Assembly (NCBI RefSeq): GCF_964204645.1
Contig: NC_134033.1
Span: 9,370,655 to 9,434,654, forward strand
Direction: 5' to 3'
Source: Tubulanus polymorphus
Taxonomy: Eukaryota > Animalia > Nemertea
DNA: 64,000 nt
In this document: piece after piece, positions 1 through 64,000 of the stretch
Position numbering within the stretch: position 1 is the first letter of the stretch
Layout of the letters: each line of letters starts with the position of its first letter
The notes under the pieces: generated by a model
Told to the model about the DNA's origin: nothing
The model's input: the letters and a program-made list of their open reading frames with translations, nothing else
Database searches by the model: none
Made by a program: the position numbers and the translations under genes

Positions 1-633
1 ATACATTTCCAGTGTAGAGACCCTCCTAAAACCAATATCTGTTATGAAGCTAATAGGTATCTCTACCAGAAAATGTTAGTTATAAAAAGTTTGGACCTAC
101 GGGTGCAAGGTAGGACCCCCCAAAACCTGAGGTCAAGTTGAGGTCACGCAACAAAAAAAAGTCGCCGACAACCAGTACATACTGCCTGTGTGTGTAGAGT
201 ATATACAATCGCTTGTGAGCTCTCTATAGAGCATGCTGACTCAGTGTAAGCAGCCAGACTCGACTAGTTTGCCATCTATCGGGGGTAATAGGAACCGTCA
301 CTTGAGACGTGACCACGCCCCAGTCTCTTTGTTTTAGCTGTCACCTGAGGCGTGACGACGCCAACCAAATCATGATCCTTTGATCTAATATCCTTTTGTT
401 TTAAATAGATCAGAGCAGTAAATGATACAATAGATTTAAAAACGGCCAATCAAAGGACAGCATCTGAACTGAAGTCAATTCCCCCTAATCCCTTACCCTT
501 GGTTTTCTGAACAATACCTACCTAACTTAACTTAAATTTCAGCTGTTAGTGCTTCAACATATGTTTGTGTCTAAGATATCATATCATACATATGATGATA
601 AGATGGGAAATACAATTTGGTAATACTAATGTA

Positions 634-734
634 TGGGATTTTGATCTTTATCTGTGGGATTTTGAATTATGGGATTTTGATTATGGGTTTTTGACATGTG
701 GGATTTTGTAACTGTGGGATTATGACAGGGATTC
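634..734. repeat. Short degenerate tandem repeat (TGGGATTTTGA-like units)
   Basis: About 7 copies of tgggatttt/tgggatt at roughly 12-22 bp spacing. Confidence 0.7.
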
Positions 735-2099
735 GCATTCTTCATAATTCCTAACCATATAAGAAAAGGGGGTAGTAGGAAATCATCTTTATTTTAGGAA
801 TATTATAAAGAAATGACACCTGAGGGAAATTCTGGTGGCAGAGTGGCTTTGGAAAATGAGAAAAAATTCATTTTTTTTACCTTGAATAATATACCCTCGG
901 TACATATAGTTCGCGAATGATCCTCTACACTACAGTCAATGTATCATTATCATACTAAAATGTTAGTTTTTCTAAACGTAGTGATATTTCTCTTTTTAAA
1001 AATCATTTACGACCTAATCCTTTGTCACTTCACGCATGGTCGCTAGAAATTAAACTATCGGTCACAAAAATGGAGCAGGTCGGAAATTGATCTCATACGA
1101 ACTGGGTAGCCTCTTTAGATTTATTGTCTCTAGATTTCTGCGATATTTTTCCATCCGTCGAACGAACAGAACGAACCAACGTTTAGAAGTTTACCATGAA
1201 TGACGTATTAATTAATGGATTTAAAAAATGTGCTCCGGTGTTATTGACAAGAGGTTGGCATAGCCAGTTCAGATATAAGATGCCGATATAATCTGTTCCA
1301 TACGTACCATTCCTTTGATCAGATTGCTGCTTTGATCCGATTGCTTCTGTACAGGGTGAAAAAGATCGCCTGTCGTTAGCAGCAGTACGATATAAGTAGT
1401 ATCAAAGCAAGTTCATATATCACACCTGTTATTCCGAATGGGAATATTGTAGTGTTGTGATACTGTTTTGAAACTCGTTTGTAGCCATGTGCATGTATCA
1501 CATGACCGGCGAGTAACCAGGTTTTAACACCAACTGCTGCAATAATGATTCTGGTGATTCTTGCAAATTTCTTAAACACTGGATATAACAATAATCATAG
1601 ACAAAAATCATAATCATAGACATGCCAACGATACACGTCGAATCAACAACACATGGGAACCGATAATGTATCTTACCCGAGGAAGCTGCCTATCGGTTGT
1701 TCTACAGTGATCTCCCCGAATCATAACAAAGTTTATTATACTCAATAAACTATATTCTGCATGTGCGTAACTCTGAGAAGATGCAACCACAAAAATAAAA
1801 ATCAATTTAAGAAAGCAGTTACTCATTACATTTATTGCTTACGTACAAGGCAGTCCACCATACTCAGTGAATCACAATTAAATTTGAATTATTTAAAACA
1901 ACTCCAAACTAATGACAGCTGAAATTTACAAAAAAAACTGGGTTAAAGTAAAATTAAACTAACGGAAAATACATCTGGTACCGGTACGTTGCACTTCAAA
2001 GAGGATAGGGTTAGTTCGAATTCAAGGGGGAGGGCTCGAGAGACTTAAGTGCGGTAAACACCCTTTAAATTTTTTGAATATGTAAGAAATACAGTTTTA

Positions 2100-3679
2100 C
2101 GGAAGCGTCCTGGTGACATATGTAACCTCCAAAAATCACATTTAAGTGAGAAAACTAGATTATTCCGAGTTCAAAACTCGGAATAAACTAGTTTTCTCTC
2201 TTAAATGTGATTTTTGGAGGTTTTAACCTCGAAAATCGCATTTAACTCAGAAAAATAGTTTATTCCGAGTTACAAACTCGACGGAATAAACCTCCAACAA
2301 GAAAATTAATTTTGATAAATTATTTGACGCCTGCGAAAAAAATGTAGAATTTTTGGGATAAGCTAATGTGGAATTGCAAATTCGAAATCGAAGTTTTAAG
2401 AAATTTGAGGAATTATGAGATTTGGCAATATGGTAGGTGATACAGGTCTTTGACTGTACAGTACTGGTTTAAGTTTTTTATTGAAAATTGTCAATTATTG
2501 ATTGACGCCGGCCCTACACAGATAGCTTCGTCATTCCACCTGCATCCCCATGTCAGGGTCTTACTTTTATATCAGACTTCAAAATCGTGTATACATCCGC
2601 CATTTGACCGATGTCGCACACATTTGATTATCCTCGGAGTCGGATGTATTAATTTTTGCATGACTTTTGTGCAGGTAGTTTCGAGATTTTCATCTGTTTC
2701 AATTTTTAGGTTAGAAATTATGATGCATACATCCGGGTTATCCAACAGGTCTCTTTGGTCCTGGATATTTAATTGTCGCTGTAGATCCATACAAGGCTTC
2801 GAGTTGTTTCACGGTGGCCTGCGACTGTTAGATCCTTATTCAGGCCAGTGATTTTTTCCCGTAAACTTTCAGATCAATTTCTTATTTTTCACTTATCGAT
2901 TTTAATTCTTCATACGACTGGTCGTTGAATTCGACAGAGCTGATTACTTCATCAATTTTTACATCATTTTGTTTCACTTTTTCTTTCAGGATACTGACAT
3001 CTTCGTATAGGTTCTTAAATCTAAACGTAGTCTTGTTTTTGATGTCTTTTAATTTCTTCCATTGATGATTGTAGTTTCCCAATGGCATTTCGCATGAATG
3101 TTTCAAAGTCTACAGAGCCTTCAGAATTAGCGGCCATGGTATTCGTCATGGGGCAACAAAAATATCTAAAATATCCAATATTTTCGTGCGTAACAGCTAG
3201 CGTTGTAATACCAAACGTAACGGTATGTTCTTCATAGATTATCGTGTAGCGGCTTTCAATGCAATAGTTCGACTGACGATATGTGCATTCATGCGGAACC
3301 GTTCTCGGTCACCAGTGCAAATACACGTATATGCACGTATATGCGTATAATATAGCTTGATTGAATTTACATCAGATTCAGGTAAACGGTCCAAAATACG
3401 GTTTCGTAGAATTATCACATATAATGTAGAGAGCTCACCAGGAACAGCGGTTAAGTTCTTAGATATGATGTCCTATTTTAGTGATGAAACACTCTCTGAA
3501 GCTAGTCGTTAATTGTTCCCCAGCGGAGCAACGAAAACACGCGACTTGACCAGTCCGCCATTTTTATATATCAACTCTTATAAAGCGTCAAAAATCGCAT
3601 TTAACTGGAAAGCTAGTTTAACTCGGAATTAACCTCGAAAAAAGTTTTTTTTAATAGATATGTCCCCGGGACGCTTCCG
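2100..3679. mobile_element. Non-autonomous TIR element with TA target-site duplication (Tc1/mariner-type MITE), 1580 bp
   Basis: Left end TA|cggaagcgtcctggtgacata and right end tatgtccccgggacgcttccg|TA are inverted repeats. Subterminal repeats (aaaatcgcatttaact, aactcgga, aacctcgaaa) occur near both ends. Confidence 0.75.
2572..3106 (-). pseudogene. Degenerate LINE ORF1-like fragment (coiled coil plus start of RRM) inside the MITE
   Basis: LKEKVKQNDVKIDEVISSVEFNDQSYEELK followed by CIIISNLKIETDENLETTC resembles the ORF1p coiled-coil/RRM boundary. Interrupted by stops. Confidence 0.4.
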
Positions 3680-5682
3680 TACAATTTACTGTCGAGGCTT
3701 CATCGAGTTGAACGCATTTTTCGTTAGCTCCGCTGAGCTGATTTCCAAAGGCGAAAGCCGGGTTGCTGCCGTAGAGACAACGTGAGGCATTGGCACGGAT
3801 TAAAAGAAGACCGAAAAGAATTCCGAAGATATGTCAATTGATGATGATGAGTATTTAGGCTAAAAACAATATCTCGTTCCTCCGCATCGGCAGGGTCGGG
3901 AAATATCATGCTGAAATCGTGTGAAAATAAAGGTCGGATCCCTTTTAAAAGCAAGTAAATGATTATTCTAAAAATAAAATCTGACCTGCCGGGTGCCAAT
4001 GAAATTTGAGCTCAAATCTATTATTCATTTCACATAAATCGGGAAGAATTTCAATCCTCAGTAAAGAAAAGACTTGAAGCGATGGTGTCGCTAATAGCAG
4101 GGAAGAACAGAACTAGCTGAGGAAATTGAATGCAATCTTTTGCAAATACGTATTAGGGTGCATACGAATGCTGCCAAGTTAACAATTAAGGGTGATCTCA
4201 GAAGACACCGTATTCATGTCCCTGCCTTACATCTACAGTGCATTTTGGTTCATATTGTTTTCGTCTGACATGGATTTTCTAGTTAGACAGCCGTACTTGG
4301 ACTGTCTTTCGGAAAGAATAATTCCTCTATACATTTATCATCTAGGAGCTATGGGGAGAACCTATGAAGTACTTATGGTTAAATGTTGGCTTTAGTGAGA
4401 CCTTGGACAATCAAATCGAAATAAATTTCTGCAAAACAGCATGTTAACTCATATTGTACACTCAGATTTTTATGTTCACTAATAATCTCGGTATGGAGAA
4501 TCCAACTTCAGTATATACAAACGTTGTAAGTATAACCTCGAAATACATCTCGTTTATATTAAAACCGTAAATGAAAGTTTTTTTCAAGGTTGCAAAGAGC
4601 GCTCAACTGAATCGAGGCTGACAGATACAAAATGCCTATTGTACCTGCTATTTTTCTGAAATATGTATTTCTGGTCCAATCGTCAAGAAATCACCAAATG
4701 GCACCAAAATGAAAATCTTCCTGAAATCGCTCTGCACAAACGTGCCAATGATGAGTATGACTTCAATGACATCAATTGGAATTTGCGACCTTTTCTGAAT
4801 ATATGTCTAAATGCATAACATGCATGAGAAACGAATATTTTTGTAAACAACCACCAAGTGTTCTGTTACGTGTGATTTGAGGCCACGACCAAGGTCTCCG
4901 CCGCTGTGTACCCCGTGTGCTGAAATGCTGTGGGAGTCTTTTGTCGTACCCGGTTTCACGTGACAGAGCCCAATGATACAGTCTCCACTAAGCATTGGTT
5001 GCGTTATATTGTTATTTATCTGATTCGATGAGGACTTTACGTCCGACTGTGGCAATCGAGGATTCAACTTACGGCAAGCGAGGATTCACCGGGTTTGCTA
5101 GTGTGCGTTTAGACAACTCCCGCATTTCTTCTCAGATTCAAATAAAATCTATCCATAATTTCTCATATTCTGCATATGGTGATAAGTAACGTCCACCCTA
5201 TATATGAACCTTAAGATCATCTGAGTTTATCAAGAGGAGGGATTTGCCTAATTTCTGATGAGGGAGGCTAAAAAACTAGATGAAAGTTCATGTATACATG
5301 TATTGTATTGTATTGCATTGTATGTAGTAATTTTTCACAATGTATGTTCCTAATTCATTTAACTCGATTTTTTGACGCCTTATAAAACGTTACCATTATG
5401 AAACCTAAACAATGTTAACCATTCAGCGTCATTTTACAAACGACAACCGTAAATCGATGTGCAAAACGTCACAGGTTTATGTGTACACATACAAGCTATT
5501 TGGCAAAATATTATTGATAAAGATGTAGAATGGCTCCCTGTGATTATAAAATGACCTCTATTTGAACGTCGAAATGTTATATTGCATTGAATATCATGAT
5601 AAGACGTATTGTAATAGTAAAGGATGTATGATTATATCAGGAGCGGCAGGCATAAATAGAAATGATAAGTAAATCGGATTAT

Positions 5683-5795
5683 TCGGACAAATGGCGGATG
5701 TATACACGATTTGTAGTCTGATATAAAAGTCAGACCCTTACATGGGGATGCTAGTGGAATGACGAAGCTATCTACGATCTGAGTAGGGCCGGCGT
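5683..5795. repeat. Dispersed repeat, inverted copy of about 2505-2610
   Basis: aaatggcggatgtatacacgatt...ggaatgacgaagctatct...tagggccggcgt matches the reverse complement of 2505-2610. Confidence 0.8.
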
Positions 5796-6448
5796 GAATT
5801 TCATCGGCGGCTACAAGCGGTCTATATAAAAACGTGTAAACAAATAATTTCAATATTCAAATGTTTTAGAAAATATGTTCGATATTAGGGGTATGCAGGT
5901 TTCATGAGATTAGCAATTTATAATAGCGTAGCTGTCATATACGGCTCCGCGTCCACTGATGGCATGTGTGTAAGGTGACAATTCAATTCAATATTAAATT
6001 GAAATTCCGGGATGCAATTCCCAAATTCAATAAAGTTACAAATTTTAGAATAAGAAAATACTAAAGACACAGGGGTAATTCATACAGAATAACATGAATA
6101 AGTTATTTAAATGACAATGTCTACTTCAACCCAGACTCAAGTCTAGGATATCGAGTGACAGCCACACCGGGCCCCAGGACCGGACCGGCTGGCTACACGA
6201 TATGCTCGAAGTCATGATGAAGCAGGCATCACTAGAGCTCTTTCTTCAACCATGGAGGCACTGAAGTTGCAGACCAGCTTAAAGGCAAGTGAATGGAAGT
6301 CGGTCGCAAGTTATCATTATTGGCAATGTTCAATGAAAAAATTAAACCACTAAATTTTAAGTGAATCGGTCGATCGAACCAAGTCGGTCACAAGTTGACA
6401 ATTTTTTCTAAATTAGACCAGTCGAAGACTGTATCATCTATCCAATCA

Positions 6449-6577
6449 CCAAATCTCATAATTCCCCAAATTTCTTAAAACTTCGATTTCAAATTTGCAA
6501 TTCCACATTAGCTTATCCCAGAAATTCTACATTTTTTCGCAGGCGTCAAATAATTTATTAAAGTTAATTTTCTTGTT
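6449..6577. repeat. Dispersed repeat, inverted copy of 2296-2423
   Basis: ccaaatctcataatt...gcaattccacattagcttatccc...gcaggcgtcaaataattt...aattttcttgtt matches the reverse complement of 2296-2423. Confidence 0.85.
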
Positions 6578-7679
6578 TAATACCAAAATGTTAGAGTTCA
6601 AAATAGTTCTACACGTGTATATTATTGGCTGTAGTTCGATTTATTGGTTCAAGCCGTTGATGTTCCCGGCGATTGTATTGAACACCTTATGATATGTTGA
6701 GGTGGTGATAATTTCATGAAATCAAGTCCATGAAAATCTATATTTGCTGTATTGTTTTTTTTCCGTAACGCGTTTCATTTTAGGAAAACTTTGGTTTACC
6801 ATGCATATAGATGCGAACTTCGTTATCAGGGTCTCAGGTTAGAGCTCAGGGGTAGGGAAGGAATTAATTGTTTGGTAAATTTGTTGGTCTATGGTCCATC
6901 AAAACAACTTGGTTTGTCCCGGTGACAGACACGCTTTTCGTCGACTCCGTTAGAATATGCATTTCTAAGAAGATCAACTGTGTAATTCGGAGGTATAGCT
7001 ACGAATCGTTAAACTTTGCCAGTGTTCGGCCGCAATGTGATTTTATCGCCGACGAGTAACTATTTGGTTTCTTATCAAATGGATAAACACTCGGATAAGT
7101 TAACATATTTCATTTAAACATGGCGGCGCTCGATGTATTATGATATACTGTGTTCTTACATTAAAGGTGATTTGTACTCGTACGCGGTTTCCAAGTGCGA
7201 CAACAATGGGCAGACAGACACGAAAACAAACCCGAAACAAATCAGGCTCGGCTACTAGCTCCACGAACTCCAACGAACCGGAGCGCAAGAGATTGTGAGC
7301 TCGTTTACAATCGCAAGCTGAGCCGGTATCGAAAACGAAACCGACTATACCGACACCGATGTTGGTTTCGCCACCCATTCCGATACATCTAGATCGCTAC
7401 AGGACGAACTCTCGGACTGACTTAACTTGTATTCACCTTTGTTTTTATTTGAGTGCCCCTTAGTTTGTCTTTCTTTTTACTACTGACTTTAAGTTTCATA
7501 TATATTTATACTCACTATTGTTGTTTATAATTACCCCTTAGTTTGCTTCCCTTTAATCTATTTTAGCGTGTAACTGTTTCTACGTTAATTTTCCTTTAGT
7601 TTGTATCATCTCTGATTACTTGAATTAGTCTCTTTGTCTCTGGATTGTATATATATCTCATAATTTCTGTAGTATCTCA

Positions 7680-7726
7680 TTATTCCTGAAGATGACTATT
7701 AGGATATAGTCGAAACGTTGAAATAA
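7680..7726 (+). ncRNA. Minimal type I hammerhead ribozyme motif (Penelope-like element pLTR type)
   Basis: ttattc-CTGAAGA-t-GACTAT-taggat-ATAGTC-GAAA-cgtt-gaaataa. It has both core boxes, a 6-bp stem II, a palindromic AACGTT in place of stem III, and stem I ttattc/gaaataa with one bulge. Confidence 0.65.
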
Positions 7727-8483
7727 ACTACTATCTCGAAGTTTCATTTTCGGACTTTTTATTATCATTGTGGGATTCTCTCCTCACTGGGAAACGATCC
7801 TCTGATCCTCGACGCCCGCGCTCATTAATCGTAAAGTTTGTGCGACATCTGGGCAAATAGTGCATCTTTAAACTTAGAAGTAACCTCAGAAGAACTAGAA
7901 TAAGCGTCTGTAAGGATCTCACCAAACGACGAGCGGATTTCTTCAAATTCCTGTACAACCACGATAGCATCAGTACGTCATGGTCATACGACGGAGGGAT
8001 TACCGTGATCACTAGGGGAACGAAATACAATGTGAACGGCGTACGCGGATTTCGATAGAATCTTGAACGATCTAGGATAACTTTATCTGTTAGTGCCTAT
8101 ACGGTTGTTGTCTTCGCCTGCTGTAAACTGACAGTATCGACTACTCCGTCTCGGTTGTTGATCTGCGAGGGTGAATTTCTTCTATGGTTCCAAATAGGTT
8201 ATTTTGTAATATGGTATATACCAGTTGTCCTTGCATTTTTCCGTTAGCACCCTTTTTCGATGGTGTAGGAATGTTAACCATCATGCTTATTTTTGGTATC
8301 ATTATCTAGTTGGTTTGCTAAATTTTTTTTACATATCTGCGGGTTTTTCAGAAAGAGGATTGTAAGTTACTAATAAAAGATAAATCCCGATTTTGCAATG
8401 GTTGACTCTGTTTCGCAGCCAATCGCCTACTATATGATGCGAATACACTGAATCGCAAAAGTGACGATAAACTTTCGCCTTTT

Positions 8484-9570
8484 TATATGAATATCAGAAG
8501 TTTAAACAAAAATGGTGATAATCTTTTTAGCTATTTACACTCCATATATCATAATTTCAACATTATTGACCATTCAGAAACGTGGACAGATCCTACATGA
8601 CAAGTCATCCATTCATACTATACCAGGTTTCAATAAATCTAAAAGTCAAAGGGGCGCGGCGGCGTCGCCCTATATCTTCACAATATTTTCAAATTCAAAA
8701 ATCGCCTGGACTTGATGATCACCAGCCCAAATTTTGAAAGCATTTCCGCAGAAATCATAACTCCTACCAACTCGAAATTCCTAATTGGTGTAAGCTATCG
8801 ACCACCCGGTCATAGTCTGAATGATTTTCAATCGGAATTCTCCAGTTTACTAGAGAAGATAAACGCATTATCGCAAAAATGTTTTATCCTAGGCGACTTT
8901 AACATTGATCTCCAGAAGTCGAATTCTCACCTGCCAACAGAATACTTTAAACTAGGTTACCGCTAATTCATTCATACCCCTCATCGATAAACCCACGTGT
9001 AACGGATTTTTCTTTATCTTCGATTGATAATATATTTACCAATTGTTATCATGATTTTACTTTCAGTAATAGCGTTTTACTCATGGACATATCGGATCAT
9101 TTGCCTTTTTTTACAAATGTTTCCTCAAAGGAAAATCTTTACAAGGATAAAAATAATGAGAGAATTAGTTATAGAATGATCTGTGCAGAAACAATTGAGT
9201 ATTTAGGAGAAGATTGATAACCTGTGATTGGAATGATGTTTTAGATACAAATGATGCAAATGAAGCTTACGATAAGTTTTTTGAGAAGTGTAAGATTTTG
9301 TACGAAGAATCATTTCCCATAATGACAAGACACCTTTCTAGGTACAAGAACACTAAGTATCCTTGGGTGACGCCTGGATTGTTAAACTCAGTAAAACGTA
9401 AAGATAGATTGTTTGAAAGGTTCTTACTTTACAGCTCGCCTCAAAACAAGGTCAAGTATACTAGATACAAAAATCTTCTCAACATGTGATTCAAAACATC
9501 GAAAGATGTTTTATGAAAGTTTATTTGAAAAATGTAAAAATCCTAAAGATACCTGGAAAATTATTAGGGG
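8484..9570 (+). pseudogene. CR1-group (Crack/L2-like) LINE ORF2 fragment: AP endonuclease and linker, frameshifted
   Basis: MNIRSL, YRPP, CFILGDFNIDL, IDNIFTN, DISDHLP, DWNDVLDTNDANEAYDKF and PWVTPGLLNSVKRKDRL. Colinear with the intact ORF at 59042-61573. Confidence 0.9.
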
Positions 9571-12500
9571 CTAATTTCTAACAGTCAATCAACTTGCAAT
9601 AGAGCTTCATGCCACACAAGCTTTAACACAAATTCAACCACACCCAGAAGCCTTGAAGATATAAGTAACATAGTTAATAATTATAACACGTATTGGAAAG
9701 TCACTTGTTCCAGATATACCGACCCCCCCCCCCCCAACATGATCCCCAGCTTCTATTAGAAGGCACGGATCCACGCTGTCGCAATTGCCGCACGTGCGAC
9801 AGTCAGAGCTGCTTGAACAAATTAAAAACTACAAGCATATGAAATGACAAAGTTTTACTTCACACTGATCCTGTAAATATCAGACTAATGCGCAATAACC
9901 CTCTGATGTCGTAGGTTTTGAGTCAAAATTAAACCCGTTTCATGTTTCGCAGGGTATGAATTGATCCTACGTACATGCAACACGATTTACTATCAGAGTA
10001 GGAATTACGGTTTTGGTGTCGAATTGAATCCCAAAATACTGATATCAGGGTCAAAATAAGGAGCAATTGTGTAAATAGATCCAAATTAAAGTAGACATAA
10101 AATAGATCCGATCATTGAATATCATAGATAATAACATCCGGGTTTTATAACTTACCGATCCGAATATGAGTTACACTGTTATTCATTCTAGGTGCAAATG
10201 GCGCTAGCACAGTACTTATGGCAATAATCAACACAATGGCAGTGTCCGTCAAACGCATCGTATGTATCAGATTTAGTAGATTACAACTTTTGTCCGTGAC
10301 CATTTCATTGGCAAACTCGTGTCTTAAAGAAGTTACAGTAAGGGTTATAGTTATAATTACCAGTAGTGTTCAACCTGTTCGCATACTGCAGCAGAATTGT
10401 CACTGATCATATTCTCGAGATATTCCATATAGTATAACCGGTATCTGGTAAAACATGTAATATGAACTCTAAGCGTTAACCAATACGTGCGCGAGTCACG
10501 TCCACGTGACCTGAACTGAAATATGTTTGAAACGTCCACGGAAAGAAATTCATACTCGCCTTAACCACTAAACTATGAAGGCGGATTTGGGCCTTATTCG
10601 AAAAAAATGAAAGGCGACTCCATCAGTCATTTCAAAGTTTTGGCGTGGTTATCAACAATTTTTTAAGACGAGACTTTATTACGAAACATTTCTTTAAATG
10701 GGTTTTTTTAAATGTATACGGTGATTTTTAATGAGAAAAGTTTGAGGCAATTGAGTCTCATGTTTGTTTACTTGTTTAGCCGAACGAAGTTAAATGAAAA
10801 ACTTAGGCCAAAAATGATACATTGTTTCTCCGCAGAGGCTGCAATCGTGCTAAACACTCGGAAGGATAAAATGTTGGGTCACTTCAAAAAGCATCAAAGA
10901 AAGAATCGAATCGATAAGGACTTTTTTCTAGATCCTCAAAATGGACGAGTTAATATCAATCTGACATACGGTAAAGAAAAAATTGAAAATTCTAAATTTT
11001 TGCATTAAGTTTGGATGGGAATAAAATCCATCATTTAAGATCCATCTACTTAAACCATTTTTGATATAGATGAGCAATCCCATGTTGAACACTTCAGATA
11101 TTGATTGTAATAGTGATGGGCATTTGACGCAAATTTTTTTGTAGGTTGGCAGCCGCGATTGATGCAGCCAGTGTACATGCACGTACGATACGTGGATTGT
11201 GATGACAAACAAGGTAAAGATGCAAATAAAATGGCGAAAATCTCTTGTGAAAAAATCGCATCCCCGGTAAAGAAAATACGTCGAAGCGGCGATAGTTTCA
11301 TGAAATCATGTCCTTAAAAAATCAAAACTGGTGTATATATTCATTTTCCATAACGGGAAAACTTTGGTGTACCATGCATATCATTAGAAACTTCGTTCTC
11401 AGAATAAGCGCCGAGGAAGGTGTTTAATGGTTCGTTGTTAATTTGACTAAAGGTAGAAACATTTTGCCTGGTAAATGTATTTGCATAGGACCACAGTACA
11501 TAAACGAACGGAAACCCTGCCGATATACCGCCATACTCTATCTACCGCCAAAATCGTTCTGCACCGATGTCGGTGGTATATCGGGGGTTGACTGCAGTTC
11601 CCATTCGCAAACAGGAGCTATCTAGCCAGACATTTAGTTTTCATTATCATTATCTTGTAGGGATGCGTCAACAGAAAATAATATCTGTAAATGGAGATAA
11701 AGAGGGGTCAAATATTGTCTGAACAAACAGACTGACTGAATGATATTTTAGCAAAGACTCGTTACAGTGAGTGGTTAGTGCATGCCTACATGTGTATTTG
11801 TCAAAGGTTGGGTGACAGTAAATAGTCGTTCTGGCAATTACGATTACATTTGTAATGTCCTTCGAAAATAAGAAACGACCGTGACAAGCTTTAACTACGA
11901 TTTGAACATAAATACAATGTTAGTGTCCACGAAAAGGATGTTCGAAAATCAAAAGATACCATTTATAGCATTGACATCCTTTTCAAAATTATTCAGACAA
12001 ACAATATAAAAAGTGAAGAAATAATATCTGCAGCATTAGACCAATACCAAGATTATAATCCAAGGATACACTGGTGATTATCGGAGTACCGACGGATGGG
12101 AGTATAGAATCGTGTCGGAATATTGTGGCATCGGAGAATTGAGGCTTCGGAGTGGTGACGTGTCGGAGTATCGGGAGGTCCCCAGAAAAAGGCTATTAGG
12201 ACTTTTACCAAGATCAGTTATTATCTGGAACACACTTCTCCCCTATCCGTGCAAATAACAAAGATGTGCGAAGTTGCCCATCGACATTTTTGCGACAGAA
12301 ATAAAAGGCGATTCCCTGTTGCCCAGCTGGTGGCGCCGCCCCTGAGCGCATAGGCAACCAGCCAATCAGAACCACAGAGGCACGTTCTATCAGTTCCGGA
12401 GCTCAGGCGTAAAGTTAACACGTGTCTAGGAACATTGTTAGCGGTGGTCATATAGTGTATTAGCTGCCGCGGAGAATTTTGGGTGGAATTTTGCTGCCTC

Positions 12501-13215
12501 TCCCGATCGATCTTTACGGATCGGTCAATAGGCATATACGGTATTAAGTAGTTCTCAATACGTGTATTCATCCACGACCTAAGCAAAGTATGATGAGATG
12601 AGGGGGTTTTAAGAATTTGGGGGTGCTTTTTAGTTCTGACAAGAAAAGAATTCGTATCTGAATTTAAATTTTGTTACGGTTGTGATTAAAAATTAATGAT
12701 ATTCTTCATATTTTACAAAATTCAACCTTTCAACCTCCGATTTATACCCCTATATTCCCAATTACTACTAATAATTTCATATATATAATATTTACATAAT
12801 AAACGTTACAAATACAAAGTGAGAATAACATTCATTTCTATTAATATCATTTCTAAATAGAATTAAAGATACTACAAATGTTATGAATCAATATTGTATA
12901 AGAAATAATTGATAAAAGATATATTAAAACAATTATGAATGAATATGGTGATAAATTAGTAAAACATGTAGAATATGGAGGATTCAGAGGTAATGTGTCT
13001 AAATTTAGAACATATTTACCAGAATGATTTCATAAATAATTATTCAAGAATAAGGTATTGAAGAATTATGTTCTGGTGATTTCTATTTCACATTGAAAGG
13101 TAAGGATATAAAAGGGCATCATGATATAGATTTTGAATGAGATAATTATACCCGTTATAATAAAAAAAATAATTAAATTCCAAAAATAGAAAGAGATCAT
13201 AATTTCAAAAATATA

Positions 13216-14170
13216 GCTGCAAAGCAGCGATAACGGGTTCTCTGCACAGCCTTGTTCGCGTCGAACACGAATGTGTGTATGCTGACGCGGCCCCACCAGG
13301 CTATGAAAGTGAAGGGAATTTAGAATCATGTTCAACGGTCAACACGGTTCTATAAAATGAAGGTCTACAAACAGTCAATTGGGCTTATTTGTAACCATGA
13401 ATGATTTGACAATATGGTTATTTGACTCTGGAAAATCGATTGTTAGGCCTTATTTAGTATTCATGGATTTCGAAAAGCATTTGATAAGGCACTACATCAG
13501 CGATTACTCTAACAAGCCTCTAGGAAATGGTATCAATGATGGGTCGCTTACATGGCTCAGTTGTGTTCTCCGATCGAAAACGGGGGCCGAAATCAACAGA
13601 ACAGTCTATTCTTGGAAATAAGTAGATCTAACTAGTGAAGTCGCTCAAGTTAGTATCCTAAGTGGTCTTCTCTTCACAGTCCTGATAAATAATTAACAGA
13701 GTAATCCGAAATGTACAGGACCGAGTAAATTTCCGAAACGACCTTAACATGTTTATCCCGTACATGGTCAGAAACATGGAAGATAAACTTCAACCTAAAA
13801 AGGTATAATATGGATATGAAACCCCAGGGGCATATTATACCTTTGTGTTCGAGTGAGAAGATTATTTTGATCGAATGAAGTTTACTCATTATAACAATAA
13901 AAGACTATTTAGTTCCACGAACATCTTTTTCTTTGGAATAAAAAACTAATCGATGGTACAATATACTTGTTGGAACGAAAAACTTATGTTCCGACAAAAA
14001 AATTAAGTTCGAATGAAGACAATTCTGTTCGATCGAACGATATACTTTTTTTTCGAACGAAATACTTTTTGTCCCGACAAACAAATTTGTTGAGCAAACA
14101 ACCGAATAAAAATTGTCGGTTCGAACGAAAAAGTTCTGACACAAAAATTTTTTCGAACGAAAAGATGTTC
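13216..14170. repeat. Composite dispersed repeat containing a very decayed CR1-type RT segment plus TTCGAAC-rich repeats; inverted copy at about 42660-43875
   Basis: gctgcaaagcagcgataacgggtt and gttcaacggtcaac...aaacagtcaatt match the reverse complement of 43780-43875. Residual FMDFEK/WLS/SW motifs of RT remain. Confidence 0.75.
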
Positions 14171-15583
14171 AAACGAAAAAGAGATCTTGTCATCCGGGGC
14201 TTTAAAGTAACTAAAGTCATCAGGAATTAATAAAATACAAGTTTCATTTATGATGAAAATATTCAAATGAAAAGCTCTGGTTGATAAAGCTTGCTTAGAC
14301 GAATGCTAACAGCTTTTCAAAAGAAATCTTCATTGTCGCCTGAAGCAAGATTTCGTAGTAGCTAGAAATGTTTGTAATGTTGATTTCCTGTATGCGTTGG
14401 AGTTTATTAATGGGTGTCAGACAACAAACGATGTAGTAAGCAGGTTGTTGTTTGATGCTTTAATCTATCGGCGCTGACCATAAATCAGCCTGGTGTAAAA
14501 ATAATTATTTCTCGGTTCTTCTGCTGCGATATCTGGCGAACATTCAGAATCGATTTATAAAACTTAAGAATAGACGTAACCGTATTTGGTTGGGTCGGAA
14601 CAATGAGGTGTATTAACAATGTGGCTCGTGAAGGGATCTCGCTCTTACTTCATGATACTCCCGACTACTTTCTATGAAAATAAAAACGGAAGTATGGGGC
14701 GACATTGTTGTTTTGCTTTATCCCGTATTGTAATGAAATTAGTACAACAGTTATTGAATGATTTTGAGAATTGATCATAATGAAGTTCCGAATCATAAGT
14801 ACTTTTAATAATTGGAAAAAAAAGGAAAAACGAGCGATACCGTAATTTGAGACGAATACTAAAGTTTTGAAAATATATTTAATTTGAGTAATCTGGATGT
14901 TATATAAGAACAAAATGTTAATAATCGCTACATTTAAAGGAAAATTAATTTGTGTAAAATGTTGATACTAGCTCTCTAAAGTTTCTCTTGTTGTATACGT
15001 CTGTTGGTAATTCGCAAAGAATAGCTGTTCTCTCAACGATGAAAAGCAAGGAGTGAGTAAATCATTCCACGTCATGACAGGAGGGTTGGCAAAAGAAAAG
15101 TTAGTTTGGCAAATCAGTTTTCCAAATAATTAGAATAGCGAATCATTAAGGCTTACCTTTACATGACCAAAACAGTCATGACAGTTAGGTTGTTGCTCCT
15201 TGCCAAAAGTTGAGTGGGAGAGTCGGAATTTTAAGAATACCGATTCCTTCTATAAAAGGGGTGCGCAGTCTTGAAAGAAGAGAGATGGATTCGGAGGTTA
15301 TATTCAAGACCTCGTTTAAAGAGTTTCGTTCGGGAAGACGGTTACCAACAGGTGTGTAGGCTAGAATTCAAATTAGAGCTACGATCTGGATTGTGTTCTT
15401 CGCTGGACATTATAAAAGAACTTATTAAGGTAAATAGAACTCATTTTATTATTATTATTATCAATCAGAATTCCGGCACTTATACTTAGTTATTTGGGTT
15501 TGTGCACGGACACGTTCTCTCGCCAGGGACCTATCAACGCATTTATTAATCAACGACTAGGATTGTGACCGGTGTATCAATTG

Positions 15584-15700
15584 CGGTGTTGTCATATCGC
15601 AGAATGATGGAATCGCATAATTTTTTAAAAACACGTTATTTCTTTACTTTCACTCAATATAGTATCTGGGTTTTCCTGGGAAATAGACCAATCGATACAC
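15584..15700 (+). mobile_element. Solitary diverged TIR related to the 9-bp-TSD element at 54302-55404
   Basis: cggtgttgtcatatcgcagaatgatggaatcgc...gggttttcc aligns with cggtgttgtcatatcgcggaaagacggaatcgc...gggttttcc at 54302. Confidence 0.7.
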
Positions 15701-15784
15701 TAAGCTTCGAATCACGCTGTTTGTGGGATTCGAACCCACCAACCACACAATAATCTGAAATATTGTCAGGATTCATGAACCGTC

Positions 15785-16874
15785 GTGGGATTCAAACCCA
15801 CCACTGCAGGCGCGGGTGGCTCAGGGGAACGACCCGCTGTAAGCAACAACACTGTTCTGCAGGCCCTCTATGGCCTTCGCGAACAGGTGGACACAGCCAC
15901 GGCGTTCATGAATATCTCTATGCTCCCTAAATTTACGGGACGAGACGACCAGTGCGTCTCTGATTGGTTCAAAGGATTTGACCGTTTGGCCGATCTAAGG
16001 GGTTTCAACGAAACAGTGGTATTGGTTTTTGCCTGGCCCAGCCCTAGTCTTATTTAATGACCTTCGAAATGATCAGGGTATCGATGCGACCGGTAGAAAT
16101 ATTGCCACTCCCTGGGAGCATATTGTTCAAGCATTTTACCTTGAAAGCCTTGGTTAAGCAATCTACCTTAACGACTATGAGACAGTGGAGAGGCACAACC
16201 GGTAGATAGGTTTGCGTAGGAAATTGATCGATTAGCATCGAGTCTGAAATTCTCAGATCACCAGAAAAAAATTGTTATTGATCAATAACTCTCGGCCTGA
16301 CATTTCAGTCTACCTGTTGTCGCAGCGTCCAACGACTTTAAGGGATGCATGGGAAGCAGCCAGAATGGCTGAGCACATTGAACAACGAAAGGCTCTGTCT
16401 TCTCCCAAGATATCGCAAATTAGGACCGAAACAGATAAAGCGATATGTGACGTCATGGGTGAGCTACGGGATATGTTCCGCCAAATCATGGACACTCAAA
16501 ACTTGGCCCTTACTCAACTGAACGGCAGAGGGACTAATTATAGTGAAAGCCGCCCATCAGAAAGGTCACAGGATGGTCAGGTAGTGTGCTACCAATGTCA
16601 CGCGCCCGGTCATTACGCCCGGAATTGTCCAACTCGGCGTTATGACCAACAAAGATCGCGCAATTCACCAAGACGGGACACATTTCAGCGCGATAATAGC
16701 CGTCCCCGATATTTTTGTAGGGATCAGTTTCGTTCACAGAGTGATGGGCGAGAACCCCAAGGGGTTAACCGAACATTTAATCAGGGAAACGACCAGAGAC
16801 CTCATGCTAAGGACCGACAAGGGTGGGGTCGCACAATGAATGGTAAACTGAGCCCTCGCCAGATTCGGCAATAA
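15785..16874 (+). pseudogene. gag: Ty3/Gypsy-type LTR retrotransposon gag, frameshifted
   Basis: LPKFTGRDDQCVSDWFKGFDRLA (capsid N-terminus), QRPTTLRDAWEAARMAE, and a CCHC knuckle CYQCHAPGHYARNC followed by an Arg-rich tail. Confidence 0.85.
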
Positions 16875-16877
16875 GGA

Positions 16878-17591
16878 GTGATTTTTGGTGGTGATATTCG
16901 GGTTAGATATGACAACGTCATTCCGGCAATTGACAATTATATTCTTTATTATGATGAATTTTTTGAGGACAATAGGGAAAATATATTTGACATGTCATTT
17001 GATCAAGGCGACATGTTAGCTGATTCAGTTGACGATTATTTTGAATACGAGGAAAACGGTACTGCGTATTACCTTCATGACGATGAGTCTTTAGATTTAG
17101 ATAGGTTTTTCGGCCATCACACACGTTCATGGGTCGCCGATGACGTTTATGACATTCAAGATCGTAACTTTGGGGACAGCTGGAGGGACAATTCCCAGTT
17201 GTCGTTAGGTGAAAATTTTCATATCGATCGGGGATCAAATTTTGAGGACATCTGGAGGGACAATTCCCAGTTGTCGGCTACTAACGAGCAAATAAAAAAA
17301 AGGAGGGTCACGTTTAGCGATCCGGTTGAATTGCAGGACGTACGTGCTGATATGGCGTGCTCGGGTGACAATATTAGTATTGATAGGTCACACCCTAGAG
17401 GGGTTAATGGTCCGACGGATTCGGCAGAAGATGACCTTTTGAGAGATAGGAAGTCTCATTTAGATTGTCACGAAGGCGCTTTTGATCGGTATAGGTACCC
17501 AGCAACCCCCGAATCAGCAATACAATGTGGTATTGTGTCATCAGGTTCAAGTAGTAGTAATAATTCACGATCGGAATGTCTTAATGATTAG
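16878..17591 (+). CDS. Acidic ORF of unknown function, in frame with gag after a single TAA
   Basis: 237 codons open, D/E/Y/F-rich, with an internal repeat FGDSWRDNSQLS/FEDIWRDNSQLS at 72-bp spacing. No protease motif seen. Confidence 0.4.
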   Translation: MIFGGDIRVRYDNVIPAIDNYILYYDEFFEDNRENIFDMSFDQGDMLADSVDDYFEYEENGTAYYLHDDESLDLDRFFGHHTRSWVADDVYDIQDRNFGDSWRDNSQLSLGENFHIDRGSNFEDIWRDNSQLSATNEQIKKRRVTFSDPVELQDVRADMACSGDNISIDRSHPRGVNGPTDSAEDDLLRDRKSHLDCHEGAFDRYRYPATPESAIQCGIVSSGSSSSNNSRSECLND

Positions 17592-18249
17592 AGTAATATG
17601 GAAACTATTTTGTCAAACTATTTTACTATATTGATTCCTGAAAAACACTGAAATCCTGGCGATAAGGCAGCACTTCTTGAAAAGGCAGGCACAGAGTTCC
17701 TACCCTACATATACAGAATTTTCCGGAATTTTTTGTGTGGTATTATTTCAATGGCCCATGCCTGCTTCGCTGGGATATTCATGCAGATAAGAGTACTTTG
17801 TATAGCATTCAGCATATGCATCCAATTGCTTTATTTGCTGTCCTTCAAGTTCAGCACATGCAGTAAAAACCCAATTCTGAGTCTGGGGTTCCAAGATGAT
17901 TAAGTAAAAAGGTTTTGCACGGCCAAGCGGGGCATACCAAAACTTCGAAAAGAATGGGAGAACTTGTACGTAAATCGAGGGGTTAGATATTTGATACCAC
18001 TACTATACGTACACACTTTATAGATGATCTGAAAGGCTTACATTGTCATTTAACAGGTCTCTTACCTTTCATCATGAATTATTCATTTCAGACCAGGCGA
18101 AAAAGAAAATGGCCTTTATGTATGTGAGAAGTGTCAGATATTACAAAGAAAAATCAATGACTAAATGAAAAGTTGCGAAACGCTGAACATGTTTTATGAG
18201 ACGTATGCAAGTCTCCATCTGCTCTTCTGGCTGTACAGAACTCGAACCG

Positions 18250-20350
18250 ATCTACTCACTGACGAGTTTGATTTTACAGCAGAAAAAAACTGTGTATAAG
18301 GTGGAACGATTTGTTAAATCATTGGATTCAGGAGTAAGTGTCGTTCCTGAACAAACTTCCAATAAATTCATTTGTGAATCTGCAAAGTTAGTTTTGCCGA
18401 GGTTCGATGGAAATATACTGCACTGGCAAATTTCTGGGACACTTACGAGTCGTCGATTCATAATAATCATCGTCTATCGGATGTCAATAATTTGCCTATC
18501 TAAAGGGTCAGCTTTCCGGCGAGGCTCTTTCATGCATATCAGGAATAACTGTGACCAATAGTAATTATTCCAGGGCTGTATCTGTTCTAAAAGATCGCTT
18601 CGGACAAGACTTTAAGTTGACTAATGCGTATATGAAAGCTTTGCTGAATATAGCGAAACCGGAAAATAAAACTATATTGTTACGTAAATTCTACGATGAA
18701 ATACAGAATTATGTCAGGTCATTGGAATCGTTAGGTAAACCAGGGAAGTGTGATGATCTCATCACATTTATGACACAGGAATTGGCCGATTTACTTGAAA
18801 TTAAAGCCGATGGCTAAGAATCGCTTTCGATTGCAGCATTCAATAAGGATCCGGAATTTAGGACATTTAAGCGTGCTAATGTGAAATTAGTTACTGATAC
18901 TGGACAGAACATTCCGCTTACGGTATTAATCGTGCCTAGTATATCCGCACCTATCCGTAATCATGTCGTTACCGAGATTACGAACTTTGATCATCTACGC
19001 AACATTAAACTAGCGCACCCGTTAAATGACAATGACAATTTCAGCGTTCAGTTATTATATATAACCTTTATCGTCAAAGTATTACAACTTTTATGACAAA
19101 ATTAACATAATATCATAATTAATCGGAGACAGACAGTTAGGGTTCTCCAAATCATGTAGGTTGAAATCAATTTACAAGAGAATAATTAAATGATATGGAG
19201 AACTTACAACACAAAATGGAAATGGCGAGTAAATCACTACATATACTTGAAGATCCAAACAGTTAGCGTTCAAGACGAGGTATTCAGTTACTTATCTAGT
19301 TTCTCGGACCAATGCCCCATTATTAATAGGCGCTGATCATTATTGGGAAATAGTAGATGGTGACATCATACGCGGTAATGGACCCGTAGCTATCAAATCT
19401 AAGATTGGTTACTTGTTATCGGGGCCAATTTCGATAAAACATAGAACAGACTCAGTATCGCAATTTATGATTGCAGCAGATGATGCTCCAGATGTTATAA
19501 CGCGTTTGTGGTCAATAGAAACACTTGGTAAAGAACACCCAGACACTGTGAAAAGACGTGAAATAAATCTACAGGATTATATTGACTCTATAACGTTTGA
19601 TGGTGAGCATTATGTAGCACCATTACCGTGGAAATTGGAACATTGTTCATTACGACATTATACGCGATCAAAAGATGCCGGATTTATCGAAGAGGTTCCA
19701 CTTGACGAATATGAGTTACCTTCTGGTTCATGTCACTATCTCGCACATCACCCGGCTACAACACCTGTCAGGATAGTATATGACTGTAGTTGTCGAGAAA
19801 CGAAAAACTCAGCCAGCTTGAATGATTGTCTGGAAACGGGCCCTGCACTACAGAATGACATTATTTCTATATTGTTGCGTTTTCGTCTGAAAAATGTCGC
19901 GAAAAACACAGCCAGCTTGAATGATTGTCTGGAAACGGGCCCTGCACTACAGAATGACATTATTTCTATATTGTTGCGTTTTCGTCTGAAAAATGTCGCG
20001 ATATTGGCCGATATAGAAAAGGCCTTTTTGCAAATTCGATTGAAAACACCCGATAGTGACTTTACTAGATTTCTATGGATTACAGATGTGAATGATCCAT
20101 CGAAAGGATTCAAACTCTATCGCTTTAAAGTTGTGTTATTCGGTGCTCGCAGTAAAATCCGAAGCTAAATCCGAAAATGTTTCTTCAGATGTACCTATCG
20201 CAAAAAACCTTGGACTGGAGTGGACTGTATCTGTCGATGAAATCGGTCTTCAGCGCGTGTTTATACCGGATAATGACGTCATTACTAAACGAGATGTTTT
20301 ACGTCACTCATCGCGTGTGTTCGATCAACTTGGATTCGTCGCTCTCGAGT
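18250..20350 (+). pseudogene. BEL/Pao LTR retrotransposon gag-pol relic with internal deletions
   Basis: LPRFDGNILHWQ (DUF1759-type gag), LAHP...LLIGADHYW, RIVYDCS, SLNDCLETGPALQNDI, ADIEKAFLQI, TRFLW, YRFKVVLFGA, LGLEW and TKRDVL...FDQLG. Contains a 99-bp tandem duplication at 19801-19998. Confidence 0.92.
19058..19319. mobile_element. 262-bp insertion in the BEL element with 6-bp TSD TTATTA
   Basis: ttatta occurs at 19052-19057 and 19320-19325. Removing the insert restores FSVQ-LLIGADHYW. Confidence 0.7.
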
Positions 20351-20495
20351 GTGTGTTTATTCAGGAAAGGGATGCGTATCACCCACATACCCTTGAGAGA
20401 GCCTTGGTTGAGAGCAACAACGAAATAGCAGGGGTATTGGTTCAAATGACGCCGATTCATGTTGTAGAATCAACTGGTCATAAGATATCAGCAGA

Positions 20496-20846
20496 TGAAG
20501 AAAACAACACAGTAATAACTACAGTCGAGAATTTGGACGAAAGCAAAGAAAACAACAACACAGTAATAACTACAGTCGAGAATTTGGACGAAAGCAAAGA
20601 AAACAACAACACAGTAATAACTACAGTCGAGAATTTGGACGAAAGCAAAGAAAACAACAACACAGTAATAACTACAGTCGAGAATTTGGACGAAAGCAAA
20701 GAAAAAAACAACACAGTAATAACTACAGTCGAGAATTTGGACGAAAGCAAAGAAAACAACAACACAGTAATAACTACAGTCGAGAATTTGGACGAAAGCA
20801 AAGAAGAAAACAACACAGTAAAAACTTCAGTCGAGAATGTGGATGA
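20496..20846. repeat. 51-bp minisatellite, about 7 copies
   Basis: Unit aaagaaaacaacaacacagtaataactacagtcgagaatttggacgaaagc, which reads as KENNNTVITTVENLDES. Confidence 0.95.
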
Positions 20847-21145
20847 CAGAATTTTTACCGATTTACATGATGCCCAGGATCTAGGTAAGAAAGTTCTCAT
20901 ACCCGTACTCTAATGATGCATAGTTTTGTAGAAAGAGATGAAAATTCTCTAATTACTACGCATCTGTTATTTATATACATATTTATCATTAGTATTTATC
21001 TTATATTTACAGGTTTCGATGCACTTGCTATCAATTCGCCAATAAAACTCCGAGCGAAAAAACTTAAACCAGAAGGTAATGAATGATAACTGAAGAATAT
21101 GTCACTTAACATAGATTGAATTATATATTTTATTAAAATTAAATT

Positions 21146-21296
21146 AAATTCGCCGCAATATCGAAATATCGAATGTCTATAATCGCCACAATATCGAAAT
21201 TCGCCACAATATCGAAATTCGTCACAATATCGAAATTTGTCACAATATCGAAATTCGTCACAATGTCGAAATTCGTCACAATGTCGAAATTCGCCG
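21146..21296. repeat. 18-bp tandem repeat, about 8 copies
   Basis: Unit aaattcg(c/t)cacaat(a/g)tcg. Confidence 0.9.
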
Positions 21297-21579
21297 TCCA
21301 AGTACGTTTAGGGAATGTGATGATTCACACTCTCGTGGGAATTGCTCTAATACCTATAGGCACTACAAGGTTCTCATCATAAATGTTTTCCAGCAACGAT
21401 TTTGTGACTGATTGAGGGAGAGCCGATGGAATGCTGTGCAATATCTTTAAATCCTGCATCACAGTTTGGTAGCCATATTTTAACACAGCGTGCTCTATTG
21501 TCATTGCTTCCAACAACTTCAACTCTCTAATGAGATTAGAGACCTATAATAAAAAAATAAAATCATTCAAAATTTAAAC

Positions 21580-22388
21580 AAATAAAATTTATCCAAAGGT
21601 TAATTAAACAGGAGTAGATTTATTTTTCTTGGACAGGTGTCTCATTGAGATACTGATATCACAATACTTAGTATCACAAATTGTTTTCCTGTATCTCAAA
21701 TTTGTGGGCGGGGGGGGGGATTGTATGGGGGTACCCCTAGGATCGTTTTAGTTATCTTTTTTTATGCAGTGCAAATAAATCATTGTTTTTATATCAACTT
21801 TACACTGTTTAGCTCATTTGAATCAGAGAAAAGACAGGGGCAGATCCAGACGCGGATCCGTACGCGGCGCGCCCCTATTTTTTGCCAGAAAAAATCGCAT
21901 AATGTTGTTAAAAAATCCTCTTGGTTGAGCTCGGATTCTGTATTCCTGACTCGCCATCGCGCTTCCAATCATTGTATCATTATCTAAGTATCTTTGTCAC
22001 AGGGATATTATTGGTTTTGCAGCAGCGCGTCCGCGTGAACTGTCCGTGTACACGCAGTGGCGGATCCAGATGAAATAAAATTTATCCAAAGGTTAATTAA
22101 ACAGGAGTAGATTTATTTTTCTTGGACAGGTGTCTCATTAAGATACTGATATCACAATACTTAGTATCACAAATTGTTTTCCTGTATCTCAAATTTGTGG
22201 GCGGGGGGGGATTGTATGGGGGTACCCCTAGGATCGTTTTAGTTATCTTTTTTTATGCAGTGCAAATAAATCATTGTTTTTATATCAACTTTACACTGTT
22301 TAGCTCATTTGAATCAGAGAAAAGACAGGGGCAGATCCAGACGGGGCGTACGCGGCGCGCCCCTATTTTTTGCCAGAAAAAATCGCAA
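21580..22388. repeat. Local direct duplication of about 320 bp (21580-21898 and 22073-22388)
   Basis: Near-identical from aaataaaatttatccaaagg to gccagaaaaaatcgca. Confidence 0.9.
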
Positions 22389-23944
22389 TTGGTGTAATCT
22401 ACCACTACTTTTGGCCGTGTGCGAACTACCATTGGGATCAGTAAAAGTAACTGAAAATGCGTCTGTCATGTTTGAAATGATCGTTACTGTGGTGTCATGG
22501 CCTATACTTTCATCGATCATCCGTTCTCGCGTTTGTTTATTATTGTCTGCGGACGTTCGAAGTTGAAAGCGGTGAGTTTTAAGTTCAAATTCATACTTAA
22601 AATCAATGTTTCTTATTATATATTTATCAATTACTCGTTCTTAAGGTCCGTGGGAACCATGTGGTATATGATATCCATCACCAAACTTGTTATAATTCAT
22701 GATTTGATGCTTGAAACAACTCGTGGACCGGCCCAACTGTCAAAATGCTAAAGAGGCAAGTGCCCGTGACGTCAGATAATTTATGCGCAAGAAGGGCGAT
22801 GTGAAATGTTAACATTTGGAGGAACCATCTCACCATTTAGTTTCACTACGTGTCGGAGTTAGTTTTCGCGCAGTGTTTGATTTCACCCGCGGCAATTAAA
22901 TAGGCCTGCTGAGCTTGCGTCAGTTTTCGCGCAGTACCGGTAATGTAAAACATTCTGTGATACGGTATTAGTTTTCACGGGTTATAAACTATATTTATCC
23001 ACCAATGAAATATTTGAAAAATATAATTCAATATTTAATATGATTATCGAGCTCACGCATTATTAATAAATTATCGAAATGTTTTACATTTTGTCTTTTT
23101 CCTCATCATTTTTTCTGTATATTTGGATAGTTGTCCCTTCCAATTCTTTTCTCAGAAATAAAAACTAGATAATTTTATTCGTAGGCCTAAATGTCAAAAA
23201 CAAGACCAAAATGTAAATAATAATGAAAGCTTCATTTTCAGATAAATACAGATTTCCGTGTACAGCGTACAAACAGGCCATTATTATTTTCATTCTCGAA
23301 CAATTTAAGGTATACCGCAATGAGAGTATATTTTTTCATTCAATTTCTCATCCAAACTGTTTGATTCTTTCAATTTTCCACCGAGTCATTAAACATTTTT
23401 CTTTATTAGATTTAATTTTCAACAACTAGTTACAACAAAATCAAGGTATGGAACTGTGAAAGAATGAATTATATTCAAATGACTGAAAGGACTGAATTAA
23501 AAATCGTTTTTCATTTTTCGTGATGATTCGTTCGCAGAATAATACGTAAGACCATGATAAATTAGATTTAATTTTCGTATTTTCATATTTTCTTTTTTAC
23601 TCAAATTGTTAAGTGATCTTAAATGAAGTTACTCATATAATTTTAAGCTGCAACTTCAGCTGATATTCTAGGCAATTCACATGAGTTGGTCACTTAATGA
23701 TATATTCTAAAGGAGTTATCACTTATTCATCACTAAAGTTACAAATCTTACTTTAACTTGTATTGAATATCAGGCTTAAATTATCAAGACACAGCGTCCT
23801 TTTAACACGGTTTTAGGCACGGATATCCTTTTGTAGACATGAGCTTTAGTTTTGTTGTTTGAAAATTGAATCTGAACATATTTTCAATAACGACATCTAC
23901 GTGAATATTTTTTCATGTACCAATTAAAAAGTTTTAAATTCTAG

Positions 23945-25810
23945 GAAAAAACGTGGTCCATATAGGCGGTCATATTCAGTCGATGCCTTAAAAAAGCGCT
24001 ATCACTAGCTACATCAGGAAACAGCATAAGAGCTTCAGCACGTGTTTATGGCATCCCAGAGGCCACATTACGAGACAAATTGGCAGAAAGGTCTGTTGTC
24101 GGAGCCAAGAGTGGCCCACAGCCCATACTTGGCTTAGAGATTGAGGAACAGTTAACAACATGGGTAGAGAATATGGCAAAAATTGGTTATGGGCGAACAA
24201 AACAAGAATTATTAGATACAGTTCAGCGATGCCTCAACAAAGACGAAATGCAGACCCCATTTAAAGAAAATAGACCTGGCAAAGATTGGTTTTATTTATT
24301 CATGAAACGCCATCCGCACCTTGTAATTAAATCTACAGAAAATCTGTCGATGCCTAGGGCTCTATGTACGTCAGTAGATATCATCAGTACATGGTTTGCA
24401 AATTTTGAGAGAGAGATAACGAACCTGGATGGTGGAGAAGAATTGCTAAAGGATGGGTCTCGGATATATAATTTCGATGAAAGCGGTGTTTCTCTCTGCC
24501 CAAAATCCGGCAATGTCATTGGTATAAGAGGAAAGCCACTGTATAGCATCGTGAACGAGAATAGAACTCAGATTACTCTGGGTGCCTGTGTCAATGCAGT
24601 TGGATCTGTCATACCACCTATGCTTATATTTCCTGGTCAACGATTTCGATATAATCCAATTCTTGGTGCACCTCCTGGAACTTATTTCGGTTGTAGTGAG
24701 AACTGGTGAATTAATAATCCTCTTTTTTTATGGATGGATAGCCAATCATTTTGTTGCTAACATTCCGAAAAAGAGGCCAATATTGCTTCTTCTTGATGGC
24801 CATTCATCTCACATTGACCTTGAGATCAGTAAGTTGTGTAGGAATGAGGGGATTTACCTTCATTGTTTCCCACCACATGCCAGTCATATCATTCAGCCAC
24901 TTGATGTTAGTTTCTTTAAGCCATTTAAAACAGCATGGAAAAAACATGTTAAGATTTTCCGGGATTCTAAGAATGGACAGCAAGTGACCAAACAGTCATT
25001 TTCTTCCGTAATTAACAATGCCTGGTTTGAAGCCCTAAAACCTTCAAATGTTACCAATGGCTTCCGTGCCACTGGTATATATCCACTTAATGCGCATGCT
25101 ATCAAAGGAGAAAAGCTAGCCCCTTCCACGTCATGGGACGATGCTGCCTCAGCAACTATACAACTTAAGGCAAGGTCTCCACATAAAATTCTAAATGACC
25201 CACCAGAGGTAACCGCCTTGAGAATGTTTGAGGACGCACTATCTCCAGAAAAGGTCAATATTTACAATACGAGATTGGTTGAGGGATTTCACCTTTTAAA
25301 CGATGCCGTCTACGATATTTGGAAAACACAAGAAAAAGCTAATGCTGTTTTGACAGAAAACTTGAATCCACCATCGGTGGATCAGCGAACCATTGACAGC
25401 GATCGAGAACCTTCCTCATCAACTAACGAAAATATTAAGAGTTCGTCATCATTTGATGAAACACTCAAATATCCAAAATTAGGAAAACGATTCAAAAACG
25501 ATGACAAAAGAAAACTAGGGCTGACTTTCCATCTAAGCATCTTACTGGGGATCAAATGATGGCATTTTTCAACAGGAAGACTGACAGAGCAGACACAAAG
25601 AGGAAAACAGCAAAGAAAGGAATAGATGAGAACGTCTGCCAAAAATGCAGACAGAATTTCACAGCGGAATCAATTGAAGGAGGCGAGTGTGTTGGCTGTG
25701 ACCACTGTCCTAGGTGGTTTCACAAAAAGTGCACGGATATTGGTTGTGACGAAGGCAACGAAAATGAATCGATTGATGACCTCGACTTCTGGTGCACATT
25801 TTGCATATGA
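23945..25810 (+). pseudogene. pogo transposase: HTH-psq, CENP-B HTH, DDE_1 (DD35D) and C-terminal PHD finger; about 3 frameshifts
   Basis: SIRASARVYGIPEATLRDKL, PFKENRPGKDWFYLFMKRHP, YNFDESG, LLLLDGHSSH-QPLDVS (35 residues between the 2nd and 3rd Asp), and PHD C-x2-C...CDHCPRWFHKKC...WCTFC. Preceded by a splice acceptor ttctag. Confidence 0.93.
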
Positions 25811-25821
25811 TTTTTTTTTGT

Positions 25822-26140
25822 AATGTAACATACATGAAATGTTCATGATGTTACGTTTCTCTTTTCCTCTCATACATTTCATGGCATCGTTTGTTAAACA
25901 TACATGAAATGTTCATGATGTTACGTTTCTCTTTTCCTCTCATATGGCATCGTTTGTTAAACATACATGAAATGTTCATGATGTTACGTTTCTCTTTTCT
26001 TCTCATATGGCATCGTTTGTTAAACATACATGAAATGTTCATGATGTTACGTTTCTCTTTTCCTCCCATATGGCATCGTTTGCTAAACATACATGAAATG
26101 TTCATGATGTTACATTTCTCTTTTCCTTTCATACATAGAT
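25822..26140. repeat. 63-bp minisatellite, about 5 copies
   Basis: Unit gttaaacatacatgaaatgttcatgatgttacgtttctcttttcctctcatatggcatcgttt. Confidence 0.95.
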
Positions 26141-26210
26141 GGCAAAAGCTGATTCTCACATATAATGTTTTCGAGAATTAACTGCACATTTCTTTCATTT
26201 CAGCTGTAAA

Positions 26211-26756
26211 GTGAATGTAATCATTTATGGAGACAGTTTCGTCGAACGGTTGAGGAAAATATGGGATTTCAGCCACCCAGAAATATGTGCAAACTTGGCT
26301 GGCTACGGAGGTGCAAAAATACCTGATATTGACAATCAAATAATGGCGCTGCATAGAAACAAATATGAGCTTGTAATTATTTCTGTGGGAGGGAATGATT
26401 TAGATAGCCACTGTGTTGTAGAAAAGAGCATTGCAGCATATGACTGCATGATTCAAAAGTCAACCACCAGACATTATACCACCGATTTTGTTTGCCTCCC
26501 ACTGTACAAACGCGCCAACACCAGGAATTGCAATGAGGTCGAGTACAACAAAAAAATAGATAATTTCAACGGGTACATGTTTGACGAATTGGATGGACCA
26601 GCAGTAAAAGTATGGAAATGTAACAATCTCGGTTGTCGAAATGGTGCTTGGCCTACAAGACTGCTTCAGGACGGGGTTCATTTTAATGCAAATGCGAACA
26701 ATAAATTTAAAAACCATGTCCGTCAAATCATTATGAACAAATGGTATAATCTTTAA
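26211..26756 (+). CDS. SGNH/GDSL hydrolase-domain protein (probably a terminal exon)
   Basis: All four blocks are present: IIYGDSFV, GYGGA, VGGNDL and DGVHF. Open frame of 181 codons, with a polypyrimidine tract and CAG acceptor at 26185-26203. Confidence 0.85.
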   Translation: MNVIIYGDSFVERLRKIWDFSHPEICANLAGYGGAKIPDIDNQIMALHRNKYELVIISVGGNDLDSHCVVEKSIAAYDCMIQKSTTRHYTTDFVCLPLYKRANTRNCNEVEYNKKIDNFNGYMFDELDGPAVKVWKCNNLGCRNGAWPTRLLQDGVHFNANANNKFKNHVRQIIMNKWYNL

Positions 26757-27280
26757 AAGCGTCCACATTCTGTAAACCTGTGCGGTTCACGTACAATGTG
26801 TACGGAACCTGCGCTATAATACGTCATAGATTTTGTAAAATTTTGAATGTTTGATTTTTGTTAATTTACTTTACCAACTAAAACTATCTATTTATTACAT
26901 AAATGAATAAACATCGTTTCAATTTCACATAAATCCTTTATATTCGATGATTATTTGTCGTGAAACTTTTCGTTATCGCTGAAAAGTAGCGCTACTAATA
27001 GCTATATTCGCTATTTATATTTTTCTCCGCGACTCCTAGTAGATCCAAAAAAATGTTATGTTGTTTTTCTTCAGAACGACAGAAAGATTCGTTATTTTTC
27101 GGAAAATCGCTATTTTTGATTGGTTCTAGTTCTCGCTCAAATTTATTCGTCCGAACGTCAGAAAATATTATTGTTCATTTATTGGTTTAACTTTATTTAA
27201 ATGCTTGAAACCAATTAGCCTTGATTACTTAAAATACTTAACATACCTTTCTTTTGTAGTATCAAAAACATATTTATCAG

Positions 27281-27638
27281 CCCTGTTTATGCTGTTGGAA
27301 TGCATCACCATTCGGCGGCTACACTCGATGTAGGTACAGGTTACATTTGCCAATATGAACCAGAAAATATCAAAGACCCCAATGCGATCATGGACCAAGA
27401 CAGAAACACGAAGCAAGTCCTGGCCTATCTTAAAAGAAAAGATGCTGCTGCCCTTGCTTCAATTAAAGAATGCGTACACAGTTGCATCGTTGTGAAATGC
27501 AACGGAGAGGCGGTAACACGTAGTCGTTTTATCGGGCCTGAGCAGAAGTGTACATTGGGCTTCAAGTGTAAGGAAGATGACGTTGACAGAATTAAGGCTG
27601 CACTTCTGTTTACACACCTTATAGTACATGTAAAGTAG
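27281..27638 (+). CDS. HIRAN-domain protein (probably a terminal exon)
   Basis: PVYAVGMHH...LDVGTGYICQYEPENIKDPNAI...LAYLKRKDAAAL matches the HIRAN pattern VGxxY/H...L-x-REPxNxxDxNAI...GYL. Acceptor tttatcag lies just upstream. Confidence 0.7.
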
Positions 27639-30600
27639 TTTTAAAACTCCCAGAAATGTAGCATACATAAAATGTTTATGATGCTACACGATCGGAGACT
27701 TCCCCGACTTAAAGTTTTTCAGATAATGTTTTTGTTATTTTCTTATATTTCATTATTCCTTGTTTAAATGATAATGTATATGTAAAATAAATTAGTAAGT
27801 ATATATAGGTTTCCTTTAAATTCATATTTCTCGCAAGTATATCGAAATCCAGCGTTCGTAGAATGAAAAAGTGATATGCGCGAAAACTAACGCTAGTGCG
27901 CGAAAACTACCGACATGACATGAGGAAATGGTCCCTGGATATCACTTCCGGTTGCAATGCATTTTGGAATTTTTTTACAAGGGGTTATCCCAAGGATGCC
28001 ACTCTACCACCTAGTGGCTGATTTGGACATGTAAGTGCTTTCAATCTGAGAAGGTAGGTAATATTCGTTAAGTGCGCGAAAACTCCCGAAACTACCCTAT
28101 AGTACACTATCCCTGATGGAATAATAAGCTCCACTCGACAAACTCGTTCCCGTGCATTTTTATCTCTGTTTCAGCACACACACAGCCCCTCTACCATCAA
28201 TGCCTAACCCCTGTTTGACCAACTGTGGGCGTTTTCCTTTGAAACATAAGCCTAATTGTAAAAGATAAGCATTAATCTATGTTAATGCTGCATCTTTATC
28301 ATGAAACCTAAGAAAGATTATTCTATTAATTAGGCCTATTCAAATTTTCTGTCCACTACCACGTGGAAATGATAAGACCCAGTCAAAATTGTGCATCACG
28401 CTTTGACCAAGAAATTGGTTCTAGGCTATAAATTTTACGACTCAAGCGAATCTTTTCTTCAACAAAGCCGCTTTTAGTTTGATGCAAAATGAAATTTGCT
28501 TTTAAAATGTGTAACTAGGCCTAATCAAAAGGATATTTCAAAAGCAAACTTTGCCGGGCCAAGAGCCATATTCATAGAATTCAATTTTTTCCGAACCATT
28601 ATGCCTCTTTCATCATAACATTATTTATCCTATTTCAAGATCTTAGGCCTACAAGTAGAGAGAGGGCCTACGTTTGGTTCAAATCGGAATTTTAAGATTT
28701 ATTTCATTTAATTCCAGGTTTTCACTGTAGATTATCAAAGACATGTGGCTTTGTGGGAGTTCATGGTTGTTTGATAATCCATTATTTGTAAGTGTAAGGC
28801 TATTTGAGGGATTCGAAACCGACATTTTGTAAATTTTGTAGCTTTATTACGTTTAATTCCAGATGTTTATCATGACATGTTTCATTTCGGGGGTTTGTCA
28901 GCGAGTTGGTATGCTGTCGGCAGAAGTAGTTTGATAATTCGTTTCATGTAAGTAAACAGCTATTTGAAGGATTCGAAACCGAAATCTGTATTGTGAATTT
29001 TTTAGTTGTATTTTGTTTGTCCGCGAGTTTGTATACTGTCAAATGAAGTTTCTTCGTCAATTTGTCGTATGTAAGTATCAATCTATAGGTTATATAGGCC
29101 CTATTAGGGGTTCGATACAGAAATTTGGTGAATTCCTCAGATTTATTTTAATTTATTCCAGGTTATTTATCTGAAAAATATGTACTTTATTTCATAGGTA
29201 AGTCTTTGATTGAAAACTAAAAATGGATGATAGTACTAAATTTGATGTTGATTCACATGACCAATCTAGTAAGTATGGCTCACTCGTCTTTTAGAATAAG
29301 AGACCTATTGCATTAATCCTTCAATTCAAGTTGCTATACAACCTTTTATACAGATATTTACTTTATCAATATAAACATGTATTTGCCATTAGCCATACAA
29401 TTCAGTAAAACTTTTCCCGTCCAGATTTTGAAACATCATTTGACTCAATTTTTCCTCCTAGAAAATTGCTTTAGCTCATTCCAATGTTCGCAGTAAAAGT
29501 GAATGTAGCGTGTATGATTCCCATCCATCAATTTTGTCTTGTTTCGTATTTTTAGCGAAAATCTCGAAAAAGTCTGACGTCGAGGCAGGATGTGGCCAGA
29601 CAAAGACATATTCTTGGGAAATATTTAAAGACGCATGGCAAACACACTATTGTTCACTTTTTCCTATCCTTATTTTGAAATTGAAGTATTGTAATAAACT
29701 ATTGATTTATTTTTGTTGATCAACGCAACTAGTTTTGTTGTTTTCTTTCTTAATTTACATTTGAATTGGATGGTCATCTTGCGTAGGAGTCAGTTTGTCA
29801 TCGAAGCAATACAGTCTAACTTGTTGACGTCTCAGATGCAGCGGGGCAGGGCGGTCATTATATTGTGGACTTATCCAAATAACACTTAAACAGCCCAACG
29901 TGTTTCAGTGTGTAAACTCCGTCGTACTCGGCATTATAAGACAGTGAGGAATTGAGTTTTAGTCACCTGAGCCCTCGGCTTGATTCGACCAAAAAGACCT
30001 TAACTGACTTCGCAGAATTTGATTATGAGTCAAGGATTTTCTAAATTTCTGAATGCTTTCTCTGGTTTTAAGATCAATTCAAATTCAATCTTCAAAATAT
30101 TTTATTGAAAGAAATTCTACTGAAGACAGATTTTGAAATGAAGGATATATCCAGGCAAATAATTATAGCATAATCAACTGATGATCATCAAGGTGAAGTT
30201 TTCATTCATCTTCGGCTAATTTGTCTACCCCTGATGATTGAAGCATTTTGGTTACTCGCGCCAATTAGTCAGCCACAGTCGATTTTCATGCCATCAGACC
30301 TCTTTCCATCTGTAATTAAGCAATTAAGCAATAATTACTTAGGTAAGGAGCAAAATAATATATAGATATCTTAGGAGACTATTTGAAATCATGAGTTTGT
30401 TGTGAAAATCTATTACTACAGTCTCGTAGAGCATAGACACCAAGCCACGTGGCATTGGTATTTTTAGGGCTATTCAGTTTACTCCAAAACAAGTCAATGA
30501 TTAACATTAAAAAAGCTTCATATCAAGGGTATGTCGCAGGACTCGTGACGCCCATGAATTATCATCCCATAATTACAATGAATCCAATTCTGCATGTACG

Positions 30601-31433
30601 TTAGCACGACTGATTACTAATCCAAATATTGCATTACAAAAAAACAATTACGCAAAACGTCAAGTACTTACAGCATCTGAGACAGTTGCGCTTAAGTTAG
30701 CGTGTTAAGTTAAGTCTTTGGCTGTCAATGTCGAAAAAGCCTAATTTGAAACATACATTTGCGCACTGTGGTTAAATATTCCTGCAAGAATCCGCAAAGG
30801 AATTGAAGACCGTAGTGCCCAGTTCATTCCACGAATAATAGCTGGAAAGAAAGTAATCAAAATAAATTGTCATGCACATTCAGTGTAAACCAGGCCATAA
30901 CTAGCTGCTATTAAGGCATTCCACTGACTGGCTCTACCCATTATATTTAGGGCCTAAATCTATTCTAGGCGCATCCCCCAAAAAAGCTAGGCATCAAGTA
31001 AGTAGCCAACAATGATCATTGCTTCACCGAGTAGGCCTACTCATTTGCTAGCATACTCATATTATTAAAGAAATCATTTAATACATTCCCTGGTTAACGG
31101 ATTCTCACCTTAAAATACATAAACTCCGCTGTCGTTGTCATCGATCCGAGTCGTCAACTGAACGCGGAAGTAAAATTCCGTGTGAAAATTCCTACAATTT
31201 CTGTCCATATCACGTTGATTTGACCCCGAAATCTTCAGGAAATGTAGCCAACGTAAATTGATTTACGAATAGAATTATTCAATTGACTCATTTTAGAAAT
31301 CATGGTTTCGTGAAATTCATTAAAGTCCTAAAACTCGCGATAAATTTAAGCCGAAAATGATTTCAACCATCCACCATGTTGTTTCATTAATAAAACAATT
31401 GTTGCGCGCCGGCGCTGTACTGTGATAATGCAT

Positions 31434-31499
31434 GGTTTCACAAGGATTCGAACCCTCGACCTCTCAGTTGGGGGTCAAACACCTTATCCACCATGCCAC
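31434..31499 (-). other. tRNA-derived (SINE head-like) Pol III promoter
   Basis: The minus strand reads gTGGCATGGTGGataagg...gaGGGTTCGAATCCtt, giving A and B boxes at tRNA spacing. The cloverleaf is incomplete. Confidence 0.65.
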
Positions 31500-31784
31500 A
31501 GGACAGGACGCTATTTTTAACGTTAGTGGGAGTACCGGACAGGGCGAGTCGCAATTGCTACTATCATCCGGTGTTATCTTTCAGTAAGTAATTTTAAGTT
31601 TAAAAAAGGACGGAGAGTGCATAGATATAATCTACGCGGAGCGAATGCGTGTTATATTACTATCAGAATTCTACATTTCAATTAGAAGCAGTTAGTTGTC
31701 GAGTCTGATAGAAGATGAATTTTATGTGCGAAAAAAAGTGGAAAATAAGTAAATAATAATAATAACAATCAACAGAATTACAAA

Positions 31785-31813
31785 AGGGTTTTCGACGAAA
31801 GTCAGAAAACCCT
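31785..31813. repeat. Terminal stem-loop AGGGTTTTC-N-GAAAACCCT of a non-autonomous repeat (Helentron/HINE-like); related copy at 43881-43912
   Basis: agggttttcgacgaaagtcagaaaaccct here and tagggttttctgtttctttacagaaaacccta at 43881. Both have similar adjacent sequence running to tttccac. Confidence 0.5.
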
Positions 31814-32276
31814 AAAAATATGAATACCTGATTTCAATAATGATGTACCAACAAGTGCGTGAAAGATCGATACCGGTACCCGGTATTGGGGAAATCCCAG
31901 TTGAAGTCTACTACAAGTCACAAGTGGAATTGTTTGTTTGTTTCTGTTTCAGCCTCTCCTGTTGCCAGGCAGAATAATTTTTTTTCGTAGGATGATAGAG
32001 TCACAAAACTCAATTTTTTATCTGAATTAGGGTTAGGGTGAATTCCTACGAAAAAGATTATGCAGGCACTGGGCTCCATCAACATATACGGAAGTTTGAA
32101 GTTTTCATGAAGACTAGGCCTACTCGTGTCAATAATTGTATAATAATTGAAAATAAAACAAGACTGTATAATTTTTTGATATAATCATTTTAAACAAATA
32201 AAAACGAAGTAATTCAAATGCTAAATAATAAACGATTTATTTGCAATTTATACTGTATAAGCAACTACAGTTCAAC

Positions 32277-33017
32277 TCAGATTTCGGTCCAAGGGCTGCG
32301 TAACGCATCAAAGACATTTCTATATACAGGAATTTCATTATTGTCAGCATCCCTTTCACAAGCCCCATCCCCACTCTCTCCATCGCTGCTGTCGTCAAAA
32401 TAGTCGTCGTCATCGAATGATTCATGGTCAGACTCATCATTCTCGGACTCATCAAGGTCATCTTCTGGATTCTGTTCAGTATCGTCAACCAGAGGGGGAA
32501 GTTGCCTGCGTCGATTACGAGGAAGTGCTGCACTACAATGGCGTTTTAGCTGAGCCATTGATGGGAAGTAAACCGAACAGGTAAGACATGTTCTTTCTTT
32601 CAGAGTTGGTAGAGCGACAACCGGATTGAAAAGATCATAAGGTATTTCTTTAAACTCCTTCCTAATTTCTGGGTTACAATTTCCACCTCGAGAAAGCATG
32701 ATATTCTGAGATGGTGATGCAAATTTCATCGTATTAGAATCTACAATTTCCCCGGGAGCAGGAATTTTTATGCCACTAGTAGTTTGTGTTAGTGGGTATG
32801 GGCTTGGTAAAAATCTACCCCCCAAGACATCGGGCCAGTTGCTCCGCCATGGGCCACAGCACTCTCTATCGTCACAGCGCACAATTTGGAGAACGTACCG
32901 GCTTTGCCGTACATGGGCAGCCGCCCATTTTAAATCCGCGGGGGACAATATAATCAGCAGGATCAATGAATTCTGCCACCACAGGGTTCGAATCAATGAC
33001 TACATTAGACCACACAG
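32277..33017 (-). pseudogene. 3' part of Zator-like DDE transposase
   Basis: SVWSNVVIDSNPVVAEFIDP, HVRQSRYVLQIVRCDDRECC, PYDLFNP, RTCLTCSVYFPS...KRH and an acidic tail. Joins in frame with 40174 once the insertion is removed. Confidence 0.8.
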
Positions 33018-34444
33018 AACGCAGTCTCAAATGTTTTGTGACTTTCTCAAAATGTATCAAAAATTTAACTAATTTTTAGTTCATAAGTCCTCAAATATTC
33101 ATAAATGAACAGTTAAAAATTGTTGAAACATGTCGACTCTGCTGTAAAATCAACCTATTAACAGTCCGGAATTTGGGATAATATTGGGCTTTAGAGAACA
33201 TAATGCCCCCGAGGTCTTCACATTTACAGAAAAGATTACGTAAGTGATTCACGCGCAGCTCGCGATAGGCGCACAATAGAAATCTGAGCCGCGCGTTCTT
33301 TGAGTGTCACCAATTAAGAGGACCGCTATTGTGAAAATTGACTGCGGGAGGAATATTCCTCCCAATGTCAATCGATGGAAATTTGACCATGGGGTCCGAT
33401 ATTCAAAGGATTGACTTTGGGAGGAATATTCCTCCCAAGGTCAAACGAAGAGAATTTGACCTTCAGGTCTGATATTCAAAGTATCGACTTCGGGAGGAAT
33501 GTTCCTCCGAATGTCAAACGAAGGAAACTGGACCTGGTCTGTTATTCGAAATATAGACTTTGGGATTAATGTTCTTCCAAACGACTAAACGCTAAAACCT
33601 GAGCTTTTAGAATGATAGGTGTATATATTAATTATATTGGTGTAATAATTGTTTTAATAAGTAGTATACTATAGCGACGACACCAGACATATTTAGGGAA
33701 TTTTAGTGATAATGTACACGGTATTTGAGGGTCTGCGACGAATGATTTATAGAAAGTTGAATAGCTGTAGTGCAGGTTCTAATAATAAGGCTTATATAGT
33801 CTTCACATCGCAATCAGTTGTTAGAATGCATCTTCCTTTTTCTTTACTTGATCTTGAGTCTTTGACTAGTTAAATTTTTTCTTCATTGATTGACGCTGGG
33901 AGGTCTAGATCAAATTATACTGTTAATCAAATCAATTATTTTTCAACTGCAAATTCACACTTGATATTGATATTAACAATCAATATTACTTATTTCATTA
34001 TATGGCGCACTGCTGCAAATTGTAATCAGTGTGCTTTGCATGAGTATAAAATTAACACAAGCTGAAAGAATCGAAATTTAAATACGTGGATGATAAAAAT
34101 CAAGTTAAAAGGCGTAGGGACGGAGAGATCTGGCGAAAAAAAACAGTAATGGGTGCAAAATGGACCCATGCCTAATCGCCCGACCAAAAACGACGGACCA
34201 GACCTGAGTCAAATTAAGCGTGTTGATTTAAACTGGTTCTGGAAGTCAGTCACTTCGCTTGGTTTAAGTATGGACTCGTTTTAGATTCCATGGTTTAAGC
34301 ATTGTTTAGTAACGAGTGAATGGGTTTGAAGTTGAATGTGAAATGAATTTGAACATGAAAATCTGCGCGCTCTTTGGTAAGCCATGCGTAAAATTTAAGT
34401 CGGACCTGATTCGAGCCAATTTAGCCCCGACAAATCGTCTCTAT

Positions 34445-34770
34445 AGCCGCGATCACACGTGTATTTTTTTAGGCCAGGGCCAAATTTGGGCCGGACCAAC
34501 TGTTCACACGGGTGCCAATGGGCCCGAGCCTGTTTGGCCCGGGCCAAATTTGGCCCGACCAAAAACGTCGGACCGGGCCCGAGCACCAGACAAATGACTG
34601 CGTGTGAATTGCAACTAGCACCGTAAATGATCCACTTCGCTTTGTTTGAGCATTGTTTAGTATCGAGTGAATGGTTTGCGTGTGAACGCACTCTCTAATT
34701 ACCAAATTTGGCCCGAGCCTAATCGGTGCTAATTTGGCCCGGGCCAAATCGTCTCCGTGTGATCGCGGCT
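34445..34770. mobile_element. About 300-bp MITE with TIR agccgcgatcacacg and internal GGGCCAAATTTGGCCC palindromes; also at 61953-62253
   Basis: 15-bp TIRs with a 3-bp TAT/ATA flank on both sides. Present in both copies of the long-TIR element. Confidence 0.7.
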
Positions 34771-36649
34771 TATGTGGGTCATGATTGTTGAGAGAAATTT
34801 TTCCCTTTATGTTTGCAAATTAGCCATTGTCCTAGTTTTAACTTCTGATTTGTACCCTGTATAGGGTTTATATTTCTGTTTGTACTCTTTCATAGAAATA
34901 CGACAGATATCAAATGGAATCTTTGATTTAAGACACTGTAAACCGGTACACACTAATATGTCCATCCATCCGACCTACGAGCGATCATCTCATTAATGTG
35001 ATAATTGCTCGTAAATCCGACAGCTACGTTTTACAACTAGAAATATATTAGATCAGATTCCTAATAATAAAATCATTACTATTAAGAATATGTTATTGAT
35101 TATGGATAAATTCAAAAAGAATTGACAAAATATATTGCTTTGAATGGCCTTTAGATATTGGATAGGGCGATTTTGAATTATTTTTGGGGAATTTTATCGA
35201 GAAGCTCAAACTCCCTAAGGCGATAAATTCTTTAAGGCAGATCTTTTCCGATTATGATCCCACCATATGAATTGTTCACGAAACTATTATGTATAAACAC
35301 CTCACAATTAACGAAATGAATCAGTGACGTCCTGTTGCACAAGCTATATTACACAATGATAAAAAGCCTATTATAGTCGAGTTGGATTTCTCGATGTATA
35401 AATGCAGGGAGGGTTGGGAGCTTTATGTTCAATAACATTAGGTTCCAATGTTTGCTCTATGGATTTCAAAATAAAAGAAAAATCTACGTTTAAACGTGAT
35501 ATCTGTTTCATTACTCGTGATATATCGGGGAATCTCTGCAATAAAATTGGACGATTTCAAAAATATTACAAAATGAGCAAATTGCGATTCTTAGTGATTT
35601 TTGCTAACAGTATTGATTCTAGCGTATACGTGGATTTGTGTGATATGTAATAAGTAACGTAGCGAATAATCAAAGTATCTACTGTAGCTAGATATGACAA
35701 TTAAAAATCCCCCAGAATATCTCCTTCAATATACCCTCATCCGTTCAAAAAAGATCACCTGGTAAAGATTTCCTATGTAGAAATCTAAAAAATCTAAACC
35801 CTGGGTAAACATACCCTGGGTAAAAATCCCCCAAATATTCATACTTGGTGATTGTCAAGAACATGTCAAAGCACGATGTTTCTCGAATTTGCAATGAGAC
35901 TGAAATATGTTTGAACTTTTAAATGAAATCTTTCGTTGCGATAAATTCTTACGGAAAAAATAAATTGTAAGAATTAATAAGAGTAATAAACTTTTACTTG
36001 TAATATCTCAAGATTCGAACTGGAATATTTTTGAATTTCAGCTGTGCGATGCCATGAATTATTAGAAATAACGTACTTTTGATATTAAATATTTTAGATT
36101 CAAGCTAGTGTAATATATTTGAAATGCGCGATGAACCCCTTTACTAAGCTGTGCAATAACTACATGTATATGTACTAATTTAGTATCAATGAAACGTTAA
36201 TTTGTAGTATGTTTTAATTTAAATAGCATAGTTTGTATGGGCATATTGATATCCTTACGGTATTCGACAGTAAAATATGAATAAATTGGATATACGTATC
36301 AATAATACGAATTAATTGACCTTAAGATTGTATCTACTTATAATCCCTTCAAAGGGAGGGGATTACCTAATTTGAAGAATTGGGGATTTTTACTCGCTTA
36401 CTTAGATGTTTTGAATTATTGACTTAGTTATTTTATTAAGTTTAAGTTAATCACTAGTAAGTTTATTCATTGACCACTTGCATGATAGTTCTTGATATAT
36501 TCATTATATGCAATGAAATGAAATGTAAGTTCATCACATTTCTAAACTCATTAATACCGATTTTAATTGTTTTAAGCCCCATGAAAAATATGTGATGTCA
36601 TTTTATTGAAAGCTTTATGTTTTATTAACATTGGCAGTAGTTCTCATAA

Positions 36650-36756
36650 ATTTTCCTTGGCCTTTTTTTCCGTGGCCATTTTTTCCTAGACAAATTACCT
36701 TGGCCATTTTTTCCTTGGCCATTCTTTCCTGGCCATTTTTCCTTGGCCATTTTCCC
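36650..36756. repeat. Tandem ttttccttggcca repeats
   Basis: About 7 copies of tggcc(a/t)tttt at 13-15 bp spacing, inside a segment absent from the second copy. Confidence 0.75.
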
Positions 36757-39647
36757 AACATTCTGGGGTTTTTTACAACTAACCCTTAGCAATGCACTGT
36801 AATGAACAATTTACTTTGTTTTGCTCAATTAACTACTTGTAATCAATTCACTATAGAACTGTGGTCGATCCTAACAAAGAGTCCGGCGTGCTATTCTAAA
36901 CTTCAGTGGACAAAAATCTCTTTCTAAAAATTATATTGCTAAGATATTCTTAGTCTTCATCCTTCAGCATGAACTCTAGGCCTGGATATATTTCGGATTC
37001 ATTAAATGGTATCATGTGTGTGTAGAACGTTTGGGCGAAGGTATTATCCCCCTGGATCACGCGTAAAACAAACAGAAAACATATTTTCATATATACATAG
37101 GTCACATATATACATAGGTCATCGCATTATAGAAATTGAACTGTTGACAAGTTGTATTAAATCTCTATAGATGAAACACTTTTAAGGAAAATGCATTATG
37201 TTTGTTGTTTCTATATAACTACTATCGACTTGCGCCTCGGGTTCAGTCAACTCGCCATCTTCATGATTGAAATATTTGATTAGGCAATCCTATCAAAAGT
37301 GGCGTAAATTCATACAAGCGAATAAATTGTTGTTTCCAAAGGTTTTTGATACCGGCTCGTCTACACGGTAATGGTCGAAATTCCCCGGTAAAAATCCCCT
37401 AAGAAGACCCATTAAAGAGCTTATGATTTGCTGCCGCTGGTATGTTTTCGTTTGTATTGCAAAGTCCAAAATAACTGGAATCGTTTTAAAGGATTTCTGT
37501 GAAAATTTTCAATTTTTCCCCACACGTCAACAAGTGCCTTTCAAATCAAGATCGATTCCTCATGCGTAAAAACGATTGAAGCAATTTTTGCAGTTTTATT
37601 TATTTATGATTTGATACGTCAAGATTTCAGTTAGAAGGGCAACATCATCGTTTATGTTAGTTAGCGAAGCTTGGTATACAAGCAAGCTGACAATAACAGG
37701 CCAGTGAATTTTATCGGTTTAGGCTTTGTATAGCTCATTATCTACAGAAAGTCAGTGATTAAGTCCTAAGTAAATATTGCTCAATTAATGAGAATTCATT
37801 GTACAAGCGATGACAGGCCTATGAGGCACCCGTAAATCAAAGATGTATTTCACGGATTTTGCTGTGCGATGCGATAAATTATTGAAACTTTTTATTTGAA
37901 ATATCTTTGAAATACTATTTGAAATTTGAAATATTATTTTACCAGTGCGATAACTTTTAGTATTAGTTTAGTATTAATGAAGTATTTCAATCTTTGGATA
38001 AACGTTGGAAAAATGGCAGGGGGGAAATTGCCGCTAAATAAACATTAGAATTTGCAAGTTTTGTAGTAACTTTGAATTGTTAAATTTTACTGGACATTGG
38101 TGTATGCTGAATATCACGAACAACGAAACATATATCTCATAAAAACGTTGATTGTCTTTTTCAACTTTCATCATTTCAATAACAATCAATGGATTTTTAA
38201 GTCGATTTAATTACCAGGATAGCGACTATATGCGTTTGTGCTTTTAATCAACTAGTTTCCGAATCCGTGGTATGTCGATCAAATAATAATTTTTAAGTCG
38301 AGAAAAAGTAAGATGCATTCTATCAACTAATTTCAATGTAAAGACTATAATGTTTCCTATATGAATCAATACTAAATCATTCATACCGCAGGCCACTTAA
38401 TCTTAAGCTTGATTGTGAGAGGTGTTTAAACATAATGGTCACATGAGTAATTAAATGGTTGTGTCACAAAGGGAGAAATCTGCCTTAGACATAACATCCC
38501 GATATCTGGAGTTCTGGGCTTAGTAACGCATGTTTAGAATGAATTTTATCCGATATTCTTGTAACATAATGTTTTTTCTCTGCAAATTCCTGACGTTTTC
38601 TGGGAGCTAACGTTCAGTGGCTAGTAGGCTGGATTGTATTTTCCCTTATTTCATAGATCTCCATGCATATAAACTTGAACTGAACTGAATGGTCACTGAG
38701 TTCGGTTAGGAGTAAAAACCTCCTTATCAACTCCTTAATTTCTGAATTGTATGTAAAGGAGTGAAGAAAGAAACAAACCCTCATACCGAATACACTTTTA
38801 CGTATAAATGAGAATAATGCTCACTAGGACGATGGCTAATTTGCGACCGTAAATGAAAGAAATACGACTCGAATAATTTTTTTTTATTATGCGTGACACG
38901 CGAATCTCCTATTAACACTAGTGATGAGAGAAGAATCCACACGAATCGAAATGTATCAGCTTCATAACGATCTTTAATCCTTGAATGACCATTCTTAATT
39001 AACACAAAACACTTAATATAAATGATTTGTATCGATTACTATAGAATTTCCATTTAAAGAATGCATTTATCAAATTACGTCCATTGACTCTGAAAATGAA
39101 CCTTTAAACCCGTAAATTAGCTAAACTCGTGCCGTATTAAGCTATTTAGATTTATCGCAGTCTAGTGAAAATTTGTAAGCAGTCCTAATATATTCCCTGT
39201 ATAATCAAAACTTAATTTCTATGTTATGCACGTGTTTTAATTACGATTTCCCCTCTACATGTTTATCGAGAAGGGCCTGATTACAATCTGATTACAGTTG
39301 ATTGTCAACAAAGTTATAGCAATTTACTGTTAGACAAAGAAAATACAAAATCTATTTAGTTTTCTAAAATTGTATGTAGGCCTATGTCTCATACCGTCTC
39401 ATTACCTCGAACACTGTGTATCGTATCACTCGAAATTCATAAATCTACCGGCTTTATGGCTTTAAAAAAACTAATTACACCCAAAACACCTATCTTTCTA
39501 AAATTTCAGGTTACAGCATTTAGTGGTGGGAGGAAAAATTCCTCCCTAAATCAATATACTTTGAATCTAAGACTCGGGTTCATTTTCCTTCAGTTGACCA
39601 ATGACAATATTTCGAATATCAGACCAGGTCCATTTTCCTTCGTTTGA

Positions 39648-39681
39648 CCATGGATGTATAAACTAGATTATACGTCCATGG
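39648..39681. mobile_element. 34-bp hairpin insertion with 5-bp TSD TTTGA
   Basis: tttga|ccatggatgtataa-actaga-ttatacgtccatgg|tttga. The empty site cgtttgacat is seen at about 63180 and, as reverse complement, at about 33511. Confidence 0.8.
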
Positions 39682-40173
39682 TTTGACATAGGGAGGAACA
39701 ATCCTCCCGACGTCGATACTTTGAATATCAGACCTGAAGGTCAAATTCTCTTCGTTTGACCTTGGGAGGAATATTCCTCCCAAAGTCAATTCTTTGAATA
39801 TCGGACCCCATGGTCAAGTTTCCATCGATTGACATTGGGAGGAATATTCCTCCCGCAGTCAATTTTCACAATAGCGGTCCTCTTAATTGGTGACACTCAA
39901 AGAACGCGCGGCTCAGATTTCTATTGTGCGCCTATCGCGAGCTGCGCGTGAATCACTTACGTAATCTTTTCTGTAAATGTGAAGACCTCGGGGGCATTAT
40001 GTTCTCTAAAGCCCGATATTATCCCAAATTCCGGACTGTTAATAGGTTGATTTTTCGACATGTTTCAACAATTTTTAACTGTTCATTTATGAATATTTGA
40101 GGACTTATGAACTAAAAATTAGTTAAATTTTTGATACATTTTGAGAAAGTCACAAAACATTTGAGACTGCGTT

Positions 40174-42258
40174 ACAGAAGCCAGGGTTTCCCCTGCCTTC
40201 TTGAAGTTTTTTTGTTCCAATTCATCATCTATTGTTTTTCCAGATGGATCGAGATGTGAACCAAAAGCATCATGCGGCAGTATCAAGCCAGCCATTTCTT
40301 CAGAGAGGGGCGCGTTAGCGGCGCTCTATGGGGTTATACGCAGAACGTCCTGGTGCATAAGTTGCTACTACGTGGGCATCAAGGTCATACTTAATAAAAC
40401 TCTGGATTGCCACACTCAGGGTTTTAGGAAACCGGGGATTCTCGTCCGGACCCCCGTCCACCAGCATTACTAACACGGGTTTTAATTTTCTGTCATCTGT
40501 AGCTAGTACTGTTTCAAATTCTGGGAGCTTGACCAAAGCGCATGCGCTGCAGCTGTGCTGCTGTCATGTTTTGCGCTTCGTATAGAAATATATGTAGGAC
40601 CATTGAAGGATACAGCATCATTAATGATATCGGGTTTAATAATAGCAGCCACCACGAAATCATGGTCAGGCAACCGTACTCTGTACTGCATATGCATGAG
40701 CAGGGGTGCTTGCTTTGTCGCAGCTGCCAAACCTATTGGTACCCTAGCTTTATCATCACAACTTAATAAACTGCAGACTTTGGGCCCTAAGAGGGAAGCA
40801 GCCTCGTTAATGTGGCTAACACTGGTATAAGCAAAATTTGCTGCAGGGTGTGACTTACGCACGTTGTTTTGAGCACGGGCAAGCTTTACCGGAACTGTGT
40901 TGACGTGGCGCTTGCCTTCTATAGTGGTTGCATTGCGGGGCTGTAGGCGCAAGTATGCAGCAGAACGACTTAGCATATACCCACATTTTTGTAATTCCAC
41001 TTTTAAATCATCTAATGATTTGCAAGATTGCAAAACCTCATTTCGTCTTCTATCTGCTGCAGCAGACCCATGAGAGACAATGGATTCTATGGTTTCCATT
41101 AACCCTGGTTGATCAACCTCAACCCGTGGCCTACCCGGTTCTGCCCTATTAAATTTTTCGGCAGCATCAGGGTGGGCCTCAGACACATCTGATATTGCTT
41201 CTTTTAAGTTCTGGCGACGCAAACGCTGCTTTTCCATCTGTCTTTTCAATTCATTCATTTTTTTATTTAATTCTTTTAGTTCATCTGTGTAAGCCATAAT
41301 TGTTTTCTGCCCACCAGGGGGTAGCATTCCACAATCACGTAATGCGTACAATTGGTTACATTTGGCCTGTACCTCAGAGATATGCTGTTTAACGGCAGTC
41401 TGGGCTGGTGTCTCCCGCTTTGAATCTGTAAGAATGTGAAGAAATTTGTTTGCTATTAAACCGTTTATATAAATCTTTTGTTTCACTAAGCTTATTTAAA
41501 ATTTCATTCTTAGAAACTCTGAAGTCCGTAGTGGGGTTTGCGTTGTATTGGTGTCAACATTTTTTTTAAACTTAATTTTCAATAAGCCGCGTGATCATAT
41601 TTTTAATGCACGCGTATTGTTGATGTGTTTTATTACAAACTTCAGCGAGGTTTTGAAGGGCAATTTCCCGGCAAGGGGGTTCTTCCGAACCGACGACTAG
41701 ATAACATCGTTTATGCCGTCGTCTAAAATTGAATATCACCTGTATACCATGGAATTAAATACCATTAAAACCTTCCACCCCCATGATTATCGATAAATAA
41801 TATTAACTCCTATCACCCCTCATTCTTGCTTTTTAAACCGGTAGGCCTACATGACCGACTCAATGACAAAGGCACGTATAGACCAAGGTGACCTTCTTTA
41901 TAGACAGTATAAAATACAGTGCTGTGCCGGTCGGCTGTGATGAAAGTTAAATAAATAATTTTGACATAATGTTAACATACCTGCTGATGTCGACGATTTT
42001 CCGTTCTCAGTGTCATTGACAGTTGCAGCTGATCCATCAGTACTTCGGCTTCTTTTAGCTACTTGACCCCAAAACGATTGTAGTTTTGACTTTCTTTTTA
42101 AAGCGTTAGCTTTCAGACTGGAAATTTGACTCAATTTTGGCATTATCACCCTTTATTGTGTTCCAGAGTTTCTGCCCTTCGTCATACAAAAGGGCTTTTG
42201 GTTTTTCAGAACCTTTAGTGTCCATGAAAACAGAAATAAACTCCTGGTACCTCGACAT
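40174..42258 (-). pseudogene. 5' part of Zator-like DDE transposase with a 555-bp intron (41426-41980); frameshifted
   Basis: GRPR, EGKRHVNTVPVKL, SCDDKARVPIG, LPDHDF, GPTYISIRSAKH, VDGGPDENPRF and APGRSAYNPIERR. Donor gcag|GTATGT and acceptor ttcttaCAG| join in frame as SA-D-SKRETPAQ. ATG at 42258. Confidence 0.8.
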
Positions 42259-42519
42259 TTTGTTTAGAACAAAATTCCGATAATTAAATAAATTACGCGA
42301 CAAAATAATTAAGCAAGTATTGTTGTTTATTGATTTTATATACCCGGTACTAAAAGCCGATAAAACACCAACGGCTATTTTCATTTGAGTTTGGTACATA
42401 CAGTACGTACCAAGATTGATTAATACCCCCCTCCCTCAAAGTACGTACCTTTTTTGCTGACCCCCCTCCCCCATGTACCACTTTGTACCAAAAATTCAGT
42501 AACCCCCTCCCCCAATGGA

Positions 42520-42544
42520 GGTACGTAATTTATGAACGCTCCCC
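42520..42544 (-). repeat. Probable 5' TIR of the Zator-like element
   Basis: The minus strand begins GGGGAGCGTTCATAAATTACGTACC, about 290 bp upstream of the ATG. The partner TIR was not found. Confidence 0.55.
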
Positions 42545-42659
42545 TGACAATCGTGTCGCAACTGAATTGCCCCCACACTTGCAACGCAAGTTGTGGAGTG
42601 CGTCGCCTCGCAAGGCTGTCCTACGTTCAGCATTAAGTTACTGCGGTGCCCTAGAAAGA

Positions 42660-43875
42660 TCTTTTTTCGCTCAAAAGACTTTTCGCTCAAAAATGTTTGC
42701 GTCAGAGCAAAATATTTTTTGTTTGAACCAATAATATTCCGTTAGATTGAACCAATTTGAAAAATCGTTAGAACGTTGTGTCCGTTCGAACAAACTTTTT
42801 TTGTCCAAACGAAAGGTTTTTCGTTCAAACAATCGTTTAATCGATTCGAGTCGTTTTAATTTGATAAAATTTTCTTGTCAGAACATTACGTTTTTTGTTC
42901 GAAACAAGTATATTGTAAAGTTTTTTGTTCGAACCAAAAGTATATAGTATTTCGTTCAATCGAACAGAATTGTTTTCATTCATACATTCGTTCGAACGAA
43001 ATTGTTTTCACTCAACAAGTTTTTCATTTCAACAATAACATAGCTTTTTATTCGAACATATATTCTTGTCAGAGCAAACAAAAGTTTTCGTTCGAACAAA
43101 AAGCGTATTATTTTGATCAAACAGAATTGTTTTCATTTGAACAAGATTTCAGAGCATTTAGTTTTTATTTGTTCGAGCAGATACATCGTTTCATCGAAGC
43201 ATTTTTCGTTCCAAAAAGCAAAATTTTGGTGATACTAAATAGTCTTTTCATTATAATAATGAGTAATCTTTATTCTAACAAAATAATCTTCTCATTCGAA
43301 CATAAAGAATAATCTGAACCTGGGTTTTCTTTGTATCCAATATCCATATCATGCCTTTAAGGTTGTAGTCCATCACCCATGTTTCCGGCCATGTACGGCA
43401 CACGGCTTGTTTAGGTCGTTTTTGAAATTTACTCGGTCCGGTACATTTTGGTTTACTGAGTATGTCATTTATCAGGACAGTAAAGAGAAGACGACTTAGG
43501 GTACTACCATGCGTGACTCCACTAGTTAGACCGTCTTATTCCAAGATAAGGCGTTCCGTTGATTTCGGCCACCTGTTTTCGTTCACATATAACTGCTGAG
43601 CCTTTTGAGCGACCTATCATTGATAATGTTTCCTAGTGGCTTGTTGAGCAATGGCTGATATTGTAGCTTATCAAAGGCTTTGTCAAAATCCATAAGACTA
43701 ATTATGACCTACAGTCTACAGCCTACAGAGTGAAGTAAGGCCATCTGGTCCAGTTAACCATGGTTTCAAGTAGGTCTAATTGACTGTTTGTCGACCTTCC
43801 TTTTATAAAACTGGGTTGACCGTTGACCAGGATTCTAAAACTGTGCAGAAAACCCGTTATCGCTGCTTTGCAGCC
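42660..43875. repeat. Inverted copy of the composite repeat at 13216-14170
   Basis: Colinear reverse-complement matches, e.g. taatcttctcattcgaaca and aaatttactcggtcc. Confidence 0.75.
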
Positions 43876-43926
43876 TTCATTAGGGTTTTCTGTTTCTTTA
43901 CAGAAAACCCTATTGAAATTCGCGTG

Positions 43927-46900
43927 AAAAAAAAATTATTTTTTTTCCCATTTCCACATAGTTTTTGTTAAAAGTGTAAAGGCTTCCTTACCTTACCGCT
44001 GTCGCCGATACAATCCGTATGATATCCTCCAGCTCACTTCAATCTCCAGATACTGCATGGGAATTTTAATAAATCCACGTTATAAAGACACTGTCGAGCC
44101 GTAAACATCGGAAATTTGGCTCCGTTCAATTAGTAGCCATGTTGTGTTTTCTTTCCGATATTTCTTATATTATACAGATTTTGAATTGATCAAGTTTAAA
44201 TCAAGGTCGTTGAGTCGCGGACGGCTACTAGAATTTCGTTCGTCTCAGAGAGAAAACAAACGACAGAAAAGTATCAGGTGATTATCGATAGCCTACTACG
44301 GTACACACAGTTGACAAACAGTGTTAGGCCTGTGCCGGTCGGTGCGTACTGGGACTAAATATACTGGTTGTGGTTGGTCAGTTGGTTCGGTTGTGAAGTG
44401 TGGAAGCTAAGAAAGCCTACCGGTATTTATTTGTAAGCATAGGCCTATTATATAGTAGCCAATACCACTTACTAACGCCGTACGTATTTTCACAAGACTG
44501 CGATAAATCTAAATAGCTTAATACGGCACGAGTTTAGCTAATTTACGGGTTTAAAGGTTCATTTTCAGAGTCAATAGACGTAATTTGATAAATGCATTCT
44601 TTAAATGGAAATTCTATAGTAATCTATACAAATCATTTATATTAAGTGTTTTGTGTTAATTAAGAATCGTCATTCAAGGATTAAAGATCAATATGAAGCT
44701 GATACATTTCATTCGTGTGGATTCTTCTCTCATTACTAGTGTTAATAGGAGATTCGCGTGTCACGCATGATAAAAATAAAAATATTCGAGTCGTATTTCT
44801 TTCATTTACGGTCGCAAATTAGCTATTGTCCTAGTGAGCATTATTCTCATTTATACGTAAAAGTGTATTTGGTATGAGGGTTTGTTTCTTTCTTCACTCC
44901 TTTATATACAATTCAGAAATAGGAGTTAATAAGGAGGTTTTTACTCCTAACCGAACTCAGTTCCCATTCAGTTCAGTTCAAGTTTATATGCATGGAGATC
45001 TATGAAATAAGGGAAAATACAATTTAGCCTACTAGCCACTGAACGTTAGCACCCACAAAACGTCAGGAATTTGAGAGAAAAATGGGAAAAAAAATAATTT
45101 TTTTTCCCATTTCCACATAGTTTTTGTTAAAAGTGTAAAGGCTTCCTTACCTTACCGCTGTCGCCGATACAATCCGTATGATATCCTCCAGCTCACTTCA
45201 ATCTCCAGATACTGCATGGGAATTTTAATAAATCCACGTTATAAAGACACTGTCGAGCCGTAAACATCGGAAATTTGGCTCCGTTCAATTAGTAGCCATG
45301 TTGTGTTTTCTTTCCGATATTTCTTATATTATACAGATTTTGAATTGATCAAGTTTAAATCAAGGTCGTTGAGTCGCGGACGGCTACTAGAATTTCGTTC
45401 GTCTCAGAGAGAAAACAAACGACAGAAAAGTATCAGGTGATTATCGATAGCCTACTACGGTACACACAGTTGACAAACAGTGTTAGGCCTGTGCCGGTCG
45501 GTGCGTACTGGGACTAAATATACTGGTTGTGGTTGGTCAGTTGGTTCGGTTGTGAAGTGTGGAAGCTAAGAAAGCCTACCGGTATTTATTTGTAAGCATA
45601 GGCCTATTATATAGTAGCCAATACCACTTACTAACGCCGTACGTGAGTTCCTAGTAGCCAATACCATTTTTGAAGTACGAAGTTGTTACGAGTACGTGAC
45701 TGTACGGTGATATCCACAGGTTAACCGTTCGTGAGTTCCCTAAAAACGCCGTACGTGAGTTCCTATAATCTGCAAACGCGCATGTGTGAAAGAATAGAGT
45801 TTGGGTTAGGTGAGGCTAGGCTATTTGTAAATCAAATTTCATCCAGTTACGTTCTGTGGCACAGTGGGTAAATCACTGGACTACACCTGGATTTTTTTTT
45901 CGTTTGGTCTCGAATCCCAATATTGCAAGTCTGAGTGTCAACATACTCACATATGTCTAACCTGTAGAAATTACCGTACAGTCACGTACAGGTAACAACA
46001 GCGTTTTAAGTATTAAGTGAGTACGACAAGCCTACCATGCATATGTACTACAAACAGGTAGATTTATGAATTTCGAGGGATACGATACACAGTGTTCGAG
46101 GTAATGAGACGGTATGAGACATGCATACAATTTTAGAAAACTAAATAGATTTTGTATTTTCTTTGTCTAACAGTAAATTGCTATAACTGTGTTGACAATC
46201 AATTGTAATCAGATTGTAATCAGGGCCTTCTCGATAAACATGTAGAAGGGAAATCGTAATTAAAACACGTGCATAACATAGAAATTACGTTTTGATTATA
46301 CAGGGAATATATTAGGACTGCTTACAAATTTTCACAAGACTGCGATAAATCTAAATAGCTTAATACGGCACGAGTTTAGCTAATTTACGGGTTTAAAGGT
46401 TCATTTTCAGAGTCAATAGACGTAATTTGATAAATGCATTCTTTAAATGGAAATTCTATAGTAATCTATACAAATCATTTATATTAAGTGTTTTGTGTTA
46501 ATTAAGAATCGTCATTCAAGGATTAAAGATCAATATGAAGCTGATACATTTCATTCGTGTGGATTCTTCTCTCATTACTAGTGTTAATAGGAGATTCGCG
46601 TGTCACGCATGATGAAAATAAAAATATTCGAGTCGTATTTCTTTCATTTACGGTCGCAAATTAGCTATTGTCCTAGTGAGCATTATTCTCATTTATACGT
46701 AAAAGTGTATTTGGTATGAGGGTTTGTTTCTTTCTTCACTCCTTTATATACAATTCAGAAATAGGAGTTAATAAGGAGGTTTTTACTCCTAACCGAACTC
46801 AGTTCCCATTCAGTTCAGTTCAAGTTTATATGCATGGAGATCTATGAAATAAGGGAAAATACAATTTAGCCTACTAGCCACTGAACGTTAGCACCCACAA

Positions 46901-48765
46901 AACGTCAGGAATTTGAGAGAAAAATGGGAAAAAAAATAATTTTTTTTCCCATTTCCACATAGTTTTTGTTAAAAGTGTAAAGGCTTCCTTACCTTACCGC
47001 TGTCGCCGATACAATCCGTATGATATCCTCCAGCTCACTTCAATCTCCAGATACTGCATGGGAATTTTAATAAATCCACGTTATAAAGACACTGTCGAGC
47101 CGTAAACATCGGAAATTTGGCTCCGTTCAATTAGTAGCCATGTTGTGTTTTCTTTCCGATATTTCTTATATTATACAGATTTTGAATTGATCAAGTTTAA
47201 ATCAAGGTCGTTGAGTCGCGGACGGCTACTAGAATTTCGTTCGTCTCAGAGAGAAAACAAACGACAGAAAAGTATCAGGTGATTATCGATAGCCTACTAC
47301 GGTACACACAGTTGACAAACAGTGTTAGGCCTGTGCCGGTCGGTGCGTACTGGGACTAAATATACTGGTTGTGGTTGGTCAGTTGGTTCGGTTGTGAAGT
47401 GTGGAAGCTAAGAAAGCCTACCGGTATTTATTTGTAAGCATAGGCCTATTATATAGTAGCCAATACCACTTACTAACGCCGTACGTGAGTTCCTAGTAGC
47501 CAATACCATTTTTGAAGTACGAAGTTGTTACGAGTACGTGACTGTACGGTGATATCCACAGGTTAACCGTTCGTGAGTTCCCTAAAAACGCCGTACGTGA
47601 GTTCCTATAATCTGCAAACGCGCATGTGTGAAAGAATAGAGTTTGGGTTAGGTGAGGCTAGGCTATTTGTAAATCAAATTTCATCCAGTTACGTTCTGTG
47701 GCACAGTGGGTAAATCACTGGACTACACCTGGATTTTTTTTTCGTTTGGTCTCGAATCCCAATATTGCAAGTCTGAGTGTCAACATACTCACATATGTCT
47801 AACCTGTAGAAATTACCGTACAGTCACGTACAGGTAACAACAGCGTTTTAAGTATTAAGTGAGTACGACAAGCCTACCATGCATATGTACTACAAACAGG
47901 TAGATTTATGAATTTCGAGGGATACGATACACAGTGTTCGAGGTAATGAGACGGTATGAGACATGCATACAATTTTAGAAAACTAAATAGATTTTGTATT
48001 TTCTTTGTCTAACAGTAAATTGCTATAACTGTGTTGACAATCAATTGTAATCAGATTGTAATCAGGGCCTTCTCGATAAACATGTAGAAGGGAAATCGTA
48101 ATTAAAACACGTGCATAACATAGAAATTACGTTTTGATTATACAGGGAATATATTAGGACTGCTTACAAATTTTCACAAGACTGCGATAAATCTAAATAG
48201 CTTAATACGGCACGAGTTTAGCTAATTTACGGGTTTAAAGGTTCATTTTCAGAGTCAATAGACGTAATTTGATAAATGCATTCTTTAAATGGAAATTCTA
48301 TAGTAATCTATACAAATCATTTATATTAAGTGTTTTGTGTTAATTAAGAATCGTCATTCAAGGATTAAAGATCAATATGAAGCTGATACATTTCATTCGT
48401 GTGGATTCTTCTCTCATTACTAGTGTTAATAGGAGATTCGCGTGTCACGCATGATGAAAATAAAAATATTCGAGTCGTATTTCTTTCATTTACGGTCGCA
48501 AATTAGCTATTGTCCTAGTGAGCATTATTCTCATTTATACGTAAAAGTGTATTTGGTATGAGGGTTTGTTTCTTTCTTCACTCCTTTATATACAATTCAG
48601 AAATAGGAGTTAATAAGGAGGTTTTTACTCCTAACCGAACTCAGTTCCCATTCAGTTCAGTTCAAGTTTATATGCATGGAGATCTATGAAATAAGGGAAA
48701 ATACAATTTAGCCTACTAGCCACTGAACGTTAGCACCCACAAAACGTCAGGAATTTGAGAGAAAA
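43927..48765. repeat. Tandem triplication of an 1842-bp unit (first unit lacks 683 bp)
   Basis: Offsets 45121/46963, 46141/47983 and 44521/46363 are all 1842. The offset 43981/45140 is 1159. Confidence 0.93.
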
Positions 48766-48852
48766 CATTATGTTACAAAAATATCGGATAAAATTCATTC
48801 TAAACATGCGTTACTAAGCCCAGAACTCCAGATATCGGGATGATATGTCTAA

Positions 48853-49642
48853 AGGCTGGCTTATGTCGACAGGCAACGCGACGCCTACCGACGCAACTGG
48901 GTTTATCGCCGATTAGCAGCAACTAGCGGGCTACGATAGGCCGCCAGTTGCTCCTCAATCGGTTCGACATAAGCCGGCTTGCGACGGCAACGCGACGCCT
49001 ACCGACTCGTCGCAAGCCGTATCCGGCTAGTTGCCCATGTTCTACTCCGGCCTACGGTAGGTGGGCAGTTGCTTTCGATCGCAGCCGACATAAGCTCATC
49101 TGCGACGCGACGGAACTGAGCGCAGGGGTTCCAGCCAATGAAAGACCGCATATACATAGTACAAATTATCACCACTAGTTAGCGTCATTCGTAATTAGTC
49201 ATAAACTTTCAAATTCAAGTAGTTCAAAACGTAAACCAAACCTTCAGCACGGCAGAGGACTGGACCGAAGATCTAGAAACGAAATTGGTAGAATTATGGT
49301 GTGAGCGGCCATCTTTAAAGACGCTAGCACGTTGTATTCGAAACAGAATCAGAAAGATCAAAGTCTTAAAGAAATAGCTTTTCTAATAGAAATATATTTC
49401 CTAATAATTCAAATTTATTCTCAAAATGCTTATCACGTGACCATTTGAGCCGTTGCAGTTGCTAGTAATCGCAACCGACATAAGCAGGGAAGCAACCGGG
49501 AGGATCTCATATCCGGCTAGTCGTCCTCAGTTGCTGCGAATCGGAGCGCCGTCGACATAAGCTGGGCTGCGATCGCGGTTGCTCTCAGTTGCGTCGGTAG
49601 GAGTCGGTAGGCGTCGCGTTGCTTGTCGACATAAGCCAGCCT
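48853..49642 (+). mobile_element. Non-autonomous PIF/Harbinger derivative (790 bp) with TAA TSD and MADF/Myb relic
   Basis: TAA|aggctggcttatgtcgac...gtcgacataagccagcct|TAA, with a 40-bp TIR carrying 1 mismatch. Empty site at about 38485. WTEDLETKLVELWCERPSL...RNRIRKIKVLKEIA begins at 49261. Confidence 0.9.
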
Positions 49643-50239
49643 TAAGGCAGATTTCTCCCTTTGTGACACAACCATTTGATTACTCATGTGACCATTATGT
49701 TTAAACACCTCTCACAATCAAGCTTAAGATTGAGTGGCCTGCGGTATGAATGCTTTAGTATTGATTCATATACGAAGCATGATAGTCTTTACATTGAAAT
49801 TAGTTGATAGAATGGATCTTACTTTTTCTCGACTTTAAAATTATTATTTGATTGACATACCACGGATTCGGAAATTAGTTGATTAAATTATATATATATA
49901 TTCGTTTATTATATCAAAAAAATATAAATTTTTTTCATGATATGACACAATTACATGATAATGTATGGCGGGTAAATAATTCAAGTATATAAATTGATTG
50001 AATAAATAATAACTCAAGAATATAAATACATTGAATACATAATATATACCAAAGGCGATTGAAAGCCTTTCCACATAGATTTATGACATACATGGCATAT
50101 ATCTATGTGGTCACACTGTACATAGTTGGATTACCCATTTAATAGTTGAAGCCGAATATTAAAGGCTTTCCTAAGAAAAGTGGAAAGATTATATAATTTA
50201 CTACTGCTGGAAATTAGGTGGATGAATTTTTCTTTGTTC

Positions 50240-53200
50240 GGATTTGTCCAGTAAGATCTCGATATATAACTTAGTCTTAAACCATAGTATGCAGGACATA
50301 TTAAAGCAAAATGGTACTCGTCCTCAATTTCATTCAGATTACAACATTTGGAAATACGACTATTATAAGGTATCTTAGGTCTGGCCCAGCGTCCAGTTTC
50401 GACTAGCAGATCATGACTAGAACATCTAAACTTGCAATCTTTGTGCGTACCTCCTTAGGTAAATCTAAATATGATTCATAGATTACTCCCTTCTTGAATT
50501 CACGAAAGTATTTGGCTTTAGATGAGTTTTGTAAAAAAAAGTATGCCATTGCTGTTTGAACTGATCAAGCATTCTAACCTCAATTGAGTGCAGAAACCAC
50601 TTTTTGTTGTCAACTTGCTGGTCTAACCAGAATTGGCCATATCCTAAGCCATTCAATAGATCTCTAACTAAAGAAGCCCGATTAATTACACGGTGATCAC
50701 GTATGCTGATATCATCTAACATTTGATTGTACATCAGCTTAGTTAGTTTCTCGGGTTTAGTTTTAAGTATATTAAGCCAGTATTTCACAATTAACATTCT
50801 TTGCTGAATATGTATTGGATATTTACCAATTTCACTAAATACAAAATTATCAGGTGTTGAGTTTTTAACTCCCAGGAGGTATTTATAAAATTTGAGAGGG
50901 ATTCTCTCTAGTTTTCTATCTTCTTTGAGACCCCATATTTGGCAGCCATAAGTTAAGACAGGTACCACGAGGCTGTTAAAAATTTAATGGCTAGCCTGGG
51001 TGTGACTCTTGGATACTGCAGAAGGTATTTTCTGAAATTATAGTATGCTGATACTCCCCGAGACGCCAGACTGTTAATAGTTACATTATGTTTTCCATTG
51101 AAATTGAAATCCATACCTAAGTATGTAAAACAGTTTACACTTTCTATTACTTGTCCATCAATCTTCCAAACAAAGTTTCTTACATTGACTGCTTTTCTAA
51201 AGACGACAATTTTCGTTTTTTCATAATTAATTCCGATATGCATTACATGACAGTAATTAGAAATATTATCAAGGGCACATTGAAGTCCTTCTGGCGTCTC
51301 GCCGAGTATAACCGTATCATCAGCATATAACAATAATAAGAGTTTGAATGTACCTAAGTCGATTCCATCATAATCATTGCTTTTAACATGTTCTTCCATG
51401 TCATTGATAAAAAGATTAAAAAGAAGAGAGGATAAACACTCTCCCTGTCTTACCCCAATGTTACATATAAAATACTCAGTGAAATTGTTATACTGCTTTA
51501 CGCACGATTTCGTTGTTCTATACATAGAATGTATTATTCTAAGGGTTTTACCGGATAGACCATTACTTTGGAGTTGGTTCATCAGAATTGACCGATCAAC
51601 CAAGTCAAAAGCTTTAGAAAAATCTATGAAAGCAGCATAGACTTTGTTACCCTTACTAATAAAATGATTTATAACTGAATTTAGGACAAACATTTGGTCT
51701 ATGGTGCTGTATGATGGTCTAAAACCTGCTTGCGATTCTGAGAGAACTGAAAAAGCCTCACACCAGGAAGTTAATCTTGTATTTAGTATGGTTGAGAACA
51801 ACTTTCCAAAAGCAGACAGTATAGTAATACCTCTAAAGTTATTTGCGTTAGAAGTGGGCCCCTTCTTATGGACTGGTACTATGTATCCCATACTCCAACT
51901 TTCAGGGTATATGCCACTCTCAAAAATCAAATTAAATAGAATAGTTAATTGACTTAAAATCGATTCACCTGCTACAATAAATAGACCCCCTTTTAATCCA
52001 TCAATCCCAGATGACTTATTTCTTTTTAATTTCTTAATTGCACGTTGAACTTCCTCAGCACTAATTGGGCCATCCAATATATGGGCAGTCTGATCGATAT
52101 TGGCATCATGTTCAACTGGGTTGTCTGCAGAGGAGAGGTTTTTGAAATGATTAAATAAACTGTTTAAGTCAGGCAGTTTACATTCAGGTGTGGAACCTTT
52201 AAATTTTGTCCACAGATCTCTATGATTATTGTTGTCTAATGAATCTAACAAATCTTGTAAATTATTATTATCAAAATTTTCTTTCGCTTTACTTATAGTT
52301 GTCTTATAGTTTATTCGAGCCTCTCTTAAAAGGATACGATTTACATTTGATGCATGCAGACGAAAGCGGCGGGATGCCCGACTAAATTGGTTTCTGGCTC
52401 TTTTACGTGAGTCGTCATACCAGGATGACTTATTATTTCTATTGACCTGTGTTATCATACTGTGATAACAAATTGATAGATACATGTAGCATGGCGTGAT
52501 CAGAAAAAGGGAGTTCCTCCGATATATGGAAATCACATAGTTGTGAAAGTATATCATAATCACATAGTATGTAGTCAACCACACTTTTACCTAGAGGCTG
52601 ATGACATGTAAATTTACCAAGGGTTTTATCACCAAATGCTCTACCATTGAGAATTAACAGGCTACATCCAGCACAAAGCTCAATCAAATTTTGACCTCTT
52701 ACATCTGGTCTTACTACATTATCTTGTGACACTCGTTCTACATTATAATAAGTACTATATTCAAGTAAGTTGTATATATCAAGATCGATATTGAGGTCAG
52801 GGTAGTTCCCATTTTGAGGAGGGGTCAAACCAGGATGAGCATTTGTTCTTCCATTAAGGTCACCAATAATCATGACGTGACTATCTAATTGATGTGTAAG
52901 TATATCACAAGTTAGATCGTTAAAGAAATCCACTGTATTATGGTTATCACATGAGATATATATTAAACAGATTATCATATCTTTTTCAAGAGAGAAATAA
53001 TTTTTACACAATTTGATCCACATGATATCAGGAGGGATGTTATTCCATCAATGAATTCGCTTTTAAAGAAAAAAAAAAAGTCCGCCAGAATTTCGCCGTG
53101 CACGCGGACTCTTTTTCCTAACCCTTTGCAAATATGAAAAACCGTGGGGCACTGGAAAAACAGTATCAGATGAATTCCAGGTCTCAGCTAACAGGATAAA

Positions 53201-53362
53201 ATCTGATTTATTAAAGACCTGTTTCATTTCAGGTGTATCAAGTTTACATACTCTAATGCTCCTATTTCTACTAAATAAACCTTTGATATTTAAGAAACAT
53301 GAGTTAAGTGAATTGTATTTGCTATCGCTACGTAAATCTACAGAATTATTTACATTACTACA
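50240..53362 (-). pseudogene. LINE ORF2: AP endonuclease, reverse transcriptase and C-terminal Cys/His motif; several frameshifts
   Basis: FLNIKGL, LAETW, IGDLNGRT, SVVDY, SDHA; QAGFR, FIDFSKAFD, GVRQGECLS, LLYADD, FTYLG; PVLTYGCQIWG, LLGVKNSTP and EIEDEYHF..CPAY. The C-terminal signature is RTE-X-like. Confidence 0.92.
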
Positions 53363-53444
53363 TTATTTAGTCGCCTCATTTATTCCGCTGTGTGTATCTA
53401 ATGTAACCCGCGCATTACGCAGTACATTGCTGGTGGTGATAGTA

Positions 53445-54120
53445 TCGGTATCCGCGATGGATATATGTGTCCCGCTGTTGACGGTCGGTGCAGTTAAAAT
53501 GTCGGAAATTGCAGTATCCGCGGTGGATACATGTGTCACGTGGTTGGGGGTCGGTGCAGTTAAAACGCCGAAAACTGCAGTATCTGCGGTGGATACATAT
53601 GTAACGCTGTGGCTGATCGGTGCAGTTGAAACGCCGGAAACTGCAGTATCCGCGGTGGATACATGTGTAACGCTATGGATGATCGGTGCAGTTGGGACGC
53701 CGGAAACTGCATATCTGCTGTGGATACATGTGTAACGCTGTGGCTGATCGGTGCAGTTGGAACGCCGGAAACTGCATTATCCGCGGTGGATATATGTGTA
53801 ACGCTATGGCTGATCGGTGCAGTTGGGACGCCGGAAGCTGCATTATCCGCGGTGGATACATATGTAACGCTGTGGCTGATCGGTGCAGTTGGGACGCCGG
53901 AAGCTGCATTATCCGCGGTGGATACATGTGTAACGCTGTGGCTGATCGGTGCAGTTGAAACGCCCGACACTGCAGTATCCGTGGTTGATACATGTGTAAC
54001 GCTGTGGGTGTTCGGTGCAGTTGAAACGCCGGGGACTGCAGTATCAGCGGTGGATACATATGTCACGTGGTTGAAGATCGGTGCGGTTGCAACGCCAGAG
54101 ACTGCATTATCGGTTGATAA
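53445..54120 (-). repeat. 66-bp minisatellite (about 10 copies) between LINE ORF1 and the endonuclease, encoding 22-aa S/T/A/V/P-rich units
   Basis: The unit translates as VSTAD(N/T)A(A/V)SGV(P/S)TAPISHSVT(H/Y). One copy has a 1-bp deletion at about 53711. Confidence 0.93.
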
Positions 54121-56096
54121 ATCGACTCATATCGGTTGTAGGTCGTTGGATGAGAGATAGATGAGAGATGTGAGATAGGCCCGCGTCCTCTGTATTCGGG
54201 GTCGTTTCAAATAGCATATCATCTTTGGGCGGTATTCTGCTACGATTGTCGCCAGTGTGTTTGGCTGGTCTACGAAGATGATTATTATACGGGCGATTGT
54301 GCGGTGTTGTCATATCGCGGAAAGACGGAATCGCGGAATTTTCCAAAAACGCGGAATTTCTTCATTTTTACTTTAAATAGTAAACGGGTTTTCCCACGGG
54401 GATACCCACTGTCGGACAGGGCACCGGACTGATCGATGCAACGACTTAGGTTCGAATCCCATTATTTGCAGGCAATTTTATATGGAATTATTATATTACG
54501 ATACCGTTGACTGGCTGCCACCTGTAGAAGAAGTCAGAATCAAGTGAGGTGAAAGAGACCAGGCACCTAATGTCTATTTCTACTAGGCAAACTTCGGTTA
54601 TCGAAGTTCATCGACTTTTTGAGAACTTCAGGAACGAATATTATCAGATAAATATTGAGCACGTTCGCGGTGTCGGACCGTAGTTGTAGATGGTTGCAAA
54701 CATGAAATCCTACGACCAAACAAGTACCGGTACCAATAAGATTCTTTTGATCCAAATAATCAGCATAGGAACATATATGTTATAGCAGTCACAAAGTAAA
54801 CATTAAAAAAAACGAAACCATTTTATAATCTTTCATATCATTTAATTCTAAAAGATAAACCACATTCTTCGCTTATAACAACAATGTAGACACACAACAC
54901 GCATGAACAATCCTAAGCCAGAATGAAATATACATAATGTCTATTTATTTTCGTCTGACATCGATCCAGTTCCACAGTTGTGAGTTAACTCTGAGTTACT
55001 TAGAATCAATTCATTTCCAATGTTTTAAATCCAGAGACCAGAGTCAAATCTTAACTCGGAAGTGAGTCCTTAAGAATGACTCATGGTGTCATCACAAATC
55101 CTACGTTTACGTACCATCGATTTGTATTCCTTCAGTTAATGAAGCGATACTCTGTATCACTGAATTCGCAAAGCGCGTATTGCCTAGGTTCTCCATTATT
55201 TGAAACAGTATCGTTAAGTTGTTGACTGGCGATATAATAAATTATCAAATACTAATTCCCGGTGTTGAAAACCTGGGTCCGGTGCCCTGTCCGACAGTGG
55301 GTATCCCCGTGGGAAAACCCGTTTACTATTTATAGTAAAAATGAAGAAATTCCGCGTTTTTGGAAAATTCCGCGATTCCGTCTTTCCGCGATATGACAAC
55401 ACCGGCGATCGTGACGTCCGATGAGCTTTACCTCTCCATTGATCACTTTATAGAACGCGTCGTCATATATAAGTTTATCATACGTGACAAAAAGTTTAGC
55501 ATGTGGTTGTGATCGCTTTAGTACATTTAACTTTTCGTATAACAGTTTTCTTCGGTTTCGAATTTCCAATGGGAAGTCTTCAATAATACGGTAACGTTTG
55601 TTTACGTCGTTGAAACGTGCGCGATGTACCATTTCTCAATCTTTGTAGTCTCGAAACGCTACAGTTATTGTTCGCTGATAATTACGATTTCCGTTCGGGT
55701 TTCTATGCGCCCGTTGAAACACCATTCCATCGACGTGTTCGCTATTAATATGTAGTGTATTCTTGAGTATATTTTTGATAACCAATTCACAGTCCACGTT
55801 TTGTTCTTCAGGAACCCTTAGGAACACTAGATTATTTCTCCGTGACCTTGCTTCCAGTTCGATCGCTCGTTCCTCTAATTGATTAAACTGACAGTTCTCC
55901 TTAATTTGCTGAGGGATTGATGACCTTACGCTGTCTATTTCGGACATTAATTTCTTTTCGGCGTTTTCGATTTCCCTGTTAAAATCGGCACGTAGTTCGC
56001 CTTTGAGTGCAGTAATCTGATGTTCCATAAATACTTGCAACTCGTTTTTCAATGAGTCTATTTTAGAGTCAATTTTGGATTCTAGAGTCAATTTTG
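54107..56096 (-). pseudogene. LINE ORF1 (L1/Transposase_22-like: coiled coil, RRM, CTD), with one in-frame stop and one TIR insertion
   Basis: LEARSRRNNLVFLRVPE, FQRAHR, RTITVAF and IIEDFPLEIRNRRKLL. The frame continues across the 54302-55404 insertion as GRH(D/N)RPYNN. Confidence 0.85.
54302..55404. mobile_element. Non-autonomous DNA transposon (1103 bp) with 128-bp TIRs and 9-bp TSD (MULE-like)
   Basis: 54302-54429 is the reverse complement of 55277-55404 with 1 mismatch. Flanks are gcgattgtg and gcgatcgtg. Confidence 0.88.
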
Positions 56097-58554
56097 GATT
56101 AAAAGCAGAAACGCATATAGTCGCTATCCTGGTAATTAAATTTACTTAAAAATCGATTGATTGTTATTGAAATGAAGAAAGTTGAAAAAGACAATCAACG
56201 TCTGTATGAGATATATGTTTCGTTGTTCGTGATATTCAGCATACACCAATGTCCAGTAAAATTTAACAATTCAAAGTTATTACAAAACCTGCAAATTCTA
56301 ATGTTTATTTAGCGGCAATTTTCCCCTTGCCATTTTTCCAACGTTTATCCAAGGATTGAAATACTTCATTAATACTAAACTAATACTAAAAGTTATCGCA
56401 CTGGTAAAATAATATTTCAAATTTCAAATAGTATTTCAAAGATATTTCAAATAAGAAGTTTCAATAATTTATCGCATCGCACAGCAAAATCCGTGAAATA
56501 CATTCTTTGATTTACGGGTGCCTCATAGGCCTGTCATCGCTTGTACATTGTCATAATGAATTCTCTTTAATTGAGCAATATTTACTTAGGACTTAATCAC
56601 TGACTTTCGATAGATAATGAGCTATACAAAGCCTAACCAGATAAAATTCAGTGGCTTGTTATTGTCAGCTTGCTTGTATACCAAGCTTCGCTAACATAAA
56701 CGATGATGTTGCCCTTTTTACTGAAATCTTAACGTATCAAACAATACATAAATAAAACGGCAAAAATTGCTTCAATCGTTTTTACGCATGAGGAATCGAT
56801 CTTGATTTGAAAGGCACTTGTTGACGTGTGGGGAAAAATTGAAATCCTTTAAAACGATTCCAGTTATTTTGGACTTAATTTTGCAATACAAACGAAAACA
56901 TACCGGCGGCAGCAAATCATAAGCTCTTTAATGGGTATTCTTAGGGGATTTTTACCGGGGAATTTCGACCATTACCGTATAGACGAGCCGGTAACAAAAA
57001 CCTTTGGAAACAACAAATTATTCTTGTATGAATTAATGCCACTTTTGATAGGACCGCCTAATCAAATATTTCAATCATGAAGATGGCGAGTTGACTGAGC
57101 CCGAGGCGCACAGTCAATAGTAGATATAAAGGAACTACGGACATAATGCAAGTGGTCAATGAATAAACTTACTAGTGATGAACTTAAACTTAATAAAATA
57201 ACTAAGTCAATAATTCAAAACATCTAAGAAAGTAAAAATCCCCTAGGTATAAATCCCCAATTCTTCAAAGTAGGTAATCCCCTCCCTTTGAAGGGATTAT
57301 AAGTAGATACAATCTTAAGATCAATACATTCGTATTGTTGATAAGTATATCCAATTTATTCATATTTTACTGTCGAACACCATAAGGATATCAATGTGCC
57401 CATACAAACTATGCTATTAAAATTAAAACATACTACAAATAAACGTTTCATTGATACTAAATTAGTACATATATATGTAGTTATTGCACAGCTTAGTAAA
57501 GGGGTTCATCGCACATTTCAAATATATTACACTAGCTTAAATCTAAAATATTTAATATCAAAAGTACGTTATTTCTAATAATTCATGGCATCGCACAGCT
57601 GAAATATACCACAAGTTAACAAGAGTCCGCAGTTCAAAAATATTCCAGTTCGAATCTTAAGATATTACAAATAAAAGTTTATTACCCTTATTAATTCTTA
57701 CAATTTACTTTATCCGTAAGAATTTATCGCAACGAAAGATTTCATTTAAAAGTTCAAACATATTTCAGTCTCATTGCAAATTCGAGAAACATCGTGCTTT
57801 TAAATGTTCTTGACAATCACCAAGTATGAATATTTGGAGGATTTTTACCCAGGGTATGTTCACCATGTTTACTTAGGGTTTAGATTTTTTTTATTTCTAC
57901 ATAGGAAATCTTTACCAGGGGATCTTTTTTGAACGGATGAATGTATTTTGAAGGAGATATTCTGGGGGATTTTTAATTGTCATATCTAGCTACGGTAGAT
58001 ACTTTTCTCATTGATTATTCGCTACGATACTTATTACATATCACACAAATCCGCGTATACGCTAGAATCAATACTGTTAGCAAAAATCACTAAGAATCGC
58101 AAATTGCTCATTTTGTAATATTTTTGAAATCGTCCAATTTTATTGCAGAGATTCCCCGATATATCACGAGTAATGAAACAGATATCACGTTAAAACGTAG
58201 ATTTTTCTTTTATTTTGAAATCCATAGAGCAAACATTGGAACCTAAAGTTATTGAACATAAAGCTCCCGACCCTCCCTGCATTTATACATCGAGAAATCC
58301 AAAGCGACTATAATAGGCTCTAACGTCACTGAGTCATTACGTTAATTGTGAGGTGTTTATACATAATAGTTTCATGAGGAATTCATATGGTGGGATCATA
58401 ATCGGGAAAGATCTGCCTTAAACACTTTATCGCCTTAGGGAGTTTGAGCTTCTCGATAAAATTCCCCAAAAATATTTCAAAATCGCCCTATCCAATATCT
58501 AAAGGCTATTCAAAGCAATATATTTTGTCAATTCTTTTTGAATGTATTCATAAT

Positions 58555-61500
58555 TTATTTATTCATTTATTTATTTCCTGAATAATTTACATCGATAAAT
58601 AGATACCAGACAAAATTACAATAGATGATTAATTTGGTTCATACAAAATATATATAAACTGATGTAAAATAACAGCAGGGCAACCAGAGGAAAGCAGAGC
58701 TTGTAATATCAGGCACCCCAAAAGGAACAAATAGAGATGAAATACGCACGATACACACAAACACACACACACGCACACACACTCGCAAGCAAGCAGCACA
58801 CACGCACACACCAAAACACCCACCACATATAAGAAAACCACGCACATATATTCACACACATTTACAAATAGACACACACACACACAAAAATGTATACATA
58901 TAAATACATAAAGTTATACCTTGGAGTTTATTCCAAGGTTATACATACATCATATGAGCGTAAGTAAGTACCATTTGAGAAGGTCATTGCACCTTATACA
59001 TGATTATCATTATTATTATTTTCATGAATAAACTGTAACGATTAATAATGAGAAAGTAAATGGTTTTTTGTTCGATTGTTGAAACTTTCAATAGAAGGGG
59101 AGTTTTTAATTGAATCATCCATAATATTCCAAATATTTGGACCGTTGACTTTTATTGAGAAACCTTTTAGATTTGATTTGAATGAGTCAGGGCGGATGTT
59201 GTTGCTGTTTCTAGTGTTGTATCCAACGTCATTCGTCTTAAAAAAATTATTGAACATCTCAGGTAACTTGTTATTGACATATAGATACATGAATTGTCCA
59301 ATTTGAAAATTGTTTATATCTGCCAATTTAAGAATTTTTGCAGACTTAAATAATGGTGAGGTATGGGCTCTAAAATCGGTTTTAAAGATAATGCGGACCG
59401 CTTTCTTCTGGAGAAGTTCCAGCTTTCTTAAGTTTGAAGGATAAGTATTACCCCATACAATATTACAATAGGTGAGATGGCAATAAATGAAAGAATAATA
59501 CAACTGCAGTAAAGTTGTTTTTGACAAAATTCCATAAAGTCTACCCATTATACCGATGAACCGTGATAGTTTAGTACAGATGCTATTAATGTGTGACTTC
59601 CAAGTAAGCTGGTCGTCAACTTGAACGCCTAGAAATTTTGTTGTCGAGACTTGTGATATAGACATATTGTTGATTTTGATAGAAATTGAGTGTTTATGTT
59701 TAGCACGACTGAAAAACATGAAATGAGTCTTTTTCAAATTCAATGAAAGCCTGTTTGCCCGAAACCAGATATTCAGTTTGTGTAGTTCTGTATTTACTAT
59801 TATAGTTAACTCATTAATATTGATATGAGAAGTGAATACATTAGCATCATCAGCAAACATGATAAGATTAAAAATGCTTGATGCGTTTGCAAGGTCATTT
59901 ATATATAATAAGAAAAGGATCGGCCCCAAAATAGATCCTTGAGGCACTCCACAGAATACAGGATAGCTAGTGCTAGTAGTCTCTTTAAAAAGAACAGTCT
60001 GAAAACGGTTTGAAAGATAGTTTCTAAACCAGAGTAATGGCGTACCTCTGATGCCATAATGGCAAAGTTTAGACAATAGAATTTCATGATTCACTGTATC
60101 AAATGCACGCGAAAGGTCTAAAAATATTCCTATAGTTGATTTGCCATTGTCTAAGTTATTGATAATTTTATCTATGATAACAGTAATAGCCATGTTGGTG
60201 GAATGGTCTTTTCTAAATCCAAATTGACATGGAGATAGTATTTTATACTTGTCCAAAAAACTTATAACTCTTTTGTAAACTACTTTTTCTAAGATCTTGG
60301 AAATACATGGGAGTATTGATATTGGTCTGTAGTTTGAAAAATGTGAAACATCTCCAGATTTGAACAAAGGTAATATCTTAGATATTTTGAAGGATTCAGG
60401 TACTTGTCCATTAATCAAACTTAGATTTAAAATATGAGCTAACGGCCGAGATATAGCGTCAATTACTCTCTTAAGGATCTTTTGATTGATACCATCATGA
60501 CCAGTGTTATTACTATTTTTAAATTTTGAAACAATATTTTCAATTTCCAAAGAATCTGTGGGAGAGAAAAAGATATTATTTTGTTGTGGCGGACCCAGAA
60601 AAGAAAAAAATGTTTTGTTAGTAGGTAAAATATCATTGGCTAGATTTGGACCCGCTTGTGCAAAACACTTATTAAATTCATTGGCTATACTAACATTATT
60701 TTTGTACATAACACCATTCTGTTCAAAAACATCAGGATATTTAGAATTTGATGATTTTCTATTAATTAGGTCATTAATTATTTTCCAGGTTTCCTTGGGA
60801 TCTCTCGCATTGTTTAACATAGAGTTATAGTGAAGCGTTTTAGCCTTTTTGATACAAGTATTAAAAACGTTTCTATATCTATTGTAGATATCTCTATCAG
60901 TTTGAAGTTTACTGGACAGGTATCTTCTATAAAGAGAATCCTTTTTTTTCAAAGAAATCAATAAACCGTTAGAAAACCATCCGTGTTTCTTGTCCCTATA
61001 TATCGAAAACTTTCTATTGATTATAGGGAAACATTCCGTGTAGTATTTATAGAATACATCATAAAAAGAGTTATAGGCAACATTAGCATCATGAATATTA
61101 AACACATGAGTCCAATCATGTGCAATTAGCTTTCGTTTAAATCGAGCGATATCATGATCTGACATTTTTCGATAACTAACTGTCCTAGTTGATGAATGGT
61201 TGACTTTTATTTCCGGCATAATTGCAAAAATTGGAAAGTGGTCAGATATATCATAGATCAGAATCCCTGAAATTGCATCGAAACTAGAATAACAGTTTGA
61301 ATATATATTGTCAATAAGAGTAGAAGATCTGTCGGTTACTCGTGTTGACTTATCTATTAAATTCGTAAAACCAGTTGAAAGCATATTAAAAATAAAATCT
61401 CCAGTCGGTTTATGAGAGTCGGCGTTGAAAAGATTTATATTGAAATCGCCCAAAATGAAGCACTTACGCCCTGTTCTAGTTAAGTTTTCTAAGAGTGGTA

Positions 61501-61624
61501 GAAAATCAGTATTAAAGTTATTGACACTTGCATCAGGCGGTCGATAGATAGTGCCAACAATATGTTTTGACATATTATGTGGTAATTGGATTTCTATAGA
61601 TAAACTTTCGAATGTGTCATTTTT
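58555..61624 (-). mobile_element. CR1-group (Crack/L2-like) LINE, 5'-truncated, with (AAAT)n tail, GT microsatellite in the 3' UTR and no TSD
   Basis: Empty site tatgttattgattatgga at about 35089-35106. Tail at 58555-58577 and CA-rich tract at 58750-58890. Confidence 0.92.
59042..61573 (-). CDS. LINE ORF2 (partial AP endonuclease plus reverse transcriptase), uninterrupted 843 aa
   Basis: IYRPP, LGDFNI, IDNI, SDHFP, NYRPIS, QFGFR, FLDLSRAFD, GVPQGSILGP, FADD and KFLGV. Confidence 0.95.
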   Translation of the reverse strand: MSKHIVGTIYRPPDASVNNFNTDFLPLLENLTRTGRKCFILGDFNINLFNADSHKPTGDFIFNMLSTGFTNLIDKSTRVTDRSSTLIDNIYSNCYSSFDAISGILIYDISDHFPIFAIMPEIKVNHSSTRTVSYRKMSDHDIARFKRKLIAHDWTHVFNIHDANVAYNSFYDVFYKYYTECFPIINRKFSIYRDKKHGWFSNGLLISLKKKDSLYRRYLSSKLQTDRDIYNRYRNVFNTCIKKAKTLHYNSMLNNARDPKETWKIINDLINRKSSNSKYPDVFEQNGVMYKNNVSIANEFNKCFAQAGPNLANDILPTNKTFFSFLGPPQQNNIFFSPTDSLEIENIVSKFKNSNNTGHDGINQKILKRVIDAISRPLAHILNLSLINGQVPESFKISKILPLFKSGDVSHFSNYRPISILPCISKILEKVVYKRVISFLDKYKILSPCQFGFRKDHSTNMAITVIIDKIINNLDNGKSTIGIFLDLSRAFDTVNHEILLSKLCHYGIRGTPLLWFRNYLSNRFQTVLFKETTSTSYPVFCGVPQGSILGPILFLLYINDLANASSIFNLIMFADDANVFTSHININELTIIVNTELHKLNIWFRANRLSLNLKKTHFMFFSRAKHKHSISIKINNMSISQVSTTKFLGVQVDDQLTWKSHINSICTKLSRFIGIMGRLYGILSKTTLLQLYYSFIYCHLTYCNIVWGNTYPSNLRKLELLQKKAVRIIFKTDFRAHTSPLFKSAKILKLADINNFQIGQFMYLYVNNKLPEMFNNFFKTNDVGYNTRNSNNIRPDSFKSNLKGFSIKVNGPNIWNIMDDSIKNSPSIESFNNRTKNHLLSHY

Positions 61625-63442
61625 AATAACATATTCTTAATAGTAATGATTTTATTATTAGGAATCTGATCTAATATATTCCTAGTTGTAAAACGTAGCT
61701 GTCGGATTTACGAGCAATTATCTCATTAATAAGATGATCGCTCGTAGGTCGGATGGATGGACGTATTGGTGTGTACCGGTTTACAGTGTCTTTAATCAAA
61801 GATTCCATTTGATATCTGTCGTATTTCTATGAAAGAGTACAAACAGAAATATAAACCCCTATACAGGGTACAAATCAGAAGTTAAAACTAGGACAATGGC
61901 TAATTTGCAAACATAAAGGGAAAGATTTCTCTCAACAATCATGACCCACATAAGCCGCGATCACACGGAGACGATTTGGCCCGGGCCAAATTAGCACCGA
62001 TCAGGCTCGGGCCAAATTTGGTAATTAGAGAGTGCGTTCACACGCAAACAATTAACTCGATACTAAACAATGCTCAAACAAAGCGAAGTGGATCATTTGC
62101 GGTGCTAGTTGCAATTCAAACGCAGTCTGGTGCTCGGGCCAGGTCCGACGTTTTTTGTCGGGCCAAACAGGCTCGGGCCCATTTGGCACCCGTGTGAATA
62201 GTTGTTCCGGGCCAAATTTGGCCCTGGCCAAACCTACACGTGTGATCGCGGCTATAGAGACGATTTGTCGGGGCTAAATTGGCTCGAATCAGGTCCGACT
62301 TTAATTTTACGTATGGCTTACCAAAGAGCGCGCAGATTTTCATGTTCAAATTCATTTCACATTCAAATTCAAACCCATTCATTCGTTACTAAACAATGTT
62401 TAAACCATGGAATCTAAAACGAGTCCATACTTAAACCAAGCGAAGTGACTGTCTTCCAGAACCAGTTTAAATCAACACACTTAATTTGACTCAGGTCTGG
62501 TCCGTCGTTTTTGGTCGGGCAATCAGGCACGGGTCCATTTTGCGCCCATTACTGTTTTTTTTTCGCCAGATCTCACCGTCCCTACACCTTTTGACTTGAC
62601 TTTTATCATCCACGTATTTAAATTTCGATTCTTTCAGCTTGTGTTAATTTTATACTCGTGCAAAGCACACTGATTACAATTTGCAGCAGTGCGCTATTTA
62701 ATGAAATAAGTAATATTGATTGTTAATATCAATATCAAGTGTGAATTTGCGGTTGTAAAATAATTGATTTGATTAACAGTATAATTTGATCTAGACCTCC
62801 CAGCGTCAATCAATGAAGAAAAAATTTAACTAGTCAAAGACTCAAGATCGAGTAAAGAAAAAGGAAGATGCATTCTAACAACTGATTGCGATGTGAAGAC
62901 AATATTAGGCTTATTATTAGAACCTGCACTACAGCTATTCAACTTTCTATAAATCATTCGTCGCAGACCCTCAAATACCGTGTACATTATCACTCATATT
63001 GCCTAAATATGTCTGGTGTCGTCGCTATAGTATACTACTTATTAAAACAATTGTTACACCAATATAATAAATATATATACCTATCATTCTAAAAGCTCAG
63101 GTTTTTAGCGTTTAGTGGTTTTGAAGAACATTCAACCCAAAGTCTATATTTCGAATAACAGACCAGGTCCAGTTTCCTTCGTTTGACATTCGGAGGAACA
63201 TTCCTCCCGAAGTCGATACTTTGAATATCAGACCTGAAGGTCAGATTCTCTTCATTTGACCTTGGGAGGAATATTCCTCCCAAAGTCAATTGTTAAAATA
63301 TCGGACCACTTGGTCAAGTTTCCATCGATTGACATTGGGAGGAATATTCCTCCCAAGGTCAATTTTCACAATAGCGGTCCTCTTAATTGGTGACACTCAA
63401 AGAACGCGCGGCTCAGATTTCTATTGTGCGCCTATCAAGCTC

Positions 63443-63595
63443 GTAAAAATGAAAAAACATAAAAATAATAACAATTTCTACTTGAATTACTCGCAAAATA
63501 AATTCTCACACGCTCGAATTTATTTTTCATTTTTATGAGTTTCGCTCCTAATTCAAGTAGAAATTGTTATTATTTTTATGTTTTTTCATTTTTAC
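63443..63595. repeat. Hairpin with a perfect 47-bp stem and an 11-bp inner stem
   Basis: 63443-63489 is the exact reverse complement of 63549-63595. 63495-63505 pairs with 63516-63526. Confidence 0.92.
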
Positions 63596-63724
63596 TCACC
63601 CGCCCGTTCAACCTTTAGCCTGAAACAACTAAACCCCTATTACTCTTAAAATATTCACATATATGAATAACATTTAAATCATTGAACTTCTAAAATCAAT
63701 TTTAATAAAAAATATAGTATTAAA

Positions 63725-63976
63725 ATGGAAGCAAATAAATACTACTGCCCAACATGTAATATCGATATAGACAAGTCTCAAAAAGCAAGACACAATAAAA
63801 CTATAACACATTTAGAGAATAAATTAAAACTAGAATATTTACAGTTATATTCAGAACAGTTAACAAAGGGAAAGAAATTTATTGAATTATGGAATAATGA
63901 TCCAAATAATGAACAATACGTTGAGGAATTTATTATCAAGGAATCGAAAGAACTTATCAAAAGCAGCGAGGAATGA
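63725..63976 (+). CDS. Small AT-rich ORF with a C2H2 (matrin/U1-like) zinc finger
   Basis: aaaATGg start context and YYCPTCNIDIDKSQKARHNKTITH (C-x2-C-x11-H-x5-H). Confidence 0.55.
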   Translation: MEANKYYCPTCNIDIDKSQKARHNKTITHLENKLKLEYLQLYSEQLTKGKKFIELWNNDPNNEQYVEEFIIKESKELIKSSEE

Positions 63977-64000
63977 AAAAGGATGACGTTGGTCGAAGAA

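Follow-up and report, generated by a model that had tools for sequence, protein, structure and literature searches.

A decayed pogo-superfamily transposon of Tubulanus polymorphus that probably carried esterase and HIRAN-like exons

Results

The segment 22524-28097 of the window (the whole 64-kb stretch of Tubulanus polymorphus DNA that was analysed, to which all positions refer) is very probably what remains, after decay and truncation on the left, of a low-copy, multi-gene DNA transposon of the pogo superfamily. This copy, C9, is dead, a fossil. The pogo family with cargo to which we assign it is rare, low-copy and of the cut-and-paste type. A second copy, C5, about 68% identical to C9, contains the HTH, DDE, PHD, SGNH and HIRAN modules in the same order, with 45-78% amino-acid identity to C9, between two terminal inverted repeats (TIRs), each flanked by TA. 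The feature of a single-gene (transposase-only) pogo element is thus absent, two more conserved coding exons being present inside the TIRs.

Homology of C9 with other copies begins at 22524, and not at 22850 where the sequence-only reading had set the left boundary, because C9 lacks the left TIR together with about 82 bp; neither was found anywhere in the 64-kb window, and unrelated repeats occupy the DNA left of 22524. The C1 copy, 94% identical to C9 from 22524 onward, has its TIR 82 bp farther out with a TA before it. The truncated left subterminal region (22524-22935; plus strand, as are all features below unless stated otherwise) contains two GTTTTCGCGCA motifs (22862-22872 and 22923-22933), and over 22796-22935 shares 90% identity with the left terminus of C5. 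It is followed by an A+T-rich 5' spacer or intron (22936-23944), which differs between subfamilies and has no similarity to C5 or C1. The right subterminal region (27877-28099, minus strand) comprises three GTTTTCGCGCA motifs, the 26-bp right TIR (28072-28097), which ends in ...ACTACCC next to TA, and the TA itself (28098-28099); the right terminus of C9 reads ...AACTCCCGAAACTACCC and then TA. The GTTTTCGCGCA motif occurs five times in the 64 kb (at 22862 and 22923 on the plus strand; at 27877, 27897 and 28073 on the minus strand) against a mean of 0.93 in shuffled sequence, where five were reached in 0 of 100 shuffles. Inward-facing GTTTTCGCGCA motifs on either side of the co-oriented coding units, and a right end that abuts TA, had been proposed from the sequence and are borne out. 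Seven termini were located in the genome, both ends of C5 included, and TA adjoins every one; homologous ends on C8, C10 and (at two places) C5 stop at the identical base beside it. TIRs of 26 bp at both ends are true of the family and not of C9: C9 has only the right one, C1 the left one and C5 both.

The transposase main exon (23945-25810), now a pseudogene, encodes HTH_psq-like, HTH_Tnp_Tc5 and DDE_1 domains, a linker and a C-terminal PHD finger. HTH_Tnp_Tc5 (24137-24319) scores 26.3 bits, above the Pfam cut-off of 22.2, and DDE_1 (PF03184) 55 bits; the HTH_psq match is weak (13 bits). The catalytic Asp residues are at 24476, 24795 and 24903, and 35 residues separate the last two (DD35D). 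The PHD finger (PF00628, 25637-25804) passes its cut-off of 24 with 26.0 bits, and the translation has the Cys4-His-Cys3 zinc pattern C-x2-C-x16-C-x2-C-x4-H-x2-C-x20-C-x2-C. The Pfam matches and the Asp spacing bear out the DD35D transposase with a PHD finger described in the sequence-only reading; the PHD is, however, no separate unit but the domain with which the transposase ORF ends (as also in P0109). The frameshifted state noted earlier is confirmed by three frameshifts (in the A-run 23990-23995, in the T-run 24723-24729 and near 25505) and one stop (TGA, 24707-24709); the broken frames were rebuilt by alignment with C5. With its transposase broken and its left TIR lost, the copy is not intact as an element. 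The acceptor of the transposase exon (ttag followed by GAAA) is kept in C9 and C5. For C5, a public gene model (P0144) has the transposase exon directly preceded by an intron of roughly 57 nt and, before that, by a 47-nt exon with the ATG; an ATG leader exon was not recognisable in C9, and none of the three ORFs has an ATG of its own.

The second coding exon (26204-26756; 183 codons, open) follows the acceptor tttcag (26198-26203) and encodes an SGNH/GDSL esterase with the catalytic Ser at 26235, Gly at 26307, Asn at 26394, Asp at 26670 and His at 26679. All blocks (GDS, GYGG, GGND, DGVH) are present in C9 and in C5, whose open copy is 63% identical, and the match to Lipase_GDSL_2 (PF13472) reaches 41.4 bits against a Pfam cut-off of 32.9; an SGNH hydrolase with complete catalytic blocks had therefore been read correctly. 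The AF2 model of the domain bears out the flavodoxin-like fold of SGNH hydrolases, with a pLDDT of 90.7 and a TM of 0.7-0.79 to PAF-AH Ib, TesA and others. Judged by sequence, the nearest relatives among those checked appear to be LINE ORF1 esterases, at identities of 25-30%: two of the nearest (P0006; P0012/P0155, the latter found on 89 contigs) sit upstream of RVT_1, and the SGNH profile matches the zebrafish L2 ORF1p esterase (PDB 4c1b; E 2.8e-5; PMC3905857). The phase of the SGNH acceptor in C9 is unlike that in C5.

The third coding exon (27260-27638; 125 codons, open) is preceded by a polypyrimidine tract and a tag acceptor (27257-27259), and this acceptor and its phase are conserved between C9 and C5. 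The HIRAN core motif EPENIKDPNAI begins at 27357. The HIRAN (PF08797) scores are all below the cut-off of 24.7 bits (C9, 17.6; C8, 22.4; C5, 13.1), the C8 domain being the second-best HIRAN match genome-wide. In BLASTP the domain is identical at 16/40 positions (40%; E 2e-5) to a bona fide HIRAN exon of the host, which itself scores 55 bits; the hhalign probability is 77%, and the AF2 model, built from a 5-row alignment, has a pLDDT of 47. Of the stand-alone HIRAN domain proposed earlier the core motif stands, by its match to the host exon, and the Pfam cut-off is not reached (17.6 against 24.7 bits in C9); the assignment, made at the level of sequence similarity, is supported though under that cut-off. 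Both cargo ORFs are open and have AG acceptors, as had been said, but they cannot be called intact, since no ATG precedes the catalytic Ser of the SGNH ORF or the HIRAN core in C9.

Each of the three ORFs is followed by a stem-loop. The first (25822-25856; dG -14.8 kcal/mol, z -3.9) lies 12 nt past the transposase stop and continues into 4-5 tandem copies of a 63-bp unit in which its core recurs (TRF period 63, 4.0 copies), the whole occupying 25822-26133; genome-wide, its core 22-mer is restricted to copies of the pogo family. The second (26780-26814; dG -19.7 kcal/mol, z -4.4), 24 nt past the SGNH stop, shares the architecture of the other two with a different sequence and is retained in C5, where a compensatory change has turned an A-U pair into G-C. 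The third (27657-27688; dG -13.4 kcal/mol, z -5.1) is located 19 nt past the HIRAN stop and is identical at 26/26 nt to the post-PHD hairpin of C5.

None of the RNA runs of known type contains the locus, and splice joints were not observed; one contig crosses the HIRAN acceptor unspliced. The phase of the C5 leader donor fits the transposase and HIRAN acceptors. Both C9 and C5 have kept a GT donor 4-6 codons upstream of the SGNH stop, and in both it is in phase with the HIRAN acceptor. We propose that a single upstream promoter would drive all three reading frames, with a short ATG leader exon joined by alternative splicing to the acceptor of the transposase, SGNH or HIRAN exon and each message ending near its family-specific stem-loop; alternatively, SGNH may be spliced to HIRAN. 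As to function, we infer chromatin targeting by the PHD finger, which would tether the transposase to histone H3 tails, and 3'-end handling by the HIRAN protein, which would bind the free 3'-OH DNA ends arising from excision or integration. The esterase may act as in LINE ORF1 proteins, e.g. in lipid or membrane association or in deacylation. Since all copies in this genome are broken, none gives evidence that transposition ever required the cargo proteins.

It is unlikely, in our estimate, that the cargo serves host conflict or transmission (e.g. membrane passage in horizontal transfer, which has been proposed for retroelement GDSL ORFs, or interference with host repair or silencing) and not transposition chemistry, possibly as an SGNH-HIRAN fusion. 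Such a role would agree with the membrane functions proposed for GDSL esterases, which LINEs, LTR elements and Terminons share as an accessory module (PMC5408684, PMC6431247, PMC3905857). The in-phase GT donor near the SGNH stop speaks for the fusion; this donor falls, however, in a conserved Trp-Tyr codon pair, so that its conservation may be only coding constraint, and a hairpin and an AATAAA lie past the SGNH stop, as if the message ended there.

That the SGNH and HIRAN exons at the C9 locus were co-opted as a host gene, and hence stay open while the transposase of the immobile element decays, is quite improbable. In its favour, both cargo ORFs are open in C9 against four disruptions of the transposase, and the left TIR of C9 has been lost. 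Four disruptions in about 620 transposase codons, however, lead one to expect about two in the 308 cargo codons, and with a chance of roughly 0.14 for zero cargo disruptions the contrast is not significant. Moreover, the cargo is without a start codon, has no RNA support, and is broken elsewhere: in the C8 copy (94% identical) HIRAN is interrupted by a stop, and SGNH by a frameshift and a 1.1-kb insertion, and the HIRAN of C5 is broken as well.

The module order of C9 is retained, besides C5, in the partial copies C8 (SGNH, HIRAN, right TIR), C6 (HTH, then SGNH) and C10 (DDE fragment, hairpin, SGNH), and no SGNH or HIRAN of the element type was found outside the family copies in the 268-Mb genome. 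Between C9 and C5, where synonymous sites are saturated (pS 0.72-0.93), pN/pS is 0.26 for SGNH (95% bootstrap interval 0.19-0.33), 0.38 for HIRAN (0.30-0.47) and 0.27-0.43 for parts of the transposase; in shifted frames it rises to 0.96-1.78 and the selection signal is gone. By these sequence comparisons the cargo has moved and diverged together with the transposase, and purifying selection has acted on it. The proposal of a multi-gene pogo element, and not a chance neighbourhood, is thus upheld by the C5 copy (in which the search for copies recovered gene order, complete TIRs and TA flanks), by codon-position-specific purifying selection on the cargo that equals that on the transposase, and by the confinement of the cargo to the family. 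Distant relatives in other animals (36-41% identity), the closest that were found, have the same HTH domains and a C-terminal PHD, with neither SGNH nor HIRAN within 10 kb; the cargo is therefore a lineage-specific gain. Transposase copies that end with the PHD, or free cargo, which would have counted against the sequence-only reading, are absent within this genome, and PHD-ending transposases do occur in distant animal relatives. A chance juxtaposition, in which SGNH and HIRAN would be host exons or independent insertions (e.g. a LINE ORF1 fragment) beside a pogo pseudogene, is very improbable and already largely refuted by C5: the likeness of the SGNH to LINE ORF1 esterases, the lack of a left TIR in C9, which is hence unbounded on one side, and the missing cargo in other animals speak for it, but the deeply diverged C5 shows the same order between its two TIRs, and three partial copies show it too, no reverse transcriptase or endonuclease is nearby, free-standing cargo copies are absent from the 268 Mb, divergence and selection are equal across modules, hairpins of one architecture follow all three ORFs, and the TIRs, with TA beside them and unrelated flanking sequence, speak against C5 and C9 being a segmentally duplicated host locus.

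Discussion

The multi-gene element resembles the pogo superfamily (Passer, Fot-like, Tigger; PMC7386202) in its HTH_psq/HTH_Tnp_Tc5 domains, its DD35D DDE_1 domain, its short TIRs, its TA target-site duplication and the small intron before the transposase exon. The domain inventory of that survey lists neither a PHD finger nor a second gene (PMC7386202); the Tubulanus polymorphus family is set apart by its C-terminal PHD, by the two further coding exons between its TIRs and by the stem-loop that comes after every ORF. Cargo exons within the TIRs are unusual because pogo-type transposons normally encode a transposase only, and a pogo family with a putatively LINE-type esterase exon and a HIRAN-like exon departs from this norm.

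With the retroelement esterases (CR1/L2, RTE-type and Penelope ORF1; the GDSL ORF3 of bdelloid LTR elements and Terminons; PMC3905857, PMC5408684, PMC6431247) the SGNH exon shares a length of about 190 residues and the four SGNH blocks. Unlike them, it belongs to a cut-and-paste DNA transposon, in which an RNA intermediate is absent, and forms a separate exon outside an RNA-binding ORF1, at the low identity given above. Kapitonov and Jurka are said to have described in 2003 that some CR1-like ORF1s carry a PHD finger upstream of the esterase, and the position of the PHD just upstream of the esterase is a further likeness to these. The HIRAN-like exon shares with HLTF/Rad5-type HIRAN domains the pattern (Q/R)EPxNxxDxNAI, then ...(H/Y)(I/L)KRxxAxxLAxI, which aligns with the host HIRAN exon; it differs in standing alone, with about 125 residues and without an SNF2 helicase or RING, and is HIRAN-like by sequence.

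Accessory genes are known from other DNA transposons, such as the Myb-like ORF2 of PIF/Harbinger, TnpA of CACTA and the protease-carrying MULEs. These are alike in having a second element-encoded protein under selection beside the transposase, and differ in superfamily and in accessory domains; in the literature searched no such case was found for Tc1/mariner/pogo. The spacer that separates the SGNH exon from the HIRAN exon contains a short interspersed repeat (26967-27121), a passenger outside the design of the element. This repeat has 80-88% matches at no fewer than six unrelated loci; C8 shares it and C5 does not have it.

The SGNH and HIRAN-like genes belong to the transposon

Tc1/mariner/pogo elements are textbook minimal transposons consisting of two TIRs and one gene, whereas the pogo family described here holds two extra genes, encoded in the window by an SGNH esterase exon (26204-26756) and a HIRAN-like exon (27260-27638) downstream of the transposase exon (23945-25810). 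The 268 Mb genome contains this cargo-bearing family in fewer than ten copies, fragments included. The copy on contig C5 has a left and a right TIR, each adjoining TA, which are separated by 17.6 kb as a result of nested insertions. Between the TIRs, HTH, DDE, PHD, SGNH and HIRAN follow each other in this order on one strand, with 45-78% amino-acid identity to the window across modules. As judged from this organization, the C5 copy is decisive for the cargo belonging to the transposon: gene order, TIRs and TA are found together in a second copy, and the core claim of the sequence-only reading, that of a multi-gene pogo element, stands.

The remaining copies are partial. On C8, SGNH, HIRAN and the right TIR are preserved with a nucleotide identity of 87-95%, and the copy ends abruptly 14 nt upstream of the SGNH acceptor; the C6 copy retains the HTH and, downstream of it, SGNH, having lost the segment between them by an internal deletion; and one on C10 comprises a DDE fragment, the hairpin motif and SGNH. 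On C10, copies lie at 5.19 Mb (DDE and PHD) and at 4.936 Mb. Cargo ORFs were not found elsewhere in the genome, apart from one distant SGNH match at 28% identity. The cargo-bearing family is of low copy number and extinct in this genome.

The window copy is truncated at its left end

The GTTTTCGCGCA motif occurs five times in the 64-kb window (plus strand, 22862 and 22923; minus strand, 27877, 27897 and 28073; mean expectation in shuffled sequence, 0.93), and all of these sites had been correctly located beforehand. The right TIR (26 bp, GGGTAGTTTCGGGAGTTTTCGCGCAC) occupies 28072-28097 on the minus strand and adjoins TA. The left edge, initially placed at 22850, is moved to 22524 by comparison with other copies, since 94% identity to the copy on contig C1 starts at this position. 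The C1 copy has its left TIR, adjoining TA, 82 bp beyond the point matching 22524, while no left TIR was found across the whole 64-kb window and the sequence left of 22524 is made up of other repeats. Because the left TIR is absent and the DNA before 22524 is unrelated, the window copy is left-truncated and immobile, a fossil by its structure.

The PHD finger forms the C-terminal end of the transposase

In the window, HTH_Tnp_Tc5 (26.3 bits), DDE_1 (55 bits) and PHD (26.0 bits) all score above their Pfam cut-offs, whereas a weak HTH_psq falls below its own. The catalytic aspartates are encoded at 24476, 24795 and 24903, with 35 residues separating the last two. The PHD finger does not constitute a separate unit: in the C5 copy an unbroken frame runs from the linker into the stretch leading up to the PHD, a frame which in the window is interrupted by a 1-nt indel near 25505, and the protein of a relative from another assembly (P0109) terminates ...FVCMKCL directly after the PHD. 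Besides that indel, the window transposase is disrupted by frameshifts at 23990-23995 and 24723-24729 and by a TGA at 24707.

A second form of the transposase, differing by 13 substitutions and 9 gap positions, was seen in record 3 of sequencing run X1 (window 23141-25856) and is probably the other haplotype. It has neither the TGA at 24707-24709 nor the extra T at 24723, yet carries its own 7-nt deletion at 25019, so each allele of the window transposase seems to have acquired private disabling changes.

The SGNH exon resembles retroelement esterases

Lipase_GDSL_2 is detected in the window with 41.4 bits, above the Pfam cut-off, and the GDS, GYGG, GGND and DGVH blocks are all present. When superposed on PAF-AH Ib, TesA and further SGNH hydrolases, the structural model (pLDDT 90.7) gives TM scores of 0.7-0.79. 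Searches were run with one exon at a time. Word-based protein searches with the SGNH exon as query gave no match, and when 1.84 billion representatives were searched exhaustively with its profile, only remote or weak SGNH relatives of about 190 amino acids were retrieved, the best real E value being 1.9e-10. The top profile match, P0001 (a 1325-residue protein call on a eukaryotic contig; DNA locus L054, 10001-13978), aligned in 18 short stretches. BLAST finds no similarity between it and the element, and it probably represents a repeat artefact. Two of the nearest matches that were checked, one from the oyster Pinctada and one on 89 contigs, are LINE ORF1 esterases, as they lie directly upstream of reverse transcriptase genes. 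The profile also matches the esterase of the zebrafish L2 ORF1p (PDB code: 4c1b) (PMC3905857), and in Atlas the exon resembles GDSL proteins of about 196 amino acids, chiefly molluscan. The distant match mentioned earlier, the sole further one in the genome (G000 C2:12185135-12185626, with one stop), may represent the esterase of a LINE ORF1 in Tubulanus polymorphus and would then be a candidate for the type of sequence from which the cargo arose.

The second cargo exon is probably HIRAN-like

The HIRAN assignment is probable, not proven. In the window the domain scores 17.6 bits, under the Pfam cut-off. A scan of the whole genome with the Pfam model ranks the host's own HIRAN exon first (55 bits) and the C8 copy of the element second (22.4 bits), and the window exon aligns to the host exon with 40% identity over 40 residues (E 2e-5), spanning the QxEPxNxxDxNAI core and the helix after it. 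The hhalign probability is 77%. Neither PDB sequences (no significant match) nor word-based protein searches yielded a match to this exon, the AF2 model (pLDDT 47) is unusable, and the Atlas feature scores (0.81) serve as a lead only. On the strength of the alignments, we consider the domain very probably HIRAN-like.

The cargo evolved under selection

Between the window and C5 copies, synonymous sites are saturated (pS 0.72-0.93) while pN is 0.19-0.33. The resulting pN/pS is 0.26 (0.19-0.33) for SGNH and 0.38 (0.30-0.47) for HIRAN, which resembles the 0.27-0.43 of the transposase segments; in control frames moved by one or two bases it is 0.96-1.78. The low in-frame values therefore indicate that the cargo, like the transposase, encoded selected proteins while the two sublineages diverged. 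The coexistence of open cargo with a broken transposase in the window copy is not significant (chance about 0.14), and the cargo is broken in the C8 and C5 copies.

Stem-loops follow the three stop codons

All three ORFs of the window are followed, 12-24 nt after the stop codon, by a stem-loop (25822-25856 after the transposase, 26780-26814 after SGNH and 27657-27688 after HIRAN). They share an outer stem, one bulged A, a 6-bp inner stem and an AUG tri-loop, and fold with a dG of -13 to -20 kcal/mol (z -3.9 to -5.1); the post-SGNH hairpin has the same shape with a different sequence. All three persist in the C5 copy, where compensatory changes have occurred; counterparts lie in locus L032 near 5334, 4345 and 3748. 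The 22-nt core of the stem-loop occurs at 13 sites in the 268 Mb genome, all within the cargo-bearing family, and nothing in Rfam matches the element or its stem-loops.

Possible routes of expression

In the window, all three reading frames begin at an AG and lack an ATG upstream of the conserved core, so the earlier description of the cargo as intact goes too far. SL trans-splicing onto these acceptors was dropped, as the HIRAN exon would not be in frame with an AUG supplied by the SL, and we know of no evidence for such splicing in nemerteans. In a public gene model on C5 (P0144), the transposase exon is directly preceded by a 47-nt ATG leader exon and an intron of roughly 57 nt. C9 (the window contig) and C5 agree in the position and phase of the transposase and HIRAN acceptors, the donor phase of the P0144 leader also fits the HIRAN exon and the SGNH exon of the window, and both C9 and C5 have a GT donor, 4-6 codons ahead of the SGNH stop, whose phase matches that of the HIRAN acceptor. 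Because of these conserved acceptors and compatible donor phases, it is possible that one leader was alternatively spliced or that an SGNH-HIRAN fusion was made. In the first route, one promoter and one ATG leader exon would serve the PHD-tailed transposase, the SGNH esterase and a HIRAN protein standing alone, and a dedicated stem-loop would close each message; the fusion would be the alternative. The phase of the SGNH acceptor in C5 disagrees with that of the window, and a leader exon is not recognizable in the window copy. Contigs of sequencing runs X1-X4 (library type unspecified) contain no splice joints, one of them passing the HIRAN acceptor unspliced, and the locus is absent from the single run flagged as possibly RNA.

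Relatives and the origin of the accessory modules

Other eukaryotic assemblies encode transposases of 36-43% identity, with HTH, DDE_1 and a C-terminal PHD (loci L065/L066, 10001-11281, and L067, 9633-12156; proteins P0109 and P0097). No SGNH or HIRAN lies within 10 kb of them where DNA could be read. TIRs were searched for at L065 and L067 and not found. Since these relatives possess the PHD and not the cargo, the PHD tail is older and more widespread, and the cargo is a later gain of this lineage. The 2020 survey of the pogo superfamily lists neither PHD nor extra ORFs (PMC7386202), and the PHD-tailed pogo clade present in several animal assemblies is missing from it. GDSL esterases are a module common to LINEs, Penelope-like elements, LTR elements and Terminons (PMC5408684, PMC6431247), whereas SGNH resides here in an element without an RNA intermediate. 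In literature searches, neither PHD nor GDSL nor HIRAN turned up in any pogo or Tc1/mariner element.

Proposed roles of the accessory proteins

HIRAN would hold 3'-OH ends, either those of the element after excision or those of the donor gap, and the esterase would act as in LINE ORF1 particles. The complete scheme, a three-cistron unit with stem-loop-closed messages, both accessory proteins taking part in transposition and an esterase derived from a LINE, is unlikely to hold in every part. Were it true, accessory genes would be recorded for the first time in the Tc1/mariner group, along with a first sign of a retroelement esterase module serving a DNA-only transposon. That two extra genes were selected until synonymous sites were saturated suggests that even the Tc1/mariner/pogo superfamily can recruit accessory functions. 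The presence of the esterase in an element without an RNA intermediate argues against roles linked to RNA packaging and favours one common to both transposon classes, e.g. in membranes, deacylation or host interaction, while a transposon-borne HIRAN-like domain suggests a link of this 3'-end-binding fold to DDE transposition or gap repair.

Other repeats in and around the element

A high-copy repeat (at least 40 copies, 90-96% identity over more than 1.5 kb) starts exactly at the flanking TA of the element (28097-29600 and beyond) and also interrupts the C6 copy; the sole ORF of at least 120 amino acids in 28100-36000, encoded on the minus strand at 32277-32996, does not match any Pfam family. 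A short interspersed repeat of ~155 bp (26967-27121), matched at 80-88% by at least six unrelated loci, lies in the SGNH-HIRAN spacer of the C9/C8 lineage. To the left of the element are a 51-bp tandem repeat (6.7 copies, 20503-20843), an 18-bp tandem repeat (8.5 copies, 21146-21295) and a ~500-bp unit present twice in tandem (21570-22400).

Another pogo family, whose DDE core is 36% identical, is represented by at least eight copies with stop-free open frames of 588-775 codons (C8:7361394, C5:13121589, C5:13703765, C5:15952953, C7:10007390, C10:7253345, C12:10202081 and C19:107745), and these eight loci gave no PHD match. This family may still be active; one of its copies is nested within the C8 copy of the cargo-bearing element.
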